Notes: generated by a model from the sequence alone, not told the origin. Positions 1 to 64,000 are shown, counted from the first letter of the stretch. The stretch: DNA of 64,000 nt from an uncultured Gemmatimonadales bacterium (GCA_963695555.1 CAVOGR010000002.1:320001-384000); one strand, 5' to 3'. Numbers and translations: made by a program.

Positions 1-55
1 ACCGTGGGCTCCTCTCGGAAGACCTTTATCGACCAGACCCTTCTCGTCGACATAT

Positions 56-796
56 TCAGATCAACCCGCGAAGCTGGCGGACGAGTTCCGTCGCCTTCGC
101 GCCGAACTGACCGAGAGCAACCTTCGGTTCCCCGCCGTACCGCTCGCGAAACCTGATTGGGACTGTTCCATGCGTGACCGCCATCCGTTTCAACAACACG
201 GCCAGCCCGACATTGGTGAGGTCGACCCGCGTCGCCTTCAGCCGTGCCACGGGTTTCTGGAGCACGGACGCGTGCATCAGCCGGTACGGTGTGTTCGCAT
301 CGACGCACCATACACCGGCCGTGGCGAGTACGACCAGCCGGAGCAGGCGACTCGCCACCACACGGCGCCAGCCGTCGTCACGTGACTTGCGCCACCCGTA
401 GACGACCTGCGCTCGATGGCGCTGGCGCCACATCTGGAAGAAATACTGGGGGTCGCATTGCCCGTCGGAGTCGATCTGGAATACGTAGCGAGCGCCGAGT
501 TCGAGGGCACGCTCATATCCGGCGAGACAAGTGAGCCCGTGCCCACGGTTCGTATGTGTGTGGAGCTGAATGCGGTCACCGAGTTGCTGCTGGAGCCGCT
601 CGACGATGTCGGGACTACGGTCGGTCGACCCATCGTTCATCACTAGAATGATGAAGTCTTCCGTCCAGTTTTCTATTTCCAGGCACCACTCCCGGATCAC
701 CTTGCGCAACGACGGCTGCTCGTTATACACCGGAAGGACCACCACCAGTTCCGGCGACCCTTCCTCACCTGGCATTGCGGCGGCGGCAAACATCAC
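56..796 (-). CDS. Glycosyltransferase family 2 (DPM1/polyprenol-phosphate glycosyltransferase-like)
   Basis: VVLPVYNE, NDGSTD, NRGHG and DSDGQ motifs of GT-A fold GT2 enzymes; 4-nt overlap with upstream glf. Confidence 0.85.
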   Translation of the reverse strand: MMFAAAAMPGEEGSPELVVVLPVYNEQPSLRKVIREWCLEIENWTEDFIILVMNDGSTDRSPDIVERLQQQLGDRIQLHTHTNRGHGLTCLAGYERALELGARYVFQIDSDGQCDPQYFFQMWRQRHRAQVVYGWRKSRDDGWRRVVASRLLRLVVLATAGVWCVDANTPYRLMHASVLQKPVARLKATRVDLTNVGLAVLLKRMAVTHGTVPIRFRERYGGEPKVALGQFGAKATELVRQLRGLI

Positions 797-1962
797 CGGG
801 TGCTCGGCTTCACGCGTGCCTTCAATCTTTCAAACTCCTTCAGCGCCATCGCGACCACCTGATCCATATTGTAATATCGGTAGGTTGCGAGCCTGCCGAC
901 AAAACTCACGTTCGTCTCACTCGCTGCGAGCCGGGCATACTTGGCATACGTGGCTGCCGATGCTTCCGTCGGAACGGGGTAGTACGGCTCTCGGGTTTCG
1001 TCAACAGATGCCGGAAACTCGCGCACGATCGTGGATGCCGGAGTTGCCTGCCCCGTTGCGTGCTTGATCTCGACGATGCGAGTGAAGGCATGATCGTTGG
1101 GATAATTCACCTGCATCTCCGGCTGCCAGAATCCAGGCTTGCCGGACACCGGTTTCCGCGCCTCGAGCGCGGGCGCCTCGAAACTCTCGAACTCGAACTG
1201 CAGGGATCGGTACGGCAGTCGTCCGAAAGCGTAGTCGAAGAACGCATCGACGGGACCGGTATAGATCATATGATCGAACCGGACATGGGGCATCACGTCA
1301 CGATAGTCGGTGGCGAGACGGATCGTGAGCGGTTGGCTCTGCGCAACCATGTTGTCGAATAGGCATGAGTACCCGTCGCGTGGCAGAGCCTGGAATCTCT
1401 CTTCCAGGTAAGCGTCGTTCCGTGTCATGCGGATGGGAATCCTTGCGCACACGGAAGGCGCCAAATCCCGCGGGTGCATCTTCCAATGCTTTTGCGTATA
1501 CCCGAGAAAGAACATCTCGTAAAGTTCCCACCCCACCTGCGATACCACCACCTCTTCGGAATTCCGCGGGTTGTCGATGGGTACGCGCTTGTCCGCCAAA
1601 TATGCTGCGAACTCCTCCTCGCTCGACGGACGACCGATCAGTTGCTCGAAGGTCGTCAGGTTAATCGGGAAACTCCAGAATCGACCGCCCGTGAAACTTT
1701 GCACCTTGTATGTGACGTGATGCCATTCGGTGAACTGCGACAAATAGTCGACGACGCGCGGAGCGTTGGTGCGAAAATAGTGTGGCCCGTACGTGTGGAC
1801 CAACACGCCGGCGTCATCGAAGTAGTCGTGCGCATTGCCTCCGATGTGCGGTCGGCGCTCCACCACCAGACACCGCAGGCCAAGCTGCGACGAGAGGCGC
1901 TCGGCCAGGACGAGCCCTGCGAATCCCGCGCCGACAATGAGGAAGTCATACCGGTCGGGCAT
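793..1962 (-). CDS. glf: UDP-galactopyranose mutase
   Basis: FAD-binding IVGAGFAG, HIGGNAHD, HTYGPHYF, LPYRSL, EPYYP, GRLATYRYYNMDQVV. Start placed at MPDRYD (1962), not the ORF-track start 2175. Confidence 0.93.
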   Translation of the reverse strand: MPDRYDFLIVGAGFAGLVLAERLSSQLGLRCLVVERRPHIGGNAHDYFDDAGVLVHTYGPHYFRTNAPRVVDYLSQFTEWHHVTYKVQSFTGGRFWSFPINLTTFEQLIGRPSSEEEFAAYLADKRVPIDNPRNSEEVVVSQVGWELYEMFFLGYTQKHWKMHPRDLAPSVCARIPIRMTRNDAYLEERFQALPRDGYSCLFDNMVAQSQPLTIRLATDYRDVMPHVRFDHMIYTGPVDAFFDYAFGRLPYRSLQFEFESFEAPALEARKPVSGKPGFWQPEMQVNYPNDHAFTRIVEIKHATGQATPASTIVREFPASVDETREPYYPVPTEASAATYAKYARLAASETNVSFVGRLATYRYYNMDQVVAMALKEFERLKARVKPSTR

Positions 1963-2470
1963 TGCGCGATTCAGTCCCTTCTCGTGATCACACGATTGAT
2001 CTCGCGACGATGAGCACCACCGCCGCGCGGCGGCCCACCAAGCCAGACCCGGCGCGACGGATCCGCCCGACCCGAAAAAGTACACCAAAGCAAGAACGAG
2101 GCCACGGCGGTCGCATCGCGGGTTGAGTTCCTTGAGGATTTTGGCCGGCGCCGGGGACACGGGACACCGAACCACGGTCGATGCCGGAGCGCGGGCCGCC
2201 GCCGCTGCCGATCAGGACTGTTTGACACTGCCGACCCCACTCTCGAGAATCGCAAGGCACCCGCGCCCCGCGTCGCGATCGCAATGGGACCGACATTCTC
2301 CCCAAGCTCACCACCAAGAGCCTCCAAGAAGTCGGGCAGCGGCGCAAGGGCTGGCTCGTGGAGCGAAGTGAAGGATGGATCCGCAGCCAGATCCGGCTAA
2401 TCGATGCCCACCTTCCGCATCCTGCGGCCGTCTCGTACCTTACCCATTGAACCGAGCCAGCGAGCGCCGC

Positions 2471-2992
2471 ATGCGGGTTGAGTGGAATTCGTATCTTTCG
2501 CCAGTGGGGACGTTGACCCTCGTCGAGGGTGCGGACGGTCCGTTGCTCGTCGAGTTCCCAACCAAGCGCACGAACCTGAATTGGGCCGACCGGTTACGCA
2601 AACGTAATCGCGATGTGACCATCGACCCCGGGCCGTGCCAGCGCTTGACCAACTGGCTTGCGGGGTACTTTCGCGGTGGGCCACGGCCGTTCCCGTTCCC
2701 GGAGTACCTGGGCGCCTATTTCGTGCTCGAACCATCCCAACTCGCGGTGTGGCGTCACCTCTGCACCATTCCCTTCGGGAAGACCTGCAGCTACGACGAC
2801 TTGGCACGGGCCACGGGCATTCCGCCCAGGGCCGTCGGACAAATCCTCGGATCGAACCCGTTGGCGCTACTCATCCCTTGTCACCGCGTCGTCGGAAAGC
2901 AAGGTGGCTTGGTGGGTTACGGTGGGGGGCTCACCCGAAAGCGCTGGCTGCTCAACCACGAGTTGCGGGCGGTCGGGGTGGTCCTCAGCTGA
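2471..2992 (+). CDS. ogt: Methylated-DNA--protein-cysteine S-methyltransferase
   Basis: IPFGKTCSY, RAVG, NPLALLIPCHRVV active-site motif, GYGGG..RKRWLL; start at MRVEW. Confidence 0.88.
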   Translation: MRVEWNSYLSPVGTLTLVEGADGPLLVEFPTKRTNLNWADRLRKRNRDVTIDPGPCQRLTNWLAGYFRGGPRPFPFPEYLGAYFVLEPSQLAVWRHLCTIPFGKTCSYDDLARATGIPPRAVGQILGSNPLALLIPCHRVVGKQGGLVGYGGGLTRKRWLLNHELRAVGVVLS

Positions 2993-3231
2993 TCCTCGGA
3001 GGCCGGCCCGGCCCGGCCCGCCCACCGCCTGGCATCCTGCATTAACCGTGAAGTCGAGCCCCCACCGATCGATCCCAAAGTGGCCGATGCCGCCCCCAAG
3101 GTGGCCATCACGGACCGAGGGCCCATGGTCCGGACATTGCAGCGAGCATGGACGAGCCCATTGTGGCCGGACCGGTGGCCGGGCGCGCCGGGCGCTCGAT
3201 TGACGGGGTTGTCCGCTAAGAGGAAAGGCCA

Positions 3232-3765
3232 ATGATCCGACGTTTGGGAGTTCTCATCGCGTGCATGGCGACTGCGTCCGTTGGGGCCGCCTCGGCTCAG
3301 GACGAGCTGCCGGCTGACGGGGTCCACCTCAGCTTTTTCGGGTTCGAAGCCGGTGGGCATCTGACCGACCTGGATGATCAGGTCAGGGAGTTAGGCGGCT
3401 CGGGTCTGCGATGCACCCGCTCGCGCGCCGATCGTCGGCTACTCGATTGCCGTGGAACCGCACCCGATCCTGCCGCGGGCCGACAGATAGAGATCTGGAT
3501 CTCGGCCATCGACAGTCTGGGCGGGGTTGTCACCATCTCGGGGAACGTGAGCGCGGCACAGCTCGACGACTGGAGACGGCTCATCGAGCAAGACTACGGC
3601 AAGGTTGGGGCTCGCGTTCAGGGACCCCAGTGGATGATGCAGTGGGTGCGGCGGCGGCAGATGATCCGTCTTACTTGGCGGGTCGAAAACAACCAAAAGG
3701 TTGCTTCGGTCAGTCTGGTCGACGGCCCGGTCCTCGATGGCTGGGGTCGATCCTCGGCTCGGTGA
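3232..3765 (+). CDS. Hypothetical secreted protein
   Basis: RBS-like GAGGAAAGG before ATG; N-terminal signal peptide ending ASA-Q; one Cys pair; no recognised family. Confidence 0.65.
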   Translation: MIRRLGVLIACMATASVGAASAQDELPADGVHLSFFGFEAGGHLTDLDDQVRELGGSGLRCTRSRADRRLLDCRGTAPDPAAGRQIEIWISAIDSLGGVVTISGNVSAAQLDDWRRLIEQDYGKVGARVQGPQWMMQWVRRRQMIRLTWRVENNQKVASVSLVDGPVLDGWGRSSAR

Positions 3766-3886
3766 CCAGAGGGCGGACAACTACCAACTCTCGCTCGAGC
3801 CGTTAGCTCGTCGCCCAGCAGGACTTGGGCGGTGAGGCGGGCGGCGCGGCGTGTCCCCGCTCATAACGCGCAGGATAGCGGCCGAG

Positions 3887-4285
3887 CTACTTTTTCCTTA
3901 CCGCTTTTCGCGGCTTGCTCTTCACGGGCTTCCGCGCCGAAGGCTTCTTCGCGCCGGACTTCTTCGGCGCTACTTTCTTGGCCTTCTTTCGAGCCGTCGA
4001 CTTGGCCTTGGTGCGCTTGGCCCGCACCGCGGCACGGCTCGCACGCTTCTGGTGCGCCACGTCGACTTCTTGGAGTATTCGGACACATTCGTCCTCGGCC
4101 AAGAGGCCGCGGCGGCTCGCGTACTGGAGCAGCTCCTGGGCGTCGGTTAGCTCGAATTCCTCGATGCGGGCGGCGGATCGGATTATACCGACCAACGCGT
4201 CGGCCACCGGACTGCGCAACACATTCGCGATCCCCGGCAAGCTTTCCAACAGGGTGGACATCTGGGCGCCACCAAGCTCTGACAC
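3887..4285 (-). CDS. Hypothetical protein with Lys/Ala/Pro-rich histone H1-like C-terminal tail
   Basis: GGAAGGAGG RBS upstream of GTG; helical N-domain followed by KAKSTARKKAKKVAPKKSGAKKPSARKPVKSKPRKAVRKK. Confidence 0.7.
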   Translation of the reverse strand: MSELGGAQMSTLLESLPGIANVLRSPVADALVGIIRSAARIEEFELTDAQELLQYASRRGLLAEDECVRILQEVDVAHQKRASRAAVRAKRTKAKSTARKKAKKVAPKKSGAKKPSARKPVKSKPRKAVRKK

Positions 4286-4422
4286 AACCCCTCCTTCCGA
4301 TCACTGCCGACCAGCCGGCAACCGCCTCACGGCGTATGCCCAAAGAGGCGGCAAGCTAGTGTTGCGACTGCCTCACCAAAAGGAGTTGTCGGAGCAACTA
4401 CCAAATATATGCCGAAAAGAAC

Positions 4423-4836
4423 CTACTCGATCACCAGGCTTCCCACCGCGCCATAGACCTGGTGGGTCAGGCAGTAGAACCGGTAGGTCCCAGCGGCCAG
4501 ACGCGGCACGACTATTCGGTAGGTGTCACCCACGTCGACGAGCAGCGGACCTCTCAGGTCGCTTACCCTCCCGACCATGGCGCGGTTGAGCGCCGCAACT
4601 TGGGCTCCCTCGAGTCCGGTCGGGTCAAAGGCGATGCTGTGTGGAGGGCCGGAAACGACCCGGAACGCGATGACATCCCCGGGGCGTGCCGAGACTTTGA
4701 GTGGGTGGAATCCGAAACGGCTTTCGGCTCGATCTGCCCGCACCTCGACCGTGTGCGTGCCTTGGCCTCGGAGCTGTCCGGGCATGAGGAGCGCAACGGC
4801 TCCCAGCAGCAGGCCGACGTGGCAGCGAACGAGCAT
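4423..4836 (-). CDS. Plastocyanin/azurin-like cupredoxin (secreted)
   Basis: Signal peptide; FHP..V..RPGD, PPHSIAFD and GTYRFYCLTH copper-site motifs. Confidence 0.8.
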   Translation of the reverse strand: MLVRCHVGLLLGAVALLMPGQLRGQGTHTVEVRADRAESRFGFHPLKVSARPGDVIAFRVVSGPPHSIAFDPTGLEGAQVAALNRAMVGRVSDLRGPLLVDVGDTYRIVVPRLAAGTYRFYCLTHQVYGAVGSLVIE

Positions 4837-4931
4837 GGTTCCCCCTCTTCTTTGCGGCCTGTGGCGACGGACCCTAGATTGAAGATGGCGGAGCGGATGG
4901 GATTGTCCACCTCTCCCCGGAAGGACCGCCA

Positions 4932-5183
4932 GTGGGTCGCAGGAAGATAAAGGAGTACCGACCGTCCGAAGCCCTGGCCCTGATTGCGGCCGACCGCGAC
5001 CAGCAGCCTCTGGTTTGTCCGGTCTGCGGCAAGGGCGCCATTAGCCGCATCCCCAAGCGTCCGCCGAGAAGCCGATCGTCGAGAGGGGGTCGGATCAGGC
5101 TCCACTGTACGGCCTGCGATCGCAGCGCCGCCTACACGCAGTCGCCGGGCGACCGCTCGACGACCTCCCCGTCACGCTTCTAG
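4932..5183 (+). CDS. Small zinc-ribbon protein (CPVC...CTAC)
   Basis: AAGGA RBS before GTG; two CxxC pairs; fills the gap upstream of the MFS gene. Confidence 0.5.
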   Translation: MGRRKIKEYRPSEALALIAADRDQQPLVCPVCGKGAISRIPKRPPRSRSSRGGRIRLHCTACDRSAAYTQSPGDRSTTSPSRF

Positions 5184-5242
5184 GACTCTCGTCCTGTTGC
5201 TCCCTTGCCCCGCGGCACGGGTCCCAGCATCCTGCATCCCTT

Positions 5243-6460
5243 ATGAGCGAGTCCCCCTCGGCCGCGGCTACGGCGGGCCAGCGGCGCGCCCTTCGACTGG
5301 TGCTCCTGACCGTCTTCATCGACCTCATCGGCTTCGCCGTCGTGCTGCCGCTCCTGCCGAGCTATGGAGCGCGATACGGCGCCAGCGATGCGGCGATCGG
5401 TGTTCTCGTCGCGAGCTATTCCCTCATCCAACTCCTGCTCGCACCGTGGTGGGGGCGGCTGAGCGACCGTATTGGCCGACGGCCGGTTCTCTTGATCAGC
5501 CTAGTTGGAAGCGCGGCATCATATCTCTTGTTCGGGTTCGCGGGCAGCTTCCTCGTGCTCCTGCTGTCTCGCGTGATCGCCGGGGGCAGTGGGTCCATCG
5601 TCAATGTTGCTCAAGCCACCTTGGCCGATGTGACCCCACCGGAGCGACGCGCCCGTGCCATGGGACTGATTGGCGCTGCGTTCGGGGCGGCATTTGTGAT
5701 CGGTCCCGCGCTCGGTGGCATGAGCACGCGTCTCGGGGACGCTGCCCCTGGGCTCCTGGCCGCCGCGCTGAGTGGCATGAACTTCATCGCCGCGCTGGTC
5801 TGGCTTCCTGAAACACGGACGGAAGCCCACAGGGCCGAGAGCCAGGTTCGACCGCCGTGGCGACCGCTCCTGGCTCCCTTGGGCATCCTGTTCCTCGAGA
5901 CCTTCGCCTTCGCCGTCATCTACGCCGTGTTCCCCTTATACGGTGAACGCATGTGGGGCTTCGACCGGGAGGGTGTGTCCTATCTGTTCGTGTTTATCGG
6001 GTTGGTTACCGTCGTGGTCCAAGGCTGGATGGTAGGACGACTCGCGCCCCGGTTTGGAGAGCCGCGCGTCATGGTTGCGGGCTGTGTTTCGCTGGCGGTC
6101 GGCCTGATGCTGCTCCCGATGAGCGCCACCCTGGCGGCGTCAGCCGAGTGGCGCCTGCCCTCGTTGCTCGGGGTCCTGGCATTGATTTCCGCGGGGACTG
6201 GGCTCGTGGCGCCGACTGCCGCGAGTTATGTGTCGCGGCTTACCAGGTCCGAATCCCAGGGTCACGCCCTCGGACGGCTGCAGAGCTCGGGTGCTATGGC
6301 GCGAGTGGCGGGCCCAATACTCCTGGGGGTGGTGAGCGACCTGTCCGATTCCGGACCATTCATCGCCGCGAGCGGTGTTGCATCGCTCGCGCTGCTCCTC
6401 GCCGTAACGACGGCGTACCGATCGCCTATTCGGGGGTCGAGAAGATCCGGCCCCACCTGA
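5243..6460 (+). CDS. MFS transporter, DHA1/TetA-like
   Basis: Motif A GRLSDRIGRRPVL, ADVTPPERRARAMG, IGPALGG; about 12 hydrophobic segments. Confidence 0.88.
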   Translation: MSESPSAAATAGQRRALRLVLLTVFIDLIGFAVVLPLLPSYGARYGASDAAIGVLVASYSLIQLLLAPWWGRLSDRIGRRPVLLISLVGSAASYLLFGFAGSFLVLLLSRVIAGGSGSIVNVAQATLADVTPPERRARAMGLIGAAFGAAFVIGPALGGMSTRLGDAAPGLLAAALSGMNFIAALVWLPETRTEAHRAESQVRPPWRPLLAPLGILFLETFAFAVIYAVFPLYGERMWGFDREGVSYLFVFIGLVTVVVQGWMVGRLAPRFGEPRVMVAGCVSLAVGLMLLPMSATLAASAEWRLPSLLGVLALISAGTGLVAPTAASYVSRLTRSESQGHALGRLQSSGAMARVAGPILLGVVSDLSDSGPFIAASGVASLALLLAVTTAYRSPIRGSRRSGPT

Positions 6461-7142
6461 CGTCCGTGATGAACGGCAGGGGACGCCAGCTTTGTTGATC
6501 GTAGCTGAAATAGATCAGCAATGGCCTGCCCCGAATGTTCTTCCTGGGCAGGAAGCCCCACATCCGGCTATCGTGTGAGTTGTCGCGACTGTCACCCATC
6601 ACGAAATAGGAGTCCGACGGCACGACGATCGGCCCCCAGTCCTGGAGGTCGGGATGGTAGGTGGCGCTGTCGCCGTTGGCGAGATAACGCACTTGCCAAT
6701 CGCGCATTCGTTGCCGCTGGAACTGGTCGGCCGATGGAAGCGGGTCCGCATGCACGATGTAGGGTTCATTCAGCATGCGGCCATTGCGCATCATCCGGCC
6801 GGCCGTCATGGCAAGCGTATCCCCGGGCGCTCCCATCAACCGCTTCACCACTTTGATGTCTTCTTCGACGGAGTCGAAGACGATCAAGTCGCCGCGCCGC
6901 GGCTCGCGCACCGCCGGCAGGCGTTTGTGGATCAAGGGAACCTCGGCGCCGTACAGCGCCTTGTTCACAAAGAGGAAGTCCCCGATCATCAGGGTGTTTT
7001 CCATGCTCCCCGACGGAATTCGGAACGCTTCCACCAAGAACGTGCGGAGGAAGAACCACACCACCAGAGCGAGGGCGATGGACTTGACCCATCCCCAGAT
7101 CCAGGGGACGAAACCGGATTCTTTTGACGCCGCTCTTTTCAT
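6426..7142 (-). CDS. lepB: Signal peptidase I
   Basis: IPSGSMENTL (catalytic Ser), GDFLFVNK, VVKRL (catalytic Lys), GDSRDNSHDSR. Confidence 0.93.
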   Translation of the reverse strand: MKRAASKESGFVPWIWGWVKSIALALVVWFFLRTFLVEAFRIPSGSMENTLMIGDFLFVNKALYGAEVPLIHKRLPAVREPRRGDLIVFDSVEEDIKVVKRLMGAPGDTLAMTAGRMMRNGRMLNEPYIVHADPLPSADQFQRQRMRDWQVRYLANGDSATYHPDLQDWGPIVVPSDSYFVMGDSRDNSHDSRMWGFLPRKNIRGRPLLIYFSYDQQSWRPLPFITDVRWGRIFSTPE

Positions 7143-7179
7143 AGTCAGATCCTGCCCTTTGCGCTCGGCCGACCGTCGA

Positions 7180-8265
7180 TCAATCTACCCAATCCGCAAT
7201 GAACAAGTTGGTTTCCCGGGCCTCCGAACCGTGGCGGTTCGATGCCCACACCAACTTCGACCCATCCGGGCTGAACATGGGGAACGAGTCGAATTCCCCG
7301 TCGAAGGTTACCCGCTCGAGTCCGGTCCCATCGACGTTGATGAGGTAGAGGTTGAAGACGCGTCCACCCTGGCTTTCGTGATTGGAGGCGAAGATGATCC
7401 GCGACCCGTCCGGGTGGAAATATGGGGCGAAGTTTGCGCCCCCGAGATTGGTCACTTGCCGCGGGTCGCTGCCGTCGGCGTTCGCGACCCATAGCTCGAG
7501 ATTGCCCGGCCGCACCATGCGCTGCGCCAGCAGACCCAAGTAGTCCGCAGAGTCCGCCGCGGTTTGCGGGTATCCGGCCCGCCAGACGAGCTTCTTCCCA
7601 TCCGGCGAAAAGAACGCTCCCCCATCGTAGCCCACCCGCTGCGTCACTCGGCGGAGATCCGACCCGTCCACGTTCATCGTATAGAGTTCGAGATCGCCGT
7701 CCATCGTGCTCGTGAAGATGATACGGGACCCGTCCGGGGAGAGGGTCGCCTCCGCATTATAAGTCCCGTTGTTGGTCAGTTGTTGAGGGTCGCTTCCATC
7801 GGCCGCCGCCGTGTAGATCTCGAAGTGGCCGATCGGCCACACGTAGCCTTTCGAATGATCGGGTGGCGGTGGGCACGCGGTGTCGTGCTCGAACGTCGAG
7901 CTGTAGAGAATCCGCCGGTCGTTATCGTAGAAATACCCGCAGGTGGTGCGCCCCTGGCCGTTCGACACCCGTCGCATGCCGGTGCCATCGGCGTTGATGA
8001 TATACTGCTGGTCACAGCCTTCGGAGACCTTGTCCTGACGTTGGAAGATGATCTCCTTGCCGGATCTGGAGAAGTAGCCCTCCGCGTTGTTTCCCCCGAA
8101 GGTCAGCTGTTGGATGTTTGCGAGATGGACTTCCCCTGGCTCGGGATCAACAAACACACCCGCGGGCGCTGCGGCTTCGTCGCGCGCTCCGCCACAGGCG
8201 GTCATCATCATCAGTCCGCCCAACCCAAGAACCCCGAGGTGCCTTCGAATCTGCATGCCGGTCAT
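7180..8265 (-). CDS. TolB-like PD40 beta-propeller lipoprotein
   Basis: Lipobox-like MTAC; repeated FSPDG..I.F.S units. Confidence 0.8.
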   Translation of the reverse strand: MTGMQIRRHLGVLGLGGLMMMTACGGARDEAAAPAGVFVDPEPGEVHLANIQQLTFGGNNAEGYFSRSGKEIIFQRQDKVSEGCDQQYIINADGTGMRRVSNGQGRTTCGYFYDNDRRILYSSTFEHDTACPPPPDHSKGYVWPIGHFEIYTAAADGSDPQQLTNNGTYNAEATLSPDGSRIIFTSTMDGDLELYTMNVDGSDLRRVTQRVGYDGGAFFSPDGKKLVWRAGYPQTAADSADYLGLLAQRMVRPGNLELWVANADGSDPRQVTNLGGANFAPYFHPDGSRIIFASNHESQGGRVFNLYLINVDGTGLERVTFDGEFDSFPMFSPDGSKLVWASNRHGSEARETNLFIADWVD

Positions 8266-8720
8266 CCTTTCAACAGGGCGAGCACTTCCGCCGCGTGTCC
8301 CTTCGGTTTCACCTTTTCGAACACCTTGAGCACCGTCCCATGTTCATCGATCACGAAGGTCGTCCGGAGGACGCCATGATACGATTTCCCGTACATGGAC
8401 TTCTTCCCCCACGCGCCATACGCGTCCGCGACGACGTGGTCGGGGTCGGCAAGGAGGGAGAAGGGGAGTTGATATTTCGTCTTGAACTTTCGGTGCGACG
8501 CCTCGTCGTCCGGAGACACCCCGAGCACGACTGCCCCCGCCTGCGAGACAGCCCCCCAGGAGTCGCGAAACCCGCATGCTTCCGTGGTACACCCGGGCGT
8601 GTCGTCCCGGGGGTAGAAATAGAGAACGACCTTCTTACCACGGAACATGTCGAGCGAGATCTCCGTTCCGTCGTCGGATCGGAGCGAGAATGCAGGGGCA
8701 CGATTGCCGGATTTAACCAT
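8262..8720 (-). CDS. bcp: Thioredoxin-dependent thiol peroxidase (BCP/PrxQ)
   Basis: VVLYFYPRDDTPGCTTEACGFRD signature; start at MVKSG. Confidence 0.93.
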   Translation of the reverse strand: MVKSGNRAPAFSLRSDDGTEISLDMFRGKKVVLYFYPRDDTPGCTTEACGFRDSWGAVSQAGAVVLGVSPDDEASHRKFKTKYQLPFSLLADPDHVVADAYGAWGKKSMYGKSYHGVLRTTFVIDEHGTVLKVFEKVKPKGHAAEVLALLKG

Positions 8721-8734
8721 GAATCGTCGTATCG

Positions 8735-10342
8735 TTACGGCGCGGCGCGCCACGTTGGAGGTTCGAGCAACGGAATAGCCCCCGGCTGTCGGACCCGCAG
8801 AATGGGGGAGTCGTGCCCTTGGCGCAAGTCGCGATCGAGGAAGTTCCACGCGGCGACCCCATCGGCGGAACCCGGCTCCAGTAGGTATGCGGCAAGCACG
8901 CCCAGACGCTGCTCCGTCGGTACGTAGAACCAGCCCGCCGCTGCCCGTCCGGCCGCGGGCCGCCAGTTCCCGCGCACGTCAACAAGCCGATGGCCCTGAA
9001 ATGGCCGCCGAGCTCCTGCGAGGCTGTCTATGTGAAAGGCCTCAACGGGTCCCGTCCACTCCTCGCCGACCCGGGCGACCCGTACTCCGTGACGGCCAAG
9101 CGCCTCCACGACATGCCCCAGACCGGGCGGGAGAAGATAGCCGGCCGGAAGCGCCTCGCGCCGCACGGGGGCGAAGCGGTCGAACACCGGCATACGGATC
9201 GAGCGGTAGGCCCCGGTGCGACGGCGGCGGGCGAACCCATGCGACCCATCACCCACCGGTTCCGTAATCTCGGCAAGGACCTCGACGAGGTGGGGCGCGG
9301 CATAATCGGATCGCACGGCGACGGAATCCGGCGCCCAGCGCCAGGGTGATCCGTGGAGCGAGGCGATGGTGTCGCGCTGCTCGGCAGCAAGACTCAGGAT
9401 CTCGCGCACGAAGTTGTACGTGGCCGAAATGCGCTCCGCAAACGGCGCATTGCTGTACGCTTCGCTGAGGATCGCCATGCGGCCACGCATCGCGAACCAA
9501 TTGACGCCATAGCGCGGGTATGGTTCGTAGGTAAACCATCCCTGATCAAGAGAATCGGGGTCTTGGTTCTTGAAATTGCCGTAATCGAACACTTCTTGGC
9601 CATGCCGGTCACGCATGTGTGTGCGGATGGTTGGCAGGAACGTATCCCGTAAAAAATCGTTCGGCGGGCCGCTGTTCGGATTGAGCCCTGGGGAATAGGT
9701 GAGTGCGTACCCGTGGTAACTCCCGTTGGTGGTGTGGAGGTCAATGAAGAAATCCGGGTCCCACTCGTTGATCAGCGCCGCGGCGCCTCGTGTCTCGGGG
9801 GCCTCCATCTTGACGTAATCCCGGTTCAGGTCGAGTCCTTGCCCATTGACCCTGCGACCGACCAGCGCGGGACCGTTTTGCCCCGGTCGATTTCGGTCGG
9901 ACGAACCGACTGCCTCATTCCCGTCGACGTTGTAGATCGGCACCACGAGGACAATCACGCTATCCAAGAGCGGCCGAAGGACCCCGAGCGTCAGCTCTCG
10001 AAGCAACATCTGAGCGGCCTCTTTTCCCTCGACTTCCCCAGCGTGAATATTGCCCTGGATGTAGAGAATAGGCTTCCGAGTCCTGTGGGCCGCTGCGGCA
10101 TCATCGACCATCGGCTTGGCGGCGAGTACCCACGGGATCCATCGTCCCTCCACGCTTTGGGCCAGGGTGCCGACTCTGAGGTCGGCGCCGGCGCGTTCGA
10201 GCGAGTCGAGGAACGACAGCACGTCCTGGTGGCTCGAGGTTTGCTGTGCATTGGTGCGCTCGGGTCGGGTGGTCTGTCCGACAAGGAGGCCGCTCGACAG
10301 CGCCACCAGCACGAGCAGTGACGTGCAGAATCGGGGGGTCAT
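8735..10342 (-). CDS. M14 family zinc carboxypeptidase-like protein (secreted)
   Basis: NIHAGEVEG (HxxE), DLNRD, DLHTTNG zinc/substrate motifs; signal peptide. Confidence 0.85.
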   Translation of the reverse strand: MTPRFCTSLLVLVALSSGLLVGQTTRPERTNAQQTSSHQDVLSFLDSLERAGADLRVGTLAQSVEGRWIPWVLAAKPMVDDAAAAHRTRKPILYIQGNIHAGEVEGKEAAQMLLRELTLGVLRPLLDSVIVLVVPIYNVDGNEAVGSSDRNRPGQNGPALVGRRVNGQGLDLNRDYVKMEAPETRGAAALINEWDPDFFIDLHTTNGSYHGYALTYSPGLNPNSGPPNDFLRDTFLPTIRTHMRDRHGQEVFDYGNFKNQDPDSLDQGWFTYEPYPRYGVNWFAMRGRMAILSEAYSNAPFAERISATYNFVREILSLAAEQRDTIASLHGSPWRWAPDSVAVRSDYAAPHLVEVLAEITEPVGDGSHGFARRRRTGAYRSIRMPVFDRFAPVRREALPAGYLLPPGLGHVVEALGRHGVRVARVGEEWTGPVEAFHIDSLAGARRPFQGHRLVDVRGNWRPAAGRAAAGWFYVPTEQRLGVLAAYLLEPGSADGVAAWNFLDRDLRQGHDSPILRVRQPGAIPLLEPPTWRAAP

Positions 10343-12492
10343 GGAGCCACCTCCAGTACGCCGGAAGGGGAGTCGGGCGGAATCAAGTAGCGCGTCTCCT
10401 CGACAAATGGCTGGCCGTCGTCCACGGTAAACGTGACTTCAGGAATGAGCACAGGCCGGCGGCGCGGCCCCACGGAGAGGTCACGCGCGTCAACGTCCGA
10501 TACGAACCACGACGCAACGCTGTTATCCATGATCACCTGGAATGCATCCGTATCACGCCGGATGACGAGCCGCCTCACCTCAGCGGGCTCCGGCACGGCA
10601 TCGGCAAGGGCCGCGATCATGAGATAGCCCTGGACGTGCGGGTCCAGTGGACGCGAGGCGGCCATCTCCGCGAGTTTCTCGGCCTCACCGAACGCGATGA
10701 GAGGGAACTCGACGGCGAGCTTCCGAAGAATCCGGTCGGCCTCGTATTCGGCTAACCCTTCCGCCAAGTAGAGGTCCGGCTCTATCACGGTAAGGACCGC
10801 GCCATCCGCGCCCACCGAAAGCCCGGAGCCGTCGGAACGGGTGCGCACATGGCCGTGGACAATGTGATGCCATTCATGGAGCACTGTCCCGATCGCGAAG
10901 AGGGGCATGGTGCTCGGGTCGATCAACACGATGTCGTGCGCTTCGAGAAATCCGCCTCGGGCCCGTGTGGATTCCTGGCCGATGCTGCTGATCTCGTATC
11001 GAAATGTCCCGAGATCGACGACTGACGTCCCGGGGGCGGGCGACCCTACCTCTTGAACAACCCGCCGCAGCCCTGCACTACCGTGTCGTGCCAGCCAGCG
11101 GACCGCAGATGGGTTTTCTGCAACGATCAACCGATCGAGGACTTCCGGGAAGACACCCGCCACTGGTGCGCCTTCGGCGTACCCGAACAGGCGCACGCGA
11201 ACGGCCGGCACAGGCGCGCCATTGTCGGGCCAAGTTGATTGTACGATGTCGGCAAGGGAACGTGCACCGGAGTCCCCGAGCCACGGCTCGGTCACGAGGA
11301 ATCGCATGGCGGCTTCGTACCAGTGCACGGCCCCTTCGTAGCCGGCGAGCAACGCTTGAACCGCGCGGAACGAATCCGGAGCTCCGTGCTGCATGGGGCC
11401 GAGTACGGCGCCGTAGTGCTCCGGCTCCGTGTTCGAGAGGACGAAGAGACGGTACAGTTCTAACGCGATCACTTCATCGGCAGGCTGGTGTTCCGATCGG
11501 GACAGACGTCCGGCCACCGAAAGCGCGGCCGTGGCGCTTGTCCATTCAACTCCCGGCAGCTGGTGGCGCGCAGCACGGAGTGCCACATCGTGAATGTCGA
11601 CCTGCCACTCACCGGCCGGTCGGAAGAGGAAGTCGAACCGCTTGCGGGCGGGATCGGTAACCAAACGACGTCGCACGGTCGCCAACACGGCCTGGTGCGC
11701 GGCCACCATCGCCTCGCGGTGACGCAGTCCCATTGCCCGGATCACCGCGGCCTCGGCCAAGTCCTCAGGACTCAATGTCGTGAGTCCGGATGCGCCCGCC
11801 ACAGCACGATATCGTTCGAGAACCGACTCGGTAGTGTGTCCGCGCGCGGCGGCGGCTCGCAGCCAGGCACCCGGCAGCCGCTGGATGGAATCTCCGGCCC
11901 CGTAGAAGACCAGCATCTGCCGCTGGGTAAATCGGGGCAGTGATGGGTAGAACTCGACAGAATCCGCGAGACGCCCGGCAACCCACTGGCGGCGCGCACC
12001 GCCGTCCAAGAACGCCTCACCGACCAGGCTATCCTGCACGAGCCGGCCGGCAAACCGCCGCACGTTCGAGCCGGTTACCAGCCACTCGACACTGTCGTGA
12101 TCGAACGCGCGGCCCGTGAGCGGGCGGGGGCTGTCCGTGAGGCCTGCCAGATCCAACGTGCCGGACAGAGTTGCCCCATCAACCGCGAGCCACAGCTCAC
12201 CCAAGATTGCGGCCGGTGTACCGCCACGAAGGATGACCCGCCACCGACCGGCCACCTGACCGTTGAGCGTGGTGGTGGATGTGAGGAAGACCAGGATCAG
12301 CGTGGCGAGGATGCGCGGCGCAGTCCAGCCTCCGCGGGGACCACGGCGCGGATTCGTTCCGCGGTGCCGGGAAGCCTGTTTGCTAAGGAGACGCAGGGGG
12401 GGAGTTCTCTGACGCGGCCCCAGCAGGGGATGCCGGTTCGGGACCAGCCTTGGCGGCTGCCGTGTCCGCGGGCACGACTTGTTGACGGTCAA
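10339..12492 (-). CDS. Hypothetical secreted gluzincin-like metalloprotein
   Basis: HEWHH followed by LAEGLAEY; hydrophobic signal ILATLILVFLT near 12310. The true start is probably about 12320-12380, because the ORF-track start overlaps the upstream gene. Confidence 0.6.
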   Translation of the reverse strand: MTVNKSCPRTRQPPRLVPNRHPLLGPRQRTPPLRLLSKQASRHRGTNPRRGPRGGWTAPRILATLILVFLTSTTTLNGQVAGRWRVILRGGTPAAILGELWLAVDGATLSGTLDLAGLTDSPRPLTGRAFDHDSVEWLVTGSNVRRFAGRLVQDSLVGEAFLDGGARRQWVAGRLADSVEFYPSLPRFTQRQMLVFYGAGDSIQRLPGAWLRAAAARGHTTESVLERYRAVAGASGLTTLSPEDLAEAAVIRAMGLRHREAMVAAHQAVLATVRRRLVTDPARKRFDFLFRPAGEWQVDIHDVALRAARHQLPGVEWTSATAALSVAGRLSRSEHQPADEVIALELYRLFVLSNTEPEHYGAVLGPMQHGAPDSFRAVQALLAGYEGAVHWYEAAMRFLVTEPWLGDSGARSLADIVQSTWPDNGAPVPAVRVRLFGYAEGAPVAGVFPEVLDRLIVAENPSAVRWLARHGSAGLRRVVQEVGSPAPGTSVVDLGTFRYEISSIGQESTRARGGFLEAHDIVLIDPSTMPLFAIGTVLHEWHHIVHGHVRTRSDGSGLSVGADGAVLTVIEPDLYLAEGLAEYEADRILRKLAVEFPLIAFGEAEKLAEMAASRPLDPHVQGYLMIAALADAVPEPAEVRRLVIRRDTDAFQVIMDNSVASWFVSDVDARDLSVGPRRRPVLIPEVTFTVDDGQPFVEETRYLIPPDSPSGVLEVAP

Positions 12493-13528
12493 CCGGGATG
12501 GGCGTCACCGCCATTCCGGGCTGGAGGCGGACCTGTCCGCCGACCACCACTTGCTCTCCGGCAGCCACGCCTGAACGGATCTCGACAAAGCCAGGGATTC
12601 GGACTCCCAACTCAACCGCGCGTCGCTCCGCCTTGCTACTGTCATCGATCACCCAGATCACCGGCCCTGCCTCGAGCGGGACGATCGCCTCCTCGGGCAC
12701 GATCGTCGCTGCGGGGCGCACGTCGGTGGCCAGCCGGACTTCAATGAACATGCCGGGCTGGAGATCTCCCTCACGGTTCGGAACGCGGGCTTTCACCAGG
12801 ATCGTTCGCGAGGGAAGGGTGACGATGGGATCGACGAACTCGACGGTACCCCGGAAATCACGCCCCGGAATGGCCGCTACCCGGAAGGCGACCTCCTGCC
12901 CGAGGGCGAGTTCCGAGGCGTAGCGCTCGGGAACCTGAAACACGGCACGCTGGGGGTGAACGGTTTGGAGCGTGACCAACCCGGTGGAGCTGGTGACGTA
13001 ATCGCCCAGGCTCACTTGCCGCGAGCCGGCGACACCGCCAAAGGGAGCGCGGACGACCGTCCGGTCGAGGCGGACCTTGAGAAGTTCGTACTGCGCCTCG
13101 CTACTGCGGGCGGTGGCTTCCGCCTGTTCCAGATCGGCCTGCGAGGCGGCATTCTGTGCGATGAGAGTGCGAGTCCGTTCCAGGGCCTGGCGGCTGAGAT
13201 CTCGCTCGGCTTCGGCCCGAGCGACCTGGGCGACCAGCTCCGCGTCGTCGACCTTGAACAGTGGCGCCCCGGCCCGAACGTATCTGCCCTCCCGAAAAAG
13301 GATACCGGTGATTCGTCCGTCGATGTCCGGCCGGAGGATGATCGATTGCACGGCTTCGATCTGACCCGTTGCCTGAATCGCGTCGATCACCGTGTCCACC
13401 TGCGCCCGAGCGACTTCCACTGGCGCGGCAAACCCGCCGCCGCCAAACCCGCCATCTTCGGCTTGCCCATCGCCACAACCCCATGCGGCGACAACCGCGA
13501 GCCCGAATACCAGACCTCGTGTGACCAT
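12383..13528 (-). CDS. RND efflux periplasmic adaptor (MFP) subunit
   Basis: Lipobox AWGC; lipoyl/hairpin/beta-barrel MFP pattern, VRAPFGG, LQPGMF. Confidence 0.9.
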   Translation of the reverse strand: MVTRGLVFGLAVVAAWGCGDGQAEDGGFGGGGFAAPVEVARAQVDTVIDAIQATGQIEAVQSIILRPDIDGRITGILFREGRYVRAGAPLFKVDDAELVAQVARAEAERDLSRQALERTRTLIAQNAASQADLEQAEATARSSEAQYELLKVRLDRTVVRAPFGGVAGSRQVSLGDYVTSSTGLVTLQTVHPQRAVFQVPERYASELALGQEVAFRVAAIPGRDFRGTVEFVDPIVTLPSRTILVKARVPNREGDLQPGMFIEVRLATDVRPAATIVPEEAIVPLEAGPVIWVIDDSSKAERRAVELGVRIPGFVEIRSGVAAGEQVVVGGQVRLQPGMAVTPIPVDRQQVVPADTAAAKAGPEPASPAGAASENSPPASP

Positions 13529-14805
13529 TAGTCCTTCCCGGTGAAGAGGCGCCGGCCGAGAATCGCTTCCAGCCCCGCCAGTGCCAATCGTGTTGCCGTG
13601 CGGGACTGTACCAGCCCCGCCTGGGCGTCGCTCAAGTTGACCTGCGCTTCGAGGAGATCGAGAATGTCGGTTGCGCCGCTCCGATAGCGTGCCTGCTGAA
13701 CACGATAATTCTCTTCGGCAACGACAACGGCCTGCGCGGCGAGGTCGGTCGCCGCCCGCGACGTCAGGTACTGGTCATAGGCCTGGGTCACGTCGGGTCG
13801 GGCCGAGCGTTCCAGATCCTCTCGAATGGCACGGGCGACGTCGCGGTTGACGCGTGCCTGCGTAATACCGATCTCGCGTCTCCCCCCGTCCCAGATCGGC
13901 AGGCTCACCCCGATCGAGAGGGTCGAGCGCTTGGTGGCGTTCGGGAAGACTTTCACGTCGAAGGCGGAGGTGTTCGCGGACAGTCCCACCTGCGGCAACC
14001 ACGCCGAGCGTTGGGCCCAGAGTTGTGCTCCGGCGCTCTGCTCGTTGGCCCGGGCAACCCGATAGCTCGGGCCCTGTTCCAGCGCTTCGGCGACGGCCTC
14101 TTCGAGGGTCAGCGGGAGATCGGGCGCGGGCCCGGACGGCAGTGGCGCGGCATCCACCGGCCCTGCCGCCCCAATCAGGCTGCCCAGGGTCAGTCGCGAC
14201 ACGCGCAGCCGGCTTTCCTCGCGCAGCAGGTTGACGCGAGCCCGGGTGAGTTCCAGCAAGAGCCGGAGCGAATCGGTCTGGACGGCCGCCCCGGACAATA
14301 CCCGGGCCCGCGCAACGACCAACTGTTCCTCGGCGCGGGCCACCCGTTGCCGAGCGACTTCGGTGAGCTCCCTGTTCGAGACCAGATCATAGTAGGCCGA
14401 CTCGGTGAGGAGCGCAGCCGCGAAGCGCGCCTCCAGTTCCCCCGCTCGAGCGCCGGTCAGCTGGGCCTTGGCGGCCGCGAGATCGGCAAATTTCCGTCCG
14501 CCCGCAAAGAGTTCGTATTGGCCGGTCAACTGGGCAAAGGCAAACGTCTTCGATGCCGCGCCCGTCCCGATATTGAAACTCGGCGAGGAGGAGACCTGGT
14601 AGCTCCCCTGCACCGTGATCGAGGGAAGGATGAAGGCCAGGTAGGCTGCGCGCCGACCCCACGCCGCGTTATCGATCTGTCCGAGGGCCGCCACATAGTT
14701 GGGATCGAGCTGGGTCGCGCGTTCCAACGCTTCGGCAAGGGTGACGCGAGGCATGGTATCCGTCGCGGCAACCTGCACCGCCAGGAACAATCCGAGCAGC
14801 ATCAT
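13528..14805 (-). CDS. TolC family outer-membrane efflux protein
   Basis: LAEALERA, LPIWDGG, RYRSGATDILDLLEAQ; located between RND and MFP genes. Confidence 0.88.
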   Translation of the reverse strand: MMLLGLFLAVQVAATDTMPRVTLAEALERATQLDPNYVAALGQIDNAAWGRRAAYLAFILPSITVQGSYQVSSSPSFNIGTGAASKTFAFAQLTGQYELFAGGRKFADLAAAKAQLTGARAGELEARFAAALLTESAYYDLVSNRELTEVARQRVARAEEQLVVARARVLSGAAVQTDSLRLLLELTRARVNLLREESRLRVSRLTLGSLIGAAGPVDAAPLPSGPAPDLPLTLEEAVAEALEQGPSYRVARANEQSAGAQLWAQRSAWLPQVGLSANTSAFDVKVFPNATKRSTLSIGVSLPIWDGGRREIGITQARVNRDVARAIREDLERSARPDVTQAYDQYLTSRAATDLAAQAVVVAEENYRVQQARYRSGATDILDLLEAQVNLSDAQAGLVQSRTATRLALAGLEAILGRRLFTGKD

Positions 14806-17800
14806 GCTTCAACCGTGGCGCGCGGGATTCGGCCACGCCACCCTCCGACGGCCAGCCGGATCTGGAGCGCATCCAGCAGGACGTAGACCACCGGCACCAG
14901 GAAGAGCGTCAGGACCGTCGATACCATGATGCCCCCGACGATAACCAGGCCAAGTGGAATCCTGCTCTCGGAGCCGGCGCTGAGCCCCAACGCGATTGGC
15001 ATGGCCCCTGCTACTGTTGATGTAGCCGTCATCAGGATTGGCCGGAGTCGTATGCGCCCCGCCTCGAGCACGGCATCGATGGTGTCCAGTCCTTTGGCCT
15101 TCAATTGATTGGCATATTCCACCAACAGGATCGAGTTCTTCGACGCCAACCCGATCAGGAGGATCATCCCGATTTGGCTATAAAGATTGAGCGTGGACTG
15201 CATGATGAAGAGCGTCACCAGCGCACCGCTTACTGCTAATGGCACCGCGAGGAGTACGGTGAACGGGTGCACCAGCGACTCGAATTGGGCGGCCAGGACC
15301 ATGTATACCACGATGAGTGCCAGCACAAACGCGAAATACAACGCCGTTCCGCTGTCTTCCAGCTCTCGCGATTCTCCGGCGAGTGCGGTGGAGCTACCGG
15401 GTGGCAGCACTTCGGCCGCGGCTGCGCGGAGGGAATCAATCGCCGAGCCAAGTACCAGGCCGGGCGCAAGGCTCGCGTCGAGCGTGTAGGAGCGCACCCG
15501 GTTGTAGTGCAGCAGCGCCGACGGGCCGATGTTCTCGGTCACGGTGGCCACTTGATCGAGATTGATCAACCCGCCCTCGCGCCCTCGGACATAGAGGCCG
15601 CTCATGTCGCTCGGCGTGGCTCGCTCCTCCGGGCGCATCTGTACCACGACATCATAGAGCTTGTTGTCGCGGGTAAACGTGCTGACCCGCCGACCCCCGA
15701 GCATGGTTTCGAGCGTCGCCCCGATAGACTCCACCGAGACGCCGAGATCTTCAGCCCGATCGCGTTGGTAACTGACGGTGAGTTCCGGTTTGTTCACCTT
15801 GAGGTCGATATCGAGGTTGATCAACCCCGGAATCTGGGCCGCCCGCGCCTGGAAGCCGTCCATGCCGGCCAGCAACGAATCGAAGTTCGGGTGTTGCACC
15901 ACGAACTGCACCGGCTTCCCGAATCCTCCGATGGGCGAGGGAGCGAAGGCAAATGCCTGAACCCCCGGGATCCCGAAATATTGAGGGAAGAGCTCTCCGA
16001 TCACGTCCTGGGTGGAGCGACTGCGCTCCGACCAGTCGGTGAGTTGCGCGAAGACAATGCCTTGGTTGACCGGAACGAAGCCGCCCACGATGCTGAAGTA
16101 CGACTCGATGTCCGCCGTCCTGGCCAGGATCGCCTCGACCTGTTGTTGGTATTGATCGGTGAATTCGACCGTGGACCCTTCCGGCGCCTGAATGACGCTG
16201 AGGAACCACCCACGATCCTCGTCCGGGACGAACTCCCGTTCGAGCGCCCGGAAGGTGACCACCGCCACCACGAGAGCGCCGACGGCACCACCAAGCACGA
16301 CTCCGCGATGCCGCACTGCCCAGGTGAGCGCCTTGGTGTAGCCCGCAGCCAGCCCTACAAACCCGCGCTCGAACGCCTGAAACACCGGGCCGTGCGACTT
16401 GGGGACCCGCAAGATTTTGGCACACAGCATGGGCGTCAGGCTGAGCGCGACGAAACTCGACACGATCACCGCACCCGCCAACGCCACGCCGAACTCGTTG
16501 AACAGCCGACCGGTCGTGCCCTGGAGGAAGGCCAGCGGCGAGAACACCGCCACGAGCGCGACCGTGGTGGCAATCACGGCGAATGCGATTTCCCGCGTGC
16601 CGTCGCGTGCAGCGATTGCCGGGTCTTCGACCAGCTCTTCCTGGTGGCGGTAGGCGTTCTCGAGCACAACGATGGCGTCATCGACCACGAGGCCGATCGC
16701 GAGAATCAGCGCCAGTAAGGTAAAGGTATTGATCGAGAATCCGAGGAAGAACATGACCGCGAAGGCCGCAATGATCGACACGGGAATCGCGAGACCTGGA
16801 ATCAGCGTGGCGCGGACGTTGCGCAGTGCCAGGAAGATGATGACGACGACCAGAAACGCCGCGAGCCCGAGCGTCAGCAGCGTCTCGCGGATGGATCGCT
16901 TGACATAAATCGAGGAATCGAACGCCGCTTCGATCTCGACACCGGGCGGAAGTGCTGCCTGCACCGCGGGCAGGCCCGCACGAATGTTCTCGGCCACGTC
17001 GAGCAGATTCGCCTTGGACTGACGGACCACGCCGATACCGATAGCGGAAACGCCCTTGTATCGCAGGGTACTCCGCTCCTCTCGGGCGGCCAGCTCGACT
17101 TTCGCCAGATCGATCAGCTTCACCAACTGGCCGCCCTGGTTGGCCACCGTGATGTTGCCGAACTGTTCGGGTGTCTTGAGCTCGCCCAAGGAGCGAACGG
17201 TGAACTCCCGAGTCTCGGATTCGATTCTGCCGGCCGGGATTTCCACGTTCCGGGTCCGGATGGCGTTCTCGACGTCTTGGACCGTCAGCCCGCGCGCCGC
17301 GAGCTCCTTCGGCGAGAGCCAGATTCGCATGGAGTATTGCCGCTGCCCGGCAATGAAGACCCGCCCGACCCCGGTAATGGTTTGCAGTCGGGTCTTCACG
17401 ATCCGGTCTGCGATGTCGGAGAGCTGCATGCGGGTGTAGTTGGCCCCAGAAAGCGCTATCCAATAGAACGGCTGCGCGTCGGCGTCCTGCTTGGCCACCA
17501 CGGGCTCGCCGACCTCTCGGGGCAGCCGGCCCCGCACCCGGGAGACCTTGTCGCGCACGTCCTGCGCGGCGCTCTCGATGTCCCGACCCAGGTTGAATTC
17601 GAGGGTGATGTTGCTGCTTTGCTCCGCGCTCGAGCTGGTGAGGGTACGAAGGCCCTCAACGGTGCTCAATTCCTCTTCGAGAATGTCCGTCACGGCCGAT
17701 TCGACCACCCGTGGATTGGCACCGGGCAAGAAGGTCGACACCGAGATGATGGGCGGGTCGATATCGGGAAACTCCCGTACCTGAAGTCGGGTGTACCCAA

Positions 17801-17879
17801 TGACGCCAAAAAGCACGAGTGCCGCGCTCATCATCGTAGCCAGCACGGGGCGCTCGATCGACATATCGGACAGTTTCAT
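14802..17879 (-). CDS. RND efflux permease (AcrB/MdtB family)
   Basis: 1025 aa; IGLVVDDAIVVLEN, KNSILLVE, RLRPILMT motifs. Confidence 0.93.
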   Translation of the reverse strand: MKLSDMSIERPVLATMMSAALVLFGVIGYTRLQVREFPDIDPPIISVSTFLPGANPRVVESAVTDILEEELSTVEGLRTLTSSSAEQSSNITLEFNLGRDIESAAQDVRDKVSRVRGRLPREVGEPVVAKQDADAQPFYWIALSGANYTRMQLSDIADRIVKTRLQTITGVGRVFIAGQRQYSMRIWLSPKELAARGLTVQDVENAIRTRNVEIPAGRIESETREFTVRSLGELKTPEQFGNITVANQGGQLVKLIDLAKVELAAREERSTLRYKGVSAIGIGVVRQSKANLLDVAENIRAGLPAVQAALPPGVEIEAAFDSSIYVKRSIRETLLTLGLAAFLVVVIIFLALRNVRATLIPGLAIPVSIIAAFAVMFFLGFSINTFTLLALILAIGLVVDDAIVVLENAYRHQEELVEDPAIAARDGTREIAFAVIATTVALVAVFSPLAFLQGTTGRLFNEFGVALAGAVIVSSFVALSLTPMLCAKILRVPKSHGPVFQAFERGFVGLAAGYTKALTWAVRHRGVVLGGAVGALVVAVVTFRALEREFVPDEDRGWFLSVIQAPEGSTVEFTDQYQQQVEAILARTADIESYFSIVGGFVPVNQGIVFAQLTDWSERSRSTQDVIGELFPQYFGIPGVQAFAFAPSPIGGFGKPVQFVVQHPNFDSLLAGMDGFQARAAQIPGLINLDIDLKVNKPELTVSYQRDRAEDLGVSVESIGATLETMLGGRRVSTFTRDNKLYDVVVQMRPEERATPSDMSGLYVRGREGGLINLDQVATVTENIGPSALLHYNRVRSYTLDASLAPGLVLGSAIDSLRAAAAEVLPPGSSTALAGESRELEDSGTALYFAFVLALIVVYMVLAAQFESLVHPFTVLLAVPLAVSGALVTLFIMQSTLNLYSQIGMILLIGLASKNSILLVEYANQLKAKGLDTIDAVLEAGRIRLRPILMTATSTVAGAMPIALGLSAGSESRIPLGLVIVGGIMVSTVLTLFLVPVVYVLLDALQIRLAVGGWRGRIPRATVEA

Positions 17880-18099
17880 GCGTCCTCGACTTGATTGGAC
17901 CGCGCAGGCCGCCGCTTCAGAGCTAGGATTGACGTCCCCCTACGAGCACCCGACCCCATTGGTTACTGCCCGGACGGCAGGGATGGGCAGACCATGGGGC
18001 TTCGGGGGTCGTCCTCGCGCGGCTATCGGGGCGGGGGATTGCTGGAGAAGAACGCGGCCTGCTCAATCCTCGTCAAGAAAATGCTGGAGAGTCGTCGGG

Positions 18100-18261
18100 T
18101 TAGGATGACTCGCTGCCCAGCCGGGCGTCCACGAGCGGTCCGGCAAACAGGAGGATCATCGCGTTCACGAGGACCCCGATCAAACCAGTCACGAATGCCA
18201 GCGCAGCGAGCATCAGGCCGGCGCCAATTGTGGCCAGGACCATCACGAGGACGTCGAACAT
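18100..18261 (-). CDS. Small (53 aa) hydrophobic membrane protein, below the ORF-track size cut-off
   Basis: Hand translation MFDVLVMVLATIGAGLMLAALAFVTGLIGVLVNAMILLFAGPLVDARLGSESS*; GGGAG upstream of ATG; GC-rich third codon positions. Confidence 0.55.
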   Translation of the reverse strand: MFDVLVMVLATIGAGLMLAALAFVTGLIGVLVNAMILLFAGPLVDARLGSESS

Positions 18262-18328
18262 CGTGCCGCTCCCGAAGTCAGGCTCTGAAGGACACGTAGG
18301 TTACATCCCTGGTCGGCATCCCCGCAAC

Positions 18329-19795
18329 TCAGCCGTCCACGCCTCGGGATGACCCCGGACCCCGTGCGGCAAGCGCCTGCCGCGCAGCCGCCGCCACCTC
18401 CCTCTCCGCCTGCCGGCCGACGCTCTCGAGGGCACCCCGGGCGGCATCTGATCCACAGTCGGCGAGGACACTGACCGCCTCCAATCGCTGGGCCCGGCTG
18501 TACCCCCGTTTCAGAATTCCCTTCTTCTCGAGCGCGACCGTGGCAAGGGCGGTTACGGCCTCCCGTGTTCCGAGCCGGCCGAGGGCACGGGCCATCATTA
18601 CCCAGGCAGTCTCATCCCGCTCTCCTTCGAGCGCCACCATGAGGGGCATCCCAAGGCCGGGCCGCTCGGAGGCCGCGATCGCGAGCGCCGCGTGCCCCCG
18701 GGTGTCAGGTGATGCATGCTGCAGCCCTTGCCGGAGCGCCTCCACTGCCCGGGCGTCCGCAAACGCCGCCAGCGCGTGGAGCCCCGCAGCTCGGATGTCC
18801 GGACTTGGATCGTCGAGCAGGGCGAGCAAGGAGGGGAGAGCCTCGGAGTCCGCCAGGCGCGCCAGCAGTTCGGCGCCGACCTGGACGACGGAAGCTTTCT
18901 CATGATGTAGCAGAGGAAGTACCTGCCTGAGCGCTCCCGGGGTTTCGACGATGGCGTCGTGGAGAAAGGCCCTTGCTTCGACCGATTCGGTCTGCTGAAT
19001 GGACTCGATCATCGCTTCGAGGGCATCACGGCCACCCCATGGCAGGATGTCTGCAACGCGTTGTTGCTCCTCGGGAGCCCGGATCGCAAAGGATATAAAG
19101 GAATCGAGTGTCGGCTTGGGGAGGAGGCGCTTCACCTGGATGGCGAAACTGCGCGACTCGGGTTCCGGAATACGCGGCGCCATCTGGATTAGGGCCTGGG
19201 CAGCATGAATCGCCTCCATCCACGACGATTGCGCGCAGGCCTCCGTCAGGGCAGCCGTCACTTCCGCCATCTTGGCGGAGAGGCCTTCCGCTAACCGAGG
19301 GCGGCGCGGCTGGTCGTCCTCCACCAGTGGCAGGAACTGAAAGCCGGGGTCCTCGACGAGCGGTGGCTCCGGCGCCGTGGCGACCGCCTTCGGAGTGATC
19401 GCCTCCGCGGCACCAGGGCGGATGGAGTGCACCAGCTCAACCTGGACGGCCTCGGTGCTGGGAATCGGGCCGTCTTCTTGGGCAAGGGCCTGGGCCAGCG
19501 CGAGCAGCTCCTCCGCCGGCGCCCCAGGAGCCACCCGAATCACGTCGACCTGTCGGGCATGCATCCGCCCCCTGAGGCTCGTGTCATTGAGCATGCCGGT
19601 GAGTTGGATCCCGGCCTCTTCCACTACCGGCTCGCGCGCAACGAGAGCAGTGACTTCGGTCACGAGCTTCCGAACGGATGCTTGGTCCCCGCGCGTGGCG
19701 CGCAGCTGTTGCACCAGGCGTCCGAGGGCGTCGCTGAATGGGGTGTCACCCGCCACGACCGACTCCTTCCGGTTCGATTCCCCGAACGTTGTCAT
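18329..19795 (-). CDS. HEAT-repeat protein
   Basis: C-terminal PBS-lyase/HEAT repeats (LLALLDDPSPDIRAAGLHAL; LRQGLQHASPDTRGHAALAI). Confidence 0.75.
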   Translation of the reverse strand: MTTFGESNRKESVVAGDTPFSDALGRLVQQLRATRGDQASVRKLVTEVTALVAREPVVEEAGIQLTGMLNDTSLRGRMHARQVDVIRVAPGAPAEELLALAQALAQEDGPIPSTEAVQVELVHSIRPGAAEAITPKAVATAPEPPLVEDPGFQFLPLVEDDQPRRPRLAEGLSAKMAEVTAALTEACAQSSWMEAIHAAQALIQMAPRIPEPESRSFAIQVKRLLPKPTLDSFISFAIRAPEEQQRVADILPWGGRDALEAMIESIQQTESVEARAFLHDAIVETPGALRQVLPLLHHEKASVVQVGAELLARLADSEALPSLLALLDDPSPDIRAAGLHALAAFADARAVEALRQGLQHASPDTRGHAALAIAASERPGLGMPLMVALEGERDETAWVMMARALGRLGTREAVTALATVALEKKGILKRGYSRAQRLEAVSVLADCGSDAARGALESVGRQAEREVAAAARQALAARGPGSSRGVDG

Positions 19796-19869
19796 CCGGC
19801 ACGACGAATGGGAAGTAGTCTGGCTCTCGAAACGATGCGGACCAGTGCCTGGAATGGCTCCCAGACACG

Positions 19870-19901
19870 CGCGCCCCCGCGAGCAATCTCGCGGGGGCGC
19901 G
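19870..19901. terminator. GC-rich hairpin downstream of hsp20
   Basis: CGCGCCCCCGCGAG-CAAT-CTCGCGGGGGCGCG, 14-bp stem about 20 nt after the hsp20 stop; no clear U-tract. Confidence 0.6.
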
Positions 19902-19922
19902 TGGAGCTACTCGTCGGCGAGG

Positions 19923-20369
19923 TTAGGAAACCCTGACCGGGATCTCGCGCGGCCGGGCCCGCTCGGCCTTGGGCAACGTCACCGTCAGCAGGCCGGCATC
20001 GTACTTGGCTTCGATCTGATCGGGATCGACGGTGCTCGGCAACGAGAACACTCGCTCGAACGAGCCGTACGAGCGCTCATACCGATGCACTCGCTCCGTC
20101 TTCTCGTCGGCCACCTGCCGCTTCTCGCCCCGGATGGTAAGCGTGTTGTTCTCCAGGGACAGCTTCACATCCTCCGGCCGAACGCCGGGAATCTCCGCGA
20201 TGATCTTGATCGTGTCCGAATGCTCGAACACGTCGCACGGCGGGACCCACTGAGACGTAATGGTCCCCTCTCCGCCTTCGCTCTGCCAGGTTCCGTAGGC
20301 GTCATCGAACATCCGATTGATCCGATTGAGCAGAATCGCCTCCGGTCGCCTCCTAATGGTGAGTGCCAT
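19923..20369 (-). CDS. Hsp20/alpha-crystallin small heat-shock protein
   Basis: WVPPCDVFE, AEIPGV, ERSYGSFERVFSLP, AKYDAGLLTVTLPK; GGAGG RBS. Confidence 0.95.
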   Translation of the reverse strand: MALTIRRRPEAILLNRINRMFDDAYGTWQSEGGEGTITSQWVPPCDVFEHSDTIKIIAEIPGVRPEDVKLSLENNTLTIRGEKRQVADEKTERVHRYERSYGSFERVFSLPSTVDPDQIEAKYDAGLLTVTLPKAERARPREIPVRVS

Positions 20370-20458
20370 GGTACATCCTCCAGGTGCGTGTCTAACATGA
20401 TCTGTTTCGTCCCCGGTACGCCGAGTCAGCCGTCGATGGCAGGACCGACCACTCTCTT

Positions 20459-20474
20459 TGCAGCAGCTATGCCA
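20459..20474 (-). promoter_or_regulatory. Putative sigma54 (-24/-12) promoter of hsp20
   Basis: Minus strand TGGCATAGCTGCTGCA = GG-N10-GC, about 90 nt upstream of the ATG. Confidence 0.65.
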
Positions 20475-20620
20475 GGGCTAACTGGCAAAAATCGGCCACA
20501 ATGGCAGCTTTTTGAGATTTATAGTTAGTCGCTGGCAGTCCGATGAACTGCCAGTTTGTGCCACCGGGAGCGAAAGAGGGGTGGAGGCCGCCTCTTGGTG
20601 GGGGGGGCCGGCGTGGGGCC

Positions 20621-22057
20621 TCAGGCAACCCCGTCCGATACCACGGGCAGTCCTGCCTCGACCCAGGCCACGATTCCCCCCGTCAGGTTTGAGACGTCTC
20701 GCCGGCCAGCCGCGCGCAATAGGCTCGCAGCAATCGTGGAGCGTCCGCCGGTCCGGCATTGCAGGACCAGCGGCCGGTCGGACGGGAGTTCCTGGAGCCG
20801 ATCTCGGAGATAGCCGAGGTGGATATGGGTCACGCCCGGCAGATGGCCGGCCTTCCATTCCGCGGCGGCGCGGACGTCGATCACGGCCACGTCCCCGGTT
20901 TCCATGCGACGGGCAAGCTCCCGGCTGTCGATCTGGTCGATCCGGTCTAGTTCGACGCCGTTCGCTTCGGCGCTGATGATGGCTGAGGCCCCGGCGTATC
21001 CAGCGATGTTCTCGAGTCCGATCAAGGCCAGATCGCGCACAGCGTCATCGAGGGCGTGCTCGTGCGTGTCGGGAACGATCAGGTAGAACTCGCGGTCATA
21101 GGGGACCAGCCACCCGGCCCAGGTTGGAAAGGAACGGCCGAACGGGATGTTGATGGTGCCGCGATGGTGGCCCTCGCTGAATTCCTGTTTCGAGCGGGCG
21201 TCGATGACCACTGCCCCGTCACGGATGAGGTCGACAATCCGGGCGTCGTCGAGTCGTGGCGGGCGCTTGAAGCCGTTGAGGATCGCCGGCCCCTTCCGGT
21301 TCACTCGCTTCATTTGCCCGAAATACTTGGGAGGCTCTGGCTGGTCGGCCAGCACCAAGGCCAGAAAATCGTCTTCTTCGGTCGCAGCGAAGGCCCAATT
21401 AAACAGGCGTTCATAGCCGACCGTCGACTGTGGCACCGCGCTCATCCCCTTGCCGCAGGCCGACCCGGCTCCGTGTGCCGGCCACACTTGAAGATGGTCT
21501 GGGAGGTCCTTGAACGCGCGCAGGCTTCGGAAGAGCGCCCTGGCCGCTCCCTCGCTGGCACCCGTCACATGCGCAGCCTTTTCCAACAGGTCCGGTCGTC
21601 CCACGTCTCCCACGAACACGAAATCGCCGGTGAGGACGCCCATGGGGCCCGATGCTCCAGCCGTATCCGTGACCACGAAACAGATGTGCTCCGGAGTATG
21701 TCCCGGCGTGTGAATCACATCGAACCCGATGTTGCCGACCATGAAGTGGTCGTCGTGGCGGAGCAGCGTCGCGCCTGCGCCCGCGGCAAAGGCGTACTGC
21801 CAGTCCTCACCGCCCTCTGCCGACAGCAGGAGCTGGGCGCCGACTCGGTGGGCGAGTTCCCGGGCGCCTGAGACAAAGTCGGCGTGGATGTGGGTCTCGG
21901 TCACGGCGCTCACGCGAAGGTCCTCCGCTTCCGCGGCTCGCAGGTACTGATCGATATCCCGGTTCGGGTCGACGACGAGTGCCTCCCCCGTCGCGGCACA
22001 GCCGATGAGGTAGCTAGCCTGAGCCAACTTGTCGTCGTAGATGCGCTGGAAGATCAT
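20621..22057 (-). CDS. MBL-fold persulfide dioxygenase fused to rhodanese domains (CstB/Blh-like)
   Basis: ETHIHADFVSG, HTPGHTPEH, GDVGRPDL, PAHGAGSACG; two rhodanese domains with CRTGGRS active loop; start at MIFQRIY. Confidence 0.88.
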   Translation of the reverse strand: MIFQRIYDDKLAQASYLIGCAATGEALVVDPNRDIDQYLRAAEAEDLRVSAVTETHIHADFVSGARELAHRVGAQLLLSAEGGEDWQYAFAAGAGATLLRHDDHFMVGNIGFDVIHTPGHTPEHICFVVTDTAGASGPMGVLTGDFVFVGDVGRPDLLEKAAHVTGASEGAARALFRSLRAFKDLPDHLQVWPAHGAGSACGKGMSAVPQSTVGYERLFNWAFAATEEDDFLALVLADQPEPPKYFGQMKRVNRKGPAILNGFKRPPRLDDARIVDLIRDGAVVIDARSKQEFSEGHHRGTINIPFGRSFPTWAGWLVPYDREFYLIVPDTHEHALDDAVRDLALIGLENIAGYAGASAIISAEANGVELDRIDQIDSRELARRMETGDVAVIDVRAAAEWKAGHLPGVTHIHLGYLRDRLQELPSDRPLVLQCRTGGRSTIAASLLRAAGRRDVSNLTGGIVAWVEAGLPVVSDGVA

Positions 22058-22063
22058 GATTGA

Positions 22064-22105
22064 ACAGTGAGTAGTGAGTAGTGGGTAGTATGTAGTACGC
22101 AGCGC
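22064..22105. repeat. Degenerate 7-bp tandem repeat (GTAGTGA-like, about 6 units)
   Basis: acagtga gtagtga gtagtgg gtagtat gtagtac gcagcgc, directly 5' of the dioxygenase start. Confidence 0.6.
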
Positions 22106-22194
22106 ACCAGGCAGCAGCAAGGCGGATTTCGACCGAGCCCAAAGGTACATCTCCGGCCGACATCCACCATTCACTCCCGGGGACAATTTCGTTA

Positions 22195-22212
22195 TATTGC
22201 TATATGGTTGTA
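22195..22212. promoter_or_regulatory. Putative ArsR operator, site 1
   Basis: Reverse complement TACAACCATATAGCAATA overlaps the arsR ATG; matches site 2 at 14/18 positions. Confidence 0.6.
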
Positions 22213-22563
22213 AAGCGAAAGAGCCGTCAATCGGGCGTCCAGCTCACCGAGGACACCGCCGACCTGGTAGCCGAGCGGTTCAGCGCGCTCGGCGAGCCCA
22301 TGCGGCTGCGTCTCCTGAATGCCTTGCGGCCCGGGGCTCGGTCGGTGGGCGACCTCGTGACCCTCATCGGCACGAGTCAAGCCAACGTCTCAAAGCACCT
22401 ACAGGTGCTTTACAAGCAGGGATTCGTGGACCGGCGAAAGGATGGGACGACCATCTTTTACCGGATTGCCGACCCCATGGTTTTCGAGATGTGCAACCTG
22501 GTGTGTGATGGGATCCAACAGGATCTCGACCAGCGGCGCGCCCGACTACGGCCGAACGACTAA
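22204..22563 (+). CDS. ArsR/SmtB family transcriptional repressor
   Basis: FSALGEPMRLRLL, SQANVSKHL winged HTH; C-terminal CNLVC; divergent from the dioxygenase gene. Confidence 0.9.
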   Translation: MVVKRKSRQSGVQLTEDTADLVAERFSALGEPMRLRLLNALRPGARSVGDLVTLIGTSQANVSKHLQVLYKQGFVDRRKDGTTIFYRIADPMVFEMCNLVCDGIQQDLDQRRARLRPND

Positions 22564-22595
22564 CCGTCGGCGTTCGGGCCGCACCCCGCTGCCCC

Positions 22596-22890
22596 CTAGA
22601 AGAACTCGTCGACTCCGAGCGTCGAGACGTGGAGGCGCCCACCCTCCGGCATATGCCCGGCCTGCGATTTGAGCGCTACCATCACGGGTTCCTGCCGCTC
22701 TGGTGACACGACCGAGAAGAAGAGCGTGGTGTTCCCGGGGAACGCACGCGTTCCTTGGCGTGGACCGCTCGTTCCGTCTCCACACGCTTCGTTCACGCAG
22801 GTGTAGCCAGACACGCCTTCTTGCTTGAGCACGTCGAGTCACGATTTCCGGATGGGTGCCGGAGTAGGTAATCAAGAACAAGCGGTGCAT
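22596..22890 (-). pseudogene. P-II-like transporter-associated protein, frameshifted (probably a sequence indel)
   Basis: N-terminus MHRLFLITYSG in one frame continues as LDVLKQEGVSGYT..ACGDGTSGPRQGTRAFPG in another; shift near 22838. Confidence 0.6.
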
Positions 22891-25800
22891 CAGGACGTAC
22901 CTCCTTCTCTACGGCGAAGCTCCCAGTACAACAGCGGCACGACCACCATCGTGAGCAAGGTTGCGACGATGGCGCCGCTGATCAGCGCTACGGCCAGTCC
23001 CTGAAAGATCGGATCGACCACCATGACCAGGCCACCGATCACCACCGCCGCGGCCGTCAAGGCGATCGGCCGGAACCGTACGGCACCGGCCTCCACCACG
23101 GCCTCGGCCAGGGGGCGGCCACGCTCTTCGGCCAGTTGGATGAAATCGACCAGCAGGATCGAGTTTCGAACGATGATGCCGGCGAGCGCGATCATCCCGA
23201 TCATCGAGGTGGCGGTAAAGAACGCCCCGGTCACCGCATGTCCTGGCAGGATCCCCACCAGGGTCAGCGGAATGGGGCCATGATGACCAACGGAATCTTG
23301 AACGACTGGAACCACCCAACCACCAGCACGTAGATCAGGATCAAGACCGCCGCGAAGGCGATCCCAAGATCGCGAAAGACTTCGATGGTGATGTGCCACT
23401 CGCCGTCCCACTTCATCGCCGTCTCATCCAGCTGCTCGGGGAGAATGGCGTTATAGCGCCGGATTTCGGCCCCGGCCACCCGCACCGTATCCAGGGCCCG
23501 GTTCATGTTCAGGATCGCGTAGACCGGTGACTCGACGGTGCCGGCTACATCGCCGGTTACGTAAATCACCGGACGCAGGTTCTTCCGAAAACGTGACGGT
23601 TCGCGCACGGTGGAATCGACGGTGACGAATCGCGCCAGCGGTTGCGGGCCGGAGGCGGTGGCCACCGGGGTGGCCAGCAAGGCCTGCACCGAGGATCGCT
23701 GGGGAAGCGGGAACCTTGCCACGATGGGCACAGGCTCACGAGCCGGCGATTCTCGCACGAGGCCCGCGACCGACCCCGAGAGTGCCAGGGTGAGCGTGTG
23801 GGTCAGTTGCTCCACGCTGGCACCGGCCTGCGCTGCGCGGACCCGGTCCACCGTGAACATCCACCCTGCCTGCGGCGCCTCGAGCGACCAATCGACATCG
23901 ACTACACCGGCGGCGTGCTCGAAGACGTCCTTGACGCGCCGGGCGGCCTCGACGCGGGTGGAGTCATCCGCGGCATAGATCTCAGCAACCAACGTTGAAA
24001 GCACCGGCGGGCCGGGGGGAATCTCCGCAATCTTGGCACTCGCTTGGTAGCGCCGTGCGATGGAGTCGATCCCCGGGCGCACGGCGACCGCAATCTCATG
24101 GCTCTGTCGTTTGCGATCGTTTTTGGGACGCAAGTTCACCTGGAGATCCACGCCGTTCGCACTTTGGCGGAGGAAATAGTGGCGCACCAAGCCGTTGAAG
24201 TTGAAGGGCGCCGCGGTGCCGGCGTACACCTGGGTGTTTTCAACTTCCGGTGTCTCTCCGACGTAGGCCGCCACTTCAGTGCCGAGCGCATTAGCCGTTT
24301 CGAGTGTGGCGCCCTCCGGAAGGTCCAACACCACCTGGAACTCACTCTTGTTATCGAACGGCAGCATCTTGACCTCGACCACCTTGATCGCGAGGAGCCC
24401 CATGCTGAGCACCAGGAGTGTGGCCACGGCGCCGTAGAACAAGTGGCGGCGGCGTGGATCCTCCATGAGCGGTTGCATGATCCGGGCATACCGTTGGCCG
24501 AATTGCGACCGTTCTTCGGGCTCGTGGGCCACATCCGTCTTGGGGTGGGTCACCGGTACGTGGCCGCGCAGGAGGCGCAGCGCCAGATAGGGGGTGATCA
24601 TGAACGCCACGGCGAGCGAGGCCAGCATCGCCGCCGAGGCGCCAATCGGGATGGGACGCATGTACGGCCCCATCAAGCCCGAGACGAAGGCCATCGGGAG
24701 AATCGCGGCGATCACGGTGAAGGTCGCGAGGATGGTCGGATTCCCGACCTCATCGACGCCTTCGACGGCGGCCACCTCCGGGCGTGCGTCCGCCCATCTG
24801 GAGGTGGCGGTAGATGTTCTCGACGACCACGATCGCGTCGTCGACCAGGATGCCGATCGAGAAGATCAGAGCGAACAGCGTGATCCGGTTGAGGGTGTAG
24901 CCCAGGGCGTAGTAGACGAAGAGGGTCAGGGCCAGCGTCACCGGAACCGCCACGAGCACGATGATCGCTTCCCGCCAACCCAGAAAGATGCCGATGAGCA
25001 CGGTGACCGACAGCGTCGCGATCAACAGGTGGAGGATGAGCTCATTGGCCTTCTCGCTCGCCGTTTCCCCGTAGTCGCGGGTCACCTCGAGTCCGACGTC
25101 GGCGGGAATCAACCGAGACCTGGCTGCCTCGACGCGCTCGAGGACTGCATGTGCGATGGCCGTGGCATTGGCGCCCGGTCGCTTGGCGATCGCAAGCGTC
25201 ACGGCATGTTCCACGACACCGTCACGTCCCCGATGAGACACGTAGTGCTCGACTTCGCCGAAGGTGTCGTCGAGTGTGGCCACGTTTCCCAGATAGACCG
25301 GCCCGGCTCCCCGGCTGCTCACCACGACCCGCGCGAGATCCTGGACGCTCCGAATCGGGGCGCCGATTTGCACCCGGAACACGGAATTGCCCGAGGCGAA
25401 CTCGCCGGCCGTCAGGCGCGCGTTGGTGCCGCGAAGCGCCGCTGCCACTTCGCCCGGTGTGATCCCGTTCGATGCCAGACGTGCCGGGTCGAGAATCACG
25501 CGCACGGTGCGCGGTCTGCCGCCAACCACGAAAGTCTCCGCCACGTCCGGCAGGGTCCGGACCTCGTCATCGAGATGGGTGGCAATGAGCCTGAGCTCGT
25601 CGGAGCCGTAGCGTGTCGAGTGGAGGGTCAGCGTGAGGATCGGGACGTCATCGATGCTGTGCGGCTTGACCAGGGGCGGAAGCGCTCCGGGCGGAATCTC
25701 GTCCATGGCCGCGGCGAGCTTTGCGTGGACCTTGCTCACGCTCCGATCCTGATCCTCACCGACCGTGAAGCGCACGGTCACCAGCGTCATGCCATCTCCG

Positions 25801-26060
25801 GCCATTGCGTAGACGTACTCGACGCCGGGAATTTCCCACATCAGCTTTTCGATTGGGCGAGTGAGCAAGTTCTCCACTTCCGATGGACTCGCTCCCGGGA
25901 AGACCGCCATGACGTCGATCATGGGGACCGAGATTTGCGGCTCTTCCTCGCGCGGCGTGCCGAGCAGCGCGAGGGCGCCCACCGCCAAGGACGCCAGCGT
26001 AACCAGTGGAGTCAGCTTCGAACGAAGGAAGGCCTGAGCAATCCTACCCGCGATGCCCAT
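22890..26060 (-). pseudogene. RND efflux permease split by two frameshifts (about 24780 and 23275)
   Basis: Three consecutive ORFs carry PREEEPQI..IGILVDDAIVVVEN, MLPFDNKSE, and [21 protein letters not shown]. Confidence 0.85.
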
Positions 26061-26063
26061 CGT

Positions 26064-27101
26064 TCAGTCCGCCTCTTCGGTTGGAGTCGGGAGCATGATG
26101 TGCTCTCCCGGCTCGAGGCCGGATAGGACCTCGACCCAATCACCGAATAATTCCCCCACCCGGATCCACCGGAGCTCGGTCTCCTCGCCGCGACGAACCT
26201 GCACTCCGGTCAGGGCTCCTTCGCGAACCAGCGCCGCCCGAGGTACGGCCAGTGCGTGGCGCTCTCCCTGGACGAGGGCAAGCGTCGCGGCGCTCCCGCT
26301 CAAGTATTTTCGGTTCAGGTTGGTGACGAGTGCGTTGACGGTGTAGAGATTGGCACCGGGACCAGGGACCACCCCCTCGATCTTGAGGTCGACCTGCTCT
26401 TCTTCCAAGGTCCCTCGGATGGCGGCGCCACGGACGAGTCCGCGCACGGCATGCGGGGGTGCCATCACGCTCACGCGTAGCCGCGATGCATCCTCGAGCA
26501 CCACCAGCGGCGCGCCGGGAGCGGCAAACGCGCCGGGATCGACGAACCGTCTGGTCACGACCCCGCCGAATGGTGCGCGGATCTCTGCGTAGCGCTCCGC
26601 GGCAGCGACCTCGGCCGCAGCCGCCTGGGCGGCCGCCACCCCGGCCGCCGCGCGGCTGAGTTGGGTCTCGGCGGCGTCGAGCTGGGCCTTGGCTGCCGCG
26701 CTATCCGCAAAGAGCGCCCGGATCCGCGTCGCGTGCAGCTCCGCCTCGCTGCGGACGGCCTCGGCCTCCTGCAGACCCGCAGCCACTCTGGCTCGCTTGG
26801 CGTTCAGGTCCTGCGCGTCGATCGCGAGCAGCAACTGACCCGCGCGAACCACGTCACCCTCGTGCACCAAGACTCGGGTCACGGCCCCCATCAGTTTAGT
26901 GCTGAGCGTTGCCTGCTGGATTGGAGCTGCCGTGCCCGAGGCTTGGAACACGTCCTCGATCACCGTGTCTGACACCACGTACGTCGCACCGGTAATCGTG
27001 GCAGCCGCGGTGCTGCGCGTTTGGCTGTCATGCCCGCGCGAGCAGGCTCCGGCAGCGGTAAGGGTCGCTATGACCATGACGGAATTCGACCAGCGACTCA
27101 T
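26064..27101 (-). CDS. RND efflux periplasmic adaptor (MFP) subunit
   Basis: Lipobox AGAC; VHEGDVVRAGQLL, IRAPFGGVV. Confidence 0.88.
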   Translation of the reverse strand: MSRWSNSVMVIATLTAAGACSRGHDSQTRSTAAATITGATYVVSDTVIEDVFQASGTAAPIQQATLSTKLMGAVTRVLVHEGDVVRAGQLLLAIDAQDLNAKRARVAAGLQEAEAVRSEAELHATRIRALFADSAAAKAQLDAAETQLSRAAAGVAAAQAAAAEVAAAERYAEIRAPFGGVVTRRFVDPGAFAAPGAPLVVLEDASRLRVSVMAPPHAVRGLVRGAAIRGTLEEEQVDLKIEGVVPGPGANLYTVNALVTNLNRKYLSGSAATLALVQGERHALAVPRAALVREGALTGVQVRRGEETELRWIRVGELFGDWVEVLSGLEPGEHIMLPTPTEEAD

Positions 27102-27105
27102 TGTG

Positions 27106-28474
27106 TCACTCCTCTAGGGCGGTCAGGCTCGAGATGCTGACCCCGAATGCTTTACGCCGATCGGCTTCGGCAACGATGAGTTGATACTGCACGAGCGACA
27201 GGCCCAACTGCGAACTCGTCTCCGTAGCCTGGGCGTCGAGCAGTTCGACCACCGTGGCGAGCCCGCCTTCGTACTTCCGACTCACGATCCGGTGGGCCTC
27301 CCGGCTCTGTTCCACCGCACGCTCGGCAATGGCCAGTCGGGTGAGCGCCACCTCGACATCGGTTTGGCGGGCTGCCATCTCTACGCTGCGACCGGTGCGT
27401 CGCCGCCTCGGCCATGGCTCGCGCCGAAGCTTCCCGGCCCTTGGCCGCCTGCATGTCGCCGATCTCCGAGGCCCCCGCAAAGGGCGTCCAGACCGCCATG
27501 ACCCCGACGGTCCAGCTCTTCTCGCCGGCGAAGAACCCGTCGGCGTACCAATCGTACCGGGCGAACGAGTTGACCCTCGGCACATAGCGGGACCGGGCTC
27601 GCCACACGTCGCGCCGGGTGGCGTCCCAGGCGTGGGTAGCTGCCGCCACGTCCTGACGTGCCTGAAGCGTTAACGAATCGGGCCGGATCAAGGCGCGGAT
27701 GCGAGTGGGAGAAGGGAGGCTCTCGGGTAGCGTGGCGGCTGCGCTGGCTGGGTCGCCGAGCAACAACGCCAACTCCCGATGCGCGTTGGCGCTCTCTCCT
27801 CGAGTCATGGCTAGTTGCGCGTCGACTTCGCCGGCACGCACCGAGGCGAGCAGTGCATCGGACCGGGTAACCATCCCGTTCGTCACCATCAACTCAGCTT
27901 GTCTGGTATGTTCGTGCGCGGCGCGGGAGGCGGCTTCCAGTGTCTGGACTTGGAACCCCGCCAGGATCGAGCCGAAATATGCGCGCACGACGTCGGCACG
28001 CACCGACTCCCGGGTCCACCGTGCATTCGCGGCACTTGCCGCGGCGGCACTCGAGGCCGCAGCCCGTCCCAGCCACGCATCGGCGTTGAAGAGTGGTTGT
28101 TCCACCACCAGCGCCCCGGCGTACAGGGATTGGGTCGCCGGATGATTCAGGGCGACGGGATCAAACGCCGCTGGCGTCACGGCGCGCTGCCGGAGGATGG
28201 TTCCAAAGGCGCCGAGCGGATCGGTGGTGCGGGTGTAGCCACCTTCGGCACGGAGGGTCGGTAATACCCCCGCAAGGGCCGAGGTCTTGTCTCCGGACCG
28301 GACCTGGGTTTCCCCCGCGGCAATACGGTTGGAATACGCCAGCTGGTCGGCCCGATCCAGCGCCTCGGCCAGCGAAAGGCTCTGGGCGGCCGCACCGGAC
28401 ACGGCACCCACGGCCAGGGCTGCGCCGAGCACTATACCGTAAACCATTGTCTTTATGTGTTTTACGCTTCGCAT
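27106..28474 (-). pseudogene. TolC family outer-membrane protein, frameshifted near 27390
   Basis: Signal peptide and TolC repeats in ORF 27152-28474; C-terminal KYEGGLATVVELLDAQ in a second frame ending at 27106. Confidence 0.8.
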
Positions 28475-28530
28475 AGACGCTACCTAAAGGGCGTTGAGCT
28501 CGAAAACCGGCAATTGTTGCTTCACTACTA

Positions 28531-28548
28531 TATAACCATAAAGTTATA
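28531..28548. promoter_or_regulatory. Putative ArsR operator, site 2
   Basis: Palindrome TATAAC-CATAAA-GTTATA in an AT-rich island upstream of tolC. Confidence 0.65.
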
Positions 28549-28666
28549 AAACAAGAGGTTGCGTCGCTACAGTTTGAGCCAGGCCTCGTGAAGCCCCTTG
28601 CCATCGAGTATGAGGGTTTCTTGTTTCTCCCCAAAGCTCGATCATGTCCGAGGGTACCGGGTGCTA

Positions 28667-29071
28667 ATGGAAAGCACGATGGAAAACAGGTCGGTCCGAC
28701 TCGATCAGTGGCTCTGGGCTGCGCGGTTCTATAAGACACGCGCCCTGGCTGCTCGCGCCGTCGACGGGGGCAGGGTCCAGGTGGACGGCCAACGGGTAAA
28801 GCGAGCCAAAGCCATTCGCGTTGGCGATCAGATCCGCATTCGACTAGCGCCGTTCGAGTACCAGGTGGTCGTTCGGGAACTGGCCGAGCGCCGGGGCTCC
28901 GCAGCTGCGGCAGGAGAACTCTACCTCGAGACACCGGAGAGCAGGTCGGCTCGGGAGGTTCTTACGACCCGCCTGAAGAGCGCCCCCCCGCCCCTGTTCT
29001 ACGAAAAGGGCCGCCCTTCCAAGAAGGAACGGCGGGAGATGGAGCGACTCAAGCGGCGGCAACGTGAATAA
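28667..29071 (+). CDS. hslR: Ribosome-associated heat shock protein Hsp15 (S4 domain)
   Basis: RLDQWLWAARFYKTR, GRPSKKERR; start at 28667 or 28679. Confidence 0.9.
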   Translation: MESTMENRSVRLDQWLWAARFYKTRALAARAVDGGRVQVDGQRVKRAKAIRVGDQIRIRLAPFEYQVVVRELAERRGSAAAAGELYLETPESRSAREVLTTRLKSAPPPLFYEKGRPSKKERREMERLKRRQRE

Positions 29072-29152
29072 AAGCAGGCGCCGGCGCACCCACTCGCCCC
29101 CCAAGCTGCTGAGGAGCAGTCATGCACAAGCGCGCAGGCTGGAGCACCGTCC

Positions 29153-31066
29153 GTGAGCGCGCTCCTTGGCGCATTCCCGCGATATGGATCGCCATCGCCG
29201 AGTGACGGGGCGCTCAGCCCCGTGCTCGATGCGCTTCGCGTACGAGGCCGCGATCGGGAAGAGCTGCATCGTGAGGACGCGGCATTGCTCGGAGTGCTCC
29301 GCCACGACTGGGAGCTTGCACCGTGGATCTCGGGGAACGTCCTACTCGCCCGGGACCAGGAAGCCGGTGTCGTCGTTGCCGCGGACGCGGCACTCTATTA
29401 CCGCGACGATTTGGTGCACGCCGTGGAGAGAGCGGGTACTCGGATCCGCGGTCGGAGCCCCGCCGAGCTGATCCTTGCCGCATACCTGGCATGGGGCGAT
29501 TCGTGCCTCGAGCGACTCGAGGGTGATTTCGCCTTCATTCTCTGGGACGGGCGCCAGAGGCGGGTGGTGGCTGCCAGAGATTTCGGCGGGAAACGGCCGC
29601 TGTTTCACGCCGAGCTTGGCGGAACGCTCTTTCTCGCCTCCACCATCCCGGCGCTTCTCGCCGCACCGGGCGCGAGCCGGGAACTCGATTGGACGGTGAT
29701 TGCCGAGGCGGCCGCGGCGCTGACCAACTCGCCGGATGAGACGGCCTTTCGCGCCGTCTGCCGCCTCCCTGCCGGATCGACGCTCGTTTACGAGCCAGGC
29801 TCGGCGCCACGAATCCGACAGCATTGGCACCCACCCACCTTCAGCACCTGGGGGGGGCGAGACGCCAGGGAGGCGGCTGCGGAGTTGCGCATCACGCTCG
29901 AGCGCGCCGTCGATGAGCGCCTGGCAGGCGAAGGCGTAACGGCGTGTTTCCTCTCGGGCGGGTACGACTCCCCGGCAGTTTACGCCGCGGGGCGCCACCT
30001 ATTGGCAAACAGCGGAGCGCGGCGTGAACTCCGTCCTATCTCGATGAGTTTTCCGCCCGGCGACTCCGGCCGGGAAGACGAGCTCATCGAGCAGATCGTC
30101 GGACACTGGAACGACGCGACGCGTTGGATCCAGAGCACGGACGTTCCCTTCTGCGAGGATCCGGAGGAGCACGCGCGTCAACGCGCCGAGCCATTCCCGC
30201 ACCTCTTCGAAACCTTCAACCGCGTCGCCACCCGCGCTGCCGTTGGCCAAGGTGCACGGGTTGTGCTGGACGGGAGCGGTGGCGACCAGCTCTTTGCCGT
30301 CGGGGCGAATGTCTTGTCAGATCTGCTGCGTGGCGGGCACTGGCTGCGGTTGGCTTCGGATTGGAAGGCCCTGGGTGGAGGGAGCTGGCGCGACTTCTTC
30401 AAGGTGGCGGTCCAGCCCCGGATGGGACCGAAACTGCTTCGAGCGGCAACCTGGCTCCGCGGCGGCCGCCCGCTGGCCGATGTCGGGTTCGTTCGCGACA
30501 TCCCGCCCTGGTTCTCGAAGACGTTCGTCGAGCGCCACGGCCTTCGTACCCGCGAGCAGGATCGCCAACCGGCCCGCGGCACCATGAGTTGGTCCGCCTA
30601 CGAAGCCTTGTGGTACCTGACCACCCCGGCGTTCCCTCGCATGGCCGAATACGTCGCGAGCTTTGCCTTGGAGGAGGGCGCCGAGTACCGCTCCCCGCTC
30701 CTCGATAGGCGAATCGTTGAACTGGCGGCCACCCGCCCGGCATCGGACCGGCGCCGGGGCACCGAGACCAAGCTACTGCTTCGCCACGCCATGGAAGGAC
30801 TCCTCCCGACACCCGTCCTCGCTGGGCGGCCGCACAAGACCGGGATGCCGGTGGACTACATGCGGGGATCCGCCCGGACCCTCCTAGGCGGGCCGTTGCG
30901 TCCGCTGCTCCGAGATTCAGCCCTGGCAGAGGCCGGGATCGTCGAGCCGGAGGCCTTGCAGAGGGCAGTCGAGCGCTGTGTGGCTGGTCAGGACGACGGG
31001 CAGGCCGTCGGGCTCTACCTGACCCTCCAGGCCGAGCTCTGGGTGCGCCAGCAGATTGGGGGGTGA
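29153..31066 (+). CDS. Asparagine-synthetase-like ATP-dependent macrolactam synthetase (lasso cyclase, C protein)
   Basis: LEGDFAFILWD, ARDFGGKRPL, FLSGGYDS, DGSGGDQLF, RSPLLDRRIVE, KLLLRHAM; lacks the N-terminal catalytic Cys of glutamine-dependent AsnB; adjacent to a lasso-type precursor. Confidence 0.8.
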   Translation: MSALLGAFPRYGSPSPSDGALSPVLDALRVRGRDREELHREDAALLGVLRHDWELAPWISGNVLLARDQEAGVVVAADAALYYRDDLVHAVERAGTRIRGRSPAELILAAYLAWGDSCLERLEGDFAFILWDGRQRRVVAARDFGGKRPLFHAELGGTLFLASTIPALLAAPGASRELDWTVIAEAAAALTNSPDETAFRAVCRLPAGSTLVYEPGSAPRIRQHWHPPTFSTWGGRDAREAAAELRITLERAVDERLAGEGVTACFLSGGYDSPAVYAAGRHLLANSGARRELRPISMSFPPGDSGREDELIEQIVGHWNDATRWIQSTDVPFCEDPEEHARQRAEPFPHLFETFNRVATRAAVGQGARVVLDGSGGDQLFAVGANVLSDLLRGGHWLRLASDWKALGGGSWRDFFKVAVQPRMGPKLLRAATWLRGGRPLADVGFVRDIPPWFSKTFVERHGLRTREQDRQPARGTMSWSAYEALWYLTTPAFPRMAEYVASFALEEGAEYRSPLLDRRIVELAATRPASDRRRGTETKLLLRHAMEGLLPTPVLAGRPHKTGMPVDYMRGSARTLLGGPLRPLLRDSALAEAGIVEPEALQRAVERCVAGQDDGQAVGLYLTLQAELWVRQQIGG

Positions 31067-31153
31067 AGACCCGCGTGGGGAGGGGTGTCCCCGGTTTGGG
31101 ACATCGCCCACCCCGGGTTGCCGCCAGCCGTTAGCCCCCCCCCCAACCCCCCC

Positions 31154-31182
31154 TTGCGGACGGGGCTTTCGTACGGTACAGT
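31154..31182 (+). promoter_or_regulatory. Putative sigma70 promoter of the precursor gene
   Basis: TTGCGG-N17-TACAGT, about 70 nt upstream of the precursor ATG. Confidence 0.5.
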
Positions 31183-31251
31183 TTCTGCAGCTAAGAAAGC
31201 TGTTACGGGGTTGTGGTCGTGTAGTCCGGCCCAATGTCTAAGAGGTGGTGT

Positions 31252-31440
31252 ATGTACGCCAAGCCTGTGTTGGAGCGATTCGGCACATTTCGGGATCTCA
31301 CCCAGATGCCGCCGCCACGAGGGAAGAAGGATCCAGGCGCGGACCTGGCGAGTGCGCTCAACTGTGAGTCCCATGCCGCTCCCGGCTCCCACGCGGCATG
31401 TGGTGGCAGTCCCGGTACCGGCGGCGGACGCACGAGCTGA
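31252..31440 (+). CDS. Lasso-type RiPP precursor peptide (62 aa)
   Basis: GAGGTGG RBS; leader MYAKPVLERFGTFRDLTQ fits YxxPxL...GxxxxxT(-2); core MPPPRGKKDPGADLASALNCESHAAPGSHAACGGSPGTGGGRTS. Confidence 0.85.
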   Translation: MYAKPVLERFGTFRDLTQMPPPRGKKDPGADLASALNCESHAAPGSHAACGGSPGTGGGRTS

Positions 31441-31447
31441 TTCCGCT

Positions 31448-31525
31448 GGGAGGTTCTTGACCTCCCGCCGCACAATTACTGAATTGTGAACCGCCCGCCC
31501 TCAGAGAAATCTCCGAGGGCGGGCG
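31448..31525 (+). terminator. Three tandem hairpins after the precursor (terminator or mRNA stabiliser)
   Basis: GGGAGG-N7-CCTCCC, CACAATT-ACTG-AATTGTG, CGCCCGCCCTC-N12-GAGGGCGGGCG. Confidence 0.6.
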
Positions 31526-31586
31526 TCCCTTTGGGTACAGGCGCCGGCATCGGAATCGCAGCCGCGGGCCCATCAGAACTCGGCTC

Positions 31587-32663
31587 GTGACCCACCCCCG
31601 CGCCCAGAGCACCAATTCCCTCGAACCCCCGTTCGTTCTCATCCGGGCGCTCACCAAGTCCTACCCGATTCACCGCCAATGGCGCGAGATACTGCGGAGC
31701 CCGTTTACCGAACAGTGGACCCCCGCGCTCGAGGGAGTGGACTTAGCCGTTGAGCGTGGCGAGTTCTTCGGCCTCCTGGGGCCCAATGGGGCCGGCAAGA
31801 CCACCTTGTTCAAGGTGCTGTCCACCCTCATCACCCCAGACTCCGGTCAGGCCCAGGTGGACGGCCTCGATGTGGTCCGTGACGCGTCCCAGGTCCGGAG
31901 GATCCTGTCGCCCGTGATCCCGGATGAACGCAGTCTCTTGTGGCGTCTCTCGGCGCGCGAGAACCTGAATCTCTTTGCCGGCCTGTACGGCTACACCGGC
32001 AACGGCCGGGCGGCTCGGGTCAACGATCTCCTGGACATCGTGGGCCTGGAAGAGGCGGGCAACAAGATGGTGGGGCAGTTCTCGTCCGGCATGAAGCAGC
32101 GACTGCTCATCGCGCGGGCGCTCCTCCCCGAGCCGCGGCTGCTGCTGCTCGACGAACCGACCCGAAGTCTCGATCCGGTGTCGGCCGAGCGCTTCCGCAG
32201 GTTCCTCCGCGACGAGATCGGTGGGCGCCAGGGTTGCACGATCCTCCTCGCCACGCACAACGCCGAGGAAGCGCTCGATTTGTGCACTCGTGTGGCCGTG
32301 CTCGATCGGGGGAGGGTCCGGGCGGTTGGGACGCCGGAGGCGCTCGCGCTCCGCGTGGCGGAGCAACGCTTCCGGATCTACACCCGGACGCCCGACGCGC
32401 CGGCGTTCGGGGAGTTGCTCCACCGGGGCCTGGCGCAGAGTGTCAGCATGACGGCCGCGGCTGACGGCCAGTGGTCGGTGGTGGAGGTCGAGATTCCAAA
32501 GGGCAACGAGGGATGTGAAGCCGTTCTTGTCTACCTCGCCCGCCAGGGCGTTACGGTAGCCCGCCTCGAGCGCGTCCGACCCACCCTGGCCCAGGTCATC
32601 GAGCACGTGGTGGCCCAGCATCCGCCGGGCACGGCAGCAGCAGCAGAGGCCCCTCGATCATGA
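31587..32663 (+). CDS. ABC-2 type exporter ATP-binding subunit
   Basis: GPNGAGKT, FSSGMKQRL, LLLLDEPT. Confidence 0.92.
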   Translation: MTHPRAQSTNSLEPPFVLIRALTKSYPIHRQWREILRSPFTEQWTPALEGVDLAVERGEFFGLLGPNGAGKTTLFKVLSTLITPDSGQAQVDGLDVVRDASQVRRILSPVIPDERSLLWRLSARENLNLFAGLYGYTGNGRAARVNDLLDIVGLEEAGNKMVGQFSSGMKQRLLIARALLPEPRLLLLDEPTRSLDPVSAERFRRFLRDEIGGRQGCTILLATHNAEEALDLCTRVAVLDRGRVRAVGTPEALALRVAEQRFRIYTRTPDAPAFGELLHRGLAQSVSMTAAADGQWSVVEVEIPKGNEGCEAVLVYLARQGVTVARLERVRPTLAQVIEHVVAQHPPGTAAAAEAPRS

Positions 32664-33460
32664 GGACGATCCTGGCGTTCCTGCGGGCCAATTGGCTCAC
32701 CGCGACGAGCTATCGGATCGACCTCGTCATCTCGCTCATCTCGCTGGCCGCCGCCGCCGTCCCGCTCTACTTCGTGTCGGGCGCACTGCAGCCCTTGATG
32801 GCGGACTCGATCCGAACCGAGGGCGGGCAGTATTTTGGGTTCGCGCTGGTGGGTATCGTGACGTACAGCTTCCTGGGTGTTGCGGTGAACAGCATCCCCA
32901 CCGGCTTGGGGAAGAGCATTAGCTCGGGCACGATCGAGGCGTTTCTGGTCGCGCCGGCATCCTTGCCTTCGATTCTCGCCGCCTTCGCCTCCTACGATCT
33001 GATATGGACCACCATGCGGGCCGTGGTCTTTCTCGGGGTGGGCGCGGTGCTCGGCGCTCGCTTCGCCCCGGCCGGACTGCCGGCAGCCCTATTCATCCTG
33101 GCTCTGACCGTGCTGGCCTACGTGCCCATCGGCCTCATGGCGGCGGCAATGGTCATGGCATTCCGAACGACGGGGCCGCTTCCTAAGGCGGTGTTCGCAG
33201 CCTCGGCGCTGCTTGGTGGCGTGTACTATCCCACGACCGTCATCCCGTCCTGGATCGAGCTGGTGTCGCGCATCGTGCCCCTCACCTACGGGCTCCGCGC
33301 CATCCGGCGCACGCTGCTCGAAGGATGGTCACTCGGGCAGGTGGGCGGGGACGTATTGACCCTGATCGGGATCAGCGCCGTGCTGTTCGCCGTCGCGATT
33401 CCGTTGTTCCTGAAGGCGCTTGGGACGGCACGCCGCCGCGGGACGCTCGCTCACCCATGA
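32660..33460 (+). CDS. ABC-2 type exporter permease
   Basis: About 6 TM segments, GTIEAFL, GGVYYP, PLTYGLRAIR; overlaps the ATPase stop (ATGA). Confidence 0.88.
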   Translation: MRTILAFLRANWLTATSYRIDLVISLISLAAAAVPLYFVSGALQPLMADSIRTEGGQYFGFALVGIVTYSFLGVAVNSIPTGLGKSISSGTIEAFLVAPASLPSILAAFASYDLIWTTMRAVVFLGVGAVLGARFAPAGLPAALFILALTVLAYVPIGLMAAAMVMAFRTTGPLPKAVFAASALLGGVYYPTTVIPSWIELVSRIVPLTYGLRAIRRTLLEGWSLGQVGGDVLTLIGISAVLFAVAIPLFLKALGTARRRGTLAHP

Positions 33461-33467
33461 GGGGCTA

Positions 33468-35357
<1,890 letters not shown>

Positions 35358-35620
35358 TCAGCGGGGGGTCAATTCTCGTGCATCATGGTGCGGACAGGGC
35401 CTGGGCCCCATCCCCCTGCAGCATGGTCGCAACTTATTCCGCCTCATCAGGTTATGGGACGTTATCCCAAGACGTGCTCCGTGTCCCGATCGGCTGCCTG
35501 GTCGCTAACTCCCGATCCCATCTGGTCTTAGAGGGGTGACCTGGCGGGTGCCCTCTGTTCAAGTCAGGAAATTGGATGCATTATGATGCCCTGCCACCCA
35601 CTCATCAGAGAGGTTGAATC

Positions 35621-38200
35621 ATGCGCAGCTCTCGTTGGCAAGGCTTGTTCGGCTGGCGGGCTTCCCTCGTATTCCTAGGAGTGTGCGCCGCCGGCCTGGC
35701 ATTCGCGACCTCGGCCCGAGCCCAAGCTACCGGCACCGTCACGGGCTCCGTGACCCGAGCCGAGGATGGAATTGCGCTCCTCGGCGTGACGGTGTTGGTG
35801 CAGGGAACCAACCTCCAGACGTCCACCAACGCGGAAGGTCGGTACACGCTCGCACGAGTGCCTGATGGGGCACAGGTCATTGTGTTTCGCTGGCTGGGCT
35901 ACGGGGGGGTCGATCAGCCGGTCACGGTTTCGGCCAACCAGGCCGCGGTGGTGAACGCGGCGCTGACGCGGGCCCCCATCGCCCTCGGCGAGCTCACCGT
36001 CGAGGCGGCCTCCCGCGCGCCCGAGCGGGTGGTGGAAGCGCCTGCGGCGGTGTCCCTGGTTACCCCCCAAGTATTACGGGCGGCGTCGCTGACGGGCCAA
36101 GCGGGCATCGCGCTCCAACAGCTCCCCGGTATGGACGTGGTCCAGAGCGGGGTCAACGACTTCAACGTGAATGCCCGCGGCCTCAACTCGTCGCTGAATA
36201 GACGGGTGCTGGTCTTGCTGGACGGCCGCGACCTGGCGATTGCCTTCCTCGGCGCCCAGGAGTGGAACGGTCTGCCGGTTCCACTCGAGGACCTGGATCG
36301 GGTCGAAGTGGCACGCGGCCCCGGTTCCGCACTCTATGGCGCGAACGCGTTCAGCGGCGTGGTCAACATGATCACACCGGATGCGCGCCAAGTCTTGGGT
36401 ACCAAGGTCACATTGGGCGGTGGCGAGCTGGCCACCTTCCGGGGCGACTTGCGGCACGCCGGCATGATTGGCGAGGGTCGGGTCGGGTACCGCGTGAACG
36501 CGGGCTTCTACCAGAGCGAGAGCTTCACCAAGTCCCGAACCGGCGTTGGCGACTGGGCGAGCGAGTACGCCACGGCCACCGACGATTCGAGCCTGCTCCC
36601 TTCCGCATCTGCCATTGAAGTCGTGCCGTTGGATGGTCAGACGACGGCCGGCCTCGGTCAACCCGCCACCGGCGAGCCCGACGATTTGCGGAACATTTAC
36701 GGCTCCGCCCGCCTCGATTACTACGCCGACAACGGATCGGTGGTCTCGGTGGACGGTGGGGCCACACGGGTCGAGAACGAGGTCTTCGTGACCGGCATCG
36801 GGCGAGTACAGGTCAAGAAGGGCACCAAGCCCTGGGCGCGCGTCGCGTGGGCCGCCGAGCGTTTCAACCTCTCGGCGTGGTACACCGGCCGAAACACCAA
36901 CGAGGATCAGGTGTCGCTCGCGAGCGGCGCTCCGCTCTTGGAAACATCCGCCATCTTCCACGTCGAGGGTCAGACCAACCACAACTTCGTAGAAGACCGC
37001 GGCCGCCTCGTCGTCGGGGCATCGTTCCGGAACTACAACGTCGATACCGAGGGCACCCTGATGGCCCTGAGCGACGACAACCGGAGCGACAAGTCCTATT
37101 CCGCATACGGCCAAGTTGAGTTCAAGCTGATACCCGAACTCAAGGCGGTGACGGCCCTTCGCTTCGACGATGCCGACCTGCATGAGGCACAGTACTCGCC
37201 GAAGGCCGCCCTGGTGTTCAGCCCGACGCCGGATCATTCCATCCGACTCACCTACAACCAGGCGTTCCAGGTTCCCAACTATTCCGAGTTCTTCCTGCGC
37301 GCCGCCGCAGGGGCACCGGCCAACTTCTCGCAGCTCGAAGCGGGCCTCCGGGCCTCGCCACTTGGCCCGGCACTAGCCGGCGTGCCGGTGGGTGAACTAT
37401 TTGCCGGCGCCACCGGAGGAAGCTCCTCGGCCGTGCCGGTCCTGGCTCTCGGCAATGCCGGCCTCGACGTTGAGACGGTCAAGGGCTGGGAGATCGGGTA
37501 CAAGGGCAACATCACCGACCGCGCCTACGTAACGGTCGATCTCTTTCAGAGCAAGATCGATAACTTCGTCACCGATCTCCTGCCCGGCGTGAACCCGACC
37601 TACGGTGCCTGGACTGCTCCCGCTGCGGTCCCGGGTCCGGTTGCCCCCCAGCTCGAGGACGCGGTACGGAGTCAACTCCTCGCCGCAGGCCAGCTCACGG
37701 CCGCCTTCGGGCTCACCCGGCTCCAGAACGGTGCGACCGCCATCGTCGTCTCGTACACCAATGCGGGCTCCGTGAAGCAGCGGGGAATCGAGCTGGGCTT
37801 CGGCATTCAACTCATCGACGAGGTCCGCTTCGACGGGTCGTACACCTTCTTCGACACCGGCTACTTCATGGATCAGGTCAAGGGCCTCCAGGCGGGGGAC
37901 GTGCTGGAGCCCAACACGCCCAAGCACAAGGCCAACTTGTCGCTCGCCTATAGCGGGCTCCAGGGACTCGACGCCGAGGTGGCCGTCCGGATGATCGATG
38001 GCTATGACTGGGCCGCCGGTATCTTCCAAGGCCACGTGCCATCGAGTGAGACGGTTAACGTGAGCGCCGGCTACCGGATCAGTAACCACTTCCGAGTCCA
38101 GGCCGCCGTCACCAACCTGTTCGATCAGGAGCGCTACCACCTCTATGGTGGCTCGGTTATCGGCCGGCGCATTCTCGCTGGGGTGACAACCTACTTCTAA
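35621..38200 (+). CDS. TonB-dependent receptor with N-terminal carboxypeptidase-regulatory-like domain
   Basis: Signal peptide; plug motifs NARG, VLVLLDGR, RVEVARGPGSALYGANAFSGVVN; NLFD and C-terminal Phe. Confidence 0.92.
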   Translation: MRSSRWQGLFGWRASLVFLGVCAAGLAFATSARAQATGTVTGSVTRAEDGIALLGVTVLVQGTNLQTSTNAEGRYTLARVPDGAQVIVFRWLGYGGVDQPVTVSANQAAVVNAALTRAPIALGELTVEAASRAPERVVEAPAAVSLVTPQVLRAASLTGQAGIALQQLPGMDVVQSGVNDFNVNARGLNSSLNRRVLVLLDGRDLAIAFLGAQEWNGLPVPLEDLDRVEVARGPGSALYGANAFSGVVNMITPDARQVLGTKVTLGGGELATFRGDLRHAGMIGEGRVGYRVNAGFYQSESFTKSRTGVGDWASEYATATDDSSLLPSASAIEVVPLDGQTTAGLGQPATGEPDDLRNIYGSARLDYYADNGSVVSVDGGATRVENEVFVTGIGRVQVKKGTKPWARVAWAAERFNLSAWYTGRNTNEDQVSLASGAPLLETSAIFHVEGQTNHNFVEDRGRLVVGASFRNYNVDTEGTLMALSDDNRSDKSYSAYGQVEFKLIPELKAVTALRFDDADLHEAQYSPKAALVFSPTPDHSIRLTYNQAFQVPNYSEFFLRAAAGAPANFSQLEAGLRASPLGPALAGVPVGELFAGATGGSSSAVPVLALGNAGLDVETVKGWEIGYKGNITDRAYVTVDLFQSKIDNFVTDLLPGVNPTYGAWTAPAAVPGPVAPQLEDAVRSQLLAAGQLTAAFGLTRLQNGATAIVVSYTNAGSVKQRGIELGFGIQLIDEVRFDGSYTFFDTGYFMDQVKGLQAGDVLEPNTPKHKANLSLAYSGLQGLDAEVAVRMIDGYDWAAGIFQGHVPSSETVNVSAGYRISNHFRVQAAVTNLFDQERYHLYGGSVIGRRILAGVTTYF

Positions 38201-38310
38201 TCGCCGCGTGACCACGCTGGGGCACCGTGCCCGATCCCGGCCCAGCCGGGGTCGGGCACGGTGTCGTTGATGGGATAGCGTCCCAGCCGGCGGGCCGGCA
38301 GATTCGTTCC

Positions 38311-39171
38311 ATGTGGCTCGCTCTTCTCCGCGCGATGGCCTTCGGGGTCACGCTCTACGTCGCCTTGGCCGCGGTCCTCTGGTTGTCCCAGAGCCGGATG
38401 ATTTTCTTCGCACCCCGAGGCGCCGTACCCGATCCGCGCGCGTTCGGACTGGCTGGCGAGCGGGTGGCGGTCGAGACGGCCAATGGGCTCACGCTCTACG
38501 GTTGGTACTTGCCGGCGGAGCGGGAACCCGGCTCGGTTGCGCCGGCCCTCATCTGGTTTTACGGCAACGCCGAGAACGTGGCGCTGCTGGCACCCCTCCT
38601 CGGCTCGCTCCGCCCACCCGGCTATGCCCTGCTGGTCCTGGACTATCGTGGCTACGGCCAGAACCCGGGCACGCCGAGTGAGGCGGGGCTCTACCAGGAC
38701 GCGGATGCCGCGTGGTCGTGGCTCGATGGCAGACCGGACATCGATCTCGGGCGCGTAGCCGTCTACGGGCGATCACTGGGAAGCGTGCCGGCACTCTACC
38801 TTGCCACCACCAAGCCAGTGGCGGCCGTGATTCTCGACTCGCCGTTTACCACGGCCCGAGCCATGGCCCGGGTCCACTACCGGCTGTTCCCGTCGTTTCT
38901 AGTCCGCTTTGCGATGGACAACCTGTCGCGATCGAAGCGGATCACCGCGCCGCTATTCATCATCCACGGAACTCACGACCGGATCGCACCCATCCGCATG
39001 GGCCGAGCACTCGCCCGCGGCGGCAGGGCGCAGGTGCTGCACGAGGTCCAAGGGGCAGGCCACAACGACGTCTACCAAATGATTCGACCTCCCTATGCCC
39101 ACGTGATCCGGCAGTTTCTCGCTACCGTCCGGGACGCAGGGGCTGCCGAGCCGCCGCGCGGCACGCCGTGA
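38311..39171 (+). CDS. Alpha/beta hydrolase (ABHD/Bem46-like), membrane-anchored
   Basis: FYGNAE, DYRGYG, GRSLG nucleophile elbow, IHGTHD, GAGHND. Confidence 0.85.
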
Positions 39172-39980
39172 CGACGAGCCCCCTGCTCCAGGTTGGCCGC
39201 CGCCTCGTCATCGCGCATCGGGGAGCGTCGGCGTACGCCCCCGAGAACACCATGCCCGCGTTTCAACTCGCGGTGGAGCAGGGGGCGGACGCGATTGAGC
39301 TGGACGTCAGGGTGACCGGCGATGGCGTCCCGGTGGTGCTCCACGATGCCACCACGGCGCGCACCACGGATGTGGCCATGGTCCTGGCGGACACCACGGT
39401 GAGCCAGTTGCGAGCGGTCGATGCCGGGGCACGATTCTCGCCTGACGACGGCCGGACGTTCCCGTGGCGGAACCGGGCAGTGAGGGTACCGACGCTGGCG
39501 GACGTGCTGGAGGCCATTCCGGATCTTCCGCTTCTCATCGAAATCAAAGAGCCACGGGGCCAGGGAGAAGTCCGGCGCGTCATCGAGACCCACTCGGCAC
39601 AGCACCGTGTGGTCGTGGCCTCCGCCGACTGGCACGCACTTGCCGCGTTCCGCGACGGCCGCTTCAGCCTTGGTGCCAGTCGGCGCGAGATCGTTAGGCT
39701 GTATGCAGGCGCGTTGGCTGGACGGGCTCCCCGCGCCGTGGCGTACCGAGTGCTCTCGGTCCCCCAGTCTTTCCACGGTCTTCCCGTCCCGACGCCGCGA
39801 TTCGTGGCGGCAGCCCATCGGTGCGGATGCCCGGTGCATGTGTGGACCGTTGACGATCCGGCCGCCGCCCGGCGATTGTGGGGCGATGGGGTTTCAGGTA
39901 TCGTAACCAATGTTCCGGATGTGATGCGCCAGGTTCGGGATACAATACCATTCACACCCGACGCCGCTACAAACCTCTGA
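39168..39980 (+). CDS. Glycerophosphodiester phosphodiesterase
   Basis: [33 protein letters not shown] start overlapping the upstream stop. Confidence 0.9.
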
Positions 39981-40004
39981 TATCCGCCTCGTGACGGGAG
40001 GACA

Positions 40005-41078
40005 ATGGCTCGCACCAAGGCTCGGAAGAAGGCTCAGCGGAACGCGCGCAAGAAACCCAGAAGGCTCTTCTGGACCCGGTGGTCCGACGAACGGCTCCTC
40101 GAACTCCGGCTCTGCGACCTGGGGCTTCGCGTCGAGGGTACCTGGATTGCCAAGCGCGTGAAAGAACTCTACCGCGAGCTCGGTGCTCGGGACATCCGGC
40201 TGCGGCCGCACATTTGGCTGACCGACGAGTGGTTCAGCCCGGCCGGGATTCCCGGCATTGGCGTGCCATTCTATTTAGCGCATCCGAGGCTCATGCGGCT
40301 CGAACGAGCCAAGATGCTCGAAGTGGAAGGTGGCACGCGCGCGGATTGCCTCCGGATACTGCGTCACGAGACCGGCCACGCGCTGCAACATGCCTATCGT
40401 CCGGAGCGGCGGCGGTCGTGGCAGCGCCTGTTCGGTCTTTCCTCCACGAAATATCCGGAGTACTACCGGCCGAATCCAGCCAGCAAGCGCTACGTGCAAA
40501 ACCTTCGGTTTTGGTACGCACAGAGCCACCCGGACGAGGACTTCGCCGAGACCTTTGCGGTGTGGCTCAAGCCCCGCTCCGATTGGCGCAAGCGCTACGC
40601 GAGCTGGCCGGCCATCAAGAAGCTCGAGTACGTCGATCTGTTGATGGCCGAGATTGGGCCGACCGTGCCTGTGGTGCGGACGCGGGCACAAATGGACTCG
40701 ATTTCGACACTGCGCACAACCCTCGGTGAATTCTATGCGGCTCGCCGCGAACGCTACCGCATGGACATCCCCAACACCTACGATCGCGACCTGCTTCGTC
40801 TCTTCTCGAATGACCCCCGGCATCGCCGACATCAGGCGGCCTCCACGTTTCTCCGACTGCATCGTGCCGAGATCCGAGCCCGCATCGCCAAGTGGTCCGG
40901 CGAGTATCAGGCCACACTCGACGCGGTGTTGGCCGACATGATAGGCCGCTGCCGGGAACTCCGACTCCGCGTGGCGGGGTCCGAACGGCAGCTGGTGATG
41001 GACTTTACCGTCATGCTGACGGTGAACGTGATGCAGGTGCTGTACGGCCGTGGCCGGCGGGATTGGATCGCCCTATGA
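40005..41078 (+). CDS. Putative zinc-binding metallopeptidase (zincin)
   Basis: LRHETGH (HExxH) and YAQSHPDEDFAETFAVWL. Confidence 0.8.
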   Translation: MARTKARKKAQRNARKKPRRLFWTRWSDERLLELRLCDLGLRVEGTWIAKRVKELYRELGARDIRLRPHIWLTDEWFSPAGIPGIGVPFYLAHPRLMRLERAKMLEVEGGTRADCLRILRHETGHALQHAYRPERRRSWQRLFGLSSTKYPEYYRPNPASKRYVQNLRFWYAQSHPDEDFAETFAVWLKPRSDWRKRYASWPAIKKLEYVDLLMAEIGPTVPVVRTRAQMDSISTLRTTLGEFYAARRERYRMDIPNTYDRDLLRLFSNDPRHRRHQAASTFLRLHRAEIRARIAKWSGEYQATLDAVLADMIGRCRELRLRVAGSERQLVMDFTVMLTVNVMQVLYGRGRRDWIAL

Positions 41079-42088
41079 AAAAACACCGCATCCTCGTCCT
41101 CATGCACCCGGAGATGGTGCCGCCCGAAACCGTGCGCGGGTTCACGCAGGATGAGATCAATTTGTGGAAGACGGAATACGACGTGGTCACCACGCTCAAG
41201 GAACTGGGCCACGAAGTCGTGCCGGTCGGTGTCCAGGACGAACTGCTCCCGGTCGGGCAGGCGGTGCGTGACCTGGAGCCCCACGTCGTGTTCAACTTGC
41301 TGGAAGAGTTCCACGGGAAGGCGACCTACGACCAACACGTGGTCAGTTACCTCGAATTGCTTCGCATGCCGTATACCGGCTGCAACCCGCGCGGGTTGGT
41401 GCTGGCCCGAGGGAAAGCCCTGAGCAAGAAACTCTTGGCGTACCACCGGATTCGCGTTCCCGCCTTTGCCGTCTATCCCATCGGCCGCAAGGTGCGCCGC
41501 TCCACACGCCTCGCCTTCCCGCTCATCGTCAAGAGCCTGATCGAACACGCCTCCCTCGGCATTGCGCGAGCGTCGGTGGTCGACTCCGATGAAAAGCTGG
41601 CCGAGCGTGTGGCGTTTGTGCACGAGCACATCGGTACCGACGCGATTGCGGAACAGTACATCGAGGGACGGGAGCTGTACGTGGGCGTGCTCGGGAACGA
41701 ACGGCTGCAAGTTCTTCCGACCTGGGAGCTCACCTTCGAAGGCATTCCCGACGACGCTCCCCGCATCGCCACGGCCAAGGTGAAGCACGACCCTGCATAC
41801 CAGGCGCGGCGCGGCATTTTCCAGGGGCCGGCCGAGAACATCCCGGCGGCGCTCGAGATGCACATCACACGAATCTGCAAGCGGATCTACCGGATTCTCG
41901 AACTCTCAGGCTACGCCCGAATCGACTTCCGTCTCACCGAGGCGGGCGAACTGTATTTCCTCGAAGCCAACCCCAACCCCGAGATCGCCCAGAGCGAGGA
42001 GTTCGCCTCCGCGGCCGACTATGCCGGGATCGAGTACCCCGAGCTCTTACAGAAGATCGTCAATCTCGGTATGCGACGAAGGCACTGA
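41075..42088 (+). CDS. ATP-grasp ligase, D-Ala-D-Ala ligase-like
   Basis: VFNLLE, PYTG, FPLIVK, EQYIEGRE, GYARIDFR, FLEANPNP; ATGA overlap with the zincin gene. Confidence 0.85.
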   Translation: MKKHRILVLMHPEMVPPETVRGFTQDEINLWKTEYDVVTTLKELGHEVVPVGVQDELLPVGQAVRDLEPHVVFNLLEEFHGKATYDQHVVSYLELLRMPYTGCNPRGLVLARGKALSKKLLAYHRIRVPAFAVYPIGRKVRRSTRLAFPLIVKSLIEHASLGIARASVVDSDEKLAERVAFVHEHIGTDAIAEQYIEGRELYVGVLGNERLQVLPTWELTFEGIPDDAPRIATAKVKHDPAYQARRGIFQGPAENIPAALEMHITRICKRIYRILELSGYARIDFRLTEAGELYFLEANPNPEIAQSEEFASAADYAGIEYPELLQKIVNLGMRRRH

Positions 42089-42137
42089 CCAGTCCATTCA
42101 TCCGCGACCTTCAGTAGGCCGGTCGCTGGGAGGCCGT

Positions 42138-43427
42138 ATGCAGACCCGCCGATCCTTTGTCGCCGCTCTGGCCGGAGCGGCTGCGACCCTCCCGCCATTC
42201 CGCGCCGACGCGATCATGCAACTCTGGCGTGCCAACGACGTAGCCGGAACTCGTTCGCCCGAGGAGGTGGCCGAGGACGAGTCCTACTGGAGTCACATCC
42301 AGCGGGCGTTCGACACCGACCGGACGATCATCAACCTCAACAACGGCGGGGTCTGCCCAACCCCAACCCACGTGCTGGAGGCCATGATCAGGGATCTGCG
42401 CTTTACCAACGAGATCCCGGCCTATCACATGTGGCGGCTCCTCGAGCCCAGAATCGAATCGGTACGACGAGAATTGGCCATCGAATTCGGCTGCGACCCC
42501 GAAGAAATGGCAATTACGCGAAACGCGTCCGAGGCGATGGAGACCATGATCTTCGGCCTCGATCTCAAGCGCGGCGATGAGGTGCTTGTCACCAACCAGA
42601 ACTACGGACGGATGCTCACCTCGTGGAACCAACGTGAACGCCGTGACGGCGTCGTGCTGAAACAGGTCTCCTTTCGCGTTCCGCCCCCCTCGCCCGAATA
42701 CCTCGTGGACCAGTTCCGTCGCGCCATCACCCCACGCACTCGCGTCATCGAAGTCACCCACATCACCAACCTGACCGGTCAGGTCATGCCGGTCCGCGAG
42801 CTCGTTGAGCTGGCCCGCCCACGTGGCATCGAGGTGTTTGTCGATGGAGCGCACGCGTTCGCCCATTTTCCCTTTACCCGCGACGACCTGGCGTGCGACT
42901 ATTACGGAACCAGCCTCCACAAGTGGCTTCTCGCGCCCATTGGAACTGGATTTCTCTACGTCCGGAAAGAGAAGCAACGAGGGCTCTGGCCCCTGATGGC
43001 GGCCTCCGAGGCACAGGACAACGACATTCGCAAATATGAGGAAATTGGCACGCACCCGGCCGCGAACCACAATGCCATCGCTGCCGCGCTGGCGTTCCAT
43101 CGGGGCATCGGGGCCGATCGCAAGATCGCGCGCCTTCGGTATCTTCGGAACCGGTGGGCCAAGCACTTGCTCGCGTCGAGCGACCGCGTTCGAGTGCATA
43201 CGCCGCTGGACACCAACGACGCGGGCGCCATCGCGTTGATCCAGGTCGACGGGCTGGATTCAGGTCAGTTGTCCGAGTGGCTGCTCGGGCGGCACCGCAT
43301 TTTCACGGTCGCGATCAAACACGCTGAGTTCGAGGGTGTCCGGGTGACACCCAACGTGTACACCACCGTGGACGAGGTGGATCGCTTCGCCGAGATGACG
43401 CTCCATGCCATAGCCCACGGCATCTGA
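42138..43427 (+). CDS. Class V PLP-dependent enzyme (isopenicillin-N epimerase/cysteine desulfurase-like) with Tat-like signal
   Basis: LNNGG, VDGAH, SLHKWL (PLP Lys); N-terminus TRRSFV. Confidence 0.85.
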   Translation: MQTRRSFVAALAGAAATLPPFRADAIMQLWRANDVAGTRSPEEVAEDESYWSHIQRAFDTDRTIINLNNGGVCPTPTHVLEAMIRDLRFTNEIPAYHMWRLLEPRIESVRRELAIEFGCDPEEMAITRNASEAMETMIFGLDLKRGDEVLVTNQNYGRMLTSWNQRERRDGVVLKQVSFRVPPPSPEYLVDQFRRAITPRTRVIEVTHITNLTGQVMPVRELVELARPRGIEVFVDGAHAFAHFPFTRDDLACDYYGTSLHKWLLAPIGTGFLYVRKEKQRGLWPLMAASEAQDNDIRKYEEIGTHPAANHNAIAAALAFHRGIGADRKIARLRYLRNRWAKHLLASSDRVRVHTPLDTNDAGAIALIQVDGLDSGQLSEWLLGRHRIFTVAIKHAEFEGVRVTPNVYTTVDEVDRFAEMTLHAIAHGI

Positions 43428-43481
43428 GTGCTGCCGGAACACGACCTTGTCAGGGTTCCGTGCCGCCACAACCTTTCGGGC

Positions 43482-44945
43482 ATGGCCCGAGGATTACTTC
43501 ATCTCCCTGCCCCGCAGGGTGCCCGGCTTCTGACCCGTGACCTGATCGACACCGTCCGAGCCGCCGCCGCTCAGCTCCAGGCGACGCCCGGCGCGGACGC
43601 ATTGCACGATCTGCGCGTTGCGATTCGGCGGCTCCGAAGCCTGCTCAAGGCCTACAAAACGTGGCTGGGTCCGGCAGCATCTCCCAAGGTCCGGAGGGGC
43701 CTGGGACGAATTGCCTCCGCAACCGGAACCACCCGTGACATCGATGTCCAGTTGGCCTGGATCGAGCAGCACGCCTCCACGTTTGCGGCCCGGGAGCAGG
43801 CGGGCCTCACTTGGTTGAAACGTCGGCTCGAGCGGCGACGGAGCGCGACCCTGGCAAGTCTCCGCCGCAAGGAGGCGAAACGCCTGCGCCGGCTGACCGA
43901 CTTCATCGGGGAGGAGGTGCGGGAGTTTTGCTTGCCGGCAGACCCAGCGGACAGCGCTCACCAGCCGGCGGCCACCCTCGCCGCCGTGACCGGCGATCTG
44001 CTCGGAACCTTGCTCCACCAATTCGAGCCCGAGCTCGATGCCATCCGGTCGATCGATGACCGGAACCGTGCGCACGCTGCCCGGATTACCGGAAAGCGGA
44101 TCAGGTACCTCATCGAGCCGCTGAGGCAGGAGCTGTCGGCGGGCTCCGACGCCGTTGGTCAACTCAAGCAACTGCAGGACCTGCTGGGTGAATTCAACGA
44201 TGCCAACCAATTCGAGGACCTCGTAGCCCGGGCCCACGAGCGGGTGGCGGTTCGGCAGGAGCGCCGGTTCTCGAAGGCGGTGCTCAACGGGAAGGTCCTG
44301 GATGAAGCCTGGGTGGGCCGGATGCGGGAGCGGGACCCGTGCCCAGGGCTTGCAGCCTTGCACGAGCGTCTCGATGCGCGGCGGCACGAGTGCTACGCTC
44401 GCATCGAGCAGTGGCTGCACGATGAAGCCTTCGCACTGCGCCGCCGCTTGCATGACATGGTCGGGGCGCTCTGCCGCACCCAGCTGCCGGATCGCGAAAT
44501 CGAGCGCAAGTACCTGCTTCGGTCATTGCCGGACCTGGTCGTCGGTTCGGCTGCCCAGCTGATCGAGCAGGGCTATCTCCCGGGCTCCCGGGTTCGAGAA
44601 CGCCTCCGACGCATACGGATGACAGGAACGGAACGGTATTACCGGACGATCAAAGTGGGAGACGGAATCGACCGCGCGGAGTTTGAGGAGGAGACCACCC
44701 GCGAAATGTTCGCCTCCATGTGGCCGTTGACCGAGGGCAAGCGTGTTCGCAAGCGCCGCTATCGCGTGGTCTTTGGTGAGCTCATCTGGGAAATCGACGA
44801 ATTCCTCGACCATCCACTCATCATGGCGGAGGTCGAGATCCCCCACCCCAGCATCGATCCGGAACCGCCCGAGTGGCTCAGGCCCTACGTGGTCCGTCAA
44901 GTCTCGGGCGAGCCCGAATTCCTCAACGTGAACCTGGCGCGGTAG
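43482..44945 (+). CDS. CHAD domain plus C-terminal CYTH domain protein
   Basis: LHDLRVAIRRLRS, HAARITGKRIRY, LQDLLGEFND; EIERKYL, RKRRY, WEIDEF. Confidence 0.85.
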   Translation: MARGLLHLPAPQGARLLTRDLIDTVRAAAAQLQATPGADALHDLRVAIRRLRSLLKAYKTWLGPAASPKVRRGLGRIASATGTTRDIDVQLAWIEQHASTFAAREQAGLTWLKRRLERRRSATLASLRRKEAKRLRRLTDFIGEEVREFCLPADPADSAHQPAATLAAVTGDLLGTLLHQFEPELDAIRSIDDRNRAHAARITGKRIRYLIEPLRQELSAGSDAVGQLKQLQDLLGEFNDANQFEDLVARAHERVAVRQERRFSKAVLNGKVLDEAWVGRMRERDPCPGLAALHERLDARRHECYARIEQWLHDEAFALRRRLHDMVGALCRTQLPDREIERKYLLRSLPDLVVGSAAQLIEQGYLPGSRVRERLRRIRMTGTERYYRTIKVGDGIDRAEFEEETTREMFASMWPLTEGKRVRKRRYRVVFGELIWEIDEFLDHPLIMAEVEIPHPSIDPEPPEWLRPYVVRQVSGEPEFLNVNLAR

Positions 44946-44988
44946 GGCCCAGGAATCGCCACCCGGGGCCTCCGGTGCCCCTAGGGGG

Positions 44989-45036
44989 TTGACGAGCCCT
45001 GGTCCTTGTGCTATCCTTTCATCCGGATGAAAGGAT
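44989..45036 (+). promoter_or_regulatory. Sigma70 promoter overlapped by a perfect 24-bp palindromic operator
   Basis: TTGACG-N17-TATCCT (44989-45017); ATCCTTTCATCCGGATGAAAGGAT (45013-45036). Confidence 0.75.
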
Positions 45037-45039
45037 GCT

Positions 45040-46011
45040 ATGACCGCACAGGCTGACATCTTTGGCCGGATGGATGTCCTGGCCGACAGTACGCGCACCC
45101 GCTTGTTGCTGGCCCTCGAGGCCGGTGAGATGACCGTATCGGAACTGCGGACCGTGCTCCAGCTGCCCCAGTCCACCGTGAGCCGCCACCTCAGGATCTT
45201 GTCGGACGAGGGCTGGGTCAGCGTCCGCGCAGACGGGGCGAGCCATCGCTATCGCAAGACGGCGAGCGGGCCGGATACCAGGGCCGCCGAACTCTGGCAC
45301 CTGGTCCGCACCGAGGTTCGGGAGACCGCGACGGCTGCCCAAGACGCGGCGCGCGCCGAGAGCGTGCTGGCCGCGCGCCGTGCCACGTCGCGTGAATTCT
45401 TCTCATCCACAGCTGGACGGTGGGATGAGTTGCGCCGTACCCTGTTCGGCCCGCGTCCCGAGCTCAGTGCGTTTCTGGCCCTGTTCGATTCGGCATGGGT
45501 CGTGGGTGACCTGGGAAGCGGTACCGGGCAATTGGCGGAGGCGCTGGCGCCCTTCGTCAGACGGGTCCTGGCGGTGGACGAATCGCCGGCCATGCTCGAA
45601 GCCGCACGGGTGCGGCTCACCAGCCTGCCCAACGTCGAGGTGCGTCGTGGCGAGCTCGAGGCCCTCCCAATCGAGGCCGGGGAGTTGGACGTCGCCATCC
45701 TGTCCCTGGTGCTGCACTACACGCCGGAACCCGGCCAGGTGCTGGCGGAGGCAGGCCGGGTGCTTCGGCCGGGCGGTCGGATGCTCATTATCGATATGCA
45801 ACCCCACGATCATGCCGAGTACCGGAGCGACATGGGACACGCGTGGCAGGGGTTTTCCAAAGAGCAGATCTTCGAATGGCTTGGGAACGCAGGGTTCGAT
45901 CGGCCGGTCTATCACATGCTGCCGGCGGATCCGGAGGCCAAAGGGCCGACGCTTTTCGCAGCGAGCGCGTATTGGCCCACTCGACCGTCGTCACCCGGCG
46001 CGACCGAGTGA
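45040..46011 (+). CDS. ArsR-HTH plus SAM-methyltransferase-domain regulator (SahR-type)
   Basis: PQSTVSRHL HTH; VGDLGSGTG; SLVLHY; directly upstream of ahcY. Confidence 0.88.
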   Translation: MTAQADIFGRMDVLADSTRTRLLLALEAGEMTVSELRTVLQLPQSTVSRHLRILSDEGWVSVRADGASHRYRKTASGPDTRAAELWHLVRTEVRETATAAQDAARAESVLAARRATSREFFSSTAGRWDELRRTLFGPRPELSAFLALFDSAWVVGDLGSGTGQLAEALAPFVRRVLAVDESPAMLEAARVRLTSLPNVEVRRGELEALPIEAGELDVAILSLVLHYTPEPGQVLAEAGRVLRPGGRMLIIDMQPHDHAEYRSDMGHAWQGFSKEQIFEWLGNAGFDRPVYHMLPADPEAKGPTLFAASAYWPTRPSSPGATE

Positions 46012-46045
46012 CGCACTGAACGATTCATTGTAAGGAGTCAACCTC

Positions 46046-47533
<1,488 letters not shown>

Positions 47534-47554
47534 TGGTCCGAATCGACTCTGACT

Positions 47555-47584
47555 GGCGACGGGGCGCTTCGGCGCCCCGTCGTC
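47555..47584. terminator. Hairpin between convergent ahcY and the Spy-like gene
   Basis: GGCGACGGGGCGC-TTCG-GCGCCCCGTCGTC. Confidence 0.7.
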
Positions 47585-47587
47585 GTC

Positions 47588-48112
47588 CTACCCGCCGGAG
47601 TCCTGTCCGCTCGAACGCCCACCCATCATGCCGCAGCCCCGTCCCATCCCGGACTCCATGCGCGACTGCATCTGCTTCATCTGTTCAGCGTGATGTGCGT
47701 CCAGCTTCGCTGCTTGATCGGTCGTCAATGCCGTCTTGATCCGCTCATGGAAGCGGAGCCGGGCCGGCATGAGGGCGTGCATCGCCGCTTGAGCGGTCGA
47801 CCTGAGCGCGGCCACAGAATCCGCACCCACCCCAGTTCGACAGCCGTGCTGCAGGGCGTCGTGTGCCTGCTTCGCTTCGGCTCGAAGAGCCTTCGTCTCG
47901 ACGAGCAGCGAGTCCCGAAACGGCTTGACGAGCGCGACCTGTTCCGGCGTGAGATCGAGCATGGTGGCAAGACGTTCCGTGGTGGGTTGGAACCCCTGGT
48001 CGTCCAACGCCATGCCTCCCCCCATGCCCCCCATATGTCCGCGCTGCTGTGCGACGGCCACCGTTGCGACGCACAGGAGCAGCCCGGCAATTCGGAGAGT
48101 GCGACCCAACAT
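47588..48112 (-). CDS. Spy/CpxP family periplasmic protein
   Basis: GGAGG RBS; signal peptide; LDLTPEQ and LTTDQ (LTxxQ) motifs; Met/Gly-rich termini. Confidence 0.8.
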   Translation of the reverse strand: MLGRTLRIAGLLLCVATVAVAQQRGHMGGMGGGMALDDQGFQPTTERLATMLDLTPEQVALVKPFRDSLLVETKALRAEAKQAHDALQHGCRTGVGADSVAALRSTAQAAMHALMPARLRFHERIKTALTTDQAAKLDAHHAEQMKQMQSRMESGMGRGCGMMGGRSSGQDSGG

Positions 48113-48457
48113 TCGATGCCTCCTCTAGTGTTGTGCGATAGGACCGCGGCTCGATCCTCCGCGCGTCCGCCCACGGTGGTGCCGTGGGCTTCCATGTAAG
48201 AGAGATCCAGGTCCATGAATAGAGGATGAAGCGAGGATGATGGACCCCTCATATGGGAACGCTATGAGAGAGGACGAGCCCCGATGGACCGGGTGCATGC
48301 GTCAGGCACAGCAGTTCGGTCCAGCGCCCGGGCCGCACGCCTATCTCAAGACTCGAGCCCGAACAGCCGCGGCCTTCGTTGGCCGGCTCCATCCGGGCTC
48401 GTCGGCACATCCCGGGACGTGCCTACATTGGTTGCTGGGCCGCTTCTCGGGAACCTC

Positions 48458-49117
48458 CTACCTATTACCCACGGTTTGGAGGTACGTCACGATGGCCGTG
48501 GTCTGTTCACGCGTCGGCGGCGTGACCTTCATCCGCTCGATGTTCCGCTCCATGCGCATGAAGATGGCAGGCCAGTCGTTGATGGTGTGCGCCTTCGGAT
48601 CCGGAAGCGCATGGCATTGGCCGCAGACCGCGGCAAACTCCTCGCGTCCCGTGCCGGGAGGGAGGGTTCCAGTGGTCACCTGGAGCGCGTGCTCGGTGAG
48701 GTAATCGAGCAGGACTCGCCGCTCCCCGGTCTCTGGAACCTGGATGCCAAATTCAGCCGGTAGCCGGTCCATTCGGAGCCACATCCGCCGGACGACGTTG
48801 GGCCAATCGGTGGCACTGTGGGTCGTCGGCGACGGTAGCCAGTGGCACTGCTGTGCGCAGTAGGTCACCACGAGTTTGGCGCCTCGCGATTCCGGATCCG
48901 GCAAGTCGGCAGCCGTCGTCCCCTCCGGGGGGAGCGCGACGCTGGCCGAAGCGAGCAAGATTTGATCGCGGGTTCCCTGGGCCGACAGCGGCGGGGGCGA
49001 CGCCTCGCCGCCTTGCGGCTGGGGGGCGCGTTCCTGGCATGCCACGATCCCGAGACCGACGAGAAGCAGGCCGACGGTCCGGGAGGTGAGGGTCCACATG
49101 CGAGCCTCCGAAGTCAC
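48458..49117 (-). CDS. Putative diheme c-type cytochrome lipoprotein
   Basis: Lipobox IVAC; two repeated domains with CAQQCH and CGQCH, each followed by H...W...RM. Confidence 0.78.
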   Translation of the reverse strand: MTSEARMWTLTSRTVGLLLVGLGIVACQERAPQPQGGEASPPPLSAQGTRDQILLASASVALPPEGTTAADLPDPESRGAKLVVTYCAQQCHWLPSPTTHSATDWPNVVRRMWLRMDRLPAEFGIQVPETGERRVLLDYLTEHALQVTTGTLPPGTGREEFAAVCGQCHALPDPKAHTINDWPAIFMRMERNIERMKVTPPTREQTTAIVTYLQTVGNR

Positions 49118-49299
49118 AGGGCCTCCTGCCGAAGTTAGGGTTCAGTCCTCAAGTTAAGCTGGAAATGGCGTCGAAACCACAAGGGCCGCCCTTTCAGTCT
49201 TTTCGACCGGTTCGTCATCGCATACCTTTAGCCTGCAGTAGTAGTTCGACGACGTGGCGTGAGTCCCCACCCGACTCCTTCCACCGAGTATCCCTTGCC

Positions 49300-51357
49300 G
49301 TGACTTCTAAGCCCACCTCTCAAGAGCACCTGGTCCTGTCACGGGAAGTCTCCGTGTTCCTGGTACAGTTCTCAATTGCGCTCCACAACATCTCGACGTA
49401 CCCGCGCGGCCACCCCATGCTGGCAACGGCGGTAGACAGCGTCATGGGTCGCGTTCGCCCATTGTTGAACCGGGACCACTCGCTCTCCCTCGGCGTTGCC
49501 AAGATGCAGCTTCTGGTCGAAGGCGCGGCCACCGACCCGGACAACGCTGTGTTGCGGGATCTGGCCCAGCGGCTCCACCGCCACCAGGTCGGGACAGTGC
49601 GGTTTGATGAGGGGGTCGCGCACGACGAGATGGCGGATTTCCTCGAGCGCCTGAGCGCCGACCCCATTTACCAGGGCGAGCCGCTCGGCTTGGGTCCCGA
49701 AAGAGAGCGCCTGAAATGGCCCCACATTCGGGTCACGCCGCTGGCGTTCGATCAGCTCGAACTGGTGGACAAACGTCCGGGTGACAGCGAAGAGACCCGA
49801 GCCGTTCGACTGTGGTTGGCGTTGGCTGACTCAGCCGTCTCGAAGGAAGAGGACACCACGGATCGACAAACCCTCGACGTGAAGGACGTCGCGCAGGCCA
49901 TCAACGAATCCTCCCGTGGCGAATCCTACGATCGCGTGATCGTTGGCTATCTCCTTCAGCTCAGCCGAGAATTGGCAGCGAGCGATGGGACGGACGGAGC
50001 CGTGCTCAAACGACGCCTGACGGAGTTACTCGAAGGCCTCACACCCGAAACTATGCATCGCCTGCTCCAGATGGGCGGCGGATTGGCGGAACGACAGGAG
50101 TTGATCAAGACCCTCTCGGGTTCCATCCCGATCAACGCCGTGTTGGAGTTGATTCGCGCGTCGGCGGACACTTCCCAGCAGACCATCTCGCACTCCATGC
50201 TCCGTATTCTGACTAAGCTCGCCGAACATGCTGGATCCACAACATCGACCGTCCGTTTCGACGCCGATCTCGCCTTTCGAGACTCGGTGCTGGACTTGGT
50301 CGACTCATGGGTCCTCGAGGATCCAAACCCTGAGGCCTACACCCAAGTGCTCGAGCATCTCGCTCGGCCGGCTGCTGCACTCGAGTCCAACGCGGAGGTC
50401 GAATTCGAGTCCGAGGCTCAGCGCATTGTCAAAATGAGCCTTGAACTCGACATGTTTGGACTGTCAGCGGGGCCTGCGGTGGATCATCTGGTGCGCTCGG
50501 GAAGTCTGTCCACGTTGCTCATGTTATTGGAAGAGGATGTGGGGAAATCGGAGACCCGTGAGGCTTTCTGGTCTCATCTGTGCCGCGTGGACACACTCGA
50601 CCGCCTCCTGAGGGAGGAGAATCCCGACTTTGAAAGCATCGCCCGCGTGGTTGACCGAATGGGAGCCGCCGCAGCTGAGCCGATGCTCAAAGCGCTTGAG
50701 CTGGCCGAGTCCTTGACCACCCGTCGATGGCTCTTGAACCAGCTGCGACGGCTCGGTCCCGACCTAGGACCGCTGCTTGTGGCGCGGCTCACGGATACCC
50801 CGTGGTACGTCCGGCGCAACATGCTGGTTTTGATTGGGGCCATCGGGACGTGGCCCGAGGACTTCTCGCCGGCACCCCACGCCCGCCACGAGGACGCGCG
50901 GGTGAGGCGGGCAGCGTTCAAGCTCATGTTTGAGCGGCCGGAGTTCAGGGACGCTGCAGTACTCGATGCCCTAGGTGACTCCGATGACACGGCCATTCGG
51001 ATGGCCCTTGGCGTTGCGCAGGAAGGCTGTCCCCCGGCTGCGCTGCCGCGAATCATGATCCTGCTTCAGGACCCCCAGCGAGACCCCGATCTCCGGGCTC
51101 TCGGAATTCGGGCCCTCGGCGGCGTGCCGACTTCCACCAGCCGCGACTGGCTGGTGGAGCGCGCCCTCGGGCGGAAGCGCTGGTTTCGACGGCGCCGGCT
51201 GGCCGCCAAATCCCCCGAACTCCTCGCTATTCTGCAGGTCTTGGCTGCGCAGTGGGCAACGCACCCCGATGCGGCGACCGTCCTCCGGTTGGCGGCCCAG
51301 AGTGCCGACCCTGAGGTCCGGGCCGCGATTCAGACTGAGCCGAAGGACCCCGCGTGA
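49300..51357 (+). CDS. HEAT-repeat protein with N-terminal YPxGHP domain
   Basis: WYVRRN, HEDARVRRAA and other HEAT repeats; start uncertain (49165 or 49300). Confidence 0.75.
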   Translation: MTSKPTSQEHLVLSREVSVFLVQFSIALHNISTYPRGHPMLATAVDSVMGRVRPLLNRDHSLSLGVAKMQLLVEGAATDPDNAVLRDLAQRLHRHQVGTVRFDEGVAHDEMADFLERLSADPIYQGEPLGLGPERERLKWPHIRVTPLAFDQLELVDKRPGDSEETRAVRLWLALADSAVSKEEDTTDRQTLDVKDVAQAINESSRGESYDRVIVGYLLQLSRELAASDGTDGAVLKRRLTELLEGLTPETMHRLLQMGGGLAERQELIKTLSGSIPINAVLELIRASADTSQQTISHSMLRILTKLAEHAGSTTSTVRFDADLAFRDSVLDLVDSWVLEDPNPEAYTQVLEHLARPAAALESNAEVEFESEAQRIVKMSLELDMFGLSAGPAVDHLVRSGSLSTLLMLLEEDVGKSETREAFWSHLCRVDTLDRLLREENPDFESIARVVDRMGAAAAEPMLKALELAESLTTRRWLLNQLRRLGPDLGPLLVARLTDTPWYVRRNMLVLIGAIGTWPEDFSPAPHARHEDARVRRAAFKLMFERPEFRDAAVLDALGDSDDTAIRMALGVAQEGCPPAALPRIMILLQDPQRDPDLRALGIRALGGVPTSTSRDWLVERALGRKRWFRRRRLAAKSPELLAILQVLAAQWATHPDAATVLRLAAQSADPEVRAAIQTEPKDPA

Positions 51358-52535
51358 CGGACCCCACCAGGTTCCTGACATCGCTCGGGCAGGCCTTGGC
51401 GACCATGGCACTCTATCCGGCCGGCCACCCAGCGCGCGAGCGCGTCGTGGATGCTGCCTTCGAACAACTGCAGCGGCTGATGCAGGAGGACTCGACACCT
51501 AGGATCCTCTTCATCGACGGAGAGGTGGTGTACAGCCGGCAGGTTCTGCGCCAGATGAGCGAGTGGGAATGGGGCATCCGGCTGGCCGACGCCGGCATTC
51601 AGCGGCTGGAATTCCTCGGCCAAATCAACGGGGACGAATTCGAAGGGTTCCTCAGCGACGTCTATCAGCGGCTGAGCCCGGACACGCCCGATACGTCCGC
51701 GGCTCGCCAGATGACCGCGACCAACATCCGCTATGGGCCCGTCGGAGTGCGAGGGGCGGATACGAGCATGGCTGCAGAGGCTGTCGCCACCGCAACCATC
51801 GCCTACTCACTACAGGATGAGGTGCACGCCATTGAGTGGATGCACGAGGAGGTCAAGCAAACCGGCAACTTGCCGTTACGCGAAGCGCATGCCGTGGTGC
51901 GCTCGCTCTCACTGGCAATGCACAGCCAAGGAGCGATCTTCCTTCCTCTGCTCGAGCTCAAACAGTTCGATCAATACACCACCACGCATTGCAGCAACGT
52001 CGCGGTCCTGTCGATGGGCCTCGCCGAGCACCTTGGGTTGGCTTCCGAACACGTGCGGGGCGTGGGCGTGGCCGGACTCCTCCACGACCTGGGCAAGATC
52101 CGGATCCCCAAGGAAATCCTGGTCAAGCCTGGCAAGTTTACGGAGGAAGAACGAAACATGATGCAGGCACACCCGGTAGAAGGTGCCCGGATCATCCTTT
52201 CACGGGAACGGAGTCTGGACCTGGCTGCCGTTGTCGCCTACGAGCACCACATCATGCTCAACGGTGGCGGCTATCCGGCGCTCCGGTTTCAGCGTGATTG
52301 TCACTACGCCAGCAAGTTGGTGCACGTCTGCGACGTGTACGACGCTCTCCGCACCGACCGACCCTATCGCGGGGCGCTCCCTTCGGAGGAGGCGCTCGGC
52401 TACTTGGCGGAAAAGGCCGGGACCGAATTCGATCCCGACCTCGTTCGTGCCTTCACCGTGATGATTCGTGAGCGCTCTGAGCGTCGCCTCCGGCTCGACC
52501 GGCCCACCATAGAGCCGGAAACCCCGCCGCTATAG
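51354..52535 (+). CDS. HD-GYP domain phosphohydrolase (c-di-GMP phosphodiesterase family)
   Basis: YTTTH, LLHDLGK, HHIMLNGGGYP, DVYDALRTDRPYR, FDP. Confidence 0.88.
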   Translation: MTDPTRFLTSLGQALATMALYPAGHPARERVVDAAFEQLQRLMQEDSTPRILFIDGEVVYSRQVLRQMSEWEWGIRLADAGIQRLEFLGQINGDEFEGFLSDVYQRLSPDTPDTSAARQMTATNIRYGPVGVRGADTSMAAEAVATATIAYSLQDEVHAIEWMHEEVKQTGNLPLREAHAVVRSLSLAMHSQGAIFLPLLELKQFDQYTTTHCSNVAVLSMGLAEHLGLASEHVRGVGVAGLLHDLGKIRIPKEILVKPGKFTEEERNMMQAHPVEGARIILSRERSLDLAAVVAYEHHIMLNGGGYPALRFQRDCHYASKLVHVCDVYDALRTDRPYRGALPSEEALGYLAEKAGTEFDPDLVRAFTVMIRERSERRLRLDRPTIEPETPPL

Positions 52536-54381
52536 CGACGTCGCACGCCGGGGCGCAACCGAGGGTGCTTCGACTTCCTCGGCAGGAAGCTCGGGCGTGA
52601 AATCTTCACCGGGGTTGATGAACCGGTCGCGCTCCAGTCCGTATTGCTTATCGTACAGCTGCTTATAGCGTCGGCCCAGGGCGAGAAGCTCGTCTTGTGC
52701 CCCTCGCTCGACGACACTGCCCGGCCTCGAGCACGAGGATCTGATCCGCGCTCGCGATGGTGGAGAGGCGGTGGGCAATCACAAAGGTGGTTCGTCCCTG
52801 CCGAAGCGCCTGAAGGCCGTCACGGATCAGGGCCTCACTCTCGCTATCCAAACTCGACGTCGCTTCGTCTAAGATGAGGATGCGCGGGTCGGCCAGGATC
52901 GCGCGCGCAATCGCAATCCGCTGGCGTTGACCGCCGGAGAGCTTGACCCCGCGCTCACCCACGATGGTATCATACCCGTCGGCGAACTGCTCGATGAACT
53001 CGTCGCAGTGTGCCACTCGCGCCGCCTGCTGCACCTGTTCCAGGGTCGCCGACGGACTGGAGAAGCGGATGTTCTCGGCGATCGTCCCGTCAAAGAGAAA
53101 GTTGTCTTGCAGCACGACACCAAGGTGTGACCGGTATTCACGCACTCGCAGGGTCGTGAGGTCACGGCCGTCGATCAGGACCCTCCCGCTGGCAGGCCGA
53201 TTGAACGCCATGACCAGGCTGATCAGGGTACTTTTTCCGGAGCCACTCGGCCCCACTAACGCCGTCGTCGACCCGGCTGGAGCGTGAAGCGACACATGGG
53301 TGAGGACCGGCAGGCCTCCGGCGTAGGCAAAACTCACGTTTTCGAAGACGACGTCGCCCACCACGCGTTTGACGGGTTGCCCTTTGGTCTCGTCCTCAAT
53401 CACGGTCTGCCGGATCTCCCGAATCCGGTCGAGCCCCGCAAAGGCTTCGCTAATCTGGGTGCCGATCGAGGCAATCTGCACCAGCGGCGCCGCGACCATG
53501 CCGATGAAGAACACATACATGACGAAATCGCCAAGCGACATCGAGCCCGAAAGCACCGCGCGTCCGCCGACGAGCAAGAGGAGCACGCCGACCGCACCGA
53601 TTATGATGGTGGCAAATGACGAGACCGCCGAGACCGCGGTGATTGAGCGGGCAATGTTCCTGAGCAGGCGGTGCACGCCTCGCGCGAACACCCACTCCTC
53701 GCGCCGCTCGGCCGTATAGGTCTTCACCAACCGGATCCCGCCCAGCGATTCCGCCAAGCGGCCGGTGACCTCGGCGTTGATCTTCCCCCGCTCGCGAAAC
53801 AATGGCCTCAGCCTGGTGAAGGCGATGGCCATCCCGGCGCCGAAGGTGCTGAGAATGAGCAGGGTGATGGTCGTGAGCTGCCAATTGAGATAGAACAAGA
53901 CGCCGAGCGCGATCGTTGCGGTGACGAGGCCGCCGGTCAGCTGGACGAGGCCGGTGCCCACCAGATTTCGGATTCCTTCCGCGTCGGTCATGATGCGAGA
54001 GATCAACACACCGGTCTTGGTCGTGTCGAAATAGCTGACCGGCAACCGGAGCACGTGAGCGTGCACCCGTTTTCGCATATCGGCGATTGCCCGCTGTGCC
54101 GCGATGCTCATGACCTGCGACAATCCGAACGAGGTGGATGCCTGCACGACCGCTGCCACCGCTGCCGCGGCCGCGATGGGAACCAACAGATCGTGCCGCT
54201 GTCGTCCGATCACGTCGTCGATCAAGAACTTGGAGCTTCCCGGCAGGACCAAGCCTGCCAGGCGATTCAGCAACATCAAAACCAACCCGATCCCCATCTG
54301 CCGGCGATGAGTCCACACCAGCTCCCGGGCTTCGCGCCACACGATGGCCGGGTTCAGGGATCGTTTCTTGGCTTCCTCCAT
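52530..54381 (-). CDS. ABC transporter fused permease/ATPase (MsbA-like), frameshift near 52718
   Basis: GPSGSGKST, LSGGQRQR, LILDEATS, IAHRLS; the C-terminus VVERG..Y..LY continues in another frame to 52530. Confidence 0.88.
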
Positions 54382-54619
54382 GCCTCGGTTCCTTACACGA
54401 AGGCGGTTGGTCGACTGCGCGAACCCGTGCAGCATAATATGCTTTGAGTCGTGCCGCTTCCCCCGCCCGCGGCTGGCCGCGGGCAGCAGCAGCGTTCTAT
54501 ATTGGCCCGACAGGCGCCCCGCATGTGTCGAGGCATGGCCAACTCGAGGCCCGTACCTCTTCGCGGCGGCGGGGCTGACGCCTCAGGCTGGTGCGCCACG
54601 TCTTCCCCCGAGCAGAACG

Positions 54620-55180
54620 GTGACGACCCAACCACCGAACCCACCGCGTCGACCAGGCCTTCGAGAGATACCGCCTGATTTCACTGTCCTGAATTCGGCC
54701 GGGGAGCCGCGCCGACTCTACGATCTCGTTCGGTCGCGGTCGGTGGTTCTCTTGTTCTATCGGGGTCACTGGTGTCCATTCTGCAAACAGCAGTTGGCCG
54801 CGTATCGCGATCGCCATGACGCGTTCGGGCGTGCTGGGGCGGATGTCTACGCCCTGTCCGTAGACTCGCCGGAGCGCTCCGCGGAACACAAACACCGTCT
54901 CCGTCTTCCGTTTGAACTTCTCTGCGATCCCGACCGCGCCGTGATGCGGGCGTGGGATCTGTACAACCGCTGGGAGCATGGCGGGGTCGCGAGGCCCGCA
55001 GTCTTCGTCCTGGCCTCACCGGATGGACGCGTTCGCGCACGATCGATCGACCGCATGGCGAGCAGGGTCCCGCCGGAGAAGGTGCTTGCCGCGCTCACGG
55101 CTCTGGATCGTCAGCGCCTCGGTCGACGCCTGGTCGTGCCCCGACTCGGCGATTTGATGGCATCGATGCTGGGTCGATAG
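54620..55180 (+). CDS. AhpC/TSA peroxiredoxin-like redoxin
   Basis: PDFTV, FYRGHWCPFC, ALSVD, LLCDPD, PAVFV; start uncertain. Confidence 0.78.
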   Translation: MTTQPPNPPRRPGLREIPPDFTVLNSAGEPRRLYDLVRSRSVVLLFYRGHWCPFCKQQLAAYRDRHDAFGRAGADVYALSVDSPERSAEHKHRLRLPFELLCDPDRAVMRAWDLYNRWEHGGVARPAVFVLASPDGRVRARSIDRMASRVPPEKVLAALTALDRQRLGRRLVVPRLGDLMASMLGR

Positions 55181-55208
55181 GCCGGAGAACCGATCAGAAC
55201 ACTTGTCC

Positions 55209-56237
55209 CTACCGCACCAGGAATCCGTGGCCCAGCGGATCGCCGGGATCGATCAGAAATTCATGCCGTCCGGTGATCCACGCGCGACCGGTGACCTCGG
55301 GAATCACCGCACGGTGCCCCCCGACAGTGGTCGTCTCGATTACCCGCACCCCGAACCGCGTACCGACGATGCTCTCGATCTCGATCGCATCGCCGGTCCT
55401 TAGTTGGCCGCGCGCGTGCAGAATCGCCGCCCGGCCACATACCCCCGTTCCGGTCGGGCTGCGGTCGAGCTCTCCGTTTGCGAAGATGCAGACGTGACGA
55501 CTATGGGCCGTGCCGGCGCTCGGGCCCACGAAGATGGTTCCGTAGAGAAAGTTCAGATCGGCCGGACTGTCAGGATGGACGATCGTGCAGGTTTCGCTCA
55601 CCCGCCGCTTGATCTGCATCCCGAGTTCGATCAGGCGCACTGAGTTGGCCGGCTCGAGGTCCAGCCCAAGCTGAGCCGCATCGACATAGGCGTAGAACGC
55701 CCCGCCGAATGCGATGTCGCATCGCACCACCCCCAATCCGGGAATCGTGGTGTCGACATCGGACGCGACAACGAGCGACGGCACGTTGACGAAGGAAACG
55801 CCTTCCACCCGGCTCCCGATGACCCTCGCAGTTGCCACCACCCGGCCGGCGGGGGTGTCGAGCCGGAGCGTGGGGGTCGACGAACCGACCGACACCAGGC
55901 CGCATTCGATTCCTACCGTGACGGCCCCGATCACACCGTGGCCGCACATGGTGCTGAACCCGTCGTTGTGCATGAACAGGATGCCGAGGTCGCCATCCGG
56001 GGTCGTCGGAGGGGTGAGGAGACAGCCGTACATGTCGGCATGCCCGCGCGGCTCCCACATGAGTGACCTGCGCAGGTGATCGAAGTGCTCCGCCGCGAAG
56101 CGGCGTTGCTCGACGGCGGTTGTGCCGGATGGAACTGGGAAGCCGCTGACGATCAGCCGAAGCGGTTCACCCGCGGCGTGGGCATCGATCGTCGTGATAC
56201 GACGCCAGTCAGGAGGAGGTTGCCAGGGCTCGGACAT
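55209..56237 (-). CDS. Proline racemase family, probable trans-3-hydroxy-L-proline dehydratase
   Basis: IDAHAAGEP, EPRGHADMYG, MCGHG and DRSPTGTG (Cys/Thr pair); start at MSEPW. Confidence 0.85.
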   Translation of the reverse strand: MSEPWQPPPDWRRITTIDAHAAGEPLRLIVSGFPVPSGTTAVEQRRFAAEHFDHLRRSLMWEPRGHADMYGCLLTPPTTPDGDLGILFMHNDGFSTMCGHGVIGAVTVGIECGLVSVGSSTPTLRLDTPAGRVVATARVIGSRVEGVSFVNVPSLVVASDVDTTIPGLGVVRCDIAFGGAFYAYVDAAQLGLDLEPANSVRLIELGMQIKRRVSETCTIVHPDSPADLNFLYGTIFVGPSAGTAHSRHVCIFANGELDRSPTGTGVCGRAAILHARGQLRTGDAIEIESIVGTRFGVRVIETTTVGGHRAVIPEVTGRAWITGRHEFLIDPGDPLGHGFLVR

Positions 56238-56359
56238 CGACACTCGACCGACACCTGCAGGTAGTGAGGACCCGCTGAGGCCAAGCGGGCGGTTTGACCC
56301 GTATCGCTTTGGGACTTCTTGCCCGGTGGACAACACCCGGTTGCTGGTCGGGCAGGGAG

Positions 56360-56432
<73 letters not shown>

Positions 56433-56612
56433 CGCGGGGGCGGGAATATACGGACGAGCACCTGGAATGCCAAGGCAACCTGGGTACGCTTCTTGCCCAT
56501 TCCAAGGGCTGCTGCGGTCGGGACCGACCGACGGCGTGTCTACCCTGACCGAGATCGTGGCGAAATGTCGAGAAGTCATACGTTGTTGTCTAGTTTTTTG
56601 ACAGGTGATTCG

Positions 56613-57820
56613 ATGCACGGGGCGTCTGTGCTTTTCCGTCGTGTACGTGTCTCCTGGCCTGCTGTCGCATTTGTGCTTCTCCTGGTGGCCGGATGCGGCG
56701 ATAAATTCACCGACCCGAACCCACGCCCCCGCCACCCCCGCCACCGCCGCCCGCCGTCGGGGTGATGGCGGTGGCCACGGTCACTGTGGGCACCAATCTC
56801 GATCCTGACGGATATTCCGTGCGGGTAAACGGAGGGCCGGCGCAGGCAATCGGCCTCAATGCCGTCCTGACCATGCCCGACCTCGAGGTCGGCCCGTATC
56901 AGATTCAACTGGAGGACGTCGCGCCGACCTGTGTTGTCCAGCAGGTCAATCCCCAGACCGCGACCGTATTGGAGAACCAGACCGTCGTGGCCCCGTTCGA
57001 CATCGCGTGCGCGGCGCCGGTGGTAAACGGCAAACTGGCCTTCAGCTCCGACCGGGCGGGGAATCGCGAGATCTACGTCATGGACACCGACGGCTCGGAT
57101 CCGATCCGCCTCACGAACACGCCGGGAACCGAAGGGGAGCCGGCGTGGTCGTTTGATTCGCGCATGGTGGTCTTCTTCAGTGACCGGAACGGCAATTCCG
57201 ACATTTACGCCGTTAACGCCAACAACTCCGGGGGCCTGGTTCAACTCACGAACCACCCGGCCAACGACACCGACATGTCGTGGTCGCCCGACGGGAGCAA
57301 GATCGCCTTTCAGACCGACCGTGATGGGAATGAAGAGATCTACGTCATGAACGCGGACGGGTCTAACCCAATCAATCTGACCAACCATCCGGGGTTCGAT
57401 GCGGACCCGATCTGGTCCCCGGACGGAACCAAGATCGCGTTCTCGACCGATCGTGCCGGGAACTTCGAGATCTTCGTGATGAACGCCGACGGGTCCAACC
57501 CGGTCAATCTCACCAACCACCCGGCCCTCGAACGCGATCCGTGGTGGTCCCCGGACGGTGCCAAGCTCGCGTTCGTGTCCTTACGACCGGGAAACCGGGA
57601 TATCTTCGTGATGAACGCCGACGGTTCGAACCCCGTGAACCTCACCAACGCCGCGGGGGACGATTTTGAGCCCGCCTGGTCGCCCGACGGTGCCAGAATC
57701 GCGTTCGAGTCCAGGCGGGATGGGAACCCCGAGATCTACGTCATGAACGCGGACGGGTCCGGCCTCACCCGACTGACCAACAGTCTGGCAGGAGACTTCG
57801 AGCCTTCCTGGAGCAAGTGA
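56613..57820 (+). CDS. TolB-like PD40 beta-propeller lipoprotein, frameshifted in a C-rich linker (about 56720-56760)
   Basis: Lipobox LVAGC in one frame; Ig-like segment plus WSPDG repeats in the next frame. Confidence 0.75.
57032..57815 (+). repeat. Six intragenic repeats of about 132 nt (44-aa PD40 blades)
   Basis: KIAF..DR.GN.EIYVMNADGSNP.NLTN...D..P.WSPDG units recur at 57299, 57431, 57563 and 57695. Confidence 0.85.
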
Positions 57821-57925
57821 GGACACGCGACTGAGGTGGGCCGCCCTGAGCCCGCCCCGGGAACGCTCCGAGGTGCTTCTGGCCTTCTGATTTGCGGCGC
57901 GGCCGGTCCACGGCATATTTCGGCC

Positions 57926-58570
57926 ATGGGCACGCCGCGCTTTCCCAATCTGACCGTTCTCGATCACCCCCTGATCCAGCATAAACTCACGCTCTTGCGC
58001 GGAGCGGGGAAGAGCACGCGGGACTTCAAGCAACTCGTCAACGAGATCGCGATGCTCATGGCCTATGAGGTCACCAAGGATCTCCCCACGGAGGAAGTCG
58101 AAGTCGAGACGCCCCTCGAGCGGACCACGGGACGACAAGTCGCCGGAAAGAAGCTGGCACTCGTTCCCATCCTGCGGGCCGGCCTCGGCATGGTCGACGG
58201 CATAACCCAGCTGATTCCGTCGGCGAGGGTGGGCCACATCGGGATCTATCGGGACCACGAGAGCCTTCAGCCGGTGAGCTACTACTTCAAGGTGCCACCG
58301 GGCGGCGAGGAACGGGACTTCATCGTGCTCGATCCGATGCTGGCCACCGGGGGATCGGCCTCCGCCGCCATTGCAAAGCTCAAAGAGGCGGGGGCGCGTC
58401 GGGTTCGGCTCCTGTCGCTCGTCGCCGCACCCGAGGGCGTCCGACGGATGCTCAACGATCATCCCGACGTCCCGGTCTTCGTGGCCGCCCTCGATCGGGG
58501 CCTCAACGACCGGGGCTACATCCTGCCCGGCTTGGGTGATGCCGGCGACCGGTTGTTCGGCACCCGATGA
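57926..58570 (+). CDS. upp: Uracil phosphoribosyltransferase
   Basis: [40 protein letters not shown]. Confidence 0.97.
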
Positions 58571-59961
58571 GCACGCTACGCCTCACCTTTCACGGCGCCG
58601 CCGGTGGGCAGGTGACCGGCTCGATGCACCTCTTGGAGGCCGCCGGTGCTCGGATCCTGCTCGACGCAGGCCTGTTCCAGGGCCGCCGTCGACAGACGTA
58701 CACACTCAACTCCACCATTCCCCTCGACCCGCGCCAGTTGGACGCGATCGTATTATCGCATGCGCACATCGACCATTCCGGGCGGCTGCCGCTCTTGGTG
58801 AGCCAGGGATTCCACGGCCCCATCCACGCGACCGCGGCCTCGCGCGATCTCTGCGGCATCATGCTCCCCGATTCGGCCCACATCCAGGAAAAGGACGCCG
58901 AATTCCTCGCCCGGCGTGGCAAGAAGGGACCAGAGAGCGAGCCGCTCTATTCGATGGCCGACGCGGTCGCCGTCCAGGAATTGTTGGTGGGTGTTCCGTA
59001 CCGGCGGCTCGTGCACCTGCGCAAGAATCTCAGCTTTGAATTCACCGAGGCGGGGCACATTCTCGGTTCCGCCACCGTGGCGATGCGCATCACGGAGGAC
59101 CGGCCCCATCGCTTGGTGTTCTCGGGCGACATCGGGCGCACCGGCCTGCCGATCATTCGTGACCCAGAGCCACCGCAAGGTCCGGTCGATACGCTGATCA
59201 TCGAATCGACCTATGCGAACCGCACTCACGAATCGGTACAAGGCGCGGAGGAGCATCTCGGAGACATCGTCCGACGGGCCGCCGCACGAGGAGGGAAGGT
59301 TCTCATCCCGGCGTTTGCGGTGGGACGCACCCAGGAGATCATTTACGCGCTCCACGCGCTGTACCGGGCCGGGAAGATTCCGCAAATCCCGTGCTTCGTC
59401 GACAGCCCGTTGGCCGTCGATGCCACGGACATCTTTCGGCTGCACCCGGAAGTCTTCGATCGGCGTGAGGCGCTCGTTGACCATACCGCCCACCTCTTCC
59501 AATGGCCCATGGTGCGCTATGTGCGTGACGTAGCCGAATCGAAAGCACTGAACACCCTCACGGGGCCGGCCGTCATCGTGGCCGCCTCCGGCATGGTTGA
59601 AGCTGGGCGCATCCTGCATCACCTGAAGAATCACGGCGGCGATCACCGCAACGTGATGCTCTTCGTCGGATTCCAGGCCGAACACACGCTGGGACGACGC
59701 ATCCTCGATGGGACCCGGACCATTCGGGTGTTCGGAGAGATGATGGAACTCCGCGCAGAGGTCGAAGCCATCGACGGTTACTCGGCGCACGCCGACCAGC
59801 ACGAACTTCGGGCCTGGGTCCGCCGGCTCGGTGGCCCGATTCGCCGAGCCTTCGTCGTCCACGGTGAGGCGGAGGCCACGCAAGCGATGGCTGTCCTGCT
59901 GCGCGAAGAAGGAGTTGAGAAGGTTGTCATTCCCAAGCTGGGGCAATCGTTCGACCTCTGA
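58567..59961 (+). CDS. MBL-fold beta-CASP ribonuclease-like protein
   Basis: [44 protein letters not shown]. Confidence 0.9.
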
Positions 59962-60013
59962 TCGCGACCCACCCTGCTTGATGGACCCGGCATCCAGCGA
60001 GTAGCTTCCCCCC

Positions 60014-60610
60014 GTGACCATCATTCGGCGTGTTGGCGTGGTCGGCGGTGCCGCATTGCTTGCGACCGTTCTCACCTACGCGCTTGCCTTCGCCTTTGTG
60101 GCCGGGGCCAGCCGCCATGACTCCCGTGAGCCGGCGGATGCGATTGTCGTGCTCGGCGCCGCCCAATACGATGGCCGGCCGTCGCCGGTCTTTCAGGCTC
60201 GGCTCGACCACGCCTCGATCCTGTTTCACGAGGGGCTCGCCCCGCAAATCGTCTTGACCGGTGGCATCGGGACCGGCGACACGGCCAGTGAGGCCGCGGT
60301 CGGCCAGCGCTACCTCCTCACTCGAAACGTGCCCCCGGAAGCCCTCGTAGTGCGCCCGGAGGGACGATCGACCGAGGCGTCCATTCGGTCCGTCGCGGAA
60401 TGGATGCACGAGGGGGGTCGGCAGTCGGTGCTTCTGGTGAGCGACCCATTCCACATGGGGCGGCTTCGGCTCGAGGCCCGACGCGCGGGGATCGAGGCCC
60501 GCACGTCGCCCACCCGTACGAGTCCTATTTCGCAGAATTTTCGGCGTGAGGTCGGCTACTTCGCGTCCGAAGCGCTCAAAATCCCTGTGGCGTGGGTCCG
60601 CAGCTGGTAG
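60014..60610 (+). CDS. YdcF/DUF218 family protein
   Basis: DAIVVLGAA, ARLD, LTGG, SEA, VSDPFHM.R. Confidence 0.85.
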   Translation: MTIIRRVGVVGGAALLATVLTYALAFAFVAGASRHDSREPADAIVVLGAAQYDGRPSPVFQARLDHASILFHEGLAPQIVLTGGIGTGDTASEAAVGQRYLLTRNVPPEALVVRPEGRSTEASIRSVAEWMHEGGRQSVLLVSDPFHMGRLRLEARRAGIEARTSPTRTSPISQNFRREVGYFASEALKIPVAWVRSW

Positions 60611-60622
60611 GAGACTTCTTTC

Positions 60623-61999
60623 ATGACTCGAGTCCGATCCCTTCTTGCCGCATGCGCCGTCCTGACCGGCGTGACATCCGCCCCGGGTACAGCCCAAGAG
60701 CCTCGGCTGACCGTGCCATACACCATGGACACTCTGGCCAACGGCCTTCGATTCATCGTGCATGAGGATCATTCGGTCCCGGTTGTAGCAATGAACGTGT
60801 GGTACCACGTGGGCTCGGGAGACGAGAAGCCAGGGCGCACCGGCTTCGCCCATCTGTTCGAGCACCTCATGTTCATGGGCTCACAACACGCCCCCTATCC
60901 CGCATTCGATAGGCTCCTCGAGGCGGCCGGGACCAACAACAACGGTTCCACCACGGAGGACCGCACCAACTACTACGAGTGGGGCCCAAGCAACGCAGCT
61001 CCACTCATGGCGTGGCTCGAAGCGGATCGGATGGGCTACTTCCTGCCGACCATGGATCAGGACAAAGTCGATCTCCAACGCGACGTCGTCCAGAACGAGC
61101 GACGGCAGGGAGTCGACAACCAGCCCTACGGCAAGGCCTCGGAAACGATCGGCCGGATGCTCTACCCTCCCGCCCACCCCTACTCCTGGCCGGTTATCGG
61201 CTCCATGGCGGATCTCTCGGCTGCGACCCTCGAGGACACTCGCGAGTTCTTCCGTACCTACTACGCTCCGAACAACGCGGTGATCGTGGTGGCGGGTGAC
61301 GTCACGCCTGAGGCGGTCGGGGACGTCATGCGGCGCTACTTCGGCGATATTCCCCGAGGACCCACGATCACCCGTCCGACGCCGGCATCGTTCACCGTGA
61401 CACACGACACCCTCGCCGTGCTCGAGGATCGCGTGCAGTTGCCGCGGGTCTACTACACCTGGCACACCACCAAGGCCTACGCACCCATGGATGCCGCGCT
61501 CGACGTGGTGGCCTATATCCTCGCCGGGGCGAAGAACAGCCGACTGACACAACGCCTCGTGTACGAAGACCAAGTCGCGTCGGACGTCGTGGCCTATCAA
61601 GACGGCAAGCTGCTCGACGGCGATTTCACCATCCGGGCCACCGCACGGCCCGGACATGACCTGCCGAAGCTCCATCGGATCATTACGGAAATCGTCGGCA
61701 GGCTCGCAGCCGACGGCCCGGCACCGCGAGAGCTGCGCCAGGCACAGAATGCCATCGAGGCGTCGTTTCTCAATCGGTTGGAGCGGGTCCTGGCCAAAGC
61801 CGACCAGCTCAACGGCTACTTCTATTTCACCGGGGAACCCGACTACTTCGCGCATGACCTGGCTCGCTATCGCGCGGTAACGCGCGAAGATGTTCGTCGA
61901 GCCGCGGCAACCTACTTGCTGGCCCCCAAGGTCGTGTTGAGCGTCGTGCCCGAGGGCAAGCGGGAGCTCGCGATCGAGACGACGGAGGTGACTCCATGA
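60623..61999 (+). CDS. M16 family zinc peptidase, catalytic subunit
   Basis: GFAHLFEHLMF (HxxEH), NGSTTEDRTNY, YYAPNNA; signal peptide. Confidence 0.92.
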   Translation: MTRVRSLLAACAVLTGVTSAPGTAQEPRLTVPYTMDTLANGLRFIVHEDHSVPVVAMNVWYHVGSGDEKPGRTGFAHLFEHLMFMGSQHAPYPAFDRLLEAAGTNNNGSTTEDRTNYYEWGPSNAAPLMAWLEADRMGYFLPTMDQDKVDLQRDVVQNERRQGVDNQPYGKASETIGRMLYPPAHPYSWPVIGSMADLSAATLEDTREFFRTYYAPNNAVIVVAGDVTPEAVGDVMRRYFGDIPRGPTITRPTPASFTVTHDTLAVLEDRVQLPRVYYTWHTTKAYAPMDAALDVVAYILAGAKNSRLTQRLVYEDQVASDVVAYQDGKLLDGDFTIRATARPGHDLPKLHRIITEIVGRLAADGPAPRELRQAQNAIEASFLNRLERVLAKADQLNGYFYFTGEPDYFAHDLARYRAVTREDVRRAAATYLLAPKVVLSVVPEGKRELAIETTEVTP

Positions 62000-63465
62000 T
62001 GTACCGTGTCTTGGCACTCCTTGGCATCGCGACCATTGGAGTGCTTCATCCGTCCCACGCCCAAGTCGTCGATCGCACGACACCGCCGCAGTTGTCACCG
62101 CCGCCCGCCTTGCGCTTGCCTCCGATCGAAGCGGCCTCGCTGCCCAACGGCTTGACCCTCTACGTGGTGGAGATGCGAGAGGTCCCCGTCGTCCAGTTCA
62201 GCCTCGCCGTTCCCGGCGGTGGGCGACAGGACGGCGCACGGCCCGGGTTGGCATCGTTTACCGCAGATCTGCTCGACGAAGGTGCGGACACACTCGATGC
62301 GTTCGGGATCGCGGCCCTCACCGAGTACTATGGCGCCGACCTGAACACCTATGCGGATTGGGATGCGATGGTGGTGAACCTGAAGGTGCCCTACCGCAAC
62401 CTCGATTCTGCGCTAGCCCTCATGGCAACGGTTGCCTTACGCCCCTCGTTTCGCAACATCGATGTCGCCAGGCAGCGCGACCTCCGGCTCGCCAGGATCT
62501 TGCAGCAACGTGATCGCCCGGAAAGCGTCGCCGGGCTGGCATTCAACGCGCTCGTCTTCCCCGAGGGACACCCATACCATGCAAGCCTGACCGGGGACAG
62601 TCTCTCGACGGTCGGTTTGGACTCGACGGTCGTCCGCCAGGCCTACGGTCAAGTCTTCTGCCCCAACTCAGCTACGCTCGTCGTGACGGGCAGCATCTCC
62701 GTGGCAGAGGCCATGCAAGCAACTCGGGATCATTTCGGAACCTGGCAGCGATGCCCCACCTCGGCCGTCACCAAGGCGGCCCCCGCACAGCACGACCTGA
62801 CGTCCCCCGTAAACCTCTCGATAGACCGCACGCGGGTGTTCCTCGTCGACAAGCCGGGCGCCGCCCAGTCGGTGATCCGCATTGGTGGGCCCGGCATTTC
62901 CCGCCACAATGCCGACTACATCGTCATCGAGGTCATGAATACGATCCTGGGTGGCTCGTTCTCGTCGCGGCTCAACTCCAACTTGCGCGAAACGAAGGGC
63001 TACACCTACGGTGCGTGGTCGGGCTTCGCCTATCGACCCCTCCCCGGGCCCTTCACCGCAGGCGCATCCGTGCGAACCGACGTGACCGATAGTGCCCTCG
63101 TGGAGTTCTTTCGTGAGATTCGCACGATTCGAGATAGCGCCGTGAGCCAGACGGAGCTGGATCGCGCCAAGGCCTATCTCGCCTTGGGGTTGGCGGGAGA
63201 GTTCGAGACCACATCCCAGATGGCGGGTAAGGTGATGGAGTTGCTCACCTTCGGGCTTCCGCTATCGTATTACGACGACTACGTGCAGCGGGTCATGGCC
63301 GTGACGACAGCAGACGTGCAGCGCGTCGCTCGCACATACCTCGAGCCGGACCGGACGGTCGTCGTGATCGTCGGCGACCTGGCCAGCATTCGGGCCTCCG
63401 TGGACGCGCTTGGCTTGGGGGCGTCGAGCATCCGAGACATCTCCGGACACCCCGCCGCGAACTAG
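61996..63465 (+). CDS. M16 family peptidase, non-catalytic partner subunit
   Basis: No HxxEH; LGGSFSSRLNSNLRETKGYTYG (R/Y motif); signal peptide. Confidence 0.88.
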   Translation: MMYRVLALLGIATIGVLHPSHAQVVDRTTPPQLSPPPALRLPPIEAASLPNGLTLYVVEMREVPVVQFSLAVPGGGRQDGARPGLASFTADLLDEGADTLDAFGIAALTEYYGADLNTYADWDAMVVNLKVPYRNLDSALALMATVALRPSFRNIDVARQRDLRLARILQQRDRPESVAGLAFNALVFPEGHPYHASLTGDSLSTVGLDSTVVRQAYGQVFCPNSATLVVTGSISVAEAMQATRDHFGTWQRCPTSAVTKAAPAQHDLTSPVNLSIDRTRVFLVDKPGAAQSVIRIGGPGISRHNADYIVIEVMNTILGGSFSSRLNSNLRETKGYTYGAWSGFAYRPLPGPFTAGASVRTDVTDSALVEFFREIRTIRDSAVSQTELDRAKAYLALGLAGEFETTSQMAGKVMELLTFGLPLSYYDDYVQRVMAVTTADVQRVARTYLEPDRTVVVIVGDLASIRASVDALGLGASSIRDISGHPAAN

Positions 63466-63493
63466 CCCGGACTCACTGCTCGCCGCGCTCGCT

Positions 63494-64000
63494 ATGGCCT
63501 TCCTATCCAGCCACCGCATCTACAGCGGGCGCGTGATTAACCTCGATCTCGATGAGGTCGAGCTTCCGAACGGGGCGCGCGCAAGCCTCGAGATGATCCG
63601 GCACAGCGGCGCCGCTGCGGTTGTGCCGTTCTTGGACCCGCCAACGGCACCAGACCCCCGGGTTGTTCTCATCCGCCAATACCGACACGCCGCCAACACC
63701 TATCTCTACGAGATTCCGGCCGGCCGACTGGACGGCGGTGAATCGCCCGAGCGCTGTGCCCGGCGCGAACTTCAAGAGGAAACCGGGTACGCGGCGGACC
63801 AGGTGGTGCCGCTGCTCACCATTTACACCACGCCCGGATTCACCGACGAGCAAATCCACCTGTTCTGGGCTCAGGGCCTCCAGGCCGGTTCACCCGCGCG
63901 AGAGCCCGACGAATTGATCGAGCCCGCCGTGCTCCGCTGGTCGGCCCTCTGGCGACGATTGGGCCGTGGAGAGATCGCGGATGCCAAGACGTTGACGGCG
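63494..64000 (+). CDS. NUDIX hydrolase (ADP-ribose pyrophosphatase-like), truncated by the window end
   Basis: Hand translation: IRQYRH..YEIPAGRLDGGESPERCARRELQEETGY Nudix box, YTTPGFTDE; absent from the ORF track. Confidence 0.9.
   Translation, partial: MAFLSSHRIYSGRVINLDLDEVELPNGARASLEMIRHSGAAAVVPFLDPPTAPDPRVVLIRQYRHAANTYLYEIPAGRLDGGESPERCARRELQEETGYAADQVVPLLTIYTTPGFTDEQIHLFWAQGLQAGSPAREPDELIEPAVLRWSALWRRLGRGEIADAKTLTA

Follow-up and report, generated by a model that had tools for sequence, protein, structure and literature searches.

A lasso-type precursor with a 44-residue core and a conserved Lys–Asp block in a Gemmatimonadales genome

The window, a 64,000-nt stretch of DNA from an uncultured Gemmatimonadales bacterium, contains a small gene encoding a lasso-type precursor peptide with a canonical leader; this observation was confirmed and concerns a real gene. 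The acidic residue conserved among the relatives of the peptide is Asp13 of the core and not Asp9, to which the preliminary description had attached a ring closed from Met1. The reading favoured here, tentatively and with considerable doubt, is that of a genuine, selected precursor belonging to a Gemmatimonadota lasso-type family with C-terminal Ser, whose maturation genes are split over two loci and whose ring would connect Lys7 and Asp13. A lasso peptide is defined by a ring from the N-terminal amine to Asp or Glu at position 7–9, and genome-mining scores follow that rule. Judged by its sequence, the peptide is a variant of the lasso kind and not a proven lasso peptide, as the B genes are outside the cluster, the acceptor at 7–9 is not conserved and the core is longer than in known representatives.

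The precursor ORF (31252-31437, plus strand; stop codon 31438-31440) encodes MYAKPVLERFGTFRDLTQMPPPRGKKDPGADLASALNCESHAAPGSHAACGGSPGTGGGRTS (62 aa). Its start was placed at 31252 and not at the upstream ATG at 31234, because a Met stands immediately N-terminal to the leader Tyr in 25 of 27 precursors of relatives. Residues 2–18 match the pattern YxxPxLx3Gx5Tx; the NCBIfam model NF033521 (lasso_leader_L3) recognises residues 8–24 of the 68-aa ORF with 21.9 bits (cut-off 19), and a six-frame search of the genome with the same model gave the precursor leader 23 bits. Cleavage after T-Q yields the same 44-aa core as had been described, and the translation also bears out Asp9 as the only acidic residue within core positions 7–9, the presence of Cys20 and Cys32, the complete lack of aromatic residues and the two copies of the SHAA motif.

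The concern that indels found elsewhere in the window might have spoiled the core proved unfounded. Within 31252-31440, no indel is present in contigs from four public runs of four studies (X1, X2 and X4, DNA; X9, RNA library), with the qualification that the best DNA match possibly comes from the window's own sample and hence is not independent. Exact contig pieces span 31222-31376 and 31336-31660, and the contig indels listed (31074, 31077, 31133, 31135, 31145 and 31240) are all intergenic. A 720-nt contig of X9 covers the whole ORF (DNA carry-over is possible) and has two substitutions in it, R5Q (31319 G>A) and a silent one. A frameshift hiding a conventional core was rejected, since neither of the other two forward frames of 31235-31490 encodes a lasso-like core and the ORF is free of indels in the four runs. 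The ORFs that overlap it in other frames, 31015-31473 on the minus strand and 31085-31489 on the plus strand, match nothing in Pfam. Split genes do occur in the window, namely AcrB (23264-26060) and OEP (27106-28474).

Public assemblies contain ten more distinct intact protein variants of the clade characterised by the N-terminal MPPP (P0003, P0004 and P0155-P0162). The variants differ at core positions 5, 14, 15 and 19 and in the Gly-rich tail, while the leader, MPPP, GKKDPGAD, the two Cys and RTS are unchanged; residue 5 is either R or Q. The Cys pair, the conservation of which had been set as a test of the core, is kept in all 11 intact variants of the clade and in the related P0005.

Table 1. 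Features of the precursor locus, in window coordinates
Feature	Position	Strand	Basis or remark
Asn-synthetase-like macrolactam synthetase, lasso cyclase C homologue, 637 aa	29153..31066	+	Pfam Asn_synthase 1.1e-29, GATase_7 1e-20
Shine-Dalgarno-like AGAGGTGG, purine-rich	31241..31248	+	3 nt 5' of ATG 31252; read from sequence
Leader peptide, 18 aa, ends T17-Q18	31252..31305	+	NCBIfam NF033521 match
Lineage-specific N-terminal extension MPPPR, core residues 1-5	31306..31320	+	Comparison with relatives
Conserved block GKKDPGADL (G6, K7, G11, D13, L14), probable ring region	31321..31347	+	Family motif counts, alignment A2
Cys20-Cys32 segment, possible tail disulfide loop	31363..31401	+	Family Cys counts
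C-terminal R-T-S and stop	31429..31440	+	Ser44, candidate phosphorylation site
Three stem-loops past the stop codon, possible attenuator or terminator	31448-31466, 31471-31488, 31492-31525	+	RNA fold
ABC transporter ATPase, DrrA-like	31587..32663	+	Pfam ABC_tran 1.2e-30; NCBIfam drrA subfamily 248 bits, below cut-off
ABC-2 type permease	32660..33460	+	Pfam ABC2_membrane 6.5e-15

The locus is flanked by the genes for Hsp15 and ThiC, the former abutting the cyclase gene, and the gene order around the ABC ATPase is common to the window and the related genomes G384, G244 and G235. The cyclase retains the SGGxDS motif, and its best NCBIfam model is lass_lactam_cya (221 bits, under the 525-bit cut-off of the model). 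Its orthologues adjoin related precursors in G023, G384, G276, G244, G272, G235, G310 and G094; the cyclase gene is directly upstream of the precursor in the window and in all of these genomes apart from G310, where the two are divergently adjacent. The cyclase is under purifying selection: the comparison with G023, a genome of the same genus, gives a dN/dS of 0.22 over 508 codons, the values for Hsp15, ThiC and the ABC ATPase being 0.25, 0.06 and 0.34, respectively.

The RNA of 31438-31545 is predicted to fold with −55 kcal/mol (z −5.5), and none of 200 shuffled sequences was as stable. A scan for consensus terminators did not call the three stem-loops listed in Table 1, the T-tail being weak, and a promoter scan at the locus found no sigma-70-like site. 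A terminator-like site that lies within the ORF on the minus strand was dismissed as being at chance level (one, with a shuffle mean of 0.6), as was a 25-bit match of 30900-31700 to a microRNA family of Rfam, the cut-off of which is 75 bits.

Neither the PqqD-like B1 nor the transglutaminase-like B2 protein is encoded in the window, and no remnants of B1, B2 or kinase genes were found at the locus, where 146 hairpin-filled nucleotides separate the precursor from the ABC ATPase. In the genome (3.57 Mb, 14 contigs, 87% complete), matches to B2 lie on contigs C5 and C12, and matches to PqqD-type B1 on C5, C1 and C12. Contig C5 carries the set kinase-B1-B2-cyclase-ABC-NT, beside which no precursor was found. 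On contig C12, B1-B2, a 382-aa ORF and NTP_transf_5 are encoded divergently from a radical-SAM gene, and neither a precursor nor a cyclase was found there. The clusters of the relatives are arranged as (B1)-C-A-kinase-ABC-ABC2, sometimes with NT, and the ORF following the precursor in them is similar to the C5 kinase (E 5e-12 to 3e-13), a paralogue that itself matches Pfam Hpr_kinase_C with 27.5 bits, below the cut-off of 33.3. The best homologue of the in-cluster kinase in this genome is the 382-aa ORF of C12 (C12:74218-75144, 41% identity, E 1.7e-66); this orthologue stands between B2 and NTP_transf_5 (C12:75258-76013). The leader-binding protein, leader protease, kinase and nucleotidyltransferase, absent from the precursor locus, are all four found together on C12. 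Genome G023 has the same split; B1 and B2 are each matched only once in it, and its kinase, 93% identical, directly follows that single B1/B2 pair.

Because the C12 kinase is the orthologue of the in-cluster one, and because the window cyclase is 44–47% identical to the cyclases directly upstream of the precursors in G384, G244, G272 and G235 versus 28% to the genome's own C5 cyclase, the window (C, A and exporter) and C12 (B1, B2, kinase and NT) look like halves of one ancestral cluster. As an alternative to this pairing, C12 could be a self-standing cassette without a cyclase, and that reading lowers the confidence in a split cluster. Since B1 and B2 occur elsewhere in the genome beside an orthologous kinase, processing in trans appears likelier than B-independence.

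A profile search detected ORFs bearing a leader of the same 18-aa architecture in 59 of 401 Gemmatimonadota genomes, a tally that includes the unpublished genome G157, no sequence of which was used. Among 1.84 billion cluster representatives, likewise searched with a profile, 195 matched at E ≤ 0.001, of which 150 are listed. After removal of P0012, P0022 and P0149 (longer than 130 aa) and of P0032 and P0035 (outside the leader pattern), the retained matches and the cores of loci L022-L050, L060 and L006 made up 177 distinct cores, and additional cluster members raised the number to 184. The query profiles were built mainly from relatives of the window peptide, mostly with cores of the K-type, that is, with the Lys-containing block, so the shares of core types are unrepresentative and the counts, coming from related sequences, overstate independence. 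The only locus obtained from metagenomes by the precursor search, L061, was discarded as a chance match inside an ORF resembling DNA polymerase III delta'; the corresponding search of genome contigs was negative.

Among the 177 cores, 132 have Asp or Glu at positions 7–9, 138 end with Ser and 125 contain exactly two Cys, a Cys spacing of 12 being the commonest value (40 cores); residue 1 is diverse, with 16 different residues and Met in seven cores. Two members are annotated as 'lasso RiPP family leader peptide-containing protein' (Gemmatimonadales and Gemmatimonadaceae). The family is apparently large, belongs to Gemmatimonadota and is uncharacterised. A search of titles and abstracts, with subscription journals mostly outside its scope, found nothing on the family or on a Lys-Asp or N-terminally extended lasso ring; a survey of 29 marine Gemmatimonadota genomes counted lasso clusters but gave no description of the peptides (PMC11316326).

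The peptide had been presented as highly atypical, and its core does differ from that of every characterised lasso peptide, with the assignment as a lasso-type precursor supported. The claim of unusual length holds against known lasso cores, for which a range of 13–33 aa is stated (PMC13352647) and outside which the 44 residues fall, but not within the family, where the 184 cores have a median of 35 aa and a maximum of 56, 47 of them being at least 40 aa long. Likewise, the SHAA repeat is present but is specific to the clade; relatives have AHAAPGSAAAC or ANAGSGSAAAC. The peptide may still have a new topology or be a non-threaded macrolactam, as first suggested, though on other grounds than those given then.

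The Met1–Asp9 ring is the part of the preliminary description that lacks support. In alignment A2, which comprises the window peptide and seven relatives, precursor residues G29 and D31, corresponding to core G11 and D13, are invariant, and two of the eight peptides carry Ala in place of core Asp9, a residue specific to the MPPP clade. In P0005, which is the closest outgroup, core positions 6 and 10 are the ones occupied by Asp. Non-conservation of an Asp at position 8 or 9 in homologues had been named in advance as evidence against that ring, and this is what was found. The conserved block of the subfamily, G-K-x3-G-x-D-L, is found 0–9 residues past the T-x site of the leader. The relatives in G384, G276 and G244 have no extension before it and start with G-K-x-x-x-G-x-D, a canonical Gly1–Asp8 arrangement; the extension is one residue in G272 and two residues (QQ) in P0005. 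An acidic residue occurs at core 7–9 in only six of 31 extension-bearing cores of the subfamily, defined by Lys at position 4 or later, with the MPPP clade collapsed to one sequence.

The motif K.{5}D is present in 46 of the 177 distinct cores, with the Lys at core positions 1–10; within these 46, the Lys has Gly before it in 28, and the Asp has Gly at D-2 in 36 and Leu after it in 29. Of the 45 cores that lack an acidic residue at 7–9, 25 contain the motif, compared with 3.3 on average and at most 8 after shuffling; of the 132 that possess one, 21 contain it, compared with 3.5 on average and at most 9, so that both counts are well above chance. When the cores are anchored independently of Lys, on their first Asp from position 7 onwards, at least two extension residues are present in 19 of 30 cores with Lys six residues before the Asp and in seven of 92 with Gly there, three of these seven being GK..GDD forms; the association has a Fisher p of 2e-9, uncorrected for relatedness of the sequences and therefore overstating independence. 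In a group defined by the tail motif alone, 18 of 22 cores have K.{5}D; among the remaining four, three are canonical x-G-x5-D8 cores without an extension, and P0021 is neither. Residue 1 is Gln in 16 of the 31 extension-bearing cores versus six of 143 others, which is consistent with an N-terminus that takes no part in closing the ring.

Extended precursors also occur in full clusters: those of G310 and G094 adjoin a cyclase and a B2, and that of G331 has a B2 no more than about 2 kb away. The extension shows no simple correlation with the presence of B2 at the locus, where it is encoded in G310, G094 and G331 (Lys at position 8) but not in G384, G276, G244 and G272 (Lys at position 2–3) or in the window. 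A second Thr-x protease site before the Lys was considered and rejected, as it fits G094 and G331 (T-T-K and T-G-K) but neither the window peptide nor most of the others. If the residue after T-x were joined to the conserved Asp, the ring would span 7 to 16 residues. This is difficult to square with the report that lasso enzymes are sensitive even to a ring larger or smaller by one residue (PMC13352647), so that a Lys7–Asp13 ring is favoured, and a Gly6–Asp13 ring formed after trimming is placed second.

The following scheme of maturation can be suggested. Judged from the family, the B1 and B2 proteins would bind the YxxPxL...T-x leader and cut after T17-Q18, and the kinase may phosphorylate Ser44. 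The cyclase would adenylate the invariant Asp13, and not Asp9, in the block G6-K7-x3-G11-x-D13-L14; the side chain of Lys7 is the most likely amine partner, because the block sits at a variable distance past the cut site, and MPPPRG would be left as a free N-terminal tail. According to our own arithmetic, such a ring would comprise 26 atoms versus 25 in the canonical Gly1–Asp8 ring. The Cys20–Cys32 pair may close a loop in the long tail. Extending this to the whole subfamily, with rings closed from a Lys side chain to the Asp six residues downstream and a free N-terminal tail of 0–9 residues, is possible though doubtful. If the C-terminal tail were threaded, a lasso cyclase that is normal in other respects would thus produce a lasso with two tails.

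Several observations speak against a Lys-closed ring. The cyclase of G235, which stands beside a canonical core (IGSAVGSD...), is equally similar to that of the window (47%), so no separate enzyme clade is visible for K-type cores; the leader Thr(-2) is kept throughout, which suggests that the new N-terminus still matters; and Asp9 and MPPP are invariant in all intact variants of the MPPP clade, which leaves a Met1–Asp9 ring some probability in this lineage. To our knowledge, no lasso cyclase uses a Lys side chain. In lariocidin, the second isopeptide bond involves the side chain of Lys, with the primary ring still closed from the N-terminus. The figure-of-eight formed by a second isopeptide bond in lariocidin is mentioned in a review (PMC13352647) and shows that additional links of this kind occur in lasso scaffolds; the only mode of cyclisation described in that review is attack of the peptide N-terminus on the adenylated Asp or Glu.

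Among known systems, the nearest is the paeninodin/pseudomycoidin type of Bacillota, which shares the YxxPxL...T-x leader, the Asn-synthetase-like cyclase, the split B1/B2, the C-terminal Ser and an ABC exporter, as well as the HPr-kinase-like kinase and the PF14907 nucleotidyltransferase, encoded here elsewhere in the genome. Unlike in that type, the genes are distributed over two loci, the exporter is of the ABC-2 (DrrAB-like) type, the core has 44 residues with two Cys in the tail, and the conserved acceptor Asp lies 13 residues past the predicted cut, behind an invariant Lys. Phosphorylation of the C-terminal Ser of lasso precursors by HPr-kinase homologues has been described (PMC8498205). 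For pseudomycoidin, both B-independent synthesis and a bulky C-terminal phospho-hexose acting as a lock of the thread were proposed (PMC6993621); a lock of this kind would explain the missing aromatic plug residues here. The minimal system of pseudomycoidin and the cluster of Stanieria cyanosphaera resemble the present locus in having a cyclase and a precursor without B genes (PMC6993621), but in this genome B1 and B2 are encoded elsewhere.

Class IV lasso peptides (pandonodin and LP2006) are similar in that both Cys are C-terminal to the putative ring, the tail-loop disulfide of the present peptide being itself putative. Pandonodin, with 33 aa, is a long example of that class (PMC13352647), whereas here the core has 44 aa, a 13-residue Cys-Cys segment and a non-canonical ring position. 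The clusters of linear polyphosphorylated peptides (LPP; lppA-K-B-S-D-N; Popov et al. 2026, PMC13381572) have no cyclase, like the C12 cassette, and are described as having a signal-peptidase-type protease, LppS, phosphorylation at Ser3 and the leader YxxPxVLxHQxIxFETxxS. In the present system, by contrast, a cyclase is adjacent, the genome encodes a transglutaminase-type B2 protease, the leader is devoid of HQxIxFET and the conserved Ser is C-terminal; the peptide is not an LPP, because the cyclase adjoins it and the leader differs.

The alternatives differ mainly in how they treat the conserved block and the residues before it. It is unlikely that an extra or shifted cleavage removes MPPPR, after which the alpha-amine of Gly6 would join Asp13 in an 8-residue Gly1–Asp8 ring with Lys at ring position 2. 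Such a ring would be of a known size, and the cyclase family responsible also serves cores of the canonical x-G-x5-D form; the relatives without an extension already read G1...D8, Gly occupies position 2 in 81 of 85 D8 cores and precedes Lys in the 28 of 46 block-bearing cores mentioned above, and host proteases have been proposed to cut the leader–core junction of pseudomycoidin without B1/B2 (PMC6993621). The junction of extension and block has, however, no conserved residue or motif, the residue before G-K varying widely and the one before Lys being N, A, D, T, V, P or S in 17 of the 46 cores and absent in one; moreover, this cleavage would break the Thr(-2) rule of the leader protease (PMC10368454) and would leave both the invariant Lys and its near-exclusive pairing with the extension unexplained. 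Less probable again is the original proposal of a cut after T-Q and a 9-residue ring from the Met1 alpha-amine to Asp9, with a 35-residue tail. It agrees with Asp9 being the sole acidic residue at core 7–9, with its invariance, together with that of MPPP, across the intact variants of the clade, with the diversity of position 1 in the family (16 residues, Met in 7 of 177) and with P0007, which has a 4-residue extension and likewise carries the first Asp of the clade at core 8. But the block position of Asp9 is not conserved (Ala in two of the eight A2 sequences), sisters with a 2-residue extension (P0005, P0008, P0011, P0089 and P0049) have Asp only at 6 and 10, the scarcity of acidic residues at 7–9 in extended cores (6 of 31) is at odds with it, and it offers no explanation for the K, G, D and L that are so strongly conserved in the block.

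Two further readings dispense with a ring altogether, and both seem improbable. The C12 set might cut and phosphorylate, perhaps also glycosylate, Ser44, the linear product, similar to the LPP of Bacillota, being exported while the neighbouring cyclase is idle on this peptide. Pathways with a kinase, an RRE and an NT but no cyclase are known to produce linear phosphopeptides, the LPP class normally has long cores of about 45 aa (PMC13381572), and C12 has no cyclase. Nevertheless, a cyclase stands directly upstream of the precursor in eight related loci and divergently adjacent to it in G310, it is under purifying selection, the K/G/D/L block points to a structural constraint, and the leader lacks the motif of LPP, whose protease is of the signal-peptidase type. 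There is an equally small chance that the locus is a decaying relic, in which B1 and the kinase were lost and an insertion at the junction ruined processing, leaving no mature product. Genome G153 of the same genus retains only residues 1–128 of the cyclase, joined to the final 27 codons of the core, with the leader lost, and neither B2 nor a kinase was found in this genome (94% complete); in G023, indels of -1, -3 and -2 scramble the Cys region of the core, and the cyclase is frameshifted and split; B1 and the kinase, present in the clusters of relatives, are missing from the locus. On the other hand, split genes elsewhere in the assemblies of G023 and of the window (TonB receptor, AcrB and OEP) make the defects of G023 fit assembly indels, the 11 distinct intact variants have their changes outside the leader, GKKDPGAD, the Cys pair and RTS, the dN/dS of the cyclase is low (0.22), and the contig from the RNA library, for which DNA carry-over is possible, spans the ORF.

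The leader-bearing family comprises at least 195 cluster representatives (E ≤ 0.001) and is present in 59 of 401 genomes, and one of its subfamilies has its conserved acceptor anywhere between core positions 7 and 16. This arrangement may be the result of the use of another nucleophile, of a second, unrecognised trimming step or of a cyclase tolerant of widely differing ring sizes, and each of these outcomes would be new for lasso biosynthesis. A peptide pathway split between two chromosomal sites would, in addition, escape mining based on gene clusters.

Besides the window precursor, the genome that contains the window (G000) encodes another precursor of this leader type, whose leader scores 24 bits, above the 19-bit cut-off of NCBIfam NF033521 (lasso_leader_L3). 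Its core is 20 aa long, contains two Cys residues, has no acidic residue at positions 7–9 and ends in RTS. The gene is solitary, with a DUF72-like gene on one side and a leucyl-aminopeptidase-like gene on the other, and lies ~100 kb from a complete paeninodin-like gene set, where motif scans did not reveal a precursor ORF. In G153, a genome of the same genus, three precursors with this leader are located in tandem close to a contig end; their cores are short, contain two Cys residues and terminate in RTS or RCS. The leader protease B2 was not found in the G153 genome.

In the C1 peptide-modification locus of G000, an ORF of 43 aa carries a YxxP leader, with WWG at the end, and the Asn synthase bears an N-terminal Cys. 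The related cluster of the relative G384 contains a serpin-family gene directly 3' of the exporter genes.

Coordinates of the features in the window and in the genomes compared
Feature	Location	Strand	Composition
Second precursor (G000)	C5:245704-245814 (L006:1489-1611)		
Paeninodin-like set (G000)	C5:~348250-355100 (L018:5249-12114)		HPr-kinase-like, leader-binding B1, B2, 666-aa cyclase, ABC exporter, NTP_transf_5
Tandem precursors (G153)	C5:34712-35631 (L060)		
Peptide-modification locus (G000)	C1 (L020:3302-9389)	minus	after the 43-aa ORF: PqqD, HPr-kinase-like, fatty-acid-hydroxylase-like, Asn synthase, DUF455
Cassette (G000)	C12:~71860-76280 (L019:4859-9284)		B1, B2, kinase, nucleotidyltransferase; divergent radical-SAM gene
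Serpin-family gene (G384)	L052:12709-13965		
AcrB-type pump	window 23264-26060		split, overlapping ORFs
Outer-membrane efflux protein	window 27106-28474		split, overlapping ORFs
C-runs in cyclase–precursor spacer	window 31133-31160		
Cys/His core segment	window 31363-31401		C-E-S-H-A-A-P-G-S-H-A-A-C

Both split efflux genes in the window probably reflect assembly indels or are pseudogenes. The spacer between the cyclase and the precursor contains long C-runs, at which contigs of other runs differ from the window by indels of 2–4 nt; the spacer length is therefore uncertain or strain-variable. In the core itself, the Cys and His residues of the Cys/His segment are arranged symmetrically, the second His being clade-specific and not conserved in relatives; this symmetric segment could bind a metal.
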